This document shows, piece by piece, positions 1 through 60,320 of a stretch of 60,320 nt of DNA (its first letter is position 1; every line of letters begins with the position of its first letter). This DNA comes from Pseudomonadota bacterium (lineage in GTDB: Bacteria > Myxococcota_A > Polyangia > Fen-1088): positions 1 to 60,320 of the forward strand of contig JADGRB010000003.1 in NCBI GenBank assembly GCA_017881315.1, in the 5' to 3' direction. Both the position numbers and the translations under genes were made by a program. The notes under the pieces are model-generated. The model was not told where the DNA came from. It made no database searches and saw nothing but the letters and a program-made list of their open reading frames with translations.

Positions 1-1046
1 GCCCGCGCTGCGGCCGGCGCGCGAGGCCCCGGGGCGTCTCCCGCGCTCGCTGCGGCCGGGCCCGAGGGTCGCTGCGCCGCGACGACGGTCGCGCCCGACG
101 CGCCGGGATCGGTCCCGAACAGGCCGTTGGCAAACACGCGCAGATCGCTGGGTCCGACCCGCTGCCCGGTCGCGAACAGATAGTCCGCCAGATCGTCGTG
201 CAGCTCGGCGGCGCTCTGATGGCGCTCTGCGGGGTCCTTCTTGAGCGCGCGGCGCACGATCCGATCGAGCGCCGGGAGCAGGTCGGCGCCGTACTTGTCC
301 AGCCGATCGAGCTTCGCGTCCCGCACCTTGAGCAGCACGTCGAGATCGTTGGCGGCGGTGAACAGGCGACGCCCGGTGAGCAGCTCCGCCAGCACCACGC
401 CCACGGCGAAGACATCGCTGCGCGCATCGATCGGGCGGCCGACCACCTGCTCCGGCGACATATAGCCGTACTTCCCCTTGAGCGTTCCAGCTTTTGTCTT
501 CGACTCCCGGCGCTGCGCGTGGGCGATGCCGAAGTCACCCAGCTTCACGTCGCCGCGTTTGGAAATGAAGATGTTCGACGGCGAGATGTCCCGGTGGACG
601 ATCTGCATCGGACGGCCCTGCATGTCGCGGGCGTTGTGCGCGTAATCGAGGGCCTCCAGCACTTCATTGACGATGAAGATCGCCAGGTTCTTCGGGAGCC
701 GCACGCGCTTCTGGGCGGCGGTGCGGAGCAGCCCCAGGGCGTCGAAGCCCTCGACATATTCGAGCGCGGTGAAGTACTGGCCGTCGACGTCGCCGAAGTC
801 CAGGATCTGAACGATCTTGGGATGCGTGAGCTGTGCGGTCAGCTTGGCTTCGTCGATGACCATCGCAACGAAGTTGGCGTCGGCGGCCAGGTGCGGAAGG
901 ATCCGCTTGATGACCAGGACCTTCTCGAAGCCGTGCGACGAGCTGATGCGCGCGCGGAAGACCTCGGCCATGCCGCCCAGGGCCAGCCGCTCGAGCAGCG
1001 TGTAGCGGCCAAATGCCACCGGCGCGACCGGAGGAGCCGTGGACAT
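1..1046 (-). CDS. Ser/Thr protein kinase (Hanks type), 3' end runs off the window
   Basis: Manual minus-strand translation from ATG 1046: FGRYTLLERLALGGMAEVF, VIKRIL, IVHRDISPSN, KLGDFG, GKYGYMSPEQ, RSDVFAVG. No stop before position 1; not in the ORF track. Confidence 0.95.
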   Translation of the reverse strand, partial: MSTAPPVAPVAFGRYTLLERLALGGMAEVFRARISSSHGFEKVLVIKRILPHLAADANFVAMVIDEAKLTAQLTHPKIVQILDFGDVDGQYFTALEYVEGFDALGLLRTAAQKRVRLPKNLAIFIVNEVLEALDYAHNARDMQGRPMQIVHRDISPSNIFISKRGDVKLGDFGIAHAQRRESKTKAGTLKGKYGYMSPEQVVGRPIDARSDVFAVGVVLAELLTGRRLFTAANDLDVLLKVRDAKLDRLDKYGADLLPALDRIVRRALKKDPAERHQSAAELHDDLADYLFATGQRVGPSDLRVFANGLFGTDPGASGATVVAAQRPSGPAAASAGDAPGPRAPAAAR

Positions 1047-1103
1047 CGAAAAATGACTATACGGGGGGAGCCTGCGAGGGGAAACACCCCAGCGTGGAAA
1101 AGG

Positions 1104-1751
1104 CTACCGGCGCTTCCCGAGGCTCTTGCGCAGCTGCAGCGGCTCGACCGTTTCACCTGCCAGCTCCAGGGTACGGTAGGCCGAACGCCGCGCGCGCGCC
1201 TGGCTCTCCTCGGTGGTGGTCACGGCGATCAGCATCCGTTTCCCCTCCTCGTAATATCGACGCTCCTCGTCGAGGATCTCCACGCCCATCAGATGCGCGC
1301 TCTCGGCATCGCCCTTGTCCTCGCAGAAGTCTCCGAGGGCGGTGAGGCGCGCGATAGAGAGCGCCTTGCCGGCGACATAGCCGGCCGAGGCACGCTCTTC
1401 CGGCGTCTGGAGCGAGCGCAGGAAGGCGAAGAGCTTCGAATATCCCCCGTCGCGCGGGTCGTACCCGACCACGCCCAGCGCCGCGAGCCGCGCCGACAGC
1501 CGGCGGCATTGTCGCGCGCCGTCACCGCACTGCTCCGCCAGCGAGAGCTTCATCTCGAGATCGTCGCAGTCCGTTATCCAGAGAGCCGCGACCTCCGCCA
1601 GCTCTATGGCGCCCTTGAGGGCCATCCGCAGCGCGTCGGCGACCTCGACGCCCTCCTTGCCGAGCCCTTCGCCCAACGCCGCGACGACCCGCTGGATTGA
1701 GAGCTGGTTCTTTGCGTCAAGCTCGCTGACGAAGTTTTCGGCTGCGACCAT
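1104..1751 (-). CDS. Ferritin-like four-helix-bundle protein with degenerate metal ligands
   Basis: 215 aa, helical; spacing resembles ferritin-like proteins, but the ExxH sites read DGARQ and EERRY. Confidence 0.65.
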   Translation of the reverse strand: MVAAENFVSELDAKNQLSIQRVVAALGEGLGKEGVEVADALRMALKGAIELAEVAALWITDCDDLEMKLSLAEQCGDGARQCRRLSARLAALGVVGYDPRDGGYSKLFAFLRSLQTPEERASAGYVAGKALSIARLTALGDFCEDKGDAESAHLMGVEILDEERRYYEEGKRMLIAVTTTEESQARARRSAYRTLELAGETVEPLQLRKSLGKRR

Positions 1752-1928
1752 GGGGTTGGGATCGTAACTCAGGCTGAAAAATATGTACGACAGACTATAA
1801 AGCGCCGGACCGCTTCATCCGATGTACAGCTTGCAGACCCTGCCACAGGTCGGCGTGCACCGCTAGCCGGTGCAGCCTCTGGGCATCTCTGCAGAGGGCA
1901 GATCTTCTTGGACGCGATTGTCGGACGC

Positions 1929-3209
1929 ATGACGAAAGGCCTGCTGATCGTGGCCTGTGCGATCGCGTGCTCGGTCGGAACCAGCGGTTGTGGCGAGCTG
2001 TCGAACGGCTCGGACCCCGCCGGATCGGCGGCGGCCGACGGGTTGGTCCACGCCAAGGCTCTTCACGCCGACATGGTAGGGGCCGTCTCCTCGCTCGACG
2101 GGGTGGCCGTCGATCGGGCGTTGTCGAGCGGCGGCGGGCCCGGTTCGAGCGGCCAACCGAAGGTGATCTATCTGGTCTACGCCGATGGCAAGCCGCTCCC
2201 CAATACCAACTACAACGCGTGCACCGGCATCGCTCCCAAGTTCAACTGCACCTTCGCCGCCACGCTCGAGGACTGCCAGCGTCAGATTCAAACCTACCTC
2301 GACAGATGGTACGCCGACTTCAACGTCATCTTCACGCTCACCCGTCCGACCAGCGGGAGCTACTACACCGAGGTCGTCTCATCGGGCGGCGGCACCTGGT
2401 GTGGTGTCAGCGACACCGTGGCGGGAGTGGCACCCTTTCTCTGTCAAGACCTGCACGGCGGCGTGGCCTACACGCTCGACGGCGGCGAGAGCGCGCACGA
2501 CACGGCGGTCATCATCGCGCAGGAGCAGGCGCACCTCATCGGCCTCGAGCACGTCTCGGACACGAACGACATCATGTACCCGTTCATCTGCCAGAACTGC
2601 GACGGTTTCGAGAACCAGGCCGTTCCGACCACCGCCGACCGTTGCGAACGGCAGACCCAGAACTCGTACCAGATGATGAAGACCGCGCTCGGTACCTGGG
2701 GCGGCGGACCGAAGCCTTCTGTTTTCGGGTGCATCGACGACACGCAGGCCCCGAGCGTCACGTTCCTCTCGCCGAAGAACGGCGCCACCATGGGCCACGA
2801 TTTCTCGGTGAAGGTGGATGCCCACGACGACTGCGATCTCACCAACGTCGCGATCGACGTGGCACCGCAGGGTCTCTCGGCGGCCGCCAAGAAGGGACCC
2901 TACGAATGGGATCTGACCGGCATCGACGGAGCCCAGACCATCACGGTGACCGCCACCGACGGCAGCGGCCACGCGACCGTTGCCACGCTCCAGATCTCGG
3001 CGCCGCCGGCCGACCAGACCGCGGTCACCGATCCGGGGAGCGCCCCGGCCGCCGGTTGCACGGTGGCGTCGGGCGCCTTCGGTGCGGCCGGGCTGCTGCC
3101 CGCGATCACGATGCTCTTGATCTTCGTCGGCCGCGCCCGCCGCCCCGGCCGCCGCCGCCGCATCACCGGCGCCCTCGCCGAAGCCGAGCCCGAGACCAGC
3201 TCGCCCTAG
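1929..3209 (+). CDS. Exported or lipoprotein metzincin-like protein with Ig-like domain and MYXO-CTERM-like tail
   Basis: N-terminal hydrophobic segment with Cys; QEQAHLIGLEH plus Met-turn DIMYP; DTQAPSVTFLSP...TITVTATDGSG Ig-like repeat; C-terminal GC, TM segment and Arg cluster. ATG 1929 preferred over TTG 1908. Confidence 0.75.
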   Translation: MTKGLLIVACAIACSVGTSGCGELSNGSDPAGSAAADGLVHAKALHADMVGAVSSLDGVAVDRALSSGGGPGSSGQPKVIYLVYADGKPLPNTNYNACTGIAPKFNCTFAATLEDCQRQIQTYLDRWYADFNVIFTLTRPTSGSYYTEVVSSGGGTWCGVSDTVAGVAPFLCQDLHGGVAYTLDGGESAHDTAVIIAQEQAHLIGLEHVSDTNDIMYPFICQNCDGFENQAVPTTADRCERQTQNSYQMMKTALGTWGGGPKPSVFGCIDDTQAPSVTFLSPKNGATMGHDFSVKVDAHDDCDLTNVAIDVAPQGLSAAAKKGPYEWDLTGIDGAQTITVTATDGSGHATVATLQISAPPADQTAVTDPGSAPAAGCTVASGAFGAAGLLPAITMLLIFVGRARRPGRRRRITGALAEAEPETSSP

Positions 3210-3233
3210 GCGCGGGACCCACGCGTCCCGAAC

Positions 3234-3309
3234 GATCGCGTCGGGCGTAGACGGCTTCGCCGTCGAAGCCCATCGCGGGGGGCGCGGGACCCTTTGAGGG
3301 TCCCGAACT
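3234..3309 (+). repeat. REP-like structured intergenic repeat, copy 1, preceded by a partial unit at 3209-3233
   Basis: Near-identical to 41162-41230 and similar to the reverse complement of 28192-28269; hairpins GACGGC-ttc-GCCGTC and CGGGACCCT-ttg-AGGGTCCCG; lies between convergent genes. Confidence 0.85.
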
Positions 3310-3312
3310 CAA

Positions 3313-5643
3313 TCAACTATGACCGGAGCGGCGGCGTAGGGTCCACTCGAACGCGAGCAGCCCCACCCCGAGCAGAAGCAGGAACGGGCGCGACCACAGC
3401 TCGACGGCGCTCTGGCGACCGACGCGGACCTCGCGCGACGGCCGGATCGAAATGCTCGGCAACGCTTCGAATCGATAGTCGCCGCCGCTCGCCTGCGCGA
3501 GCTCGCGGAGCACCCGATCCCGGGCCGCCACATCGTCCAGCTCGGGCCCGCCCGCGCGGACGACGAAGGTTTCATCTTGCGTCACCGCCCGCCCTTCGAT
3601 CGTCGCGTGTCCGGTCAGCCGGTAGGCCCCCGGAGGCAAGACGCCGATGTCGGCCTGGACCTCCCCGTCGGCGTCGGTGGTCACGTGCAGGCTTCGCAGC
3701 GGCCTGGCATTGGCATCGAGGACGCCATCGGCGGGGGCGACGCCGATGCTCACGTCGATGTTCGGCGCCGGTGAATAATCCGCGTGCATCGCCCGCACCC
3801 GCGCCGCCACCGGCTGGTTGCGCCGGTACTCCAGACGATCGAGCTCGATGTGCAGCAGCATCAGCGCCGGATCACGCACCAGCCAACGGATCGCATTTTC
3901 CCAGAAACGCTGAAACGCGCGCCCGTCGTCACCTTCGCCCGCGGCCAGAAAACCCCAGTGCCAGGCGCTGTCGGTGAGGAGCGCCAGCGACCGTCCCTTG
4001 CCGGTTTCACCGGCCACCAGCACCGGCGCCGGCTTCCCGTCGGCGCCCTTCAGGGTCGGGTGGGTGAGCAGGGTGGTCGCGTTCGCCTTGGCGCGCGGCA
4101 CCCGGTTGAGGCCCTCGAGGGGTGGCAGCTTGCTCCAGCGCAGCTCGTTGTCGCGCGGGTCGAGCAGCAACGACGTGATGGGATGCGTTCGTCCCTCGGC
4201 GCTGAGGCGAGGCTTGAAGGCCTCGGCGTTCAGGCCGGTGTCGTTATCTCCCTCCAGCGTCGGCGGGGTGGGCGGCAGCTCGACCGGCAGCACGTCGCGC
4301 AGCGCCGTGAGACCATACCCGCCGCTCGCGAACGACAGATCGCCCCCGATCATCGCCAGCGCGCCCCCTTCCTCGACGTAGTCGCGCACGTTGGGGAGAA
4401 ACGGTTCGACGCCGTAGGGCGCGTAGTTGAAGTTCTGGAAGATGACCAGGTCGAAAGACCGCAGCTGCTCCTCGAAGATCTCGAAGGTGGGAAAGGGAAT
4501 CAGCGACAGATCGTCGTGGTTCCAGGGCTGCTCGTCGGTCTCGGTTCGCAAGATGAAGAACGACACCAGATCGACGTTGGGATCGCGGCGCAGCATCGCG
4601 CGCACGAAGCGCTCGTCCCAGGAGGGCCGGCCGGTCAGGTGGAGAACCCGCACCCGATCGCGGATCACCTTGAGGGTGAACGACTGCTGGTTGTTGCTGG
4701 CGAGCGCCTCGCCCGCCAGCACCGGGGTCGAGATCCGGAACACGAAGTTGCCGGGGTGGTCGGGGAGCCAGTCGAAGGCGATCTTTTCCTCGGACCGATC
4801 GCCACGCAGCACCACCCCGCGCGTCGCGATCGGGCGCCCGTCCCGCTCCAGCGTCACCTCCACCTGGCGATCGGGCAGCCCGGTCTGGCGGATGACCGCC
4901 TCGATGCTGACCGGCGTGCGCACGAAGGCGAACCCGTCGGCCAGCACCGCGGCGATCGATAGATCGCGCAACGATTTTTCGCCCAGCCCGACCGTGTGGA
5001 TCGGCGCGCCGAGCGCTTCGATGGCGGCGTGGGTGGTGGCATCGAGTGGCCCCTCGCCCACCCGGCCGGTATCGATCCCGTCGGAAATGAGCAGCACGGC
5101 GCCCAGATCGCGGCCGGCGTAGCGTGCGCGCAGCTCGCCCAGCGCCTCGCCGATGCGGGTCGCGTCGGCGGCGGGCGGCTCCCGCAGCGAGGCCGCGGTG
5201 GCGGGCGAAACGCTCTCGCCGAAGGTGTAGAGGTCGACCTCGTGCCCGGCTTGTTGCCAGGCCGCGATGTCGGGCGCCGCGCGATCGAGGATCGCCACCG
5301 CCCGTTCGGCGCGCGACGGTCCGCCATCGGGGGGGCGGACCTCCATCGAGCGGGAGGCATCGACCAGCACGGCGACGCGGTTGGGGACGCGGGCGACCTG
5401 GCGGAGCTCCACCGTCGGCTCCAGCGCCGTCACCAGGCAGGCGAGCACGCCGGCGGTGCGCAGCGCGAGCAGCAGCCACCCGCGCGCGCGCCGCTCCTCG
5501 ATGAGCGCCAGCGCCGAGAGCGCGATCGCGAGGACCGCGGCCGCCACCAGCAGCGCCACGCCCAGCCGCCCGAAGTGGCTCGCCACGCCCAGCCCGATGC
5601 GCCAGTCGTTGTAGCCGCCCGGCAGTCGCAGCAGACCGCTCAT
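3313..5643 (-). CDS. Membrane protein with vWA domain and GATase1-like (putative glutamine amidotransferase) domain
   Basis: N-terminal TMs, MIDAS-like VLVDASRSM, LLISDG, GGALAMIGG...SF..GGY, DSAWHW, C-terminal TM EWTLRRR. ATG 5643 overlaps the upstream stop (ATGA). Confidence 0.8.
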   Translation of the reverse strand: MSGLLRLPGGYNDWRIGLGVASHFGRLGVALLVAAAVLAIALSALALIEERRARGWLLLALRTAGVLACLVTALEPTVELRQVARVPNRVAVLVDASRSMEVRPPDGGPSRAERAVAILDRAAPDIAAWQQAGHEVDLYTFGESVSPATAASLREPPAADATRIGEALGELRARYAGRDLGAVLLISDGIDTGRVGEGPLDATTHAAIEALGAPIHTVGLGEKSLRDLSIAAVLADGFAFVRTPVSIEAVIRQTGLPDRQVEVTLERDGRPIATRGVVLRGDRSEEKIAFDWLPDHPGNFVFRISTPVLAGEALASNNQQSFTLKVIRDRVRVLHLTGRPSWDERFVRAMLRRDPNVDLVSFFILRTETDEQPWNHDDLSLIPFPTFEIFEEQLRSFDLVIFQNFNYAPYGVEPFLPNVRDYVEEGGALAMIGGDLSFASGGYGLTALRDVLPVELPPTPPTLEGDNDTGLNAEAFKPRLSAEGRTHPITSLLLDPRDNELRWSKLPPLEGLNRVPRAKANATTLLTHPTLKGADGKPAPVLVAGETGKGRSLALLTDSAWHWGFLAAGEGDDGRAFQRFWENAIRWLVRDPALMLLHIELDRLEYRRNQPVAARVRAMHADYSPAPNIDVSIGVAPADGVLDANARPLRSLHVTTDADGEVQADIGVLPPGAYRLTGHATIEGRAVTQDETFVVRAGGPELDDVAARDRVLRELAQASGGDYRFEALPSISIRPSREVRVGRQSAVELWSRPFLLLLGVGLLAFEWTLRRRSGHS

Positions 5644-6437
5644 CGGGCGAACCGTCTGGTGCGAAGGATATAATCGATGTGCGCCTGCTCGGTCTTGTAG
5701 TCGAGGCAGAGGGCGTACATCACCAGGTTCACCCCCAGGCGAAACGCTTCTTCGCGCTGGTCGTCCCCGCCGGGGATCACCTCGTGCTCCCAGCGGCCGA
5801 ACCCATCGCGGGCCCAGGCCCCGCCCAGATCGTTCTGGGTGTAGACGACGGCCAGCCGCCGGTCGCGCTCGACCCCTTCCAGATAGGGTGCCGCGATGAT
5901 CCGCCCGGGGGCGCCGTGGAGCACATAGAACGATTTCCAGAGGACGTGGTTGTCCGGGATCCGGATCGGGAGTTCCCCGGGCAGGGTCTGCGCGAGGAGC
6001 CGCCGCACCGATTCGTCGAATCCGCCGCCGGCGCGCCCTTCGCACGAATCGATCAATAGAAAACCGCCGTAGGTGATGTGACGGCGCAAGCGCGCGATTT
6101 CGCTCTCCGGGGGCAACGCGAACCCGCGATCGCCGGAGAGCACCAGGAATGGATAGCGAAAGAGGTTGGGATCGGACAGACGCAGCTCGGCCGGATCGGA
6201 CGCGGTCTGAACGCTGGTGCGGCGGACGATCTCCCAGGCCAGGCGCTTGAGCGCCGTGGGTCGTGGATCGGGCAGCCCGGGCAAGTTGAGGCGGGCGAAG
6301 TGGAACAGCGATCGGTCGCCGATGGCCAGGCTTGGCCGCGGCCGCAAGAACGCCAGCAGGGACGCGCCGGCCCCGCCCGCCAGCAGCCGTCGCCGCGAGA
6401 GGCGATCCGAGTCGGTCGAGCTCCTGTCCCTAATCAA
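5640..6437 (-). CDS. DUF4159 family protein with Tat-like signal
   Basis: SRRRLL twin-arginine motif; LFRYPFLVLSG, GGFLLID, NDLGGAW, GVNLVMYALCLDYK. TTG start uncertain. Confidence 0.8.
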   Translation of the reverse strand: MIRDRSSTDSDRLSRRRLLAGGAGASLLAFLRPRPSLAIGDRSLFHFARLNLPGLPDPRPTALKRLAWEIVRRTSVQTASDPAELRLSDPNLFRYPFLVLSGDRGFALPPESEIARLRRHITYGGFLLIDSCEGRAGGGFDESVRRLLAQTLPGELPIRIPDNHVLWKSFYVLHGAPGRIIAAPYLEGVERDRRLAVVYTQNDLGGAWARDGFGRWEHEVIPGGDDQREEAFRLGVNLVMYALCLDYKTEQAHIDYILRTRRFAR

Positions 6438-6489
6438 TCCAGCCTCCCACCCGTTTCGTCCTGCGGGGACTTTGCACTACACTCCCGCG

Positions 6490-7290
6490 ATGATGGTGAG
6501 GCCGATTGTGCTCGCGATGTTCCTGGCTCTGATCGCGTTGGCCGGCCGACCGGCGCTGGCCGAGCCCGCCGCTCCGTCGGCCGATTCGAAGCCCGCCGCT
6601 CCGTCGGCCGATTCGAAGCCCGCCGCTCCGTCGGCCGATTCGAAGCCCGCCGCTTCGTCGGCCGATTCGAAGCCCGCCGCGGCCGATTCGAACGTCGCAC
6701 CGCCCGCAGCGGCCGTGGGCACCGACGGCGCCAACCCACCGCCGGCGACTCCGCCGGCCCCCAAGCGCTTTCCGCGACTCAAGCAACCCTCGCTCGTCCA
6801 TCTCGATCAGTTCGGATTGGCCGTATTGCCGGGCTCAGGCTACCGCATCATCGCCCCGTACCACGACATGGTTCCTTGTGGGCAGCTGAATAAGCGGGTC
6901 TGCACCGGGTGGATCCCCTTCTTCATCGAGGTCCAACCGTCGTTCGGGTTGAGCCGCCACTGGGACGCGCTGGTCGACCTGCGCTTCGGGGTGGCCGCCG
7001 ATTTCAGCCAGTCCCACCAGTTCGCCGTCGCGCCGGGATTTCGTTACTGGGTCGATCCCGATCTCGACGCCAAGTTCTTTGCCACGTTTCAGGGTGTCTA
7101 CGACGTCAATCCGCAGCACGATCCGGGCACCAAGGACTATGACGTCGGGGTACGCAACGCGAATGGCTTCATGTTCGAGGTGATGCGCAACCTCGGTTTC
7201 TATCTACAATTCGGCGAGACCATCGGGTTCGTCCGCTGGCTGCGCTTCGAGATCGACGGCGGCATCGGCGTCCAAGCCCGATTTCCGTAG
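6490..7290 (+). CDS. Secreted, probably outer-membrane beta-barrel protein with N-terminal repeat linker
   Basis: Signal peptide ending ALA, PAAPSADSK repeats, amphipathic beta strands, C-terminal GVQARFP. Confidence 0.65.
   Translation: MMVRPIVLAMFLALIALAGRPALAEPAAPSADSKPAAPSADSKPAAPSADSKPAASSADSKPAAADSNVAPPAAAVGTDGANPPPATPPAPKRFPRLKQPSLVHLDQFGLAVLPGSGYRIIAPYHDMVPCGQLNKRVCTGWIPFFIEVQPSFGLSRHWDALVDLRFGVAADFSQSHQFAVAPGFRYWVDPDLDAKFFATFQGVYDVNPQHDPGTKDYDVGVRNANGFMFEVMRNLGFYLQFGETIGFVRWLRFEIDGGIGVQARFP
6563..6691 (+). repeat. 27-bp coding tandem repeat, 4 full units and 1 shortened unit
   Basis: AGCCCGCCGCTCCGTCGGCCGATTCGA starting at 6563, 6590, 6617, 6644 (one mismatch) and a 21-bp unit at 6671. 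Confidence 0.95.
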
Positions 7291-7299
7291 CTCTCGACG

Positions 7300-8181
7300 A
7301 TGATCCGGGTTGGCCGATTGGAGCGAGCGGACGTGGAGGCTGCGGCCGGCATCCTTTTCGACGCGTTTGGCTCGGTGTACAGGCAGCGAGGACATGCGCC
7401 GCCCTTTCCCACCCGTGACAGCGCCGCCTGGCTCTGTCGGGCCTATCTGGATCTCGATCCGGAGGGGTGCGCCGTTGCCTGGTCGGCAGCGGAGGTGGTG
7501 GGCGTCGGCTTCGCGCATCCCCGGGGCGCGGTGACCAGCATCGGTCCCCTGGCCGCGCGGCCCGGCGCGCCACCCGGCGTGGCACGCGCGCTCATGACCA
7601 GGCTGGCCGCGGTCGCGGCGCATTCGAGCAGCCTGCGATTGTTTCAAGACAGCTTCAATCCCGATTCATTCGGTCTTTACGCCCGGCTCGGCTATACCGT
7701 GGTCGACGTGGCCCCGTACCTCCTGGCGGAGCGCCTGACACCACCGCCCGTGCCGCCCCCGTCGGTGCGTGCGCTCCGGCCCGACGATCTTCCCGCTGTC
7801 GAGCGGTACGACCTGGCGCGGACCGGCGCCGATCGTAGGCCCGACATTGCGCTGCTCGCCTCGACCGGGAGCGGCCTGGTCTCGATCGGCGCGCAGGGCG
7901 AGATTTCCGGTTATCTCTTTTTTCGATCGCTGCCGGCGCGGGTGGTGATCGGGCCCGGCGTCGCGGAATCTGCCCAGGGGATGGCCGACCTCGTCGACGG
8001 CGTCGCGCTCGACCTGCCGGGGCGCGCAGCGGTCATTCGGGGGTCGGCCGCCACGCCGGCGGTGCTGCTGCGTGCGTTCGAACGTGGCTTCCGCGTCGAC
8101 CATCTCGGCAACCTGATGGTCGCCGGCCCTTACACGCCTCCACCAGCGCAGCTCTACGCCCTTTTCCCCGAGAGTCTTTGA
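7300..8181 (+). CDS. GNAT family N-acetyltransferase (tandem GNAT, YitH-like)
   Basis: SIGPLA...GVARALM, LYARLGY, second domain VIGPGVAES. Confidence 0.8.
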   Translation: MIRVGRLERADVEAAAGILFDAFGSVYRQRGHAPPFPTRDSAAWLCRAYLDLDPEGCAVAWSAAEVVGVGFAHPRGAVTSIGPLAARPGAPPGVARALMTRLAAVAAHSSSLRLFQDSFNPDSFGLYARLGYTVVDVAPYLLAERLTPPPVPPPSVRALRPDDLPAVERYDLARTGADRRPDIALLASTGSGLVSIGAQGEISGYLFFRSLPARVVIGPGVAESAQGMADLVDGVALDLPGRAAVIRGSAATPAVLLRAFERGFRVDHLGNLMVAGPYTPPPAQLYALFPESL

Positions 8182-8297
8182 CCGCTCCACCATCGGGGGC
8201 AGAGCGGCGCGGTCGCGATCGACAGCGCCGCTCCGTGAGCGTGGTATGGTTCGTCGCTCCTGGCGCGGCGGCTTCCGCTGCCGATGGGTTTCGGTAA

Positions 8298-9683
8298 ATG
8301 GACGTTCGATGCGATCGCTGTCAGACCGAATACGAGCTCGATGACGAGAGCGTAGCGGCCGGAGGCGCCTCCGTTCAGTGCACCTCCTGCGGGCACACGT
8401 TCGTCGTCGGTCGGGGACCCCGTCCCGGCCCCCCGGCGCCCGTCCCCACCATATCGACGCCGGGCGGGCCAACGACGTCGTCCTGGATGCTGACGACCGA
8501 GGAGGGGAAGACCCACCGCTTTCGCGATTCGACGACCCTCCAGAAGTGGGTCGTCGAGCGGCGGGTCGGACGCGCCGATCGCGTCTGTCCACCGGGCGGC
8601 GCCTGGCGGCGGCTGGGGGATGTCGACGAGCTACGACCATTTTTCGATGTGGTCGATCAGGCCGATCGGGCGGCGGCGGCCGCGCGTGTGGCGCGACCGA
8701 CGCGGCCGGAGACGCCGCGCGCCTCGGGGCAGGGGCGGAACGCCTACGTTTCTGACGACGCGGACGACGACGATATTCTCACCAGCAACCGTCGGCCGCG
8801 CCAGTCGGCGGTGAGCGCGAGCTTTGCGAGCCTCTCGCCGGAAGAGGATCTGGTCGCGGCGGGTCTCGGCTCTCGGCACGGCGGACGTAAGCTGGCCGGG
8901 GCCGCCGTCTTGGTGCTGGGTGTCCTCGCGGCCTACCTCGGCTTCAAGGGTCCGACCGGATTTCGATTGCCCTGGGGCGCCACCCCGGCGGCCGACAACA
9001 AGGCGGCGCCGGCGCCGGTCTTGACGCCTCCACCCGCCGCGCCGGCCGCGGTTGCCCCGCCGCAGGTGGCTGCGCCCCATCCGGAGCCGGCGCCAGCCGA
9101 ACCACCGGCACCGGCTGCCCCGACTGCCGCGGCCGCGCCGGCCCCCGCCGCGCCTGCCACCCATCCGATCCCCGCACCGCCCGACGAGCCGACCGCCCCC
9201 GCGCAGCCGGAGTCGCCGAAGGCGCGCGTTGGTGCGCCGACCGCCGAGACGGGACGCCCCAAGAGCTACAAGAATCTGGTCGACGACGCGGATCGTGCGC
9301 TCGACAACGGACAGACCGCCAAGGCACAAAAACTCTACGACGAGGCATTGAGGCTGCAGCCCAATGGCGTTGGCGCCGTCGCCGGGATGGCGTACCTGCT
9401 CCTGGATCGGCAAAAGCCGCTCGCGGCGGTCGACATGTTCAGGCGCGCGCTCACCAACGCCCCCGGCTTCGCGCCCGCTCTGTTCGGTCTGGGCGAGGCG
9501 TATCGGCTGGCGGGCCAGCCCGCGAAAGCCATCGAGGCGTACAAAAAGTATCTGGAGTCGTCACCGCCGGGATCGGACGCGCCCGCGGCGCGCCGGCAGA
9601 TACGTGAGCTCGAGAGTCAGGCGGCCGCGTCGCCGCCACGCCAGGAAACGCAGGCGCCCGCGGCGGCGACCTCGCCGCCCTGA
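8298..9683 (+). CDS. Zinc-ribbon / GYF_2-like / TM / Pro-rich / TPR protein
   Basis: CDRC...CTSC ribbon; LQKWVVERRVGRADRVC...WRRLGDVDEL; one TM; Pro/Ala linker; C-terminal TPRs. Confidence 0.8.
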   Translation: MDVRCDRCQTEYELDDESVAAGGASVQCTSCGHTFVVGRGPRPGPPAPVPTISTPGGPTTSSWMLTTEEGKTHRFRDSTTLQKWVVERRVGRADRVCPPGGAWRRLGDVDELRPFFDVVDQADRAAAAARVARPTRPETPRASGQGRNAYVSDDADDDDILTSNRRPRQSAVSASFASLSPEEDLVAAGLGSRHGGRKLAGAAVLVLGVLAAYLGFKGPTGFRLPWGATPAADNKAAPAPVLTPPPAAPAAVAPPQVAAPHPEPAPAEPPAPAAPTAAAAPAPAAPATHPIPAPPDEPTAPAQPESPKARVGAPTAETGRPKSYKNLVDDADRALDNGQTAKAQKLYDEALRLQPNGVGAVAGMAYLLLDRQKPLAAVDMFRRALTNAPGFAPALFGLGEAYRLAGQPAKAIEAYKKYLESSPPGSDAPAARRQIRELESQAAASPPRQETQAPAAATSPP

Positions 9684-9699
9684 CACCCAACTTGCCGTT

Positions 9700-11271
9700 T
9701 CACCCCGCGGGGGGCTGCGACGCTTCGATGAGGTCGGCCATGGTGTCGAGGATGGCAACCAAGCTGTCGACGGGCGCCGCGCCCGCGACCGTGCCGGCGA
9801 ACGCGGGCGGCGCGTCTGCGATCGATGAGGGGTGCGCGAGCAGGTAGCGCGCGGCGCTTCCGTGCCAGAGCGTGAGGACGCCGTCGCCCTGCTGGCGTGC
9901 GACCCGATCTCGCAGATTCACGTCTCCGAGCGGCGCGTCGCCGTGCACGCTGAACTTCTGGTCGAAGGTCGGATCGCCGGTCTTGACGCGCGTGAGCTTG
10001 AGACGGTTCTCGGGGCTGCGTGCCAGCCAGCGGCGGTGCCGCTCGATGCTCGCGCTCGGCTGATCGTGCCCCGCACGTCCGACGGTGGTGTCGAGCTCGA
10101 CCAGCGTCCCGCGGCGGCGCAGCAGCTTGATGGCGATCGGATGGCCGCGGCGGTGGGTATGGATCCGACTGACCTCCAGCTCTTCCTCTTCGACGACGAC
10201 GGCCTCGGGAGGCGCGTCGTCCGGCTCGGTCCCGTCGCCAGCGGCGCCGGCGAGTCGGCCCACGAAATCCCGCCAGTCTCCGGCGGAGACCCGGGGCCGG
10301 CTGTGATCGGCGTAGGGTGCGGCGCGCAGCTCACCCACCGCCAGCGCGACCAGGCCGAGAAGGGACAACGAAAGCTCGACGGGCGACCCCGCGTCGTATC
10401 CCCCGAGCGCCAGCAGACCGAGCCCGTACCCGGTGAGGCGCATTCCCCCCTTGTCGGCGCAGAGCTCGGTCGTCGCGTAGGTCCAGCCGAAGAAGGCGAC
10501 CACGTAAGCGACGCCCGCGAGCGAGCCTGCAGCCGGAAGCTCCATCCGCAGGCCGTAGAGAGCGCTCGCCTGCATGAGGTCGAAGCGGAAGGCGAGGCCC
10601 AGGACGAACAGGATCGTCAGCGTCGCCGCCGTCGCCAGCGGAAGCACAAAGTGGCGCTCGCTCCATGGTCGCGGCGAGAGCAGCAGGGGCGCGCCGGCGG
10701 CGGCGATGACCAGGGTCGCCTCGCCACCCCGCGCCAGCGCGGTGGCGGTCTCCGCCCCCTGCCCCCAGCCGGCGCCCAGGATCGCGACGGCGTGAAGAAT
10801 ACCCGGCAGCGAGAAGAGAACGACGCCCGCCTTGACGCGCGCCAAGGTGGGCGTGCGAATAAAGGCCGCCGCAGTGAGCAGCCCCAGAAACGCGAAGCTG
10901 GTCTCGAGGTACAGAAAAAACCGCGGTGCCAGCTGCCCGCGCAAGATCGCTTGACCGGAAAAAACTGCGAAGACCAGCGCGATGACGACGATCGAGAATC
11001 GCATGGCGCGGGGGTACAGCTCGCCGCGCCGAAGAAGTCCGGAAAACGAGGCGACCAGGACCGACAGCGCGAGGACCGCGGTGAGCTGGAACAAAAATGG
11101 CCCGCAGGCAGCCAGCGCGGCTGCCGCGTGGGACCCCCCGCCCAGGGAGAGCGTGGCGCGGGGAAAAAACAGCCGTCCGGCCAGCCGGTTGAGGCTGAGC
11201 TCGGCAGCGGCGACCGCAACCAAGGCAGCCGTCAGATTCCCAGTGCGCACGCGAGGTCTCGCGGTTTCCAT
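9700..11271 (-). CDS. Polytopic membrane protein of unknown function
   Basis: About 10 hydrophobic segments then a soluble C-terminal domain. Start 11271 or 11301. Confidence 0.65.
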   Translation of the reverse strand: METARPRVRTGNLTAALVAVAAAELSLNRLAGRLFFPRATLSLGGGSHAAAALAACGPFLFQLTAVLALSVLVASFSGLLRRGELYPRAMRFSIVVIALVFAVFSGQAILRGQLAPRFFLYLETSFAFLGLLTAAAFIRTPTLARVKAGVVLFSLPGILHAVAILGAGWGQGAETATALARGGEATLVIAAAGAPLLLSPRPWSERHFVLPLATAATLTILFVLGLAFRFDLMQASALYGLRMELPAAGSLAGVAYVVAFFGWTYATTELCADKGGMRLTGYGLGLLALGGYDAGSPVELSLSLLGLVALAVGELRAAPYADHSRPRVSAGDWRDFVGRLAGAAGDGTEPDDAPPEAVVVEEEELEVSRIHTHRRGHPIAIKLLRRRGTLVELDTTVGRAGHDQPSASIERHRRWLARSPENRLKLTRVKTGDPTFDQKFSVHGDAPLGDVNLRDRVARQQGDGVLTLWHGSAARYLLAHPSSIADAPPAFAGTVAGAAPVDSLVAILDTMADLIEASQPPAG

Positions 11272-11447
11272 CGAGAATGCGCGAGTATACAGGATGGTCA
11301 CCCGGAGGCGCCGCGGCCATCCAGTCCGGTCAAGGGCACCCGGCCATCTGTCGAAGGTTCGATGACGGGCGGTCTCGCGGTTTACAAATTACCAAAGCGG
11401 GACCGTCGACTTTTCATCGCTGTGGTAACATTCTAACTAGGGATCCT

Positions 11448-11759
11448 TTGGTCAGCGTTACTGCCCGAAAAATCCGTGACCATGGCCGGGAGCGCGCCTC
11501 CTTGGGCATCGGGCGAACATATGCGGGTTACCTCATCAGCTATCCCAGCGTCGGGCGCGGCATGGTGATCTTCCGCGATCCGAACGGCCATCGCATGGTC
11601 ACCACCCCGGTCCGGCGAGTGCTGGGCGACGCCGGTGGCGATCAGATCTATGTCGAAACCGAGAACTCGGTCTATCTGCTGACGTTCCGCGCGGAGCCAC
11701 TTCACCAGATGCCGCACGCGCTTGCCGCCGTGACCGGCAGTCGCCACCGCAAGGGTTGA
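11448..11759 (+). CDS. Small hypothetical beta-rich protein
   Basis: Part of ORF 11277..11759; TTG 11448 follows AGGGA and an upstream TG-n-TAACAT; protein-like sequence VTTPVRRV...VETENSVY. Confidence 0.55.
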   Translation: MVSVTARKIRDHGRERASLGIGRTYAGYLISYPSVGRGMVIFRDPNGHRMVTTPVRRVLGDAGGDQIYVETENSVYLLTFRAEPLHQMPHALAAVTGSRHRKG

Positions 11760-11853
11760 CGCTCGGCGAAAAGCTGACGCAGCGGCCCCACCTGCGTAAG
11801 CTGGGCCTGCGCAGGCCCAGGATGACGGATCGGTCTTTGCTCACAATCCCCAC

Positions 11854-13803
11854 ATGATCACCCGCGCGCTCATCTTGGCCGCCGGCAAGGGTGTTTCGAT
11901 CGGCGAGGACGGCCACCCCAACTGCTTGACACAGGTCGGGGGCGCCAGTCTCATCGAACGGACGCTGGGGGTTCTGCTCGATGTCGGCATCCAACGAGTC
12001 GCCATCACGGTCGGTTATGGCGGCGCCGCGGTACGTCGCCATGTCGCGGGCTCGACGCGATTGACGGCGGCGGCCAAGCGGCGCCTGACGTTCTTCGAGA
12101 ATCCACAGTGGGAGGGGCCGAACGGGCTGTCGGTGCTGGCGGCGCGATCGTTCGTCACCGAGCGGACCCTGCTGCTGATGTCGGATCAGATCGCGGCCCC
12201 CGCGCTGCTGCGCGAGCTCGGCGCGCTCCCCGCCGCTTCGGGGCCCACCGTGTTGGCCGTCGATCGGGATCTGCCTCGGGTGTTCGACATCGACGATGCG
12301 ACCAAGGTGAAGCTCACCGCCGATCGGGTCACCGACATCGGCAAAGGCCTCCGGTCCTACGACGCGGTTGGCACCGGGCTCTACGTGATGGCGCCGTCCC
12401 TCTGCCAGACCCTGGAACAGTTGCCGCGGCCGTCCCTGACCGAAGGGGTCGCCGCCGCCGCCCGCGAGGGGTCGGTCGTGGGATACGACGTGGGCGCGAA
12501 GCTCTGGCAGGACGTCGACGCGCCGGAGATGAGGCTTCATGCCGAGTGGCTGCTCCGGGTCTACGGCGACGAGCTGGCGCGCCCCACGATGCAAGCCGAT
12601 CCCTCACACGCGGGCAGCGCGGCCGGGACGCTGGCGCTCATCGAACGACTGCTGGCCGAGAAGGATCAGCCGGGCTACGTCCTCTTCAGCCCCGGGCCGG
12701 TGATGACGTCGGCGCGGGTCAAGGCGGCGCTGGTCCACCACGACGTCTGCCACCGAGACAGCGACTATTCCGCCGTCGTCGAGCGTCTGCAGCAGAAGCT
12801 GCGACCGGTATTCGGCGCCTCGCCCGCGCACGAGATGTTGCTGCTGACCGGCTCGGGCACGGCGGCGATGGAGATGGCGATCTCCTCGGTCGTGGCGCCG
12901 GGGAAGAAGCTGCTGGTCGTGGCCAATGGCGCGTTCGGGGATCGACTGGACGAGATCGCCGCGCTGCACGGCATTCCGCGGGTCACGTTGCGCTTCGTCT
13001 GGGGCCAGCTGCCGAACGTGCGGGAGGTCGCGCGGGCGCTCGAAGGCGATCCGGAGATCTCGACGGTCGCGATGATCCAGCACGAGACCTCCATCGGCCT
13101 TCTGAACCCGGTCGGGGAGATCGGGCGGCTCTGCCGAGCGCGGGGCGTCACCTTGATCGTCGATGCCGTCTCGGCGCTGGGCGCCGAAGACGTCGACGTC
13201 GTGCGCGACGGCGTCGACATCTGCTACTCGTCGGCGAACAAGTGCCTGCACTCGGTCTCTGGCGTGTCGTTCCTCTGTGTCGCACCCGAGGTCTGGCCGC
13301 GGATCGCCGGCATCGCGCCGCGCGTGTACTACCTGGATCTGGTCCGCCACCGGCGCTATCTCGAGGAGCTGCGGCAGACGCCGTTCACGCCCGCGGTTTC
13401 CTCGTTCTTCGCGCTCGAGACCGCGCTCGACGAGCTCTGTGAGCAGGGCGGCGTTCCGGCCCGCCGCGAGCTGTATCGAAAGCGCAGCCTGCGCATTCGC
13501 CGGGTATTCGCCGATCTGGGCTTCGAGTCGTTCACCAACACCGGCCGTGAATCGCACACGATCTCGATGTTGCGCCTGCCCGACGGCCTTTCCGTCGACG
13601 AGCTCTACGACGGAATGAAGGCGCGCGGGTTCATCATCTACCGCGCCAAGGGCGAGCTCGGCACGCGGCATGTCCAGATCGCGAACATGGGCGAGCTGTC
13701 CGACGCGACCATCGACGCTTTTCTGGGCGCGGTCGCGGCCGTCGTCGGCGAAGCGCGTCGCGCCGGGGCCGAGGTCGCGCGCCCGGTGCTCAAGTCGGTT
13801 TGA
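11854..13803 (+). CDS. Fusion of an NTP-transferase (IPCT/LicC/PntC-like cytidylyltransferase) and a class V PLP enzyme (AEP-pyruvate transaminase-like)
   Basis: N-terminal LILAAGKG, NGLSVLAA, DDATKV, WQDVD; C-terminal SPGP, CHRD, GSGTAAME, HETSIG, IVDAVS, SSANKC (PLP Lys). Confidence 0.85.
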   Translation: MITRALILAAGKGVSIGEDGHPNCLTQVGGASLIERTLGVLLDVGIQRVAITVGYGGAAVRRHVAGSTRLTAAAKRRLTFFENPQWEGPNGLSVLAARSFVTERTLLLMSDQIAAPALLRELGALPAASGPTVLAVDRDLPRVFDIDDATKVKLTADRVTDIGKGLRSYDAVGTGLYVMAPSLCQTLEQLPRPSLTEGVAAAAREGSVVGYDVGAKLWQDVDAPEMRLHAEWLLRVYGDELARPTMQADPSHAGSAAGTLALIERLLAEKDQPGYVLFSPGPVMTSARVKAALVHHDVCHRDSDYSAVVERLQQKLRPVFGASPAHEMLLLTGSGTAAMEMAISSVVAPGKKLLVVANGAFGDRLDEIAALHGIPRVTLRFVWGQLPNVREVARALEGDPEISTVAMIQHETSIGLLNPVGEIGRLCRARGVTLIVDAVSALGAEDVDVVRDGVDICYSSANKCLHSVSGVSFLCVAPEVWPRIAGIAPRVYYLDLVRHRRYLEELRQTPFTPAVSSFFALETALDELCEQGGVPARRELYRKRSLRIRRVFADLGFESFTNTGRESHTISMLRLPDGLSVDELYDGMKARGFIIYRAKGELGTRHVQIANMGELSDATIDAFLGAVAAVVGEARRAGAEVARPVLKSV

Positions 13804-13822
13804 TCGGACGCGGGCCTTCGCG

Positions 13823-14602
13823 TCAGCCGACCGTCATGCCGGCGGAGCTCCCCGGGTGGCGCCGGCGGTTCTTGCCATCCCAGGGCACCACGTCTTTCCG
13901 CGACTTGCCGGGCGGCGTTTCCAGCATCTCCAGGCAGGCTTGACCGTTGCTGCCGTCGTAGAGAGGGCAGCGCGACTCGAAGAACCCGGAGGTCGCGAAG
14001 TTCGAGGGGCTGGTGGACGCGTCGTTCGCCGTCGGGTTGACGTCGAGGACATCGTTCGAGGCGGCCCGAAAGCAGCGGGAGACGAACTCGGAGCAGAACA
14101 GGCTGTCCGGGGTCGCGTGGGCGTCCTTGGGATTGAGCGTCCGCCCGAGCAGGATCCGGATGCCCAGCTCGATGAGCCTCCAGTAGCCGTACTTGACGCC
14201 CAGCATGGTGAGCGCGGCATTCAAAAAATCATCTTCCTTGAACACGCCCCGTTCGCGCAGCTCGTGTCGCAGCGACCACCAGTCGACCTTGCCCTCGTAT
14301 CTGCACACCATCTTGCTGGCCGGGAGCACCTCGACCCCGCGCGTGTCGGCCTGGAACGCGACCACGCGGCTATTCCAGCGCGCCAGGATCGCGACGTGCG
14401 AGTAGGGCGAGTCGGAGAGCCGCTCGATCGCGCCCGACAAGAGGCGGTTCCCGCGGAACAGCAGCAGGTCTCCGGTGCGGATCTGCTCTCGGAGCTCCTG
14501 ATACGTCTTCTGCTCGGGATGTACGCGGGACCGCTGCACCTTCCAGCGCTTGCGCACGCTCGGCAGGGCCGGCACGTTCGACGGCGGGTCTTCGGCGCTC
14601 AC
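13823..14602 (-). CDS. Permuted NlpC/P60 (YiiX/YebB-like) papain-like hydrolase or acyltransferase
   Basis: GDLLLFRG, YSHVAI (His), KYG, LFCSEFV (Cys), with His before Cys. GTG 14602 start inferred. Confidence 0.8.
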   Translation of the reverse strand: MSAEDPPSNVPALPSVRKRWKVQRSRVHPEQKTYQELREQIRTGDLLLFRGNRLLSGAIERLSDSPYSHVAILARWNSRVVAFQADTRGVEVLPASKMVCRYEGKVDWWSLRHELRERGVFKEDDFLNAALTMLGVKYGYWRLIELGIRILLGRTLNPKDAHATPDSLFCSEFVSRCFRAASNDVLDVNPTANDASTSPSNFATSGFFESRCPLYDGSNGQACLEMLETPPGKSRKDVVPWDGKNRRRHPGSSAGMTVG

Positions 14603-14681
14603 GAAAAGGAAACTTACCGCAGCCTGAATATTCCTGTCAGCCCGCGCTGACGCCCCCCCGCCGGTGCTAACCTCGGCGTCG

Positions 14682-15728
14682 ATGCGCGCCGCTCTCTTCC
14701 GCCGGCACGGCGGTCCCGAGGTGATGGAGATCGGCGACGTGCCGGTGCCGACGCCGGGGCCGGGGCAAGCGCAGGTTCGCGTCCGGGCGGCGGCGCTGAA
14801 CCACATCGACCTCTGGCTGCGCCGGGGGCTGCCCGCCCTGCAGGTTCCGCTGCCGCACGTTTCGGGCGGTGACGTCTGCGGCGAGGTCTCGGCGCTCGGC
14901 GCTGGCGTCAAGGCGATGGCTGGGACCAACGAGGGGGATCGGGTGGTCGTGAACCCGGGAATTTCTTGCGGCCGCTGCCCGGCCTGTCTCGCTGGGCGCG
15001 ACAATTTCTGCCCCGACTATCAGATGCTGGGCGAGCAGACCTGGGGCGGCCTGGCGGAATACGTGGTCGTCCCGGCCGCCAACCTGGTTCCGGCGCCGCG
15101 CGGACGTATTGCCCTCGACGACGTCCAGCTCGCATCGATTCCGATCGCCTTCATCACGGCGTGGCAGATGCTGGTCGATCGCGCCCGCATCCGGCAGGGG
15201 GAGACGGTTCTGGTTCTCGCCGCCGGCTCGGGCGTGGGGACGGCGTCGATCCAGATCGCGAAACTCTACGGCGCTCGGGTGATCGCGACGGCCTCGACGG
15301 ATGAAAAGCTGGCGGCGGCGCGGGCGCTCGGCGCGGACGAGACCATCAACCACAGCGCATCGGACATCGTGGCCGAGGTGAAGCGGCTCACCGGGAGGCG
15401 CGGCGCGGACATCGTGGTCGACCACGTGGGCGCCGCGACCTTTGGGAAATCCGTGGTGGCCTGCGCGCGCGGCGGGCGGATCGTGGTCTGCGGCGCGACC
15501 ACGGGGTTCGAGCCGGTGTTGAACCTCCGCCATGTCTTCTGGCGGCAGCTCAGCATTCTGGGCTCGACGCTGGCCAGCAAGGCTCGCCTGCCCGAAGTCC
15601 TGGAGCTCTTTGCGGCCGGGCGGCTAAAGCCGGTCGTCGATCAGGTTCAGCCGCTGGAGGCCATTGCCGAAGCCCACCGCCGACTCGAATCTCGGGCGTC
15701 GTTTGGCAAGCTGGTCTTGACGCTGTAA
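14682..15728 (+). CDS. Zinc-binding MDR family oxidoreductase
   Basis: ALNHID, CGRCPAC...C structural Zn motif, AAGSGVG, FGKLVL. Confidence 0.9.
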   Translation: MRAALFRRHGGPEVMEIGDVPVPTPGPGQAQVRVRAAALNHIDLWLRRGLPALQVPLPHVSGGDVCGEVSALGAGVKAMAGTNEGDRVVVNPGISCGRCPACLAGRDNFCPDYQMLGEQTWGGLAEYVVVPAANLVPAPRGRIALDDVQLASIPIAFITAWQMLVDRARIRQGETVLVLAAGSGVGTASIQIAKLYGARVIATASTDEKLAAARALGADETINHSASDIVAEVKRLTGRRGADIVVDHVGAATFGKSVVACARGGRIVVCGATTGFEPVLNLRHVFWRQLSILGSTLASKARLPEVLELFAAGRLKPVVDQVQPLEAIAEAHRRLESRASFGKLVLTL

Positions 15729-15767
15729 CCAGTTGGAATTACATGTGACCTACATATCCCAAAGACC

Positions 15768-15796
15768 TTGACAGCCGGCGCCAGCGACCATAATCT
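15768..15796 (+). promoter_or_regulatory. sigma70-type promoter of the merR-isc operon
   Basis: TTGACA (15768-15773), 17 bp, TAATCT (15791-15796). Confidence 0.75.
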
Positions 15797-15816
15797 AACC
15801 TTTACGTAAGGGTTAG
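15795..15816. promoter_or_regulatory. Dyad operator, probable MerR-family binding site
   Basis: CTAACCTTTAC|GTAAGGGTTAG, 10 of 11 positions paired, overlapping the predicted transcription start. Confidence 0.7.
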
Positions 15817-15821
15817 GTTTT

Positions 15822-16307
15822 ATGGATGTCCTGGCAAATAGTCTGACGCTCCTCAAGGTGGGCGAGCTGGCGAAGCGGACGGGCAAGACCGTCCGGGCGA
15901 TCCACCTCTATGAGGAGCTGGGCCTCATCGCCCCCGCCGTCCGGTCGAAGGGAGGCTTTCGCCTCTACCACGACAAGGCGGCCAAGCGGATCGACTGGAT
16001 CCAGAAGCTGCAGGAGCTGGGGTTCTCGCTGACCGAGATCAAGGCGTTCTTGCGCGACTGGGAGCAGTCCAACGCGGCCCCGAAGGCGATGGACCGGGTG
16101 CGCGAGATCTTTTCCGACAAGCTGCGCGAAACCAAGGAAAACGTGGCGCGCCTCGAGCGGCTGGTCGGCGATCTGACCGAGACCCTCGCCTACATGGACA
16201 GCTGCCGCTCCTGCGAGCCGACCCACAACCAAGCCGAATGCGGGACCTGCGGTATTCACGGCCACGGCGGCCAGGCTCCGCTGCTGGTCGAAGGGATCTC
16301 ACGATGA
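15822..16307 (+). CDS. MerR family transcriptional regulator with C-terminal CxxC-x8-CxxC
   Basis: [26 protein letters not shown]...[14 protein letters not shown], coiled coil, [21 protein letters not shown]. Stop overlaps the iscS ATG. Confidence 0.92.
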
Positions 16308-17521
16308 CGCTCAAGCTCCCCATCTACATGGACAACCACGCCACCACGCCGGTCGATCCGCGCGTCGTCGAAGCGATGCTGCCGTACTTCACCGAGATCT
16401 TCGGCAACGCGGCCAGCCGCTCGCACAGCTTCGGCTGGACGGCGGAAAAGGCGGTCGAGGCCGCGCGCGATCAGGTCGGCGCGCTGATCGGGGCGTCCGG
16501 CAAGGAGATCGTCTGGACCTCGGGGGCCACCGAGTCCGACAACCTGGCCATCAAGGGAGTGGCCGAGTTCAACAAGGATCGGGGCAACCACATCATCACG
16601 GCGCAGACGGAGCACAAGGCGGTGCTCGACACCTGCAAGCGCCTCGAGAAGGAAGGGTTCGACGTCACCTACCTTCCGGTCGAGCAAGACGGGCGCGTCA
16701 ACCCGGAGACGGTCCGCGCGGCGATGACCGACAAGACCATCCTGGTGTCGATCATGCTCGCCAACAACGAGATCGGAACGGTCAACCCGATCGAGGAGAT
16801 CGGCGCGATCGTCAAGAAGGGAGGCGCGATCTTCCATGTCGACGCCGTGCAGGGCGTCGGCAAGATTCCGTTCGACGTCAACGCGGCGCGCGTCGACCTG
16901 GCGTCCCTGTCGGCGCACAAGATGTACGGGCCCAAAGGGATCGGCGCGCTCTATGTCCGCCGCAAGCCGCGGGTGCGCATCACCGCGCAGATCGACGGGG
17001 GCGGGCACGAGCGAGGCATGCGCTCGGGGACGCTCAACGTTCCGTCCATCGTCGGCTTCGGCAAGGCGGCGGAGCTCTCTCGCACGGAGATGGCGAGCGA
17101 GGCGAAGCGGCTCTTCGCGCTGCGCGAGCGGCTGCGCGAGGGAATTCAGTCGCGGGTCACCGACACCTACATCAATGGCTCGATGGAGCATCGTCTCCCT
17201 GGCAACCTCAACATCAGCTTCGCCTACGTCGAGGGCGAAGGGATGCTGATGGGCCTCAAGGACGTGGCGGTGTCGTCGGGATCGGCCTGCACCTCGGCGT
17301 CGCTCGAGCCGTCGTACGTGCTGCGGGCGGTGGGCGTCGAAGAAGAGATGGCGCACACCTCGATCCGATTCGGCCTCGGGCGTTTCAACACCGAGGAAGA
17401 GGTCGACTACGTGATCGATCTGGTGGTCGGCAAGGTGAAAAAGCTGCGCGAGATCTCTCCGCTTTACGAGATGGCGCAGCAAGGTATCGATCTGAAGAGC
17501 ATCCAATGGGCCGCGCATTGA
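16304..17521 (+). CDS. iscS: Cysteine desulfurase IscS
   Basis: [40 protein letters not shown]-terminal IQWAAH. Confidence 0.97.
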
Positions 17522-17557
17522 GCGCCGCCTCGAAGACAACAGGAAGAGACAATCAAC

Positions 17558-18010
17558 ATGGCGTATAGCGAAAAAGTCATCGAGCACTACGAGAACCCGC
17601 GCAACGTGGGGAGCTTCGACAAGGACGACCCGAACGTCGGGACCGGACTGGTCGGCGCGCCCGCCTGCGGTGACGTGATGAAGCTCCAGCTCAAGATCAA
17701 CGACCAAGGGATCATCGAGGACGCGAAGTTCAAGACCTTCGGTTGCGGATCGGCCATCGCCTCGTCGTCGCTGGCGACGGAGTGGGTCAAGGGGATGTCG
17801 ATCGATCAGGCGATGGGAATCAAGAACACGCAGATCGTCGAGGAGCTGAACCTGCCGCCGGTGAAGATTCACTGTTCGGTCCTGGCCGAGGACGCCATCA
17901 AGGGTGCGATCGCCGACTACAAGGCAAAGCGACAGAGTGCGGCCGCGGGCCCTGCCCCGAGCGCCCCGCAGAAGGCCGCCGGCGTGGCGACCCAGAAGGC
18001 AGCCACCTAG
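17558..18010 (+). CDS. iscU: Fe-S scaffold IscU
   Basis: GAPACGD, FGCGSAIAS, LPPVKIHC. Confidence 0.98.
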   Translation: MAYSEKVIEHYENPRNVGSFDKDDPNVGTGLVGAPACGDVMKLQLKINDQGIIEDAKFKTFGCGSAIASSSLATEWVKGMSIDQAMGIKNTQIVEELNLPPVKIHCSVLAEDAIKGAIADYKAKRQSAAAGPAPSAPQKAAGVATQKAAT

Positions 18011-18019
18011 GCGACGGCC

Positions 18020-18355
18020 ATGGCCATCGGAGTGACAGACAGGGCGATCGCCGAGATCAAGAAGGCCGCCGGACAGCGCACGCCAGTTCCCAAGGGGTTG
18101 CGCGTCGGCATCCGCGGCGGCGGGTGCACGGGCTTCTCCTACCTCTTCGAATGGTCCGACAACGAGCCGCGCGGCGAGGACAAGGTCCTTTCCTTCGAGG
18201 ACGGAAGCGTGCGCGTGTTCGTCGACCCGAAGAGCCTGATCTACCTCGACGGTTCGACGCTGGAATACCAGACCACGATGATGGGGCGCGGGTTCAAGTT
18301 CATCAACCCGAACGCCAAGGGAACCTGCGGTTGCGGCGAGAGCGTCCAGTTTTAA
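18020..18355 (+). CDS. iscA: A-type Fe-S carrier IscA
   Basis: GGGCTGFSY, CGCGESVQF. Confidence 0.95.
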   Translation: MAIGVTDRAIAEIKKAAGQRTPVPKGLRVGIRGGGCTGFSYLFEWSDNEPRGEDKVLSFEDGSVRVFVDPKSLIYLDGSTLEYQTTMMGRGFKFINPNAKGTCGCGESVQF

Positions 18356-18371
18356 GGAGCGGGAGCCGAAC

Positions 18372-19043
18372 GTGATCTGCTGGTCTTGTGAACGCGAAGG
18401 GGGCGGCGGTCCGTTTTGCGGGGCTTGCAAGGCGCTCTTGCCGCCGGACGACGCGGCCGATCACTTCGCGGTGTTGGGTCTGCCGCGCGGGTACGCCTTG
18501 GATTTCCCGGCGGCGGAGGTGGCCTACCAGAAGCTCTCGCGCCAGCTCCATCCGGATCGATTTGCCACCGCGGACCCGCGGGCCCGGCGCGCCTCGCTGG
18601 GGCACACGGTGCAGCTCAACGAGGCGTGGCGCACCTTGAAGGATCCGGTGCGGCGGGCGGAATACCTGCTGGAGCTGGCGGGCGTCGACGTCGCCTCGGA
18701 CGATCAGAAGACCGGCCCGGGGGTCGAGCGCGGAACCCGGAGGTTGGCGGCACCGCCGGCCTTCTTGCTCGACATCCTGGAGGTGCATGACGACCTCGGG
18801 AATGCGCAACGTGCGGGCGACGCCGTCAAGGTCGCGTTCTTGACCGAGGAGATGCGCGGGCGCGCCGGCGAGGCGATGAAGATCATCGCGACGGCGCTCG
18901 ACACAGGATCCACCCAGGTTCCCGACCAGGGCCGTCTCGACGAGGCGGCGCGCGCGCTGATCGCGCTGCGGTACTACCGACGCTTTCTCGACGAAGCGGA
19001 CGCCTACGAAGAACGCGGGGCGGACAGGTCGGGCGGTGGCTGA
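18372..19043 (+). CDS. hscB: Co-chaperone HscB with N-terminal tetracysteine motif
   Basis: CWSC...FCGAC, J-domain [26 protein letters not shown]. Confidence 0.93.
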
Positions 19044-21016
19044 TGGCTGAGGCCCTGTTCCAGATCTCCGAGCCGGGGGCATCGCGCGTCAAGCATGCCT
19101 GCCGCACGCGTGCCGTCGGGATCGACCTCGGGACCACGAATTCGCTGGTCGCCATCGTCGACGGCGGACGGCCGATCTGTCTGACCGACGATCGGGACGA
19201 CGTTCTGGTCCCGTCGGTCGTCCACTACGCGGCAGACGGAACGGTGGTGGTGGGGGCCGAGGCGCGCGATCTGGCGTCGAGGTTTCCGCGCGACACCATC
19301 GCGTCGGTCAAGCGCTTCATGGGGCGCGGGCCGGGCGACGCCGAGGCGACCCGTCGGCTCACCCCCTATCTCTTCGCGCCCTCGGGGCCGAACGCGAACG
19401 AAGCGGTGGTCCGCTTCTCGGTCACCGGCGGGACACGCGCGGTGACGCCTCTCGAGGTGTCGGCCGAGATCTTGAAGGCGCTGCGCGCGCGCGCCGAGGC
19501 GGCGCTGGGCGGTCCGCTCGCGGGCGCGGTGATCACGGTCCCCGCCTATTTCGACGACGGGCAGCGGCAGGCCACGCGCGACGCCGGGCGGTTGGCGGGG
19601 ATCGAGGTGCTGCGCCTGCTCAACGAGCCGACGGCGGCCGCGCTGGCCTACGGCCTCGACAAGCAGGCCGAGGGGACCTTCGCCGTGTTCGACCTGGGCG
19701 GCGGGACCTTCGACGTCTCGATCCTGAAGCTTCAAGAGGGCGTCTTCGAGGTCAAGTCCACCGGCGGCGATTCGGCGCTGGGCGGCGACGATTTCGATCG
19801 GGCGATCGCCCACGCGATCATCGGGCGGCTGGGGCTGGGCGGTGAAATCGATCCGGGCACCGTCCGCCGGGTGCTCGATGCGGCGCGCGTGCTCAAGGAG
19901 AAGCTGACGACCGAGAGCGAGGCGGCGATCGAGATCGCGCTTCCCGACGGCGATCGCACCGCCACCATGCGCCTCCACCGCGCCGAGATGGACGCCCTGG
20001 TCGCGCCGGTGCTGGCGCGCTGTGGACCGTCCGTCCGACGCGCGCTCAAGGACGCCGGAGTGGACGCCTCCGCGCTCTCGGGCGTGATTCTGGTCGGCGG
20101 CGCGACCCGCATGCCGCTGGTGCGGCAGTTCGTCGAGAAGCTCTTCGGCAAGCCGCCGCTCGCCGACATCGATCCCGACCAGGTGGTCGCGCTGGGCGCC
20201 GCGGTGCAGGCCGACATCCTGGCGGGCGGCGCGGGGCAGGGCGACGTGCTCTTGCTCGACGTGGTGCCGCTGTCGCTCGGGCTCGAGACGATGGGCGGCG
20301 TCGTCGAGAAGATCATCCACCGCAACACCACCGTGCCCTGCGGCGCGACGCAGACCTTCACCACCTACGCCGACAAGCAGACCGGCTTCGAGCTCAAGGT
20401 CCTGCAGGGCGAGCGCGAGCTGGTCGCGGACTGTCGCCCGCTGGCGGAGTTTTCGCTCAAGGGGATCCCGCCCATGCCGGCCGGGATGGCCCGCCTCGAG
20501 GTGACCTTCACCGTCGACGCCGACGGCATCCTGCGCGTGAAAGCGCGCGAGGAGATCACGGGCCAGGAGGCCACGATCGACGTCAAGCCGAGCTACGGCC
20601 TCACCGACGACGAGGTCGAGCGGATGCTGCTCGATTCGTTCGCGCACGCCGAGGAGGACGTCAAGGCGCGCTTGCTGGCAGAACAGCGGGTGGAGGCCCA
20701 AGGCATCACCTCCGCGGCGCGGCTCGCGATGGCCGACGCGCCGGAGCTGCTCACCGACGCGGACCGCGTCGCGATCGAGGCGGCGCTGGTCGCGCTGGCG
20801 CGGGCCGAGGTGGGCAACGATCACCAGGCCATCCGCGCGGCGGTCGAAGAGGTGGATCACGCATCGAAAGAGTTCGCCGGGCGGCGGATGAACCGCGCGA
20901 TTGGCAGCGGCCTGCGCGGCAAGGACGTCGCCGCGGTCGAGGCGAAGGCAGACGAGACGGCATCCAAGCGCGATCTGGCGACGCGCGCCGGAAGCCACGC
21001 GGGACATTCGCACTAG
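19043..21016 (+). CDS. hscA: Fe-S chaperone HscA
   Basis: FQISEPG N-terminus, [30 protein letters not shown]; isc context. Confidence 0.95.
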
Positions 21017-21040
21017 CTCGGACCCGAGAGAAAACCACGA

Positions 21041-21409
21041 ATGCCGAAGGTCAGATTCGAGCCAGACGGGATCGAGATCGAGGTGCCGGTGGGAACCAGC
21101 ATCCTCGAGGCGTCCCAGAAGGCGCACGCGCAGGTCGGCTCCGCCTGTGGGGGCGTCTGCGCCTGTTCGACCTGCCACGTCTACGTCAAGCAGGGGCTCG
21201 AGGTGCTCGAGCCGGCCTCGGACCGCGAAGAGGACATCATGGACAAGGCCTTCGACGTGCAGGCGACCTCGCGCCTCGGCTGCCAGTCCAAGATCCTGCG
21301 CGATGCGACCGTCGTCGTGGAGATCAGCCGCGAGAGCCGCCAGGCCTTCCTCGACGAGCACCCCGACATCCGCGAAGCGCTCAAGCAGGCCGCCGGCGCC
21401 CCGCGCTGA
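21041..21409 (+). CDS. fdx: ISC [2Fe-2S] ferredoxin
   Basis: CGGVCACSTCH...RLGCQ. Confidence 0.93.
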   Translation: MPKVRFEPDGIEIEVPVGTSILEASQKAHAQVGSACGGVCACSTCHVYVKQGLEVLEPASDREEDIMDKAFDVQATSRLGCQSKILRDATVVVEISRESRQAFLDEHPDIREALKQAAGAPR

Positions 21410-21519
21410 TCAGTTCTGCGGCAAGGACCCGCCCGGTAGCTGGCCGATCGACATCTCACAGCTTCCGCCGGGAAGCTGCCGCGACTTCGCGCCGGCGATC
21501 TGAGCTGGCGGGCGATACA

Positions 21520-21548
21520 TTGCCGCACCCGGCGGCGCGAGGTATTAT
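21520..21548 (+). promoter_or_regulatory. sigma70-type promoter of the TA operon, probably leaderless
   Basis: TTGCCG, 17 bp, TATTAT, 6 nt before ATG 21555. Confidence 0.6.
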
Positions 21549-21554
21549 AAAGGT

Positions 21555-21824
21555 ATGAAATCGAATACCAAGTCCAGCATCACGCTGCCTCCAGCGGAGG
21601 TGTTGCTGGTCAACGGCCTGATGAAACGCCTTGGCGCGAGGACCAAGGTCGAGGTCGTCCGGCGTGGGCTCAATCTCCTGAAGGAGACCACAGATCGGAT
21701 CGCGCTGAAGACCGCGTATGCCGAGGCCGCGAAGGCCGTCCGGAAGTCGACTGTCGCCGAGCTGAGCGAGCTGGATTCTTGGTCCGCCGACGGATTGGAC
21801 GATGAAAGTTCAGAGATTCGGTAG
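21555..21824 (+). CDS. Putative RHH-type antitoxin
   Basis: 89 aa, N-terminal strand-helix-helix (SSITL...TKVEVVRRGL), acidic tail DGLDDE, directly upstream of the toxin. Confidence 0.75.
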   Translation: MKSNTKSSITLPPAEVLLVNGLMKRLGARTKVEVVRRGLNLLKETTDRIALKTAYAEAAKAVRKSTVAELSELDSWSADGLDDESSEIR

Positions 21825-22172
21825 ATGGCTCTGCGGATCGATCACGGCGGGCTGTACGCCGCGGCCCTCGACCCCCGTTTTGGAACCGAGCCAGGGAAAG
21901 GCCGTCCAGTGCTGGTGATCCAGACCGATCTTCTGAACGTCGCGGGCCACCCGTCGACCTGGGTCCTGCCCTGCACCACCCGGTTGGTTGGCGAGAATAT
22001 CTTGCGGGTTCGGTTGTTGCCGGGCATCGCGGGCAACGCCCGGGAGTGCGAGGTCATGATCGATCAGAGCCGCGCCATCGACAACCGACGCTTCAAGAAG
22101 AAGTTGGGCGTTCTTCCTGCGCCGCTGCTGCGCGAGGTGAAAGAGAAACTCCGTGGGCTCGGGGAGCTCTAA
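21825..22172 (+). CDS. PemK/MazF family toxin
   Basis: LDPRFGTEPGKGRPVLVIQ, LPCTT, IDQSRAIDNRRF. Confidence 0.92.
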   Translation: MALRIDHGGLYAAALDPRFGTEPGKGRPVLVIQTDLLNVAGHPSTWVLPCTTRLVGENILRVRLLPGIAGNARECEVMIDQSRAIDNRRFKKKLGVLPAPLLREVKEKLRGLGEL

Positions 22173-22224
22173 GCCGTCGCTACTTTCCGCCGGCGCCATC
22201 CGCCGGCCCACCCGCTCCTGACGG

Positions 22225-22995
22225 TCACCCGGGAACCTTCTTCGCTCGCCGTCGCTCCACCAGGTCTCGCGCGGCGTCTGGCCACTTCGGGAAGTCAAAG
22301 GCGAAGCCGGCCTCGACGAGGCGCGCCGGTACGACCCGTCGGCTCTTCGCCGTGAGCTCGGTGTCGGTTCTCAGAAAGAAGGCGCCGATCTCCGCCATCC
22401 ATTTCGTCGCGGGCAGTCCCAGGCGTGCCCCCGTCGCTGTCCGGAGTCCTGCCATGAAGTCTCGCTGGGGGACCGGATTTGGCGCGGCGAGGTTCACCGG
22501 GCCGTCGATGTCGTCGCGCTCGATCAGAAACTCGACCGCTCGAGCAAAGTCGCGAATGTCGATGCTGAGCTTCCAGGTGGCCGGCACATCCGGTTCGTCG
22601 CCGCCGATGCGACCGGTCAGCTCGTCGTTCGGCGCATCGAAGCGATGGGCATAGATCGTCGCGGTGCTCATCTGCAGCCAGACGCGAGGGGGTCGCTCTG
22701 CCTTTTCGATAGCGAGGCCCACCGCTCGGGTCGAGTCCACGCGAGAGCTCATCATCGCGGCGAGATTCGCGGCGGTGTAGCGGCAGTTCACGCTGCGCCC
22801 GGCGAGATTGATGACGACATCTGCCCCGTCGAGCTCTTGGGCCCATGGCCCCACCGAGCGGCCATCCCACTTCACGGTTCGCCCGTCGACCGAGCCGCCT
22901 CTGCTGACCACAACGACCTCGTCCCCGCGCGCTCGAAGCGCTCTGGCGAGAACGCCGCCGACCTGACCGGTGCCACCGGGGATCACGATTTTCAT
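22225..22995 (-). pseudogene. TIGR01777/YfcH-like NAD-dependent epimerase with an in-frame internal deletion
   Basis: PGGTGQVG, INLAGRSVNCRY, QMSTATIY and NLAAPNP present; SIDI is joined directly to RDFARAV, removing the expected central segment. ORF still open at 256 aa. Confidence 0.6.
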
Positions 22996-23042
22996 GGGTC
23001 CACGCTCCCGAGTGCTGCTTCTGCCGGCCGCGGCGGCCGCGA

Positions 23043-23330
23043 CTACAGTCTCGGCGCCTGGGGCGGCTTACGGCGTCGCAAGAGCTTGGCGAGGAGGATG
23101 ACCGTGCCGATCGTGAGTAGCGCGGTAATGCCCGGCCCGGCGATGTTGGTGCCGTAGCCGCCGCCAGCCCCTCGCCGTGGCCAAGGCTGCGTCTGCCAAG
23201 AGGACACCACGAAGATCACGGCCGCCGAGATGAAGATGATCCACAGCGAGCCTCGGGTGTGGTCCTTGTCCTCGTGCAGATACTTCTTGAGCCTGTCCTT
23301 CTCCCAATCGCTCAAAGGGTGGTCGTCCAT
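23043..23330 (-). CDS. Small two-TM membrane protein
   Basis: 95 aa MDDHPLSDWEK..., two hydrophobic segments, TATCAT 8 nt upstream. Confidence 0.6.
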   Translation of the reverse strand: MDDHPLSDWEKDRLKKYLHEDKDHTRGSLWIIFISAAVIFVVSSWQTQPWPRRGAGGGYGTNIAGPGITALLTIGTVILLAKLLRRRKPPQAPRL

Positions 23331-23372
23331 CGCGGCCGATGATACCAGCCGCCTATCGTCTATGATCGCGCC

Positions 23373-24113
23373 GTGCGGTTCGACGTATTGCTCGCGCGGA
23401 ACACCGGGTGGTCGCGCACCGCTGCGCGGGCCGCGATGGCCGCCGGCCGCGTTCGCATCGCGGGCGCCGCCGTCGACAACCCTCGGCTCGACGTTCCGAC
23501 GGGCGATTTGCCTCTCGCGGTCGAGGTCGACGAGGTCGCTCATCTCCTCTACGAAAGCGCGCGCATCCTGCAAAACAAGCCGGTGGGCTGCGTGACCGCG
23601 TTGCGGGATGATCGGTATCCGACGGCGTACGACCTCCTTCGCGATGCGCCGCTGTGGGGCGAGTTGCGGGCCGCGGGTCGACTCGATCTCGACAGCTCGG
23701 GACTTCTCATCTGGACCACCGACGGCGCGGAGATCCAGCGGCTCACGCACCCGAAGCGCGCGGTACCGCGGACCTACCAGGCGGCGCTGGCGGGACCGTT
23801 CAACGCTCTGCCTTCGAAGCTGGTGCTGGAGGATGGTCACGAGCCACAGGTGATTGCCCTCGAAACGCTCGCGGCGAGCGACGCCCATCCCAGCTTGAAG
23901 ATCCCCACCGAGAGCACCGCTCTCGCGGCGATCACCGTGGTGGGCGGCGCCTACCACGAAGTGCGCCGCATCTTCGCCGCGCTCGGCAGCCACGTGCTGG
24001 GCCTTTGCCGGGTTCGGTTCGGCGAGCTCGAGCTTCCACGCGATCTCTCGCCGGGCGGGTACCGCCTGCTTCCAGACGCACGCGCTGGAGTTGCCGACGG
24101 GGATCGCGCGTGA
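23373..24113 (+). CDS. RsuA family pseudouridine synthase
   Basis: S4-like N-terminus, NKPVGCV, GRLDLDSSGLL, GAYHEVRRIF. Confidence 0.9.
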   Translation: MRFDVLLARNTGWSRTAARAAMAAGRVRIAGAAVDNPRLDVPTGDLPLAVEVDEVAHLLYESARILQNKPVGCVTALRDDRYPTAYDLLRDAPLWGELRAAGRLDLDSSGLLIWTTDGAEIQRLTHPKRAVPRTYQAALAGPFNALPSKLVLEDGHEPQVIALETLAASDAHPSLKIPTESTALAAITVVGGAYHEVRRIFAALGSHVLGLCRVRFGELELPRDLSPGGYRLLPDARAGVADGDRA

Positions 24114-24601
24114 CGCCAGACCTGCACGTCGTCCTGGTCGAGCCCGAGATCCACTGGAACACGGGCAACGCGGGCCGCACCTGTCTGGCGGTGGGCGCGC
24201 AGCTCCACCTGATCCGTCCGCTCGGGTTTTCGCTGGACGAAAAAGAGGTGCGCCGCGCCGGGCTCGACTACTGGCCGCGCGTGCGCCCGGAGGTCTGGGC
24301 CGACTGGCCATCGTTCGCCCGCGCGCTGCCGTCGCTGGGGACGCCGCTGTTTTTCACGACCCGTGCCGAGCGGTCGTTCCAAGAGGTGGTCTACCAGCGA
24401 CCGGCGGTGCTGGTCTTCGGCCGGGAGAGCGTCGGCCTGCCGGCGGAGATCCTCGAACGCCACGCCGCGGAGACCGTGGCGATCCCGATGCTCGACGTCG
24501 AGCTCCGCTCGCTCAATCTCTCGACCTCGGTGGCGCTCGCCGCCTACGAAGCGCGCCGCCAATGGGGCTGGCCAGCCCACCATCGGACGGCAGACAGATA
24601 G
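24110..24601 (+). CDS. trmL: tRNA (cytidine/uridine-34) 2'-O-methyltransferase TrmL
   Basis: PEIHWNTGN, LIRPLGFSL, RRAGLDYW, FGRESVGLP, RSLNLS; GTGA overlap with the upstream gene. Confidence 0.93.
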   Translation: MTPDLHVVLVEPEIHWNTGNAGRTCLAVGAQLHLIRPLGFSLDEKEVRRAGLDYWPRVRPEVWADWPSFARALPSLGTPLFFTTRAERSFQEVVYQRPAVLVFGRESVGLPAEILERHAAETVAIPMLDVELRSLNLSTSVALAAYEARRQWGWPAHHRTADR

Positions 24602-24615
24602 GAGACGGCCAGAAT

Positions 24616-25530
24616 CTATGCCGCTGCGTCGAGCGAGCGCTCGATCGTCGGGCGGCGGACCTCGGTGGCCAGGCCCAGGCGCTCGAGCAGCAGGATCGTG
24701 TACCAACCGACGTCGAGCTGACCCGGCGTCGCGCCGAGACGCGCGGAGCCCGGGCGATCGTGGTGGTTGCGGTGCCAGTTCTCGCCCTGGAAGAAGTGCA
24801 TCAGCGACAGCCAGCGCACGTTCTGCGCGGTCTCTTCGTCGGGCCGAGCGCCCGGCCGCATGTGGCAGATGCTGTTCACGAAGCACTGCGCGTGCAGCGC
24901 GAAGACCAGGCGAATCGGCCCCAGCCAGAAGAACGCGGCCAGCCCGAACGGCAGCCCGATGCAGAGCCCCAGCAGAGAGACGGGCGTCTGCAGGCGCGAC
25001 CAGAAGCGATAGGCGGGCGTATCGATGTCGCGGCAGTACTTGCGGATCGGCGGCGCGCCCGCTTGCCACAGCCAGCGGAGATGCGACCACCAGAAGCCGC
25101 CCACCCGCGGGCTCGAGATGTCCTCGGGCGTGTCGGACTTGGCGTGATGGAGTCGGTGGTGCGCCGCCCAGGAGAGCGGCTCGCCGGATCCGTTCAGCAT
25201 CGCAAAGAACGTCAGGACGTTGCGCACGGCCGGGTGGAGTCGCACCGACTTGTGCGTGATGGCGCGGTGGTAGCAGACCGTGGTGCCGAGGCCGCCCAGG
25301 AAGTGCAGCGCCGCCGCCGCCAAGAAGACGCGCCACCCGGGAATCGGGGTCAGGACCAGGCCGACCACCGCGCCCACGTGAATCAGGATCATCCAAACAA
25401 AGGTCAGGCGATCGCTGGGCGCGGGACGCCACCAGGGCATCTTCCAGGGGGCCCACTCGGCCCCGTGGATGGGGTCGAGCTTCGGGAGTGGCGGGAGTGT
25501 CGGGAGTGTTGGGAGTGTCGATGCGCTCAT
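24616..25530 (-). CDS. Membrane fatty acid desaturase (delta-9-like)
   Basis: His boxes [22 protein letters not shown]; VNSICH. Confidence 0.92.
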
Positions 25531-26507
25531 TCGGTCACCATCTCGATTGGGGCTGCCCGCATTCCGACGGCGCGCAGCAGGCTCTGGTCCGCTTCTACGT
25601 CCGGATTGCCGGTCGTGAGCAGCTTCTCGCCGTAGAAGATCGAGTTCGCGCCGGCCAGGAAGCAGAGGACCTGCGACTCGCGCGAGAGCGCCAGGCGGCC
25701 GGCCGAGAGCCGCACCCGCGCTTTGGGGATCAAAATTCGCGCCGTCGCGATCATCCGGACCAGCTCCAGCGGATCGACGGGCGCGCGATCGCCGAGCGGC
25801 GTCCCCGGCATCGGCGCCAGCGCGTTGACGGGCACGCTCTCGGGCTGCGGGTCGAGGTTGGCGAGCGTCGCCAGCATCGCGCAGCGATCGTCGATCGATT
25901 CGCCCATGCCGATGATCCCGCCGGAACAGACGGTGATGCCGGCCTTGCGGACCACCTCCAGCGTGCGCAGCCGATCGTCGTAGGTGCGGGTAGAGATGAC
26001 CGACCCGTAAAATGATCTCGAGGTGTCCAGGTTATGGTTGTAGGCGGTCAGGCCCGCATCGGCCAGCTTCTTCGCCTGCGGTTCGGACAGCATGCCCAGC
26101 GTGCAACAGGCCTCCATGCCGAGCGCCCGCACGCCGCGCACCATCTCGAGGACCTCGTCGAACGCCGGTCCATCCTTCACCTCGCGCCAGGCCGCGCCCA
26201 TGCAGAAGCGCGTGGCTCCGGCAGCCTTGGCCCGTCCGGCGGCCTCCAGGACCTCCGGCGTCTTCATCATCCGCTGCTTTTCGAGACCGGTGTCGTAGCG
26301 CGACGACTGAGAACAGTAGGCGCAATCCTCCGGACAGCCGCCGGTCTTGACGGAGAGCAGCGAGCAGAGCTGCACGTCGTGAGGCGGGTGATGCTCGCGG
26401 TGCACGAGCTGCGCCCTCAACACCAGGTCCGGGATCGGCAAATCGTGAATCGACCGAACCTCTGCCAGCGTAATGTCGTGCCGAGACAAGGGAGCGTCTT
26501 CTATCAC
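25527..26507 (-). CDS. bioB: Biotin synthase
   Basis: [59 protein letters not shown]. Confidence 0.97.
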
Positions 26508-26539
26508 GTTTCTAGAGCTTCACGGCCGAATTCACGGAG

Positions 26540-27571
26540 CTAGTTTACGCGCCGCAAGATGATCAGCACCCGCACCGTCAACCAGCGGGCGGGCTCGCGT
26601 TCCTTGGCGGCTGTCCCCGCCGCTTTGGCGGCGGCCTCCGGACGGGCCGGCGAGCCTGGATACCAGAGGCCGTCGGCATTCTGACGCCCGCGGACATAGG
26701 CCTCGGCGGTGCGAACCCCCGAGTTCTCCTTGCCGAGGCCGACCGCCGTCACGCCGTCGAGCGCGTCGAGCACGTCGGTCCAGAACCGCGGCTCGCCGAT
26801 CTGTTCCCAGTAGCTCGGCGCCTTGCGATCGGGATAGCGGTCGGGTTGGAGGAACCGAGTCGCCAGCAGCTCGGCGGCGCGGCGGGCTTCGCGCGAGGTG
26901 CGGCGGGACGGCGATGAGGCGAACGCGCGCAGCGCCATGCCGGTGACCAGGTGGCTCGACGGGCGGGCGGCCGAGTCGGTCCGGACGCCGCGCCAGGCCC
27001 AGCCGCCGTCCGCCTGGCGGTTGGCGAGCAGAAATTTGAAGCCGCGCTCGATGCGGGCGTCGGTGTCGAATCCCGCGCGGCAGAGCGCCGCCAGCGCCCA
27101 TCCCTGGAAATGGAGCGCCACCGCGCGGCTGCGCGACTCGGGCGTCTCGCCGAGCGCCAGGGCCCCGATTCCGCCATCGGGCGCTTGGGACGCGAGCAGC
27201 ATCTCGGCGGTTTGCGCGACGGGTGCCTCCGACGGCCCGAGGCCGAAGTCTGCCATGCGCTCGAGCGCGCGGATGGCGGCCACCGCCCGCGAAAAGCGGG
27301 CCGGGCCCAGCGTTTTTTCAGGTGGCTTGGCCGGAAAAGCCCCGCTTTTGTCCTGCTTGCGCAGGAAGGCTTTGACCTCGGGATAGGTGAGAACCTCGTC
27401 GGCGCCGGGCGCTTCGTCGTCGTCGATCAGATCGCGCCGAACGCGCGCGACGAGCGCGCGGCTCCCTTCGCGCAGCAGGATCGGCACTGGATCTCGCCCG
27501 AGGCGCGCGCGCCAACCCGACGGAAACCGGGGCGAGGCCCCCGGCGGCGCGACGGGTGTCAGGCGGTTCAT
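26540..27571 (-). CDS. Prenyltransferase / terpene-cyclase repeat (alpha/alpha barrel) protein
   Basis: QW-like repeats QDKSGAF, QAPDGG, QADGGW, QNADGLW. Confidence 0.65.
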   Translation of the reverse strand: MNRLTPVAPPGASPRFPSGWRARLGRDPVPILLREGSRALVARVRRDLIDDDEAPGADEVLTYPEVKAFLRKQDKSGAFPAKPPEKTLGPARFSRAVAAIRALERMADFGLGPSEAPVAQTAEMLLASQAPDGGIGALALGETPESRSRAVALHFQGWALAALCRAGFDTDARIERGFKFLLANRQADGGWAWRGVRTDSAARPSSHLVTGMALRAFASSPSRRTSREARRAAELLATRFLQPDRYPDRKAPSYWEQIGEPRFWTDVLDALDGVTAVGLGKENSGVRTAEAYVRGRQNADGLWYPGSPARPEAAAKAAGTAAKEREPARWLTVRVLIILRRVN

Positions 27572-27737
27572 GTCCCGGCAAGGGTATCGCAAAAACCCGA
27601 CGCGCGAGCGCGGCAGAGAAGTTTTTCGAGGAATTTCCCTCGCGACCACGCCCGTTTGGCCACCGGGGGCGTGCTCTCCGTTGCAAGCTGGCAGCTTCCA
27701 AGTAACACTCTACCGACTTTCAGGCCCCCGAGAGCGG

Positions 27738-28193
27738 ATGAGCTTCCCCGAACGTCCCACAAAGCAGCAGGCTTTCTTGGCGCTCTTGAAAAGAGGGTGG
27801 ACGTCTTTGCATTTGGACGCGCGCCAGACCGGTGTGGTCGTTCCACAGTCGTTTCGCGCGGAGCCGCACCTGGTCCTGCAATATGGCTACGACCTGCCGA
27901 TCCTGATCCCCGACCTCGAGGTCGACGATCGGGGCGTGCGCGCGACGTTGTCTTTTTCGCGCAGCGCGCAGACGACGGTGGTGCCTTGGTCCGCGGTGTA
28001 CGTCATCTCCTGTATCGACGGGGCCGAGGTGCGGTACACCGAGGACATTCCCGAGGACATCCTGATTGCCGAGCCGCCGGTCCGACGTCTTCAATCGGTT
28101 CCCGCCCACCCCGAAGCCGAGCTGGCCGAGCCTCTGCCCGAGTCGCTGGCCATTCGCCGCCGCCGCCGCCCGCAGCTCCGCCTGGTCAAATAG
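27738..28193 (+). CDS. sspB: ClpXP adaptor, SspB family
   Basis: HLDAR..GVVVP, ATLSFS, VVPWSAVY, C-terminal LRLVK resembling the ClpX-binding tail. Confidence 0.82.
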   Translation: MSFPERPTKQQAFLALLKRGWTSLHLDARQTGVVVPQSFRAEPHLVLQYGYDLPILIPDLEVDDRGVRATLSFSRSAQTTVVPWSAVYVISCIDGAEVRYTEDIPEDILIAEPPVRRLQSVPAHPEAELAEPLPESLAIRRRRRPQLRLVK

Positions 28194-28269
28194 TTCGGGA
28201 CCCTGGGAGGGTCCCGCGCCCCCCGCGATGGGCTCGCGCGAGGAAACCTCGCGCTCCCCCGACGCGATC
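28192..28269 (-). repeat. REP-like structured intergenic repeat, copy 2
   Basis: Reverse complement reads GATCGCGTCGGG...GCGCGAGG-ttt-CCTCGCGC..GCCCATCGCGGGGGGCGCGGGACCCT-ccc-AGGGTCCCGAACT; lies between convergent genes. Confidence 0.8.
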
Positions 28270-28305
28270 ACTTCCCTCCGACGAAACGCAGGCGTCCGCT
28301 GAGAC

Positions 28306-29562
28306 CTACTCCGGGACGACGGCGTCGCCCAGGAACTTGGCCAGCTCGTCGTGGTGGGAGCGCGCGTCTTCGTAACCGATGCGCGCGACCTCCGCCGCAT
28401 AGAAGCCGTCGAAGAGGATATAGGAAAGCAGATCGGCGTCGTTGCCGCCGCGTGAGGTCGCGAGGCGCCGCAGGAGCTGGATGCCGGCGCCGCCGCCGCT
28501 GCCCTTGAAGCGACCCGAGCGTGCGATCTGGCCGGCGACCTCGCCGAGGTCGGAGGACGGGCGGATCATGAATTCGTCGACCACCCGGTAGGGCGCGCCG
28601 CGCATCTCGGAGACCACCTGATCGAACCGCGCGGCGTAGTCCGGGCTGCCGGCGGCGCGCACCGCCCGGATGAGCGCGTTGAAACGGCGCAGCCGATCCA
28701 GATCGTAGTCGATGTGATCGAGCAGGAAGGCGTCCAGGACCTTTCCGACCAGAAACGCCGCGCCGGGAAACGGCATCGACTCCTCGGGGATCTCCTGGCT
28801 GATGGGCGGCTGCTGGCGGAGGCCGATGACCAGCACTTTGTCGGCCCCGAGCCGCAGCGCCGGTGACAGCGGGGTGTTCTGCCGAAGGCCCCCGTCGCAG
28901 AAGAAGCGCTCGCCGATGGAGATGGCGGGGAACAGAATCGGCAGCGCGGCTGAGGCGAGCGCGTGCTCGGGGCCCATGGTGACGGCCTGCGCGCGAACGA
29001 ACGGATCCTTGCTCCATTCGGGCGCCCGCCCGCCGGCGTTCTGGACGAACACCACCGTCTTGCCCGAGCCGATGTCGGTGGCGGTGACGGACAGCGATTC
29101 GAGGTGTCCGTCGCGGATGTTGGTCCCGATGCGGCTCCAGGGAATCAGCCGACGGACCACCCGCTCGAGCTGCTGCGTCTGCACGATGCCACCCAGGCGG
29201 CGCTGTCCTTCGACCTCCTCGATGTGTCCGCTGCCGAGCAAGGTCGCGGGCGCGCGCATGAACTCCTTGACGCCGAAGCTGACCATCTCTTCCAGCACGA
29301 AGCTCTCCCAGCGATCGCAGAGCAGCCGCCCCTGCTTCGCGGGGATGTCGGCGGTGCCGGCGAAGAAGCAGGCGTGGATGCCCCCGACCGAGGTGCCCGA
29401 GATGATGTCGAACTGGACCTGGCCGCCCAGATCGCCCGCCAGATCCTCGCGGATATAGCGCATGACGCCGGCCTCGTAAGCGCCGCGCGCGCCGCCACCG
29501 GACAGCACCAGGGCGACCCGGGGACGATCGCCGCGGTTAGGGGGTCGCGTCGGCGCGCTCAT
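28306..29562 (-). CDS. Patatin-like phospholipase
   Basis: SGGGARGAY, GTSVG, DGG. Confidence 0.92.
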   Translation of the reverse strand: MSAPTRPPNRGDRPRVALVLSGGGARGAYEAGVMRYIREDLAGDLGGQVQFDIISGTSVGGIHACFFAGTADIPAKQGRLLCDRWESFVLEEMVSFGVKEFMRAPATLLGSGHIEEVEGQRRLGGIVQTQQLERVVRRLIPWSRIGTNIRDGHLESLSVTATDIGSGKTVVFVQNAGGRAPEWSKDPFVRAQAVTMGPEHALASAALPILFPAISIGERFFCDGGLRQNTPLSPALRLGADKVLVIGLRQQPPISQEIPEESMPFPGAAFLVGKVLDAFLLDHIDYDLDRLRRFNALIRAVRAAGSPDYAARFDQVVSEMRGAPYRVVDEFMIRPSSDLGEVAGQIARSGRFKGSGGGAGIQLLRRLATSRGGNDADLLSYILFDGFYAAEVARIGYEDARSHHDELAKFLGDAVVPE

Positions 29563-29694
29563 CCAATCTTTCAGAGTATGCGCGTCCTGGTTCTGCGCAA
29601 GTTCGTTTCGCGGTATTTCTGCGCAGTTCGCTTCGCGGGTTGCGTTCGCGAAGAGCCGAGCGGCTGCCGTTTGCGGAGAACCGCCCGCTGGGAT

Positions 29695-31611
29695 ATGGAC
29701 GACCCCGACCAGCCGATGGTGGGTGATGAGCAGGACGCGTGGCGGTTCGGATCCAGGCTCTTCTGGGCCGTCCTGGGCTGCGTCGTGGTGCTAGCGGCGC
29801 TGGCCGCGCCGATGGTGGTGTATTGCCCGCACGGCGCCTCGTCCTGTCGCCTGGCCCTCAACCATCTCGGAACCACCGACGATCAGCGCTACTTCGCGGC
29901 GCTCTGGGAGACCACCCGGGTGACGATCCGCGATTTTCACCAGCTGCCCTCCTGGAACCCGTACCACTGCGGTGGGATCGTCCTCTATCAAGATCCGCAG
30001 GCGCCATTTCCGGGGCCGCTGTTCTTGCTGACGTTCTTCTGGTTGCCCACGGCGGTCGGGATCAAGGTCTGGGTGCTGGCGCATCTGCTGTGCGGCGCGC
30101 TGGGGGCGCGCGCGCTGGTGGCCGACCGGGGCGGCAACGCCGCAGAGCAGGTGCTGGGCGCGACGCTGGTGGCCGCCTGCGGCTTCATGGCGGAGCACAT
30201 CGGTGGCGGCCACCTGGCGTTCACGCCGTTTCTCTTTCTGCCGCTGATTCTCTGGGCGCTGCGGCGCGCGCTCCGCGACGTTCGCTACGCCGTGCTGGTC
30301 GCGGCTTTGTTCGCGCTGGCCGACATCGAAGGGGGGACTTACCCGGTGCCCCTCATGGCCGCCGCGGTCGCCTTCGAGTGCCTGGCGCGGCTGGGATCGG
30401 CGGCCGATCGGCGGGCCCTGGCGCGGGTGGTGCCGCTCGTCGCCGTGCTCTTCGTGTTGCTGGCGGGCGTGCGGATCGTGCCCGTGCTGCACTATCTGCG
30501 CGAGCACCCGCGCTTCATGCCGCTCGACGATCGGATCTCGATCGCCGAGGTGTTCGGGTTCTGGACCACCCGGGTGCACGGCCGCGGGGTCGCGGGACAC
30601 GGCTACGTCTGGCCCGAGTACGACGACTACGTGGGGATTGTTCCGGTGGCGCTCATGCTGGTGGGCGTCGCGCTGGCGATCTTCGCGCGCAAGGGCGATC
30701 CCGAGCGGCGGGAGCGGCGCATCGACGTCGCGCTGCTGGTCGCGCTGGTCTGGTGCGCGCTCGGGAACATCTCTGGGCCGTCGCTGTTCGGCCTGCTGCA
30801 CAAGGTGCCGATCTACGCGTCGCTGCGGGTTCCATCGCGCTACCTCGGGCCGGCCATGGTCGCCTTCGGTCTGCTCGCCGCCGGGGCCCTGACGGTCGGG
30901 CGGGGCGCGCTCGAGAAGCGCGGCCTCGGCGTGCGCGCGCTGCGGGCGGTGTTGGCGATCGAAGTCGCGTTGGTGCTGGGCATCGCGGTCGATGTCACGC
31001 TCACGAATCAACGGGTGATCCAGCAGGGACTGGATCCGGTCGTGCCGACGTCACCGCTCGTGCCGCGGGCGTCCGCCGGCGCCGACTTCTTCCAGAACGG
31101 CGGCGCGAGCTACAGCCAGTTCGCCACCTTTCCGGTCGCCGGTTTTGGGACCCGCAACTGCTACGTGCCGCTCGAATGGAAGCCGGCGCCGGGGATCGTC
31201 GACGGTCGGGTGGCGCAAGCGCGCGTCGAACCGCCGACGGCGGGCACGGTGGTGCAGACGTCCTGGTCGCCCAACGAGATCGTGCTCGACGCGCGGGCCG
31301 ACGCCGCGGCCACCGTGATCGTCAACCAGAACTACGAAACCGGCTGGCGCCTCGAGGGGGACGATCTGGCCGGGACGCTGGGCGCGTTCGTGGTGCGCGA
31401 GAATCGATTCTGGGACATCCGCGCGCGGCCGCGCGACCTCCCGGCCAAGGGGGCGATCGGTCTGCTGGCCGTGCGTTTGCCGCCGGGGGTGCATCACCTG
31501 GTGTTGCGGCACCGCCCACCTGGTCTGCGGCTGGGCCTGCTGCTGTCGCTCCTCGGCGTCGGGCTCTCGATCGCGATCGTCCGGCGCCGCGCGCCGCTTC
31601 CGCGAAGCTGA
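29695..31611 (+). CDS. YfhO-like polytopic membrane protein (putative GT-C glycosyltransferase)
   Basis: PSWNPYHCGG loop, many TMs, LRVPSRY, VNQNYETGW, C-terminal TM. Start approximate. Confidence 0.7.
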   Translation: MDDPDQPMVGDEQDAWRFGSRLFWAVLGCVVVLAALAAPMVVYCPHGASSCRLALNHLGTTDDQRYFAALWETTRVTIRDFHQLPSWNPYHCGGIVLYQDPQAPFPGPLFLLTFFWLPTAVGIKVWVLAHLLCGALGARALVADRGGNAAEQVLGATLVAACGFMAEHIGGGHLAFTPFLFLPLILWALRRALRDVRYAVLVAALFALADIEGGTYPVPLMAAAVAFECLARLGSAADRRALARVVPLVAVLFVLLAGVRIVPVLHYLREHPRFMPLDDRISIAEVFGFWTTRVHGRGVAGHGYVWPEYDDYVGIVPVALMLVGVALAIFARKGDPERRERRIDVALLVALVWCALGNISGPSLFGLLHKVPIYASLRVPSRYLGPAMVAFGLLAAGALTVGRGALEKRGLGVRALRAVLAIEVALVLGIAVDVTLTNQRVIQQGLDPVVPTSPLVPRASAGADFFQNGGASYSQFATFPVAGFGTRNCYVPLEWKPAPGIVDGRVAQARVEPPTAGTVVQTSWSPNEIVLDARADAAATVIVNQNYETGWRLEGDDLAGTLGAFVVRENRFWDIRARPRDLPAKGAIGLLAVRLPPGVHHLVLRHRPPGLRLGLLLSLLGVGLSIAIVRRRAPLPRS

Positions 31612-31623
31612 TATCCTAGGGGG

Positions 31624-33414
31624 ATGGGCGCCCCCCCGATCACGCTTTCTCCCGGTGGCGGATTTCTCCTCGAGCCGACCGGGTCGGTCACCATCTTCAC
31701 GCCGGAGATGCTCACCGACGAGCAGCGGATGATGAAGGAGACCGCCGATGACTTCGTCCTCGGCGAGGTCATGCCGCGCGTCGCGGAGATCGAGGCGAAG
31801 AAGCCCGGTCTCATGCGCGAGCTCCTGCAGAAAGCCGGCGGCGTCGGCCTGCTCGGCCACGACGTCCCCGAGGCCTATGGCGGCCTCGGCGGCGACAAGA
31901 CCAGCTCGAGCCTGATCACCGAGGCGGCCAGTCGGCAGGGTTCTTACGCGGTCAGCTTCGGCGCGCACGTCGGGATCGGCACGATGCCGCTGGTCCACTT
32001 CGGCACGCCCGCGCAGCGGGAGAAGTACCTGCCCAAGCTCGCGTCGGGGGAGATGATCGCCGCCTACGCGCTCACCGAACCGGGATCCGGATCGGACGCG
32101 CTGGCCGCCAAGACCAAGGCGGTCAAGTCGGCCGACGGCAAGAGCTGGAAGCTCACCGGGTCCAAGCTCTACATCACCAACGCCGGCTTCGCCGATCTCT
32201 TCACCATCTTCGCCAAGGTGGACGGCGAGCAATTCACCGCCTTCCTGGTCGAACGCGGCGCACCCGGCCTCACCATCGGGCCGGAGGAGCACAAGCTCGG
32301 CATCCGCGGCAGCTCGACCTGTCCGCTGTTCCTCGAGGACTGCACGATCCCGATCGAGAACGTCCTCGGCACCATCGGGCAGGGGCACAAGATCGCCTTC
32401 AACGTCCTCAACATCGGCCGCTGGAAGCTTGGGATCGGCGCGGTGGGCGGCGCCAAGTACTGCCTGGAGCTGGGGATCAAGTTCGCGCGCGAGCGCAAGC
32501 AGTTCGGCAAGCCGATCTCCGACTTCGACCTTATCCGCAAGAAGATCGGCGACATCGCGACCCAGACCTTCGTCGCCGAATCGATGGCCTTCCGCACCGC
32601 TGGCCTCCTCGACGCGCGAGCGGCCACCATCGATCCCAACGATCCGCAGGTGCAGAAGAAGCAGGTCGACGCGATCGAAGAGCACAGCATCGAAGCGTCG
32701 ATCATCAAGGTGTTCGGTTCGGAGATCCTGCACGCGACGGCGGATGAGACCCTGCAGATCTTCGGGGGCGCCGGCTACATCGAGGACTACCCGATCGAGC
32801 GCGTGAGCCGCGACGCGCGCATCAACCGGATCTTCGAGGGGACCAACGAGATCAACCGGCTGCTGGTGCCGGGCACGATGCTCAAGCGCGCGCTCACCGG
32901 ACGGCTGGCGCTCATGAAGCTGGTGGGCGAGGTGCAGCAGGAGCTGGCCGACCCGATCAAGATCGATCGCCGGGTTCCCGACGGACCGCTGGGGCGCGAG
33001 CGCAAGAAGTGCGACTTCGCCAAGCGCGCCATCGCCTACGCCGCCTCGCTGGGTGTCCAGAAGTACATGCAGCAGATCTCCGAGAAGCAGGAGCTGCTGG
33101 GGGTCCTGGCCGACGCCCTGATCCTCACCTTCGGGATGGACTCGGCGATCTCGCGGACGCTGCAGCTCATCGCGGCCAAGGGCGAGGCGGGAAGCCAGAT
33201 TCCGCTCTACATGACCCAGCTCTTCGTCGCCAACGCGCACGAGCGGGTGTTCGAGATGCTGCGCGAGATGTTGATGTGGATGTCCCAGGACGAGGAATGG
33301 GGACGGGAGGTCCGCGACATCAACACCTACTACAGCCTCGATCGCGTCAACACCTTCTCCCTGCGACGCAAGATCGCCCGCCACGTCATCGAAGCCGGCG
33401 GCTACGCTTTGTAG
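31624..33414 (+). CDS. Acyl-CoA dehydrogenase (long form)
   Basis: YALTEPGSGSDA, KLGIRGSST, RKQFGKPI, RINRIFEGTNEINR. Confidence 0.95.
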   Translation: MGAPPITLSPGGGFLLEPTGSVTIFTPEMLTDEQRMMKETADDFVLGEVMPRVAEIEAKKPGLMRELLQKAGGVGLLGHDVPEAYGGLGGDKTSSSLITEAASRQGSYAVSFGAHVGIGTMPLVHFGTPAQREKYLPKLASGEMIAAYALTEPGSGSDALAAKTKAVKSADGKSWKLTGSKLYITNAGFADLFTIFAKVDGEQFTAFLVERGAPGLTIGPEEHKLGIRGSSTCPLFLEDCTIPIENVLGTIGQGHKIAFNVLNIGRWKLGIGAVGGAKYCLELGIKFARERKQFGKPISDFDLIRKKIGDIATQTFVAESMAFRTAGLLDARAATIDPNDPQVQKKQVDAIEEHSIEASIIKVFGSEILHATADETLQIFGGAGYIEDYPIERVSRDARINRIFEGTNEINRLLVPGTMLKRALTGRLALMKLVGEVQQELADPIKIDRRVPDGPLGRERKKCDFAKRAIAYAASLGVQKYMQQISEKQELLGVLADALILTFGMDSAISRTLQLIAAKGEAGSQIPLYMTQLFVANAHERVFEMLREMLMWMSQDEEWGREVRDINTYYSLDRVNTFSLRRKIARHVIEAGGYAL

Positions 33415-33417
33415 GCG

Positions 33418-34197
33418 CTAGGGGATGCGCTTCCAGCTGGGGCGGAAGGCGGCGGAGTAGGTCGGGGGTCCGTCGGAGAGGACGTAGTCGACGCGGCGGT
33501 TGCGCGGCTCGTCGACGTTGTCGGCGGTCTTGACCTCGGGCGAGGTCTCGCCGAACCCTTCGAACGAGATCGGGAGCTTGACGCCGCGCTTGCGGAACCA
33601 GCCGGCGATCGAGCGGGCGCGGTCTTGCGACAGCTTGAGGTTGTGCGACGCGCTTCCGACGGTGTCGGTGTGGCCGGCGATGTAGAGGGTGATCCCCGGG
33701 TGCATGCTGCCGTGGGCCTTGTCCTTGGCCAGCACCTCGTCGAGCTTGGCATAGGCGGCCTCGAGCTTGGGCGTCTCCGGCGCTTCGATCTCCGCCGAGC
33801 CGGTCTTGAAGTTCACGTCTTCGTGGGGAATCGGGACGAACCAGGGCGCGATCTGGACGCCCACCCAGGAGCCCTGCGCGTCGTACGCTCGGACCTCGAT
33901 GCGCGCGACGGCCGCGTCGCTGGAGGGCGTCCAGCTGACGATGAGCGGCACGCCGGCGGGGCGCCCGGAGAAGTCCTGCTCCTCGTCGGCCAGCACCGCG
34001 TCCGACTCCGCGTAGACCTCGATCTTCACCTTGCCGGCGGGGTGCGACATCTTCACCTCCAGCCGGTGCTGCTTGAGATCGACCTTGCTCTTGTCGACCT
34101 GAACCTTGAGCGAAGACGGCGCGGCGTCTGCGCGCGGGGCGCCGCCCAGCAGGGCGGTCGCGCAAGCCAGCGCCAAAAGACCCGAGACGCGCCTCAC
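33418..34197 (-). CDS. OmpA-domain (peptidoglycan-binding) exported protein
   Basis: Signal peptide; AGHTDTVG...NLKLSQDRA...NRRVD. Confidence 0.9.
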   Translation of the reverse strand: MRRVSGLLALACATALLGGAPRADAAPSSLKVQVDKSKVDLKQHRLEVKMSHPAGKVKIEVYAESDAVLADEEQDFSGRPAGVPLIVSWTPSSDAAVARIEVRAYDAQGSWVGVQIAPWFVPIPHEDVNFKTGSAEIEAPETPKLEAAYAKLDEVLAKDKAHGSMHPGITLYIAGHTDTVGSASHNLKLSQDRARSIAGWFRKRGVKLPISFEGFGETSPEVKTADNVDEPRNRRVDYVLSDGPPTYSAAFRPSWKRIP

Positions 34198-34273
34198 GGG
34201 ACCATCCTAGCACTTTGGGCACCGCGTGGTTTCGGTCACCAGGGCGCACTTCGCCGCGTGGTAGCGTTGCGAG

Positions 34274-35371
34274 ATGCGGGTGCAATCCTGGTCGCTGGCG
34301 CTTGCGGTCGTCGCCTGGGCGGCCGGGTGCGCGACCGGCCCGCGCCCGACGATCGAACCCGGATTCGCGGCCCGCGCGTACACGCCGGGGCGGATCGCGC
34401 TGCTGCCACCCGACGTCTTCGTGGTGCTCGATCAGGTGGGCGACAACGATCCGGTGAGGTCGGCGGCGCTGGGGCAGGCGGTGTCGGTCGAGACCGTGCG
34501 CGCCGTCGAGCAGGCGCTGCGGGCCCGCGGCTACGATGTCGATCTGTCCGCGCGCTGGGACGGCATCCTCGGGAGCGACGGGACCCTGCTGGTGAGCCGC
34601 GACGAGCTGGGAGCCCTCGCCGGCGGCATCGTCGCCTTCGCGAACAGCCCCGAGGGTGGCGCCCAGGGCCCGGCGACCGTCCCGCGCCTGGTGGCGCCCG
34701 AGCTGGCGGCGCGGGTCGGCTGGGCGACCCAGTCGGACGCGCTCCTTTACGTCAACGTCAAGGGCGCGGTCACCACGCCGGGCAAGCGCGCCGCGACGAT
34801 CCTGGCGGTGGTGTTCATCGTGGTGATCGTCGCCGCGATCATCGTCCTCGCGACCCAGAGGGGCGGCGGCGGCTCCCGCCCGTCGGGAATCGGTGGCGGC
34901 CCGAGGGCGCAGCCGCTCGGTCGTGCCTCGGCGCCGTCGGGGGGTTGGCACGGAGCGTCGGCCCCGGCCCGCGCGGCTCCGGCGCGTTCGACCGGGTGGC
35001 ACGGCGGTGGCGCGGTTCCCGCCGTCCCGCGCGGGGCGCGCGTCTTCCGCGGCGGCGGCGGCCCGGGCATCGGCGTCGCCGTGATCGTGCCGCTCGATGA
35101 GCCCGTCTACACGCACGACGGCAGCGTCGGCTACGACGATCCGGTCTTCGCGGGAGACGAGCTCTACGTCTCGATGACGCTGGTCTCGACTTACGACGGC
35201 CGCGTGCTCTGGCACGCGCGCGACAACCTCGATCTGGCCGCCGATCACCCGACCGACGTCGATCGAATGGTCCACACGTTTCTCGATACGCTGCCGCCCG
35301 CTCTCCCCCACCCGCCGTCGCCCGCCGCCACGGCGGCGCCGGATGCATCCCGCCCCACGGCGCCGCCGTGA
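34274..35371 (+). CDS. Lipoprotein of unknown function with internal hydrophobic helix
   Basis: Lipobox AAGC; internal ILAVVFIVVIVAAIIVL followed by a Gly-rich region. Confidence 0.7.
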   Translation: MRVQSWSLALAVVAWAAGCATGPRPTIEPGFAARAYTPGRIALLPPDVFVVLDQVGDNDPVRSAALGQAVSVETVRAVEQALRARGYDVDLSARWDGILGSDGTLLVSRDELGALAGGIVAFANSPEGGAQGPATVPRLVAPELAARVGWATQSDALLYVNVKGAVTTPGKRAATILAVVFIVVIVAAIIVLATQRGGGGSRPSGIGGGPRAQPLGRASAPSGGWHGASAPARAAPARSTGWHGGGAVPAVPRGARVFRGGGGPGIGVAVIVPLDEPVYTHDGSVGYDDPVFAGDELYVSMTLVSTYDGRVLWHARDNLDLAADHPTDVDRMVHTFLDTLPPALPHPPSPAATAAPDASRPTAPP

Positions 35372-35393
35372 AGGCCCTCGGGTCGCGCGCGCG

Positions 35394-36776
35394 ATGATGA
35401 GCGCCCCGATCGCCGAACGTCCGACCGGTGCGGCTCCGGCGACCGGTGTCCTGCGGCAACCGCCCGGTCTCTACCTGCTGTTCGCCGTCGAGATGTGGGA
35501 GCGCTTCTCGTATTACGGGATGCGCGCGATCCTGGTGCTGTTCATCGCCGACTCGGCCCGCGGGGGTCTCGGGTGGTCGCAGTCCGCCGCGAGCCGTTTT
35601 TTTGGCCTCTACGGCTTCTTCGCCTACGCGCTGCCGGTCGCTGGCGGGTACGTGGCCGACCGGTTCATCGGCACCCAGCGCGCCATGATCATCGGTGGAT
35701 TGACCATCGCCGCCGGTCACTTCTGCCTGGCGGTCCCCGCGCTTCCGATGTTCTACCTCGGCCTCACGCTGGTGGTGATCGGCACAGGATTCTTCAAACC
35801 CAACGTGTCGACGATGGTGGGGCAGCTCTTCCGCCAGGGCGACGGACGGCGCGATGGCGCCTTCACCATCTTCTACATGGGCGTCAACGTGGGGGCGTTC
35901 TTCGGCCAGATCGTGTGCGGATATTTCGGCGAGAGCCCGCGCTGGGGCTGGCACTACGCCTTCGGCGCCGCGGGCGTGGGGATGCTCTTCGGCCTCGCGC
36001 TCCACATGCGACTCAAGCGCAAGTATCTGCCGGGCATCGGCGAAGCCCCCGATCGGCAGGCGGTCGCGAAGGCAAAGCTATCCGCCGGGCCGCTCACCCG
36101 GGAGGAGCGCGATCGGCTCACGGCCTTGCTGGTGATCATCCTCTTGACGATCCCATTTTGGATGGCGTTCGAGCAGGCCGGCTCGTCGATGAACTTCTTC
36201 GCCGCCGAGCGGACCAACCGCGTCGTCTGGGGCTACACCTTCCCCGCCTCCTGGCTGCAGTCGGTGAACTCCGGCGTCCTGATCTTGTCGGCGCCCCTCT
36301 TCGCGGCGCTGTGGACGGCGCTCGCTCGGCGGGGGCGCGAGCCCAGCACGCCGGCCAAGATGTCGGCGGCGATGGTCCTGCTCGCGGGCGGCTTCGTCTT
36401 CATGGTCCTCGGCGCCGAGCGGAGCGACCGGGGCGTGCTGGTGAGCCCCTGGTGGCTGATCGGGGCCTACGCGCTCCACACCTTCGGCGAGCTGTGTCTC
36501 TCCCCCATCGGTCTTTCGCTGGTGACCAAGCTGTCGCCGCTCAAGTTCGCCTCTCTGTTGATGGGGCTCTGGTTCTTCGCCACCTCGATCTCGGAGCTGC
36601 TCGCCGGGCAGCTCGCCTCGATCACCGGCAAGGTGGCGCGCGGCGAGCTGTTTCATCTGTTTGGCGGCCAGGCAGACTTCTATTTCATCTTCGTCACATC
36701 CTCGGCGCTCGCGGCGGTGGCGCTGGCGGTCTTCGCGCCCTGGCTCCGCCGCCGCATGCACGGCCGCGACACGTGA
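35394..36776 (+). CDS. POT/PTR family di/tripeptide:H+ symporter
   Basis: EMWERFSYYGMR, GFFKPNVS, FYMGVNVG, GELCLSPIG. Confidence 0.95.
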   Translation: MMSAPIAERPTGAAPATGVLRQPPGLYLLFAVEMWERFSYYGMRAILVLFIADSARGGLGWSQSAASRFFGLYGFFAYALPVAGGYVADRFIGTQRAMIIGGLTIAAGHFCLAVPALPMFYLGLTLVVIGTGFFKPNVSTMVGQLFRQGDGRRDGAFTIFYMGVNVGAFFGQIVCGYFGESPRWGWHYAFGAAGVGMLFGLALHMRLKRKYLPGIGEAPDRQAVAKAKLSAGPLTREERDRLTALLVIILLTIPFWMAFEQAGSSMNFFAAERTNRVVWGYTFPASWLQSVNSGVLILSAPLFAALWTALARRGREPSTPAKMSAAMVLLAGGFVFMVLGAERSDRGVLVSPWWLIGAYALHTFGELCLSPIGLSLVTKLSPLKFASLLMGLWFFATSISELLAGQLASITGKVARGELFHLFGGQADFYFIFVTSSALAAVALAVFAPWLRRRMHGRDT

Positions 36777-38959
36777 TCTTCCGCGCCGCCGCACCCGTCT
36801 TGCGTGCGCTCCCCTGTGTGTTGCTACTCTGTGGCGTGGCGAACGCGGCTCCGGCCGATCCGTTTCAGTGGCTCGAGGACGGCGACGCGCCCAAGGTGCA
36901 AAGCTGGACCGAGGCGGAGAACGCCGCCACGCGCTCGGCCCTGGACGCCGTCCCCGGCCGCGCGGCGCTCGAACGGCGCTTCTGGCAGCTCTTCGAGATC
37001 GGATCGCTCGGCATTCCCGTCTCGCGTCCGCACGGCAAGAGTCGCCGGTATTTCTACACCCGCCGCGACGGCAAGCAGAACCAGCCGGTGCTCTACCGGC
37101 GCGACGGCCACGCGACAAAAGAAGAAGACGGGGTGGACCACGCGCTCCTCGACGTGAACGGCGAGCGGGCCGACGGCACGCGGGCGCTCGACTGGTGGGT
37201 CCCGTCGGACGACGGCGCGCGCGTCGCCTACGGCGTCTCCGACGACGGCAACGAGGAATCGGTCCTCCGCGTGCGCGACGTCGCCACCGGACGCGACACC
37301 GGCGACGAGATCCCGCGCACCCGTGCCTGCTCGCTCGCCTGGACGCCCGACGGGCGCGGCTTCTACTACACGCGCTATCCGGCGGCCGGCGAGGTGCCGC
37401 CGGGCGAGGAGGCCTACCACCGCGCCGTGTTTCACCACCGCCTCGGCGACGCGCCCGCGCGAGATCCGAAGATCTTCGCGGGGCGCGAGCGCACCGACTG
37501 GCCGGGCGTCGATCTCTCTCCCGATGGACGCTGGCTGCTCATCACCGTCGAGCAGGGGTGGTCGAAGAGCGAGGTCTACCTGCTCGACACGCACGCCACG
37601 CCGTCCACCCACGCCACGCCCGTGGCGCTGGCGACCGGCGAGGAGGCCAAGTTCCGGGTCGTCGAGGCGCTCGACGATCGCATCTATCTGTTCACCACCA
37701 GCGGCGCGTCGCGCGGTCGCCTGTTCCGTGTCGATCCGAAACGCCCGGCGCGCGCGCACTGGCGGCAGATCCTGGCGGAGTCGACCGATGTGCTCGACAG
37801 CGTGGTCTACTTTCGCGGTGGGCTCGCCGCAGCCTACCTTCAAGACGCGACCGCGCGGCTGAGGCTCTTCGACGCCGACGGCGCCCCGCGCGGCGAGATT
37901 CCGTTGCCAGGCATCGGCGCCCTGACGGGCCTCAGCGCGGCGCGCGACGCCGGCGAGATCTTCTACGCATTCACGAGCTTCTTCGCCCCCACCACGATCT
38001 TCCGGGTCGCCCCCGGCGTCGCGGCGAAGGACGCTTCGGGGAGCGGCGGTTCGCCCGAGGGCGTGATCTGGCGGCAGCTGGCAGCACCCATCGATCCTGC
38101 CACCTTCGAGGTCGAGCGCGCGATGGTCACCTCGCGCGACGGCACGCGGTTGCCGCTCTTCCTCGCGCATCTCAAGGGCGTTCCGCGCGACGGCACCCGC
38201 CCCGCCCTTCTCACCGGCTACGGGGGTTTCGACGCCAACATGTTGCCCGGTTGGACGCCGGCGGCGATCCCGTTCTTGGAGAGCGGCGGGACCTTCGCGC
38301 TGGCCGTCCTGCGCGGCGGCGGCGAGTACGGCGAGGCCTGGCACCGCGCCGGCATGCTGGCCAACAAACAAAACGTGTTCGACGATTTCATCGCCGCCGC
38401 GAGCTGGCTCATCGATAACCGCGTCACCCGCGCCGATCGCCTGGCGATCTCCGGGCGCTCGAACGGTGGTCTGCTGGTCGGCGCCGCGCTCACCCAGCGC
38501 CCGGAGCTGTTTCGAGCGGTGGTGTGCGGCGTGCCGCTGCTGGACATGCTGCGCTATCACCTGTTCCGCATCGCCGCGCTGTGGGTTCCCGAATACGGCT
38601 CGCCCGACGATCCCGAGGCGCGCAAGTGGCTCTCCGCCTACTCGCCCTACCACCAGGTGCGCGACGGCGTGAAATACCCGGCCGTCTATCTCCACACCGC
38701 CGCGTCGGACTCCCGCGTCGACCCCATGCATGCGCGCAAGATGGCGGCGCGGCTGCAGGCCGCCGCGGTCAGCACGAAGAACCCCGCCACGAAAAACGCC
38801 GGTTCAAGCAAGGCCGGGGCGAATCCGATTCTGCTCTGGGTCGAAAGCCGGGCTGGCCACGGCGCCGGCAAGCCCCTCGGAAAAGTCATCGCCCAGCTGG
38901 TGGACGAGTGGAGCTTTGTTTTTTTGGAGCTCGGGGTCGCCTACCATGGCCAGCCATGA
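36773..38959 (+). CDS. Prolyl oligopeptidase (S9A), exported
   Basis: Signal peptide, DPFQWLED, GYGGF, GRSNGG, DSRVDP, AGHG; GTGA overlap. Confidence 0.93.
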   Translation: MIFRAAAPVLRALPCVLLLCGVANAAPADPFQWLEDGDAPKVQSWTEAENAATRSALDAVPGRAALERRFWQLFEIGSLGIPVSRPHGKSRRYFYTRRDGKQNQPVLYRRDGHATKEEDGVDHALLDVNGERADGTRALDWWVPSDDGARVAYGVSDDGNEESVLRVRDVATGRDTGDEIPRTRACSLAWTPDGRGFYYTRYPAAGEVPPGEEAYHRAVFHHRLGDAPARDPKIFAGRERTDWPGVDLSPDGRWLLITVEQGWSKSEVYLLDTHATPSTHATPVALATGEEAKFRVVEALDDRIYLFTTSGASRGRLFRVDPKRPARAHWRQILAESTDVLDSVVYFRGGLAAAYLQDATARLRLFDADGAPRGEIPLPGIGALTGLSAARDAGEIFYAFTSFFAPTTIFRVAPGVAAKDASGSGGSPEGVIWRQLAAPIDPATFEVERAMVTSRDGTRLPLFLAHLKGVPRDGTRPALLTGYGGFDANMLPGWTPAAIPFLESGGTFALAVLRGGGEYGEAWHRAGMLANKQNVFDDFIAAASWLIDNRVTRADRLAISGRSNGGLLVGAALTQRPELFRAVVCGVPLLDMLRYHLFRIAALWVPEYGSPDDPEARKWLSAYSPYHQVRDGVKYPAVYLHTAASDSRVDPMHARKMAARLQAAAVSTKNPATKNAGSSKAGANPILLWVESRAGHGAGKPLGKVIAQLVDEWSFVFLELGVAYHGQP

Positions 38960-40044
38960 AGAAGACCCGGGTCGTCATCCTGTTCGGGGGTCGTTCGGCG
39001 GAGCACGAGATCTCCCTGCTGTCGGCGCGCAACGTGCTCGCCGCGCTGGATCGCGATCGGTTCGAGCCGTCGCTGATCGGGATCGATCGGGGCGGCCGCT
39101 GGCATCGCGAGTCGGAGCGGACGCTCGCCGCCGCGACCGGCGATCCCCGCGCGCTGGCGCTCGACCAGGCGGCGCCGATCGTCGGCATCGAGGAGGGTCT
39201 GGCCCCGCCCGCGGGCGATGACGTGGTCGTGTTCCCGGTCCTGCACGGAACCTTCGGCGAAGACGGCACCGTGCAGGGCCTCCTCGAGCTCGGGGACGTC
39301 GCCTACGTCGGGTCCGGCGTGCTCGGGTCGGCGGTGGGCATGGACAAGGATCTCGCCAAGCGCCTGCTGCGCGACGCGGGGATTCCGATCGTCGACTTCG
39401 CGGTCGTCACCGCCGCGGGTTTTGCGCGGGATCCGGCGGCCGCGCTGGCGGCGGCGCCGGCGCTGGGCTATCCGCTATTCGTCAAGCCGGTCAACGCCGG
39501 GTCCTCGGTCGGCGTGTCCCGCGTGACCGGGCCGAGCGGCCTCGAGCCGGCGGTTCGGGCCGCCCTCGCCTTCGATCGAAAGGTCCTCCTCGAGCGCGCC
39601 GTCGACGCGCGCGAGATCGAATGCGCCGTGCTCGGCAACGATGATCCGGTCGCCTCGATTCCGGGAGAGGTCCTGGTCCACCACCCGGATGGGTTCTATT
39701 CGTACGACGCCAAATATGTCGATCCCGACGGCGCCAGCTGGAAGATCCCCGCGGATCTCACCCCGGCCGCCGCCGCACGGGTTCAGGCGCTGGCGGTCGC
39801 CACCTTCCGGGCGCTCGAGCTCGCGGGCATGGCGCGCGTCGATTTCTTCATGGAACGCGTCGGAGGTGCCCTCTACGTCAACGAGGTGAACACCATCCCT
39901 GGATTCACGGCCATCTCGATGTACCCCAAGATGTGGGAGGCCTCGGGCTTGTCACAGAAGGACTTGATTTCACGGCTGATCGATCTGGCCCTGGAGCGCC
40001 GGGACGCCCGCCGCTCCCTCCGGACCGGGGTCGGAACCCCTTGA
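38956..40044 (+). CDS. ddl: D-alanine--D-alanine ligase
   Basis: FGGRSAEHEIS, LHGTFGEDG, GSSVG, FYSYDAKY, NEVNTIPGFT; ATGA overlap. Confidence 0.95.
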   Translation: MKKTRVVILFGGRSAEHEISLLSARNVLAALDRDRFEPSLIGIDRGGRWHRESERTLAAATGDPRALALDQAAPIVGIEEGLAPPAGDDVVVFPVLHGTFGEDGTVQGLLELGDVAYVGSGVLGSAVGMDKDLAKRLLRDAGIPIVDFAVVTAAGFARDPAAALAAAPALGYPLFVKPVNAGSSVGVSRVTGPSGLEPAVRAALAFDRKVLLERAVDAREIECAVLGNDDPVASIPGEVLVHHPDGFYSYDAKYVDPDGASWKIPADLTPAAAARVQALAVATFRALELAGMARVDFFMERVGGALYVNEVNTIPGFTAISMYPKMWEASGLSQKDLISRLIDLALERRDARRSLRTGVGTP

Positions 40045-40114
40045 TGGGGCGACTCCTCGAAGAAATTACCATTTTCCGTGTATCCGAATAGGAGCGCGGC
40101 TCGTACATAGGGAC

Positions 40115-41161
40115 GTGGATCGAGAAATTGGTGCAATCAAGAGGAGCGTGGGACGGCCGTCGAAAGCCCAGCCATTTCGCGCATTTGTCGTAGACCTCCT
40201 GCTCAAGCAGCCCGGTTTGAGATCGCTGGAGGTGGTTCGGCGGGCCCGGCAAGCGGGCTACGCGGGGGGCAAGAGCGCGCTTTATTCGCTCATCGCCAGC
40301 GTCCGCCCGCGGCGGAGTCGGCCGCTCGGCGATCACGACAAGGTTCCGGGCGAGATCGCGCGCCACGGCTTCGGCCAGGTGGACGTGCGATTCCGGGACG
40401 GCAGCGAGCACACGTTGACGTTCTTCGTGTCGCGGCTCGAGTATTCGCGCTGGACGACGGCGTCGTTCGTCCCCGACCAAAGCGTCGAGAGCTGCGTGCG
40501 AACGCTGATCGCCCACTACCGGGTCATGGGGGGCGTGCCCCTCCTCGCGGCGTTCGACCGGGCGCGCCCGATCGGCGTCGGCGCCGATCGAGATGGCCGG
40601 GTCAGCGAGTGGGACCCGGCGTTCGCCTACGCGGCGCTGCAGATCGGCCTCGGTATCGAGGTGCGCGCGCGCCGGGGCGCAGATCGCGGGCCCGGAACCA
40701 ACCTCGGCAACTGGCTGAAGCTGGCCTTCTTCAAGGGCGTGGTCTTCACCGACGAGGCCGACGCCGCGCGCCAGCTGGCGGATTGGCTGAACGAGCAGAA
40801 CGACCAACCGCAGACGGAGGCCTCCGGAAAAACCTCCGCGCTCCTGCTGACGGAGGAGCGCCAGCGCTTGCGACCGCTCCGGGTCGAGCCGCGCGATTTC
40901 GCGCTCCGTTTTCCGGTCCTGGTCGGACCGCGCGCGGTGGTGGTGCACGACGGACAGTCGTACGCGATGCCGCCCGATTCGGTGGGGTTGGTCGGTTCGC
41001 TGCACCTCTACCCCGATCGGATCGCGATCGTGGCGGGCCGCTACGAGGCCGCGCACCCGCGCCGGCAACCGGTGCTGCTCGGGTTGCCTTCCACCGGGAC
41101 GGCCTCGAGCGGCGGCTGGGCCCCCTCGCCCGCCATCCCCCTGGCCGCCCGAGCCGGCTAA
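40115..41161 (+). mobile_element. IS21 IstA-derived ORF, catalytically degenerate, no istB
   Basis: GRPSK, GYAGGKSALY, PGE..RHGFG, SRLEYSR, GGVPLLAAFDR and a C-terminal beta-barrel (DGQSYAMP) match IstA architecture; the first Asp and the Glu of the DDE triad appear substituted. Confidence 0.8.
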
Positions 41162-41230
41162 CGCGTCGAGCGTAGACGGCTTTGCCGTCGAAGCTCATCG
41201 CGGGGGGCGCGGGACCCTTTCAGGGTCCCG
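41162..41230 (+). repeat. REP-like structured intergenic repeat, copy 3
   Basis: Near-identical to 3237-3305; lies between convergent genes. Confidence 0.88.
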
Positions 41231-41231
41231 A

Positions 41232-42548
41232 TTAAATCGACACGTCCTTACCGCGGCCGATTCCGTAGTAGGTGAAGCCGGCGGTGCGCAGCTCGGCTGG
41301 ATTCCAGACGTTGCGGCCATCGAACAGCACCGGCTGTCGCATGATCGATTTGAGACGTTCGAAGGACGGGCGCCGGAACTCGTTCCATTCGGTGACCAGC
41401 GCCAGCGCGTCGGCGCCTTGCGCGCATTCGTAGTGTGACTCCTCGTATTTGATCCGATCGCCGAGCTGCTTGCGCACGGCTTCGATCGCAACGGGATCGG
41501 TGGCCGATACGATCGCGCCGGCCGCCAGCAACCGCTCGATGAGCACCAGCGCCGGCGCCTCGCGGATGTCGTCGGTGCCCGGTTTGAACGCCAGCCCCCA
41601 GATGGCGATGCGCTTGCCGCTGAGGTCCCCACCGAAGTGCGCGACGACCTTCTCGCCGAGGCGCTGCTTCTGCCGCTCGTTGACGGCCACCACGGCGTCC
41701 AGGACCTCGAGCTTGTAGCCGACCTCGCGTCCGGTGCTGATGGCGGCCCGCAGATCCTTGGGGAAGCAGCTCCCCCCGAATCCGGGTCCCGCGTACAGGA
41801 ATTTCGGACCGATGCGGGCGTCCGAGCCCATCCCCTTGCGCACCAGCTCGATGTCGGCGCCCAGCAGCTCGCAGAGGTTGGCGAGGTCGTTCATGAACGA
41901 GATGCGCGTTGCCAGCATCGAGTTGGCGGCGTACTTGGTGAGCTCCGCGGAGCGCCGGTCCATCACCAGCATCCGATCGGTCGTGCGCGTGAAGGGGGCG
42001 TAGAGCGCGCGAAGGGTGTCGACGGCGCGCTTGTCGTCGGTTCCCACCACCACCCGATCCGGCTTCATGAAATCGTTGACCGCGTCGCCCTCCTTCAAGA
42101 ACTCGGGGTTCGAGGTCACCGCGAACTCGTGCTTGGCCACCTTCTTGATGACGGCCTCGATCTTGTCGCCGGTGCCGACGGGAACGGTCGACTTCGTGAC
42201 GACCACGGCCCACCCCGTGAGCGCGGCCCCCACCTGCTCGGCCGCCTTCAGGATGAAGGAGAGATCGGCGGAGCCGTCTGGTCCCGGCGGCGTTCCCACC
42301 GCCAGCAGGACCACCTCGGCCCCGGCGACGCCGCGGGCCACTTCCGTGGTGAAGGTGAGGCGGCCCTCGGCCGCGTTGAGCATCACGAGCTTGTCGAGGC
42401 CCGGCTCGTAGATCGGCATGAGGCCGCGCCTGAGGCCTTCGATCTTCTGGACGTCCACATCGCAACAGACGACATCGTTTCCCATGTCGGCGAAGCCGGC
42501 GCCCGCCACGAGCCCGACATAGCCGGTGCCGATGACGCAAATCTTCAT
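41232..42548 (-). CDS. ugd: UDP-glucose 6-dehydrogenase
   Basis: IGTGYVG, KSTVPVG, NPEFLKEG, GFGGSCFPKD, FKPGTDDIRE. Confidence 0.95.
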   Translation of the reverse strand: MKICVIGTGYVGLVAGAGFADMGNDVVCCDVDVQKIEGLRRGLMPIYEPGLDKLVMLNAAEGRLTFTTEVARGVAGAEVVLLAVGTPPGPDGSADLSFILKAAEQVGAALTGWAVVVTKSTVPVGTGDKIEAVIKKVAKHEFAVTSNPEFLKEGDAVNDFMKPDRVVVGTDDKRAVDTLRALYAPFTRTTDRMLVMDRRSAELTKYAANSMLATRISFMNDLANLCELLGADIELVRKGMGSDARIGPKFLYAGPGFGGSCFPKDLRAAISTGREVGYKLEVLDAVVAVNERQKQRLGEKVVAHFGGDLSGKRIAIWGLAFKPGTDDIREAPALVLIERLLAAGAIVSATDPVAIEAVRKQLGDRIKYEESHYECAQGADALALVTEWNEFRRPSFERLKSIMRQPVLFDGRNVWNPAELRTAGFTYYGIGRGKDVSI

Positions 42549-42578
42549 GCCGATCGCATACCATGATCGCGGGCCTTC

Positions 42579-43571
42579 ATGAACGTGATGCTTTTGGCTG
42601 CCGGTCGCTCGACCCGTCTGGGCGCGCTCGGTCTGGCGCTTCCCAAGCCGCTGGTGCCGATCTGCGGCTATCCGGCGATCCGCTTCGGGCTCCACGCGGC
42701 CGCCCGGGCCGGCGCCACCCGCGCGGTCGTCAACGTCTTCCACCGAGGTGATCTGGTGCAGGCCGTGCTCGGCGACGGGCGGGCGCTGGGCATCGAGATC
42801 GCTTACTCCGTCGAGGGAGAGCTGCTCGGGACCGGCGGCGGCCTCGCCAGAGCCCGGGCACTGTTCGCGCCCGGTCCGCTCCTGGTCATGAACGCCAAGG
42901 TGGTCGCCGACCTGGATCTGTCCGCGCTCGTCGCCGCGCACGGGGCGGGCGACGCGGTCGCGACCATGCTCTTGCGTGACGATCCCGAGCCCCAGCGCTG
43001 GGGCGCGATCGGCGTCGACGCCGGCGGGCGGGTGGTCAGCATGCTCGACGTTCATTCGCCACGTCCGCCGGAAGGCCCGGTGACCCTTCGGATGTTTACC
43101 GGCGTGCATCTGCTGGAGCCGGCGCTCCTCGCTCGCTTGCAACCGGTTTTTTGCGACGTCATCCGCGACGCCTACCTCCCGGCGCTGCTCGCCGGCGAGA
43201 CGATCCGCGCGGTGACGCTCGGCGGCTACTTCGCCGAACATTCGACGCCGGAGCGCTATCTCGCGGGCAATCTGGCTCTCCTGCGCGATCCGGAGCTGGT
43301 GCGCGATCCGCCGGGCCCGCTGGTCGGCGTCGACCGGGCGGCCGAGATCGCCCCCTCCGCGCAGATCATCTCGCCCGTTCGGATCGAAGCCGGCGCGGTC
43401 ATCGCCGCCGGCGCCACGGTCGGTCCCGACGTGGTGGTGGGATCGGGCGCCCGTATCGCGGCCGGCGCGCAGGTCCGGCGCGCGGTGATCTGGTCGGGCG
43501 CCAGCGTCGGCCCGGGGATCGAGCTCGGCGACGCGATCGCGACACCAGCCCAGATCGTCGAGATCCCCTAA
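42579..43571 (+). CDS. Sugar-phosphate nucleotidyltransferase with C-terminal left-handed beta-helix
   Basis: LLAAGRSTRL...PKPL, LGTGGG, hexapeptide-like repeats. Confidence 0.88.
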   Translation: MNVMLLAAGRSTRLGALGLALPKPLVPICGYPAIRFGLHAAARAGATRAVVNVFHRGDLVQAVLGDGRALGIEIAYSVEGELLGTGGGLARARALFAPGPLLVMNAKVVADLDLSALVAAHGAGDAVATMLLRDDPEPQRWGAIGVDAGGRVVSMLDVHSPRPPEGPVTLRMFTGVHLLEPALLARLQPVFCDVIRDAYLPALLAGETIRAVTLGGYFAEHSTPERYLAGNLALLRDPELVRDPPGPLVGVDRAAEIAPSAQIISPVRIEAGAVIAAGATVGPDVVVGSGARIAAGAQVRRAVIWSGASVGPGIELGDAIATPAQIVEIP

Positions 43572-44359
43572 CCCTTTTCGACCCGGATCGCGACGACGGT
43601 GATGTTGTCGAGGCCGCCGTTCTTGTTGGCGGCCGCGATCAGCTTCTCGCACAGGGCGTCGAGATCCTGCTCGCCCGCTGCCATCGCCGAGATCTCCTCG
43701 TCCTTGATCATCCCGGACAGACCGTCCGAGCAGAGCAGGTATAGATCCCCCAGCGCCGGCGCGTCGACCAGGACGTCGACCTGCACGGTGTCCTTCATGC
43801 CGAGCGCCCGGACGATCACGTTCTTGTGCGGGAACGACGCGATCTCGTCGGCCGAGAGGTTCTTCATCTTGATGTAGTCGTTGAGCAGCGAGTGGTCCTC
43901 GGTCATCTGCTTCAAGACGCCGTCCCGCCAGCGGTAGAGGCGGCTGTCGCCGACGTGCCCGATCACGAGCGCGCGGTCGATGAACAGCGTCGAGACCACG
44001 GTGGTCCCCATGCCGTGGCAGCGCGGATCTTTCTGCGCCTGCTCGTGGATCTTGAGGTTCGCCAGCTTGATGGCCGTGACCATGCGGTTGGTGTCGTAGC
44101 GGTTGCCGTGATCCATCTTGAAGGGCCAGGTGAGCTGCTGGTCCTCCTGGGTCGCCTTGAAGAACCCGACGATGGTCTCGACCGCCATCCGGCTGGCCAC
44201 CTCGCCGGAGGCGTGCCCGCCCATGCCGTCGGCGACGATCGCGAGGCGCTCGGTCTCGGGCAGGTAGAACGCGTCCTCGTTGTGGGCGCGTTTCATCCCC
44301 ACGTTCGACTCGCCCGCGAATCGCACGCGCATGCCGTCCAGCGGAAACGACGAGCTCAT
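43568..44359 (-). CDS. pph1: PP2C Ser/Thr phosphatase, Pph1-like
   Basis: GMKRAHNED, VADGMGGH, TWPFKMD, HVGDSR, DHSLLNDY, CSDGL, GGLDNIT. Confidence 0.85.
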   Translation of the reverse strand: MSSSFPLDGMRVRFAGESNVGMKRAHNEDAFYLPETERLAIVADGMGGHASGEVASRMAVETIVGFFKATQEDQQLTWPFKMDHGNRYDTNRMVTAIKLANLKIHEQAQKDPRCHGMGTTVVSTLFIDRALVIGHVGDSRLYRWRDGVLKQMTEDHSLLNDYIKMKNLSADEIASFPHKNVIVRALGMKDTVQVDVLVDAPALGDLYLLCSDGLSGMIKDEEISAMAAGEQDLDALCEKLIAAANKNGGLDNITVVAIRVEKG

Positions 44360-45357
44360 CGAAGTTTCTCCATCGTATCCTTCCGTGGCGAGGCGATCAA
44401 CGCGGAGACGGGCTTGACGAACGTGATCGTCGGCCCGACCGAGATGCAGAGCGGGCCTTCGCCCCGGTAGAGATCGCCGTCGATCGTGTAGGCCATGCTG
44501 CCGTCGCCGCCGCTCTCACGGTTCTTGGGGACCACCTCCAGCCGGGAGGCGACGGCGCTGAAGGCGCGGGTGGGTGCGATGCCACGGCCGGCGTGGACCG
44601 CCCACAGATCCGGAATCAGCGACAGCGGCGCGCCGTGGATGGCGAGCACGCCGAAGCGCTCTAGATCGTCGTCGGCGCGGTGGTTGAGCTTGAACCCAAG
44701 CCCCACCTCGCGCACGGTCGCCGCGCCGACCCCGACGAACGACGTTCGGTCGAGCAGCTCGCCGTCGATCCGGATCGTCCCTTCGAACCTACGAAACAGG
44801 CGGCGGATGAACGGACCTCCGAAGAGCGAGGAGCCGAATCCACGCAGGAGCAGCCAGGCGGCGCGCGCCGGGCCATACCGACCGGTTCCGTAGTACTCGC
44901 CCAGGAAGTTCGCCATCAGGCCGTTGCCGAAGATGAAGCCCAGCGCGTCGCCGATGCGCAGGCACCTCCGCTGCAGCGTTTCGAGCGGACGCCGGCTTCG
45001 CGCCGTCTCGACGACCGATCCCAGGAACGTCATCGGGCGTTCGCGGATGCCCAGCGACGCCGCCACCACGTTCATCGTGCCACCGCACAGAACCGCCAGC
45101 GGCGGAATGGGTTCGGCGCCGAAGGCCACCCCGAGGGCGGTGACCGCCCGATGCAGAGTGCCGTCCCCGCCGTGAATGGCGATCACCGACGGCGGGCTCG
45201 CGCGCAGGGCGGCCGCGGCCTCGGCCAGCTCGTCGAGCGTCTTGGGCGCGAGCACCCGCCCCTCGGCGCCGAGGAGCGCCTGGAACTCCGCCGCCAGGCG
45301 CGGGTTGCGTCGATTGGCGCGCGAGCGCGGGTTGACGAGGACGGCGATGGGGGTCAG
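44356..45357 (-). CDS. Diacylglycerol/lipid kinase family protein
   Basis: VLVNPRS, GGDGT, GGTMN, YTIDGD. The N-terminal motif lies upstream of the tracked start; probable CTG start at 45357. Confidence 0.85.
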   Translation of the reverse strand: MTPIAVLVNPRSRANRRNPRLAAEFQALLGAEGRVLAPKTLDELAEAAAALRASPPSVIAIHGGDGTLHRAVTALGVAFGAEPIPPLAVLCGGTMNVVAASLGIRERPMTFLGSVVETARSRRPLETLQRRCLRIGDALGFIFGNGLMANFLGEYYGTGRYGPARAAWLLLRGFGSSLFGGPFIRRLFRRFEGTIRIDGELLDRTSFVGVGAATVREVGLGFKLNHRADDDLERFGVLAIHGAPLSLIPDLWAVHAGRGIAPTRAFSAVASRLEVVPKNRESGGDGSMAYTIDGDLYRGEGPLCISVGPTITFVKPVSALIASPRKDTMEKLR

Positions 45358-45728
45358 TCGCTACCGTCCGCGTCGTCGCCGGGCGCATCGTCGGTTTCGC
45401 CGGGCGCGTCGTCGGCCTCGCCGAGCGCCGCCGCGATCTCCGAGATTTTGGGATACCAGCCCTCGAACACCTCGACGATCTGGCGCGCCTGCTTCTCGTT
45501 CGAGATGTTGAACGACGACTGCTTGCGATAGGTCCCCTTCGATTTCTTGAAGCGGACGATGGCCATCTTGGGCGGCCGAAACTTTCCTTTGGCCCGGTCG
45601 AGCTCCTGGAACAGAAACATCACCGTCGCCCAGCTCCCCTTGGTCAGGACCGCCTTGTCGATCTGCTTCCGAACCAGCGTTCCTTCGTCCTCGTAGTCGT
45701 AGGTCAGCTCTTCCAGCGTCTCGGCCAT
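45354..45728 (-). CDS. Conserved-looking hypothetical protein with acidic tail
   Basis: 124 aa MAETLEELTYDY...; beta-rich basic core and Asp-rich tail; strong GC3 coding bias. Confidence 0.75.
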   Translation of the reverse strand: MAETLEELTYDYEDEGTLVRKQIDKAVLTKGSWATVMFLFQELDRAKGKFRPPKMAIVRFKKSKGTYRKQSSFNISNEKQARQIVEVFEGWYPKISEIAAALGEADDAPGETDDAPGDDADGSD

Positions 45729-45744
45729 CGCTCGGATCCTCTTT

Positions 45745-46089
45745 CTAGGAGATGCGGGCGTGGATCGCCGCGCGGTCGTCCGTGGAGAGGTCGAGGAACT
45801 CGAGACCCATCCCGGGGAACTTGTCCTTTTGACCGCCGCGCGCGACACGCACCACCCGGCTCTGCGTGCGGATGTGGCGCCCGCCGGGGAGGTCGAACTC
45901 GATCAGCAGCACCTCGCCCACCTCGAAGAGGACGTCCGCGCGCAGGAAGGTGCCGCCGCAGGAGACGTCGGTGGTGGAGAAGCGGATCGGCTTGCGGACC
46001 TTCTTCGCGGCGTCTGAAACCAGCACCGCGAGCTCCAGATCGACGCGCGGATTCTTGCGCGTGTCGCGACCGGCGGGCCCGGGGCTCAC
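45745..46089 (-). CDS. Stand-alone PilZ domain protein
   Basis: RKNPR (RxxxR), DVSCGG (DxSxxG), GMGLEF; GTGA overlap. Confidence 0.9.
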   Translation of the reverse strand: MSPGPAGRDTRKNPRVDLELAVLVSDAAKKVRKPIRFSTTDVSCGGTFLRADVLFEVGEVLLIEFDLPGGRHIRTQSRVVRVARGGQKDKFPGMGLEFLDLSTDDRAAIHARIS

Positions 46090-47000
46090 GGGCGCAGCTC
46101 CAGCGCCAGGGCCGAGCGGACCTCGACCGAGACCCGAGCGCCCCCCGCCGTCAGCGGCTCCCGGACCCGTATCCGGCGCGCCACCTCGATCGACGCCGCG
46201 ACGCCGTTGGGCGCGCCCGATCGCGTGTGCAGCAGGTGGACCAGCAGCGCGCGGGGGATGACCACGATCGCCTCCGTCGAGGCGTTGGTCGGCACCGTGC
46301 AGGTCACGGCGACCGTCGCGCCGAACGGCCGGAGCTCGACGATGGCGCCGGCGGCGGCGCCCAGCGACAGAGCCAGTCCGGCGCCGGTTTCGACCCGAGC
46401 GCCCGCGGTCGGCGCGACCCCATTGATGGTCGTGAGGTGCGGCAACGCTGGCACCGACAGCTCGGCGATCGCCAGCTCCGAGTCGGCGCTGTAGAGGTTG
46501 ACGTGCTCGGGCATCGTCGCGAGCGGCTGGGGGCCGGCCTCGGCGACCACCCCGCCCACCACGCCCGCCACGTCCGGAAAAACCCGGGGGAACGGGCGCA
46601 CGAGCGGCAACGTCGGATCGCTGGCACCGAAGCCGACGCCGACGCCGCTCAGCTCCTCGAGATCGATCGAGCTGCCGCGGGCGCCGAGGGCGCTGGTCGC
46701 CTCGTCCACGTCGCGCAGCGCGCATCCCTGATCGGGCGCCGCCGCCGAGAGCGGATCGACGAGCCCCAGCACGTCCTCGCCGTCGGGCCCGGAGGTCGCG
46801 GCACGAAATCCGAGCACCGAGACCGTGGGCGGCTTTTCCCCGGTGACGTCGAAGCGGATCGAAAGCTCCGCCGAAGTGGCGCTGATGGCCGTCTGGGCGT
46901 CGGGCGTGTGCCCGCCACCGTCGCAGCCGGCCGCCAGCAGCCCGGCCGCGACGAGCGCAGCCATGGCACGAGCGCGAATTTCGACGCGGGAGCTGGGCAT
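46086..47000 (-). CDS. Lipoprotein of unknown function
   Basis: LAAGC lipobox, beta-rich body. Confidence 0.7.
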   Translation of the reverse strand: MPSSRVEIRARAMAALVAAGLLAAGCDGGGHTPDAQTAISATSAELSIRFDVTGEKPPTVSVLGFRAATSGPDGEDVLGLVDPLSAAAPDQGCALRDVDEATSALGARGSSIDLEELSGVGVGFGASDPTLPLVRPFPRVFPDVAGVVGGVVAEAGPQPLATMPEHVNLYSADSELAIAELSVPALPHLTTINGVAPTAGARVETGAGLALSLGAAAGAIVELRPFGATVAVTCTVPTNASTEAIVVIPRALLVHLLHTRSGAPNGVAASIEVARRIRVREPLTAGGARVSVEVRSALALELRP

Positions 47001-47089
47001 GAACGTCGGACCGGGACTCAACACTATAACGTTGACGGCGGCAACTCGCCAATCGGTAGGGAAAATCATGATATGGAAATGGAGTTCGC

Positions 47090-47407
47090 ATGGCCCGGAT
47101 CGGTCCCGAAGAAGTGCGCGAGCTGGCGACGCTGGCTCGCCTCCAGCTCTCCGAGGAAGAGGTGGCGCGCATGACCGGGGATCTGGCCGCGATCCTCGAC
47201 TACGTCGACGCGTTGAGGGCGCTCGACACCACCGACGTGGAGCCGATGACGCACGCGGTGCCGTTCGATTGTCCCCTGCGGGCCGATCGGGTTGCGCCCT
47301 CGCTGTCGGTGGAAGAGGCGCTGGCGAACGCACCGCGGCGCGAGGGGAGCTTCTTCGAAGTGCCGCGCATCGTCCCGGTGGCGGGCGCCCCCGAGGACGA
47401 GTCGTGA
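47090..47407 (+). CDS. gatC: Asp/Glu-tRNA amidotransferase subunit C
   Basis: LATLARL, VEPMTH, ANAP, FFEVPRIV. Confidence 0.95.
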   Translation: MARIGPEEVRELATLARLQLSEEEVARMTGDLAAILDYVDALRALDTTDVEPMTHAVPFDCPLRADRVAPSLSVEEALANAPRREGSFFEVPRIVPVAGAPEDES

Positions 47408-47417
47408 CGGTGGGCCG

Positions 47418-48899
47418 GTGATCGACGTGCGTGGCGCGAGCGCGGTGGCGCTCGCGGACGGCGTTCGCGCCGGCAAATGGCGGGCCCGTGACGTCGTCGA
47501 TCGGTACCTCGACAGGATCGCGCGACTCGACCCGGCGCTCGGCTGCTACCTGCTGGTCGACGCGGCCGGCGCCCGGCGGCAGGCCGACGCGGTCGACGCC
47601 GCCCAGAAGGCCGGGCGGGACCCGGGCCCGCTGGCCGGCGTTCCGCTCGGCATCAAGGACATCTTCTGTACCCGCGGGGTCGAGACCACCTGCGCCTCGA
47701 AGATCCTGCGCGGCTTCGTTCCGCCCTACGAATCGACCGCGACCACGCGCCTCGGCGCTGCCGGTGCGGTCTCGCTGGGCAAGCTCAACATGGACGAGTT
47801 CGCGATGGGCTCCTCGACGGAGAACAGCTCCGCCGGGCCCACGCGCAACCCCTGGTCGCCCGCGCACGTGCCGGGCGGATCGTCGGGCGGGTCGGCAGCG
47901 GCGGTGGCCGCGTCGCTCTGCGCGGGCGCGACCGGCACCGACACCGGCGGCTCGATCCGACAGCCGGCCGCGCTGTGCGGCGTGGTCGGAATGAAGCCGA
48001 CCTATGGACGGGTCTCGCGGTACGGCGTCATCGCCTTCGCGTCGTCGCTCGATCACCCGGGGCCGTTTGGGCGCACCGTCGAGGACGCGGCCGCCCTGCT
48101 GGAGGTGATGGCGGGTCCCGACCCGCTCGACGCGACCTCGATCCCGCAGCCGGTGGGTGCCTATCGCCAGGCCGCGCGCGCCGGGGCCGCGGGCCTGGCC
48201 GGCGTTCGTCTCGGGGTGCCGACCGAATATTTTCAAGCCGGGATGGACCCCGAGGTCGAGACCTCGGTGCGCGCGGCGATCGACGAGCTGGCCCGGGCCG
48301 GGGCGAAGATCGTTCCGGTGTCGCTGCCGCACACCAAGTACGCGATCGCGACCTACTACCTCATCTGCACCGCCGAGGCGTCCTCGAACCTCGCGCGCTT
48401 CGACGGGGTTCGCTACGGACACCGTACCGCGCAGGCGCGCTCGCTGGACGAGCTTTACGCCAAGACGCGCGGCGAAGGGTTCGGCGCCGAGCCCAAGCGG
48501 CGCATCATGCTGGGCGCCTACGTCCTGCGCGCCGGTTACTACGAGGCCTACTACGGCAAGGCCTTGCGCGCGCGGCGCAAGATCGCCGACGATTTCTCGG
48601 CCGCCTTCGCCGGCTGCGACGCGATCGTGACGCCGACCTCGCCGGTGCCGGCGTTCAAATTCGGCGAGCGGTCGGCGGACCCGCTGCAGATGTACCTGGC
48701 CGACGTCTACACGGTGGCGCCGGACCTGGCGGGGATCCCGGCGCTCTCGCAACCCTGCGGGCTCACCCGGGCGGGGTTGCCGATCGGTCTTCAGACCATC
48801 GGGCCGGCGCTGGGCGAGGAGATCTGCTTCCGCGTCGCGGGCGCCTTCGAGGCCCGCACCGACTGGCACCAACAACTTCCCCCGGATGCGGCGCCGTGA
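47418..48899 (+). CDS. gatA: Asp/Glu-tRNA amidotransferase subunit A
   Basis: IKDIF, NMDEFAMGSS, GGSSGGS, TDTGGSIRQP, SSNLARFDG. Confidence 0.97.
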   Translation: MIDVRGASAVALADGVRAGKWRARDVVDRYLDRIARLDPALGCYLLVDAAGARRQADAVDAAQKAGRDPGPLAGVPLGIKDIFCTRGVETTCASKILRGFVPPYESTATTRLGAAGAVSLGKLNMDEFAMGSSTENSSAGPTRNPWSPAHVPGGSSGGSAAAVAASLCAGATGTDTGGSIRQPAALCGVVGMKPTYGRVSRYGVIAFASSLDHPGPFGRTVEDAAALLEVMAGPDPLDATSIPQPVGAYRQAARAGAAGLAGVRLGVPTEYFQAGMDPEVETSVRAAIDELARAGAKIVPVSLPHTKYAIATYYLICTAEASSNLARFDGVRYGHRTAQARSLDELYAKTRGEGFGAEPKRRIMLGAYVLRAGYYEAYYGKALRARRKIADDFSAAFAGCDAIVTPTSPVPAFKFGERSADPLQMYLADVYTVAPDLAGIPALSQPCGLTRAGLPIGLQTIGPALGEEICFRVAGAFEARTDWHQQLPPDAAP

Positions 48900-50341
48900 G
48901 CGTCAACGACTATGAGGTGGTCATCGGGCTCGAGGTTCACGTCCAGCTCGCCACCAGGTCGAAGATCTTTTCCTGGTCATCGGCCGCGTTCGGCGGCGAT
49001 CCGAACTCCCACACCGATCCGGTCTGCCTCGGCCTGCCCGGCACGCTGCCGGTCTTGAACCGCGCCGCCGTCGATTCGGCCGTGCGCCTCGGTCTGGCGG
49101 CCGGATGCACGATCCGCACGCGCTGTCGCTTCGCGCGCAAGCACTTCTTCTACGCGGACCTGCCCAAGGGATTTCAGATCTCGCAGTTCGACGAGCCGAT
49201 CTGCGACGGGGGCGCCATCAAATTTCGCCTGCACGGCGAGCTCCGCAGCGTCGCGCTCACGCGCATCCACCTCGAAGAGGACACGGGGAAAAACATCCAC
49301 GCCGCCGCCGGGGTCAGCTTCGTCGACTACAACCGCGCCGGGGTTCCGCTCTGCGAGATCGTGAGCGAGCCCGACATTCGCTCGGCCGAGGAGGCCGCCG
49401 AATACGTCCGGGCGGTCCGGGCGCTGGTCCGTTACCTCGGCATCGGCGACGGGAACATGGAAGAGGGATCGCTCCGCTGCGACGCCAACGTCTCCTTGCG
49501 AATTCGCGGCGCCGCCGCCTATGGCACCAAGGCGGAGATCAAGAACATGAACTCGTTCAAGAACGTGCGCGACGCGATCGAGCACGAGATCAAGCGTCAG
49601 GCGACGATCCTCGATCGCGGGGAGCGCGTCGCGCAGGAGACCCGCCTGTGGGACCCCGCCCGGGGCGTGACGCAGTCGATGCGCTCGAAGGAGAGCGCGC
49701 ACGACTACCGCTACTTCCCCGAGCCCGATCTGCCGCCGCTGGTGGTGACCGAGGCGGAGCTGGCGGCGTTTCGCGGAAGCCTCCCCGAGCTTCCCGAAGA
49801 TCGCTTCGCCCGCTACACCGGTTCGGTCGGCCTGTCGCCGCAGGACGCGGGGGTGCTGGTCGCCGATCACGAGATCGCCAGCTACTTCGATGCCGTCGTC
49901 TCGGCCGGCGCGCCGCCCAAGCGGGCCGCCAACTGGCTCATCAACGAGGTGCTGGCGCGCGCCGCCGACCCGCGCCGGCTGGGCGACGCCGATCTGCCGG
50001 TCCCGCCGCCCGCGCTCGCGGAACTGGTCAAGCTGGTGGAAGACGGGACGCTCTCCGGCAAGCTTGCGAAGGATGTATTCGCGCGCATGTGGACCGAGCG
50101 GCGCACGGCGGGCGAGATCGTCAAAGCAGAGGGGCTCGCTCAGGTCTCTGACAGCTCCGCGCTCGAGGCGATCTGCCAGCGCATCGTCGCCGCCCATCCC
50201 GAAGAGGTGGCCCGGGTTCACAACAATCCGAAGCTGATCGGTTTCTTCGTCGGCGCGGTCATGAAGGAGACCGGCGGCAAGGGGAACCCCAAGGCCATCA
50301 ACGACATCCTCCGGCGTCTTTTGGGCCCCGCCTCGTCCTGA
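48896..50341 (+). CDS. gatB: Asp/Glu-tRNA amidotransferase subunit B
   Basis: IGLEVHVQL, IHLEED, EEGSLRCDAN, EIKNMNSF, DYRYFPEPDL. Confidence 0.97.
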   Translation: MSVNDYEVVIGLEVHVQLATRSKIFSWSSAAFGGDPNSHTDPVCLGLPGTLPVLNRAAVDSAVRLGLAAGCTIRTRCRFARKHFFYADLPKGFQISQFDEPICDGGAIKFRLHGELRSVALTRIHLEEDTGKNIHAAAGVSFVDYNRAGVPLCEIVSEPDIRSAEEAAEYVRAVRALVRYLGIGDGNMEEGSLRCDANVSLRIRGAAAYGTKAEIKNMNSFKNVRDAIEHEIKRQATILDRGERVAQETRLWDPARGVTQSMRSKESAHDYRYFPEPDLPPLVVTEAELAAFRGSLPELPEDRFARYTGSVGLSPQDAGVLVADHEIASYFDAVVSAGAPPKRAANWLINEVLARAADPRRLGDADLPVPPPALAELVKLVEDGTLSGKLAKDVFARMWTERRTAGEIVKAEGLAQVSDSSALEAICQRIVAAHPEEVARVHNNPKLIGFFVGAVMKETGGKGNPKAINDILRRLLGPASS

Positions 50342-50345
50342 TCCC

Positions 50346-50373
50346 TTGACAGCGGGCCGGCGTTCCCTAGACT
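50346..50373 (+). promoter_or_regulatory. sigma70-type promoter of rplU-rpmA-obgE
   Basis: TTGACA, 16 bp, TAGACT; SD-like GGAGG before rplU. Confidence 0.6.
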
Positions 50374-50403
50374 ACGCCGCTTCGCCTGGGAGGCCCAAGT
50401 TCG

Positions 50404-50760
50404 ATGTACGCCGTGATCGCTTCTGGAGGAAAACAATACCGCGTGAGCGAGGGGGAGACCCTGCGCGTGGAGAAGCTGGTGGGGCCGGCCGGCACCAAGG
50501 TGACGTTCGGGCCGCTGCTCTTCGCAGACGACGGCGGGGGCGTTCAGGTGGGAAAGCCGACCGTCGCGGGCGTCACCGTCGAGGCTGAGATCCTCGAGCA
50601 GGGCCTGGGCAAGAAGATCATCATCTTCAAGTACAAGCGACGGAAGAGCTATCGCCGCAAGGCGGGCCACCGCCAGCCGTTCACCTCGCTCAAGATCACC
50701 GCGATCAATGCCGGCGTGGCCACGGCTGGCAGCGCAGGCAGCGTAGGATCGAAGGCCTAG
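50404..50760 (+). CDS. rplU: 50S ribosomal protein L21
   Basis: [28 protein letters not shown]. Confidence 0.97.
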
Positions 50761-50762
50761 CC

Positions 50763-51044
50763 ATGGCACACAAGAAAGGCCAAGGCAGCTCCCGCAACGG
50801 CCGCGATTCGCAGTCGCAGCGGCGGGGCATCAAGCGCCACGCCGGGCAGGTCGTGCTGGCCGGCAACATCCTGGTCCGTCAGGTCGGGACGGTCGTCCAC
50901 CCGGGCCGGAACGTCGGCATGGGGCGGGACTTCACGCTGTTCGCGCTCAAGGCCGGCGAGGTCAAGTACGTCAAGTCGGGCCCGCGCACGGTGGTCAGCA
51001 TCGTGGCGGCGCCGGCCGACGTGACGCCGGCGGCCAGCGCCTAA
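50763..51044 (+). CDS. rpmA: 50S ribosomal protein L27
   Basis: [23 protein letters not shown]. Confidence 0.98.
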
Positions 51045-51072
51045 GCGCGCTGGTTTCGCCCGAGGCGCGTGA

Positions 51073-52158
<1,086 letters not shown>

Positions 52159-52216
52159 GCTCCCCGCCGTGCCTCGCGCGGCCGGTTTGGGGGGGACGGA
52201 CCAGCGGATCGGACGT

Positions 52217-52271
52217 TCGGAAGTCGGAAGTCGGGTCGGAAGGCGGAAGGAAGCCGGAAGTCGGAAGTCGG
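52217..52271 (+). repeat. Intergenic heptamer repeat (NCGGAAG)n
   Basis: TCGGAAG x4 plus GCGGAAG, CCGGAAG and partial units. Confidence 0.85.
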
Positions 52272-52298
52272 TTGTGGAAAACGCGGAAAAGCCGAAGA

Positions 52299-52327
52299 TT
52301 GACCGCACTTGCGGGTCCTGATATAGA
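52299..52327 (+). promoter_or_regulatory. Putative promoter of the Glt-like operon
   Basis: TTGACC, 17 bp, TATAGA preceded by TG-n. Confidence 0.45.
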
Positions 52328-52400
52328 ACATCGGCTTCATTGCTGCTCCGCACTTCGGCCCTCTCCATACGCCCCTTCAATCGCCTGACGGAGTTACGAC

Positions 52401-53174
52401 ATGACATCGCTGCGGACAGTTCTTTCGCGTGGGGCGTTCCGCGCCCTGGGGGTAGTGGCGCTCTTAGGGGCGTTGGGCGCTTCAGCGCACGCGCAGACTC
52501 CGCCGCCTGCCGCGTCCGCCACGCCGTCACCTCCGCCCGCACCATCGGCCGCGCCGCCCGCGCCCGCTGACGCCGCGGCGGCGACGCCGCCGGCTCCCGG
52601 TGGCGGCGCTGGCGCCGGCGCCGATCCGGGTGCCTACACCGTTCGCCTCCGCTCGCTCGAGAAGAACGTCAACGAGCTCAAGGAGCAGATCTTTCGGACC
52701 AAGGCCCGCCTCAACCTCCTCAAGGAGACGGTCCTGGGCGGCGTGATCGGCGCCTCCCGGGCGATCATCCACCACAAGAACGAGATGGGCAGCTCCTTCA
52801 AGCTGATCAAGGCGGCCTACGCGCTCGACGGTGTCCAGATCTTCGCCAAGGCGGACGACACCGGCGCGCTGGCCGAGATGCAGGACTTCGACGTCTACAA
52901 CGGCGCCATCCAGCCCGGATCGCACACGCTGTCGGTCGCCCTGACCTACCAGGGGAACGGCTTCGGCGTGTTCAGCTACCTCAAGGGCTACAAATTCAAC
53001 GTCAAGTCCAGCCACACCTTCGTGGCCGGGGATTCGAAGACCACCAACATCACGGTGGTCGGGTACGAAAAAGGAAACATCACCACACAGCTTTCGGACA
53101 AGCCGGCGGTGGACTTCCGCGTGAACGTCATCTCGGCTGGCGAGGGTGGGGCGACTGCGGCGGCGAAGAAGTAA
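52401..53174 (+). CDS. Secreted coiled-coil / beta-sandwich protein leading the TPR operon
   Basis: Signal peptide (AHA), Pro-rich linker, LEKNVNELKEQIFRTKARL coil, GFGVFSYLKGYKF. Confidence 0.75.
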   Translation: MTSLRTVLSRGAFRALGVVALLGALGASAHAQTPPPAASATPSPPPAPSAAPPAPADAAAATPPAPGGGAGAGADPGAYTVRLRSLEKNVNELKEQIFRTKARLNLLKETVLGGVIGASRAIIHHKNEMGSSFKLIKAAYALDGVQIFAKADDTGALAEMQDFDVYNGAIQPGSHTLSVALTYQGNGFGVFSYLKGYKFNVKSSHTFVAGDSKTTNITVVGYEKGNITTQLSDKPAVDFRVNVISAGEGGATAAAKK

Positions 53175-53187
53175 CCAAGCAGGGTCG

Positions 53188-55482
53188 ATGAAACAGGCGC
53201 AGGTCTTAGTCGCCGCGCTAACGCTCGGTGCGGTGGGTCTCTTCGGTTCGCGGGCACGCGCGGATGAGGTGGACGATTACGTAAAGAAGCTGATCGACCT
53301 CGATCTGCGCGTCCACACGATGGCCCTCGAGTTCAGGGAGACGCCGCCGCCCACGCCGGACGCCGCCGATCGCCGGGTGCTCGACGCGCAGGTCCAGCTC
53401 AGCATCAAGAACTACGACGAAGCGGCCACGATGGCGCTCGACGTCGTCGAGAAGTATCCCAACTCGCGAGCTTACGACGACGCGCTCTTTCTGCTGGGCG
53501 AGGCGCTCTTCCAGGCACGTGATTTCTATTCGGCCCGCCACTATCTGGTGGAGGCGGTCGCCAAGAACACCGGCTCCAAGTCCGAGCAGCAGGCCCTGCA
53601 GCGCCTGGTCGAGGTCGCGCTGCACACGGGCGACTACGATAACGTCGACAGCTACCTGACCCGCCTGCAGAACGTGCCGGCCTCCGCGATGGAGCCGACC
53701 GTCCCCTACGTCCGAGGCAAGTACTACTTCTTCCGCGGCCGGCTCGACGACGCGTCGATGGTGTTCTCGTCGATCCCCGCGACCAATCCCTACTACTTTC
53801 AGGCCCGTTATTTCCTGGCGACCCTGCAGGTCAAGCGCGGCGATCTGGCCGGTGCGACCAAGTCGTTCGACGACCTGCTCAAGCAGCAGGCGCCCGACGA
53901 TACCGGCAAGGACATCCAGGACCTGGCGCGTCTCGCCATCGCGCGCATCTACTACGAGCGGTCGCAGTTCGACAAAGCGATCGAGGCCTACTCGTCGATC
54001 GGGCGGCAATCGACCTACTGGTCGGAGGCGCTGCGCGAGCAGGCCTGGACGTACATCAAGGCCAAGGATTGGCAGCGGGCCTATCGGTCGGTGAATCTGC
54101 TCTTGCTCTACGATCCCGACACGGCCGATGCGCCCGACCTGCGGCTGCTCGAGGGGAACCTCCAGCTGCGGATGAGCAATTTCTACCTGGCCAGCGACGA
54201 GTTCAGCAAGGTCCGGGACGAGTTCGAGCCGATTCACCGCCAGCTCCAGCAGGTGATCGTGAAGTCTCAGACCGACCCGGCCTACTTCGATTCGCTGGTC
54301 GGCAAGAGCCTCGACAAGTTCGACATCGGTGCCTTCGTGCCGCCCACGGCCGCGAAGTGGGTGAAGTCCGAGCCCGACGTCGCCCGCATGATGACGCTCG
54401 CGACCGACGTGGGCGAGATGCAGCGCGATCTCGCCGACAGCCAAAAGTTGGTTGAACGGATCGAGCACGTCATGCAGGGGAGCGGGCGCGTCGGGATCTT
54501 TCCCGATCTGGCTTCGGCGCGGACCAAGGCCATCGAGATGACCAACCTGGTGGTGGAGACCCGCGAGAAGTTCGTGCGGAAGATTCGCGCGATCATCGAC
54601 TCGGTCCTGACCGCCGAAGAGAGGAAGCAGCTCGATCATCTGGCGATCGAGCGCGACGGTTACGAGCGACAGACGAATCGGCCCACCACCGACGAGGGGG
54701 TCAAGGCGCACGAGCGCACGATGAAGGGGCAGTTCGGGGAGCTCGATCGTCAGGTCTCGGAGATGAACGTCGAGATCCAGGCCCTCGAGGCCCAGCTGGT
54801 CGCGGTCGAGCAGTACTATCGGGTCTCGCGCTCCGAGCAGAAGATCCGCCCGGAGGACATCGAAGGGCCCGTGCGCGACATGCGGACGGCGATCGACGAG
54901 CTGCGCGCCATGCACGACAAGCTGCGCGAGGAGATCGCGGACGCGACCCACGACGCGGCCAGCTCCGGCTCCGCCGATCAGGCCGAGCACGAGACAGCCC
55001 AGAAGCTCTCGGAGGTCTTGAGCAAGGAGCTCGCCATCGAGCGGCAAGCCGCGGCGCGCCTCGGCGGCGCCGATCGGGCGCAGGTCGACCGGATCTACGA
55101 CCTGCTCGCGCGCTGCGACGCCATCGACGTCCAGCTCAACGCCTTCGACAAGCGCGTCGAAGGTCAGGTCGGTGTGCGGATCGCGACCGTGACCCGCTAT
55201 CTGTCGGGCGCGAAGGAGCAGCTGGCCCTGGCAGGCGAGAAGCTCGGCTCGGTGCTGGACGAATCGAAGGCTCTCGGCGGCGGTCTGGCCCAGGCGATGT
55301 TCACCCGGGTCGCGGAGAAGTTCTACGATCTGGTGGTTCGTTCCGACGTCGGCATCATCGACGTTTCGTGGGGCCTCAAGGATCAGAAGACCCAGGCCGT
55401 CACCAAGCTCACCAGCCTCAAGAACCTGGAGCTCAAGGCGCTCGACGAGGATTTTCGTAAGGTTCTGGAGGAGGACAAGTGA
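53188..55482 (+). CDS. Exported TPR and coiled-coil protein (GltC/NfsC-like)
   Basis: Signal peptide, multiple TPRs, C-terminal coil ending in DVGIIDVSW. Confidence 0.7.
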   Translation: MKQAQVLVAALTLGAVGLFGSRARADEVDDYVKKLIDLDLRVHTMALEFRETPPPTPDAADRRVLDAQVQLSIKNYDEAATMALDVVEKYPNSRAYDDALFLLGEALFQARDFYSARHYLVEAVAKNTGSKSEQQALQRLVEVALHTGDYDNVDSYLTRLQNVPASAMEPTVPYVRGKYYFFRGRLDDASMVFSSIPATNPYYFQARYFLATLQVKRGDLAGATKSFDDLLKQQAPDDTGKDIQDLARLAIARIYYERSQFDKAIEAYSSIGRQSTYWSEALREQAWTYIKAKDWQRAYRSVNLLLLYDPDTADAPDLRLLEGNLQLRMSNFYLASDEFSKVRDEFEPIHRQLQQVIVKSQTDPAYFDSLVGKSLDKFDIGAFVPPTAAKWVKSEPDVARMMTLATDVGEMQRDLADSQKLVERIEHVMQGSGRVGIFPDLASARTKAIEMTNLVVETREKFVRKIRAIIDSVLTAEERKQLDHLAIERDGYERQTNRPTTDEGVKAHERTMKGQFGELDRQVSEMNVEIQALEAQLVAVEQYYRVSRSEQKIRPEDIEGPVRDMRTAIDELRAMHDKLREEIADATHDAASSGSADQAEHETAQKLSEVLSKELAIERQAAARLGGADRAQVDRIYDLLARCDAIDVQLNAFDKRVEGQVGVRIATVTRYLSGAKEQLALAGEKLGSVLDESKALGGGLAQAMFTRVAEKFYDLVVRSDVGIIDVSWGLKDQKTQAVTKLTSLKNLELKALDEDFRKVLEEDK

Positions 55483-58400
55483 TGGGCCGTCCGTCGCTCG
55501 CCGGCCGCATGGCGGCCCTCGCGCTGGCAGCCTCGCTGGCCTGGGGGGGATCCTCGGGCCGTGCCCGCGCGGCCGCCACCGGTCCGAGCGGAGCCATCGC
55601 GCGCGGGACAGCCGTCGATCCGCGGCTGCTCGACGACATGGCGAAGGACGTGCAGCGCTTCGCCGACATGGTCACCGAATACCGGGGGACCGCGCGCCAG
55701 ATCCTGAAGCGCACCTACCTGGATCGAATCAAGGAAGTTAACGCCAAGTACGACTCGCAGATCGACATGAACGACCGCGACGCCCGCGACCGGCGCCGCG
55801 ACGCGATCGCGATGTTCGAGGCGTTCCTCCTCAAGTATCCCAACGACAAGCGCTGGACGCCGGACGCGATGTTCCGGCTGGCCGAGCTCTACTACGAGAA
55901 GTCTGCCGAGGAATTCCTGGACGCCGACGAGGCGTACAAGAAGATGATCGACAGCCCGAATCCGCCGACCGCGCCGCCGCCGCGGGTCGACTACACGCCG
56001 ACCATCAACCTCTACCGGCGCCTGCTCACCGAGTTCCCCACCTACAGGTTCCTGGACGCCACCTACTACCTGCTCGGCTTCTGCCTGGGCGAGATGGGCG
56101 AGGACGTCCAGGCCAAGCAGGCGCTGCTGGCGCTGGTCTGCGCGAACAAGTACAAGCCGCTCGACACGCCGCCGCCCGCCCCCCCGCTGCAGGTCCGCTC
56201 CGGTCAGCGATCGCCCGGCGGCGACGACGAGGCCTACAAGAGCTGCACGCCCGTGCGCAAGGATTCGAAGTTCATCCCCGAGGCCTGGACGCGGATCGGC
56301 GAGTTTCACTTCGACAACCCGAACGAGCTGCGGCTCGCCATCGCGGCGTTTCGCAAGGTGCTCACCTTCAAGGATTCGCCCTACTACGACCGCGCGCTCT
56401 ACAAGCTGGCCTGGTCGTACTACCGCGACAACCGCTTCCCGGAGGCGGTTCGCGAGTTCGACAACCTGGTCAAGTACGCCGACGCGCGCACGGCGGCGGG
56501 GCAGAAGGTGGGCTCAGACCTGCGTCCCGAGGCGGTCCAGTACCTGGGCGTCAGCTTCGCCGAGCCCGACTGGGACGGCGACGGGGCGCCCGATCCGATC
56601 AACGGCCTGCAGCGCGCGCTCGACTTTTACAAGGGGCGCGAGGCCGAGCCCCACGTGCGCGAGGTGTTCCAGCGCCTGGGCGACATCTACTTCGATCAGA
56701 CGAAATACCAGGACGCGATCGCGGTCTACAAGACGCTGCTCTCCAAGTGGCCCTACTACGTCGACGCGCCCAAGGTGCAGGACCGGATCATCCACGCCTA
56801 CGAGAAGGACCGTAACCTCGTCGCGGCGGCGATCGCGCGGGAGGCGCTGGGCCGCAACTACACCAAGGGGAGCGACTGGTACAACCACAACCGCGACAAC
56901 CCGGATGCGCTGGCCGCCGCCCAGGAGCTGGCCGAGGACGCGCTGCTCACGGCGGCCACCAACGTCCACGCCCAGGCGCAGGCCTGCAAGACCAAGTGGC
57001 TGGAGAACCAGAAGGACACCGCCAAGCTCCAGGAGTGCAAGAAGGAGTACGCCACGGCGGCCGAGCTCTACGAGAAGTACCTGACGGTTTATCCGAACTC
57101 CAAGCGGGTCTACGAGTTCTCGGCGTTCTACGCCGACGCCCTCTACTACTCGGGCCAGCTGACCCAGGCCATCGCCGCCTACAAGGTCGTTCGCGACTCC
57201 GTGCTCGACAACCGGTTCCAGGAGGACTCGGCCTTCCGGATGATCAAGGCCTACGAGGAGATCATCGCCGATCTCAAGCAGCAGAAGAAGATCGAAGACC
57301 CGCCCATCCCCGACGAGAAGAACACCAAGCCGCCGGTCGTCGCCACCCCGATGCCGGACATCTACAAAAAGTACCTGGAGGCGATCGACTGGTACGTCAC
57401 CAACGTCAAGAACGACCGCGCCCCGGATCTCAAGTATGCGGCGGCGGTCATCGTGCTGCGCTATCGCGACTGGGCGGCCGCCCGCGAGCGGCTCGGCGCC
57501 ATCACCACCCAGTACTGCGGCACCAAGTCGGACGTCGGCTTCAAGTCCTACGACGCGATCCTGCAGACCTACTTCATCGACTACGGCATCGAGGACGAGG
57601 AGCAGAAGGACTGCGCGCTCGGCAAGCTGCTCACGGTGGTCGATCAGTTCAGCGAATCACCCTGCGGCAAGGCGCCGGAGGCCAAGGCCTACCTGTCTCG
57701 CATCGCCCAGATCAAGTCGTCGGTCAAGACCACCATCATCACCAAGCGCCTCCAGCTGTCGATGGAGAACGAGGAGAAGGGCACCCACAAGGAGCTGGTG
57801 ATGTGCCAGTCCGGATCGGGCGGCATCGCGCTCGTCACCGGCACGGCGGCCCCCCCGCTCAAGCCGGGCGAAAAGGCGCCGCCGCCCGGCACGACGCCCA
57901 ACAAGATCTCGACCGAGCTCGACGCTGGCCTCGCCCTCGACCTCATCGACATCGTGAACGCGAATCCCAAGGATGCCGGCGCGCCGACGGCGCTCAACAA
58001 CGCCTGCGTCATCTACGAGAAGCTGTTCCAGTTCGGGCAGGCGACCAAGTGCTACGAGCGCCTGTACCAGGACTACCCGGATTCGGAGTGGGGCAAGGAG
58101 GCGCTCTGGAACTCGTCGCGGAACCACTACCGCTTCTTCGAGTTCGATCAGGCGGTCAAGGGCTACCTGACCGTCGCCCAGGATCCCAAGTTCGCCGCGT
58201 CCGAGCACCGCAAGGAGGCCCTCGGGTTGGTGGCGTCCCTCCTCGACAACGATCAGCAGTACCCGCGCGCGGCCGAGCTCTACAAGAAATACTCGGAGAC
58301 CATCACCGACAAGCCGCAGGACAGCGCCCAGGCCTACTTCTTCGCCTGTAACGCCTACGAGAAGGCGCACGACCAGGGCAAGCAGGTCGGCTGCCTCAAG

Positions 58401-59114
58401 GACTTCATCAAGCACTTCGACAAGCAGGCGACCGCCGGCGAGTACGTCGTCCAGGCCTACATGAAGCTGGCGGTCATCGCCGAAGGCAGCTCGCGCAACA
58501 AGAACGACGTCCTGGCCGCCTACAAGCGGGTGCGCGACGAGTTCATCTCCCGCAAGCTGCCGGCGGCGACGCCGGCGGCCGGCTTCGCCGCCAAGGCCGA
58601 CTTCCTGATCATGGAGGAGAAGTTCAAGGCCTTCCAGAAGAAGGAGCTGAAGTTCGGCGCCAAGCCGGAGCAGATCAAGAAGGTCTTCGAGTCATTCACC
58701 AGTGAGGCCAAGCAGCTCAACGAGGACTACCAGAAGATCTGGAACTACAAGGACGCCACCTGGACCTTGGCCTCGTTCCTGCGTACCGGCGACGTCTACT
58801 ACGAGTTCGCGCAGAAGCTGATCAAGGCCGCGGACACACCCCCCGACGACCTAAAGAAGCTGGCCAAGCAGGCCTGCAAGCTGAACCCCGACGACTGCGG
58901 CGTCGTCGAGGGGCAGTACAAGGACGCCATCTACCAGTTCGTCACCCCCATCGAGGACGAGGCCAAGAAGCGCTGGCGGGACACCCTGGCGCGCGCCTCG
59001 CAGCTCGGCGTCACCAACGACTACGTCAAGAAGGCCCGCGAGAACCTCTCCAAGTATCTGCCGGACGAGTTCCCCTTCATCAAGGACGAGCGCGTCGGTC
59101 TGGAGTACCCATGA
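55479..59114 (+). CDS. Large exported TPR protein (GltD/AgmU-like)
   Basis: 1211 aa, signal peptide, many TPRs (ALYKLAWSYY), DLRPEAVQYL; coupled to neighbouring genes. Confidence 0.75.
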   Translation: MMGRPSLAGRMAALALAASLAWGGSSGRARAAATGPSGAIARGTAVDPRLLDDMAKDVQRFADMVTEYRGTARQILKRTYLDRIKEVNAKYDSQIDMNDRDARDRRRDAIAMFEAFLLKYPNDKRWTPDAMFRLAELYYEKSAEEFLDADEAYKKMIDSPNPPTAPPPRVDYTPTINLYRRLLTEFPTYRFLDATYYLLGFCLGEMGEDVQAKQALLALVCANKYKPLDTPPPAPPLQVRSGQRSPGGDDEAYKSCTPVRKDSKFIPEAWTRIGEFHFDNPNELRLAIAAFRKVLTFKDSPYYDRALYKLAWSYYRDNRFPEAVREFDNLVKYADARTAAGQKVGSDLRPEAVQYLGVSFAEPDWDGDGAPDPINGLQRALDFYKGREAEPHVREVFQRLGDIYFDQTKYQDAIAVYKTLLSKWPYYVDAPKVQDRIIHAYEKDRNLVAAAIAREALGRNYTKGSDWYNHNRDNPDALAAAQELAEDALLTAATNVHAQAQACKTKWLENQKDTAKLQECKKEYATAAELYEKYLTVYPNSKRVYEFSAFYADALYYSGQLTQAIAAYKVVRDSVLDNRFQEDSAFRMIKAYEEIIADLKQQKKIEDPPIPDEKNTKPPVVATPMPDIYKKYLEAIDWYVTNVKNDRAPDLKYAAAVIVLRYRDWAAARERLGAITTQYCGTKSDVGFKSYDAILQTYFIDYGIEDEEQKDCALGKLLTVVDQFSESPCGKAPEAKAYLSRIAQIKSSVKTTIITKRLQLSMENEEKGTHKELVMCQSGSGGIALVTGTAAPPLKPGEKAPPPGTTPNKISTELDAGLALDLIDIVNANPKDAGAPTALNNACVIYEKLFQFGQATKCYERLYQDYPDSEWGKEALWNSSRNHYRFFEFDQAVKGYLTVAQDPKFAASEHRKEALGLVASLLDNDQQYPRAAELYKKYSETITDKPQDSAQAYFFACNAYEKAHDQGKQVGCLKDFIKHFDKQATAGEYVVQAYMKLAVIAEGSSRNKNDVLAAYKRVRDEFISRKLPAATPAAGFAAKADFLIMEEKFKAFQKKELKFGAKPEQIKKVFESFTSEAKQLNEDYQKIWNYKDATWTLASFLRTGDVYYEFAQKLIKAADTPPDDLKKLAKQACKLNPDDCGVVEGQYKDAIYQFVTPIEDEAKKRWRDTLARASQLGVTNDYVKKARENLSKYLPDEFPFIKDERVGLEYP

Positions 59115-60286
59115 GGCGGGAACTCGGCAGGGGGTTGCGTTGTCTCTTGGTGGTGGCCCTGGCGACGGCGACCCTGAGCGTCCCGCGGGCGGCGCACGCC
59201 CGCCGCGAGCCGCCGCCGCCGGTCATCCCGACCGCCGAGACCCAGCAGGCCGAGCAGCTCTTCAAGGCCGGTCGTTATCCCGACGCGGTGACCGCCGCCA
59301 AGGCAGCGCTCACCAAGAACGAGCGCTACACGCCGGCCATGCTGATCATGGCCAAGTCCTTCTACAAGCTCCACAAGTACGAGTGGATGAAGAAGCTGTG
59401 GGAGATGATGCAGGCCAACGGCGCCTCCAACGCCGAAAAGTCGGAGATCTACCAGCTGCTCGCGTTCCTCGAGATCGACTCCAAGAACGTGCCGGGGGCG
59501 ATCGCGCTCTTCAAGCAGGCGGCGGAAGCCAAGCCGGACGACGCCGCCATCTGGAGCAACCTGGGCGCCGAGTACCTAACCGCCAAGAACTACACCGAGG
59601 CCAAACCCGTGCTGGAGAAGGCGACCCAGCTGCAGCCCGGATTCGCCAAGGGCCACCTGAACCTGGGCGATGCCTACCGCGGCGACAAGGATTACGAAAA
59701 AGCGCAGGCCGAGTATCAGAAGGCCCTACAGCTCTTCCCCAATTATGCCGACGCGGTGTTCAACCTCGGCATCCTCTACCTGGACGCGGACAAGATGCCG
59801 AACATGGATCTTTTCGCCAAGGAGAACACCGCGATTCAGTATCTGCAGCGCTACAAGCAGATGATGGGTGGGACGCTGGCCGTGTCCGATCCGGCGGAGG
59901 GCTACATCGCGGAGGCCCAGGACAAGATCAAGAAAGAGGAGAAGCGGCTCGACCGACTCAAGAAGCAGCAGGAGCGCGAGACCGCCCGCGCCGCCAAGAA
60001 GGCCGCCGACGACGCCAAAAAAGCGGCCGCGGGGACTCCCCCCGCTGGCGCGCCCGCACCCGACGGAGCTCCGGCGCCCGGCAAGGCGCCGGCCTCCGAC
60101 GGAGCGCCAGCGTCTGGCAAGCTTCCAGCCCGCCCGGCTCGCGGGTCAGGCGCCACCGCCGCGCCACCCGCCGGGGATGTTGCGCCTGCGCCTCCCGCGC
60201 CCGCACCGGCCGCGCCCGCACCGGCCGCGCCGGCACCGGCCGCGCCGTCGGTCCAACCCGCTCCGCCCGCACCCCCCAAGAACTGA
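59111..60286 (+). CDS. Exported TPR protein (GltE/AglT-like) with Pro/Ala tail
   Basis: Signal peptide, TPRs WSNLG, HLNLGDAY, VFNLGILYLD; ATGA overlap. Confidence 0.72.
   Translation: MRRELGRGLRCLLVVALATATLSVPRAAHARREPPPPVIPTAETQQAEQLFKAGRYPDAVTAAKAALTKNERYTPAMLIMAKSFYKLHKYEWMKKLWEMMQANGASNAEKSEIYQLLAFLEIDSKNVPGAIALFKQAAEAKPDDAAIWSNLGAEYLTAKNYTEAKPVLEKATQLQPGFAKGHLNLGDAYRGDKDYEKAQAEYQKALQLFPNYADAVFNLGILYLDADKMPNMDLFAKENTAIQYLQRYKQMMGGTLAVSDPAEGYIAEAQDKIKKEEKRLDRLKKQQERETARAAKKAADDAKKAAAGTPPAGAPAPDGAPAPGKAPASDGAPASGKLPARPARGSGATAAPPAGDVAPAPPAPAPAAPAPAAPAPAAPSVQPAPPAPPKN
60195..60247 (+). repeat. 15-bp coding tandem repeat (APAPA)
   Basis: CCGCGCCCGCACCGG, about 3.5 units. Confidence 0.85.
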
Positions 60287-60320
60287 TCATCGACCAAATC
60301 ATCATGGATCCCCGATCTAA

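Follow-up and report, generated by a model that had tools for sequence, protein, structure and literature searches.

A Cys4 MerR-family protein encoded ahead of the ISC operon in Myxococcota as a candidate feedback regulator of Fe-S cluster biogenesis

To our knowledge, few types of regulator are understood in how they govern the supply of Fe-S clusters: IscR, RisR and RirA, which belong to the Rrf2 family, and the SufR proteins. IscR of Proteobacteria is encoded by the first gene of the isc operon, holds its ligand with three cysteines and one histidine, and serves a feedback logic for cluster supply. According to the available part of the report by Sourice et al. (PMC9973013), Myxococcus xanthus has RisR, an Rrf2 protein of group IS6 encoded before suf, which controls both machineries and whose site of repression at isc covers the -10 and start region; M. 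xanthus has an isc operon without iscR and iscX, and the slot before iscS is filled by nothing. The cyanobacterial and actinobacterial SufR, cited in the same part of that report, is an autorepressor that carries an Fe-S cluster and whose gene adjoins those of the machinery under its control. That part also raises the question of whether the ISC machinery of M. xanthus is an oddity among "Deltaproteobacteria" (PMC9973013).

SoxR is a [2Fe-2S] protein of the MerR fold that activates from inside a long-spacer promoter and targets soxS rather than genes for Fe-S assembly. MerR-type DNA-binding domains can also repress rather than activate, as in HspR, whose sensing is DnaK-dependent, and in CarH/CarA, of which CarH has a B12 domain. 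The available part of PMC11672702 describes SoxR as using four cysteines of one protomer (motif CIGCGCLSxxC) in a loop where the dimerisation helix ends, and the divalent-metal sensors ZntR, CadR and MerR as having a ligand cysteine that comes from the other protomer and lies where its dimerisation helix has the N-terminal end.

Here we describe a regulator gene that heads the ISC operon in a window of 60,320 nucleotides (the whole stretch of DNA that was analysed). Its product has the fold of SoxR and the genomic position of IscR: it is the first gene of its isc operon, appears from the sequence to have a candidate operator of its own at the promoter, is presumed to be autoregulated, and carries a cysteine-rich candidate ligand site plus a histidine. 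The folds of IscR and this protein are nevertheless unrelated, their operators differ, the cysteine pattern here is CxxC-x8-CxxC, and the cluster is putative. The literature searched contained no description of an ISC-linked Cys4 MerR regulator. Our favoured explanation is that the protein, from an undescribed MerR subfamily, is a transcription factor dedicated to the ISC operon, regulates its own gene with it and acts as an Fe-S-sensing repressor at a palindrome; as a whole, we hold it to be a little less than an even bet.

The operon and its first gene

15768-15773, + strand: -35-like hexamer TTGACA, read from the sequence, conserved near homologous loci
15789-15796, + strand: candidate -10, inferred from the sequence, CATAAT (15-nt spacer) or TAATCT (17-nt spacer)
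15795-15816, no strand assigned: palindromic candidate operator CTAACCTTTACGTAAGGGTTAG, 22 bp, ACGT-centred, 20 of 22 positions self-complementary
15822-16307, + strand: MerR-family regulator gene, 161 aa (Pfam domains over cut-off, AF2 model, Foldseek fold matches)
16203-16250, + strand: codons of C128-x2-C131-x8-C140-x2-C143, candidate sensor loop, where the dimerisation helix ends (translation, AF2 model)
16278-16295, + strand: conserved C-terminal P-x-L-V-x-G motif, modelled as helix 154-160 (AF2)
16304-17521, + strand: iscS, cysteine desulfurase (NF010611, 692.6 bits, cut-off 548)
17558-18010, + strand: iscU scaffold, LPPVK at residue 99 (TIGR01999, 229.6 bits, cut-off 192.4)
18020-18355, + strand: iscA-type A-type carrier (TIGR00049, 101.5 bits, cut-off 58.8)
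18372-19043, + strand: hscB co-chaperone with N-terminal CxxC-x9-CxxC (TIGR00714, 63.8 bits, cut-off 46.75)
19043-21016, + strand: hscA chaperone (TIGR01991, 811.8 bits, cut-off 708.55)
21041-21409, + strand: fdx, ISC-type [2Fe-2S] ferredoxin (Pfam Fer2, 7.7e-11, over cut-off)

The presence of a Cys4 MerR gene ahead of the ISC operon is confirmed. A sequence-only reading of the window had proposed the order iscSUA-hscBA-fdx behind a MerR gene, and this order was recovered: iscS, iscU, iscA, hscB and hscA exceed their NCBIfam cut-offs, and fdx, which on TIGR02007 scores 95.6 bits and stays under the 132.1 cut-off, is recognised by Pfam Fer2. The open reading frame, its stop and the iscS start were all read as claimed, the TGA of the regulator (16305-16307) overlapping the ATG of iscS (16304-16306) inside the ATGA at 16304-16307. 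The absence of iscX extends from the window to the genome, which is 91% complete and gave no IscX match (PF04384). Contigs from three RNA libraries span the regulator-iscS junction, one of them beginning at 15805, and give weak support to the favoured reading; at 90-97% likeness to the window, they come from relatives. RNA libraries can contain DNA, which limits the weight of such contigs.

The assignment of the protein to the MerR family rests on concordant sequence and structural matches. Its Pfam matches are MerR_1 (3.4e-14), MerR (1.5e-11) and MerR-DNA-bind (3.3e-9), all over cut-offs; PF13411 reaches 53.1 bits (cut-off 21.6) and PF00376 reaches 44.4 bits (cut-off 28.2), giving the N-terminal winged helix-turn-helix, and PF09278 reaches 37.7 bits (cut-off 25.4), giving the long antiparallel coiled-coil dimerisation helix. 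In the AF2 model (mean pLDDT 90.3) this helix comprises residues 86-128, and Foldseek matches the model to solved MerR proteins with probability 1.00, the SoxR structure 2zhg among them. An Rrf2 domain (PF02082) was not found in the protein at E values up to 0.01.

The C-terminus reads CRSC-x8-CGTC-GIHGH in the translation, as had been claimed, and C128, C131, C140 and C143 are the sole cysteines of the protein. The model has C128 and C131 where helix 86-128 ends, and a short helix at 137-142 contains or is directly followed by C140 and C143; confidence is lower for the loop (block means of pLDDT 72-87). This corresponds to the position of the metal-binding loop in MerR sensors as described in the available part of PMC11672702, and the four cysteines are placed like those of SoxR.

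None of the described MerR types fits as an identity. On the SoxR model TIGR01950 the protein scores 51.9 bits against a cut-off of 116.9, and the SoxR motif is absent from its tail. The metal sensors CueR, ZntR, CadR-PbrR and MerR are its best sequence and profile matches and have an equally placed ligand loop, but the scores (75.9, 68.3, 62.8 and 60.1 bits) remain under the respective cut-offs of 147.4, 167.95, 151.45 and 150.85. The HspR model NF047375 gives 27.9 bits with a cut-off of 105, and the sensor parts of HspR and CarH/CarA differ from that of the regulator.

Linkage, conservation and the upstream palindrome

Genomes and metagenomes were pooled and made non-redundant, which at a profile score of at least 140 bits yielded 155 members of the close subfamily. 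In 138 of these the next gene downstream encodes a cysteine desulfurase, in 7 it does not, and 10 stand at a contig end, so the MerR-iscS pair seen at first in one genome is not peculiar to it (138/145 where judgeable). The regulator is followed by iscS in 28 of 30 loci of relatives, the remaining two being cut by the contig end, in 79 of 80 named MAG records (one cut) and in 30 of 30 loci of a phylum-wide draw. Linkage to the desulfurase is still seen when identity has fallen to about 35-45%, extends over several classes and recurs in separate subfamilies of other phyla, and the overlap of the regulator stop with the iscS start is shared in the source genus.

The four cysteines are conserved along with the linkage. 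The strict motif is retained in 136 of the 138 desulfurase-linked members, the spacer between the CxxC pairs is 8 residues long in 140/153, and a histidine follows the motif after 2-8 residues in 144/153. Polyangia, other Myxococcota classes and further subfamilies share the linkage, the cysteines and a palindrome upstream. Distant Cys4-MerR subfamilies, some from Latescibacterota and Gemmatimonadota MAGs, also adjoin desulfurase or scaffold genes. We propose to define the subfamily by CxxC-x7-10-CxxC followed by His, the C-terminal P-x-L-V-x-G, a cysteine desulfurase gene as the immediate downstream neighbour and an ACGT-centred palindrome ahead of the regulator gene, all of which are found at the present locus. 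Some paralogues with the same Cys4 module are of a folE type, and 4 of the 5 such loci inspected have the paralogue ahead of folE (GTP cyclohydrolase I); in another type, all 3 inspected loci have it ahead of an ECF sigma factor gene. The module is thus not tied to Fe-S genes alone.

The palindrome is unique in this genome: at up to 3 mismatches it has a single match in the 5.47-Mb genome, ahead of isc, and the reversed control has none. A related element precedes the gene in 117 of 138 homologues, and none of the 154 control windows contains it; the other 21 upstream regions gave no element by relaxed patterns, many of them showing variants by eye. Its most common arrangement, in 38 homologous loci, places TTGAC 30-33 nt before the palindrome-like element, and in a second group the distance is 41-52 nt. 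The protein is very probably the operon's own regulator, and as a dimer it would bind the palindrome at 15795-15816.

As for the promoter claimed ahead of isc, TTGACA is indeed present at 15768-15773, but a simple sigma-70 consensus scan did not call a promoter there, neither -10 candidate falling within its rules. The dyad centre lies 33 nt past the end of TTGACA, and 15-17 nt separate TTGACA from the candidate -10. The classical layout of MerR activators, with the dyad between -35 and -10 and a spacer of 19-20 bp, is found neither here nor in the homologous loci; that layout marks a mechanism, not the MerR fold family. Instead, the palindrome abuts or overlaps the candidate -10 and presumed start-site region, so that repression by occlusion would be most likely, rather than the classical activation by DNA twisting. 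We consider it probable that the regulator represses the ISC operon, which would make it an example of a MerR protein positioned for repression rather than activation.

Candidate ligands of the Cys4 site

In the mechanism that we favour, the four cysteines, which a conserved histidine follows, would bind an Fe-S cluster made available by the ISC machinery. They lie where the dimerisation helix has its C-terminal end, the place of the ligands in SoxR, CueR and ZntR. The cluster-loaded protein would repress isc; when iron is short, oxidants act or demand is high, the cluster would be lost and the operon released. This feedback logic would equal that of IscR, RisR and SufR on another fold; SufR itself differs from the regulator in fold, serves the SUF machinery and is unrelated in sequence. 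A cluster is tentatively the likeliest ligand of the Cys4 site, and the regulator would then possibly be a second natural case, besides SoxR, of a MerR metal-binding loop adapted to a cluster. A CxxC-x8-CxxC arrangement is compatible with a zinc site as well.

The strongest alternative is a zinc-thiolate redox switch, in which the cysteines hold a structural Zn(II) and oxidants form CxxC disulfides, release the zinc, alter DNA binding and so induce isc (or, for the paralogues, folE and the ECF genes) in oxidative stress. Zinc sites typically have CxxC motifs in pairs, and so do redox switches, RsrA and Hsp33 being examples. A motif like that of the regulator occurs at the N-terminus of HscB from the same operon, in 53 of 87 homologues, and for the ECF- and folE-adjacent paralogues a general stress signal would be a better match than one specific to Fe-S. 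In some representatives a single CxxC pair is left, which also agrees with a switch. We nevertheless regard it as unlikely: the regulator is first in a cluster-assembly operon in nearly all judgeable cases, the histidine would be superfluous in a Cys4 zinc site, and IscR, RisR and SufR, the known regulators in that slot, sense clusters, as far as the available part of PMC9973013 describes them.

Rather improbable, in our estimate, is direct sensing of a metal ion in the manner of ZntR, CadR or CueR, in which a thiophilic ion such as Fe(II) or Zn(II) would bind to the Cys4 loop and the operon would respond to it, for example when zinc or copper poisons cluster assembly. The location of the site in the family's metal-binding loop and the rank of CueR, ZntR and CadR-PbrR as the best NCBIfam matches speak for it, and the folE-linked paralogues agree with a zinc signal, GTP cyclohydrolase I of the folE type being a zinc enzyme. 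All equivalog scores are, however, far under their cut-offs, the palindrome comes after the -10 and not between -35 and -10 as in the efflux activators, and no efflux gene is linked. Moreover, the extra cysteine at the N-terminal end of the dimerisation helix (available part of PMC11672702) is absent, since residues 128, 131, 140 and 143 are the only cysteines.

Still more doubtful is a purely structural Cys4 site, with the signal arriving by titration of a partner such as HscA or HscB, or through the C-terminal motif. The motif is conserved (P-x-h-h in 155 of 194 Cys4-bearing members; P153 in at least 90% of the rows of one homologue alignment) and distantly resembles the LPPVK of IscU, which has a role in HscA binding; HspR, a MerR-type repressor of chaperone genes that uses DnaK, offers a precedent. 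The HspR score is far too low for membership, though, the motif is modelled as a packed helix and not as an extended peptide, and desulfurase-adjacent subfamilies with no hscBA in view (e.g. L211, L215, L218) retain the Cys4 module. Finally, an ordinary MerR regulator lying beside isc by chance or shared ancestry, with no control of isc, is very improbable: most carriers are related Myxococcota and not independent samples, but the linkage reaches distant identities, several classes and subfamilies of other phyla, the stop and start overlap in the source genus, and the conserved palindrome occurs once in the source genome, ahead of isc.

SufB, Rrf2 proteins and the slot before iscS

The Myxococcota regulator occurs mostly where SufB is not found: by hand tally, SufB is present in 15 of 104 regulator-carrying genomes and in 227 of 297 others. 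It was not found in the source genome either, which thereby differs from M. xanthus, a member of the same phylum with suf beside RisR, although the two isc operons share the absence of iscR and iscX (available part of PMC9973013). The RisR motif T(t/g)GAC-N7-GTCC(t/a) is not present in 15500-15900 within 2 mismatches. Many sampled Myxococcota thus carry ISC with the regulator and show no SufB, which bears on the question of Sourice et al. as posed in the part of their report cited above.

The earlier statement that the window has no Rrf2/IscR gene holds, and the one that the MerR protein replaces IscR stands in part. No Rrf2 gene was found on the regulator's contig, but the genome has three Rrf2 matches on other contigs (C100, C525 and C115), one of them a cysteine-rich Rrf2 protein; "instead of IscR" therefore applies to the operon and need not apply to the whole cell, where the cysteine-rich Rrf2 protein could also act on isc. 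In the 29 genomes of one Myxococcota family (f32) the Cys4 MerR regulator has no match, and in 4 of 6 loci of that family an Rrf2 gene with C-x6-C-x5-C..H precedes iscS, which fits non-orthologous replacement of an IscR-type regulator. The proposed convergent replacement of IscR with feedback on isc is supported in part: the linkage, the conserved cysteines, the conserved palindrome and the Rrf2 gene in the same slot all fit it.

Fe-S cluster supply appears to be regulated here by a family with another fold, one that is large and highly consistent in its genomic position. We tentatively suggest that it may form a third structural class of feedback regulators of Fe-S biogenesis, after Rrf2 and SufR: a MerR-fold repressor with an ISC-made cluster on CxxC-x8-CxxC(-His), which would be the standard ISC regulator of the many Myxococcota in which no SUF was found, with sister subfamilies next to desulfurase genes in other phyla, Latescibacterota and Gemmatimonadota included, and paralogues that would pass the same cluster signal on to folE and an ECF sigma factor. 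Within one phylum the slot before iscS holds a MerR gene, an Rrf2 gene or, as the available part of PMC9973013 has it for M. xanthus, nothing, which makes it a clean system for the displacement of regulators.

The MerR-type gene at the head of the isc operon

The sequence-only reading had claimed that a MerR-family gene with a four-cysteine tail heads the isc operon, that its stop overlaps the iscS start, and that the window holds no Rrf2 gene. All of this was borne out. The stop of the regulator gene shares ATGA (16304-16307) with the start of iscS, and C128, C131, C140 and C143, in a tail starting CRSC-x8, are the only cysteines of the protein. No Rrf2 gene was found on the contig, and the three Rrf2 matches of the genome lie on other contigs.

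Features around the regulator gene
11854-13803: 649-aa fusion of a MobA-like nucleotidyltransferase domain and a class-V aminotransferase domain
14664-15728: zinc-type alcohol dehydrogenase / quinone oxidoreductase gene, preceding the regulator gene
15795-15816: palindrome CTAACCTTTACGTAAGGGTTAG, candidate operator, 20 of 22 positions self-complementary
15822-16307, + strand: MerR-family regulator gene, 161 residues, three MerR Pfam models over cut-offs
21555-22172: 89-aa ORF without Pfam match, directly after fdx, then a PemK/MazF-like toxin gene (115 aa, PF02452 at 2.3e-19)

Downstream of the regulator gene, iscS, iscU, the A-type carrier gene, hscB and hscA each score over their NCBIfam cut-offs, and the operon is closed by an ISC-type ferredoxin gene (Pfam Fer2 over its cut-off, TIGR02007 under). 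Neither IscX nor SufB was found; since the genome is 91% complete and split into 541 contigs, "not found" is the only reading these absences allow. Behind fdx, a consensus scan of 15500-21800 showed nothing convincing as a terminator. The operon is not followed by a tRNA gene here, in contrast to M. xanthus. The two genes after fdx are likely a type II toxin-antitoxin pair, with promoter-like sites of their own at 21520-21571. Upstream of the regulator, "adh" matches were seen in 26 of 80 named MAG loci (the best 80 of 595), and the position is kept in many relatives.

The best NCBIfam matches of the regulator are CueR, ZntR, CadR-PbrR, MerR and SoxR at 52-76 bits. The protein falls outside all five equivalogs, because their cut-offs lie at 117-168 bits. 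In public annotation, family members go by "MerR family copper efflux regulator" or by "Zn(II)-responsive regulator of zntA", labels that the equivalog scores do not support. In a sequence profile search of solved MerR proteins the family profile matched over positions 6-127 only, and no solved chain covering the Cys4 tail was found. An AlphaFold2 model built from 43 family members (mean pLDDT 90.3, pTM 0.75) predicts a winged HTH, a long helix (86-128), a short helix (137-142) and a last helix (154-160) carrying the conserved P-x-L-V-x-G. The model places C128 and C131 where the long helix ends; C140 and C143 fall within the short helix or immediately behind it. Read against the metal-binding loop of CueR, ZntR and SoxR, as described in the accessible part of PMC11672702, the modelled positions would put the four cysteines where the MerR family keeps that loop. 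Foldseek with this model returned generic MerR-family folds only. A predicted complex of the HscA substrate-binding part (residues 401-620) with the regulator tail (118-161) scored 0.02, which speaks neither for nor against an interaction.

Conservation of the merR-iscS pair and of the cysteines

The regulator was matched in 33 of 41 related genomes (23 of 24 within the genus), with iscS directly after it in 28 of the 30 loci returned; the other two reach a contig end. A scan of one genome per species, seeded by a 10-row alignment, gave 595 relatives via one peptide pattern. The best 80 of these were inspected. All are MAGs, labelled Myxococcota, Polyangia, Kofleriaceae, Haliangiales, Sandaracinaceae or with the older "delta/proteobacterium", and iscS-iscU-iscA-hscB-hscA stands behind the regulator in 79, the remaining locus being cut. 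Among 401 Myxococcota genomes, a profile search matched 185 at E 1e-20 or better, with bimodal scores; the 30 best loci were all iscS-linked, as were members from other Myxococcota classes at 34-47% identity.

When all fetched loci were pooled, identical proteins being counted once, 155 proteins reached a profile score of at least 140 bits. A cysteine desulfurase gene lies directly downstream of 138, 7 are not so placed, and 10 are too near a contig end. Five of the seven unlinked proteins are second copies, forming a nested clade adjoining an ECF sigma factor gene, in genomes that also hold a linked copy. The linkage is thus strongly conserved, and the merR-isc arrangement is real and non-random, far beyond chance. 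Variant clusters stand behind the regulator at four loci (L152 and L162 of family f50, L160 and L165 of family f73). One type combines iscA, hscB and a distant Hsp70 with a desulfurase at 55-57% identity to IscS, no iscU being in view; the other is a 38-39% desulfurase alone.

The four invariant cysteines of our family alignment prove nothing, because its rows were chosen for the Cys4 motif. Free of this bias, the strict motif CxxC-x5-14-CxxC was present in 136 of the 138 linked proteins, the two exceptions reading CxxC...C...H and CxxxC...CxxC. In 140 of 153 close-subfamily proteins the spacer measures exactly 8 residues, and in 144 a His follows within 2-8 residues of the last Cys. The strict motif was also found in 77 of the best 150 cluster representatives from a library of 1.84 billion proteins, the others being mostly fragments, CxxxC variants or single-CxxC forms. 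An ESM Atlas search with the tail gave best scores of 0.84-0.87, below the reliable level of the tool. One of these rows is a SoxR-named fragment cluster, and a whole-protein search returned look-alike clusters most commonly from Bacillota and Spirochaetota; both are leads only.

The candidate operator and the genes sharing the slot before iscS

The palindrome lies between TTGACA (15768-15773) and the regulator ATG at 15822. We searched up to 230 nt upstream of close-subfamily genes with relaxed patterns (AACC-N2-TACGTA-N2-GGTT, or a form with two ACGT cores). Such an element was present in 117 of 138 loci, against none of 154 control windows drawn from within the downstream gene, and by eye many of the 21 missed loci carry TTAACGTAA variants. 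TTGAC precedes the start of the element by 30-33 nt in the commonest layout (38 loci) and by 41-52 nt in a second group; some lineages have a second copy upstream of the -35. The palindrome occurs once in the genome at up to 3 mismatches and not at all in the reversed-sequence control. A search of the genome for a wider regulon, with the palindrome and two looser forms, gave nothing credible elsewhere.

In this layout the dyad would cover the candidate -10 and start region rather than lie between -35 and -10. Such a geometry is that of a repressor, unlike the classical MerR activators, whose promoters have long spacers according to the accessible part of PMC11672702. It counts against this promoter that the consensus scan of 15500-21800 left it uncalled at 15768, both -10 candidates failing the rule of the scan. 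The published site of RisR, the Rrf2 regulator of M. xanthus, was also tried: even with 2 mismatches allowed it had no match in 15500-15900, and an exact copy was absent from the whole window. Three soil metatranscriptome contigs of close relatives bridge the regulator-iscS junction.

Metatranscriptome contigs across the regulator-iscS junction
15805-16429: soil metatranscriptome contig (set X17, record 17)
16058-16493: soil metatranscriptome contig (set X15, record 2)
16101-16341: soil metatranscriptome contig (set X16, record 9)

Summed RNA depth, near zero over 15607-15813 in three of four runs, is about 10-12 over 15814-16020. DNA can be present in RNA libraries, and such contigs prove neither a transcript nor its start; they lend weak support to the promoter and operon reading.

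The distribution of the regulator was tallied by hand against SufB over the same 401 Myxococcota genomes. SufB was found in 15 of the 104 genomes with a strong ISC-type match and in 227 of the 297 without one, which is a pattern and not a statistic, because the relatives are not independent.

Regulator and SufB in three Myxococcota families
f7: regulator match in 29 of 29, SufB in 1 of 29
f29: regulator match in 1 of 34 (weak), SufB in 34 of 34
f15: paralogous type only, SufB in 23 of 23

The profile search gave no regulator match in the 29 genomes of family f32, where IscU is over its cut-off in 12 of 21 genomes. At four of six f32 loci examined, a 148-200-aa Rrf2 gene with C-x6-C-x5-C..H stands directly before iscS.

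Rrf2 genes before iscS in family f32
L276, 2928-3371, - strand: Rrf2 gene
L278, 2695-3297, - strand: Rrf2 gene

L277 and L279 likewise have an isc operon with an Rrf2 head gene, and the Rrf2-headed operon has upstream of it, in divergent orientation, a gene for an ApbC/NUBPL-type P-loop NTPase. By tblastn, none of the 180 MerR-headed loci fetched holds an Rrf2 homologue. One operon slot is therefore taken by an Rrf2 or a Cys4-MerR gene within one phylum, and this sharing is the best comparative support for a replacement of IscR, as had been proposed from the sequence. That proposal stands as to the slot; as to the genome it is qualified, Rrf2 genes being kept on other contigs. One of them (contig C100, L001 1444-1911, - strand) encodes a 155-aa protein with four Cys in its C-terminal half, scoring under the IscR, CymR, NsrR and RirA equivalog cut-offs and with no Fe-S genes beside it; it could be a second cluster-sensing regulator of this genome. 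According to the part of PMC9973013 available, M. xanthus has neither an Rrf2 nor a Cys4-MerR gene in the slot before iscS, and RisR, encoded before suf, represses isc as well as suf. The word MerR is absent from that paper.

A check of full-text literature turned up no described MerR-type regulator of isc or suf, with most subscription journals outside its coverage. The unconventional or redox-sensing MerR proteins named in the accessible part of a 2024 review are SoxR, NmlR, AdhR, CoaR, MliR and NimR only (PMC11672702). The iron-linked, MerR-like MliR was set aside, its authors giving neither an effector domain nor cysteines in the part of their text available. The regulator would represent a new MerR subfamily taking the role of IscR, a kind of role already known.

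Candidate signals and paralogous subfamilies

We propose that the regulator is a dedicated autoregulator, acting at the palindrome as a repressor of isc and sensing by way of its Cys4(-His) loop, the most likely signal being an Fe-S cluster assembled by products of the same operon. This reading is suggested because the gene is the first of an assembly operon across deep divergence, regulators known in that slot sense clusters, a sister family has there an Rrf2 gene with cluster-type ligands, the regulator is enriched where ISC seems to be the sole machinery, and the Cys site sits in the sensory loop of the fold. These reasons would favour an Fe-S ligand without identifying it, and we hold it, tentatively, as the leading hypothesis.

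A Zn-thiolate redox switch appears rather unlikely, and the Cys4 motif suits zinc equally well. At its N-terminus (window 18372-18450) HscB of the same operon carries a like motif, CxxC-x9-CxxC, and of the 87 non-redundant homologues of HscB in the fetched loci 53 share it. E. coli HscB is not known to have this motif, which presumably resembles the zinc-binding N-terminal domain of mitochondrial HSC20. The folE- and ECF-linked paralogues described below speak for a broader signal, redox or metal. Direct sensing of a metal ion by the loop we consider improbable. Less probable again is a structural Cys4 with the signal arriving by another route. A protein without a role at isc is most improbable. 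A regulatory role there is well supported by comparison.

In a paralogous Myxococcota subfamily (25-33% identical, family-profile E 1e-29 to 1e-36) Cys4 is retained and the tail is LPRAxRLLW. This subfamily was found chiefly in families where SufB is present too, f15 being an example, and lies directly upstream of folE (GTP cyclohydrolase I, PF01227) in four of five loci of this type scanned, once with a DUF2203 gene in between. Three members (L175, L176, L183) have a different upstream palindrome, of the TTCCA...TGGAA type, and a basal member (L179) is iscS-linked. In f50 the second copies of the ISC-type regulator have a deoxynucleoside kinase gene before them and the ECF sigma factor gene behind them; they have the same upstream ACGT palindrome as the ISC-type regulator.

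Paralogue loci
L174, 3431-4483, - strand: folE-linked paralogue
L172, 3299-4621, - strand: folE-linked paralogue
L169, 3365-4507, - strand: folE-linked paralogue
L185, 3935-5507, + strand: folE-linked paralogue
L153, 2083-3275, - strand: ECF-linked second copy in f50
L163, 3771-4867, + strand: ECF-linked second copy in f50
L164, 3998-5091, + strand: ECF-linked second copy in f50

A distant subgroup served as seed for a metagenome scan, which revealed further Cys4-MerR subfamilies adjoining Fe-S genes.

Cys4-MerR subfamilies from the metagenome scan
Tail "...KGDH...LPxLVDA": before iscS (58-61% identity) and iscA
"...PRMVAT": before full isc operons
"CLCC...VPDLVECA": before iscA-iscS
"NNxCEPC...LSALF": before a 37-49% desulfurase
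One further member: before an iscU-like gene

A FastTree was built from 121 rows thinned from 201, with every third close relative retained along with the unlinked, picked and metagenome rows in full. In it 60 linked proteins, 7 without room for a neighbour and the 5 ECF-linked ones share a clade (support 96), and desulfurase-linked clades occur on the far side of the midpoint also. The "CLCC"-type relatives bear NCBI names from Latescibacterota and Gemmatimonadota MAGs, and PF28507 appears in the precomputed Pfam column for members of this type (P0275 and many others).
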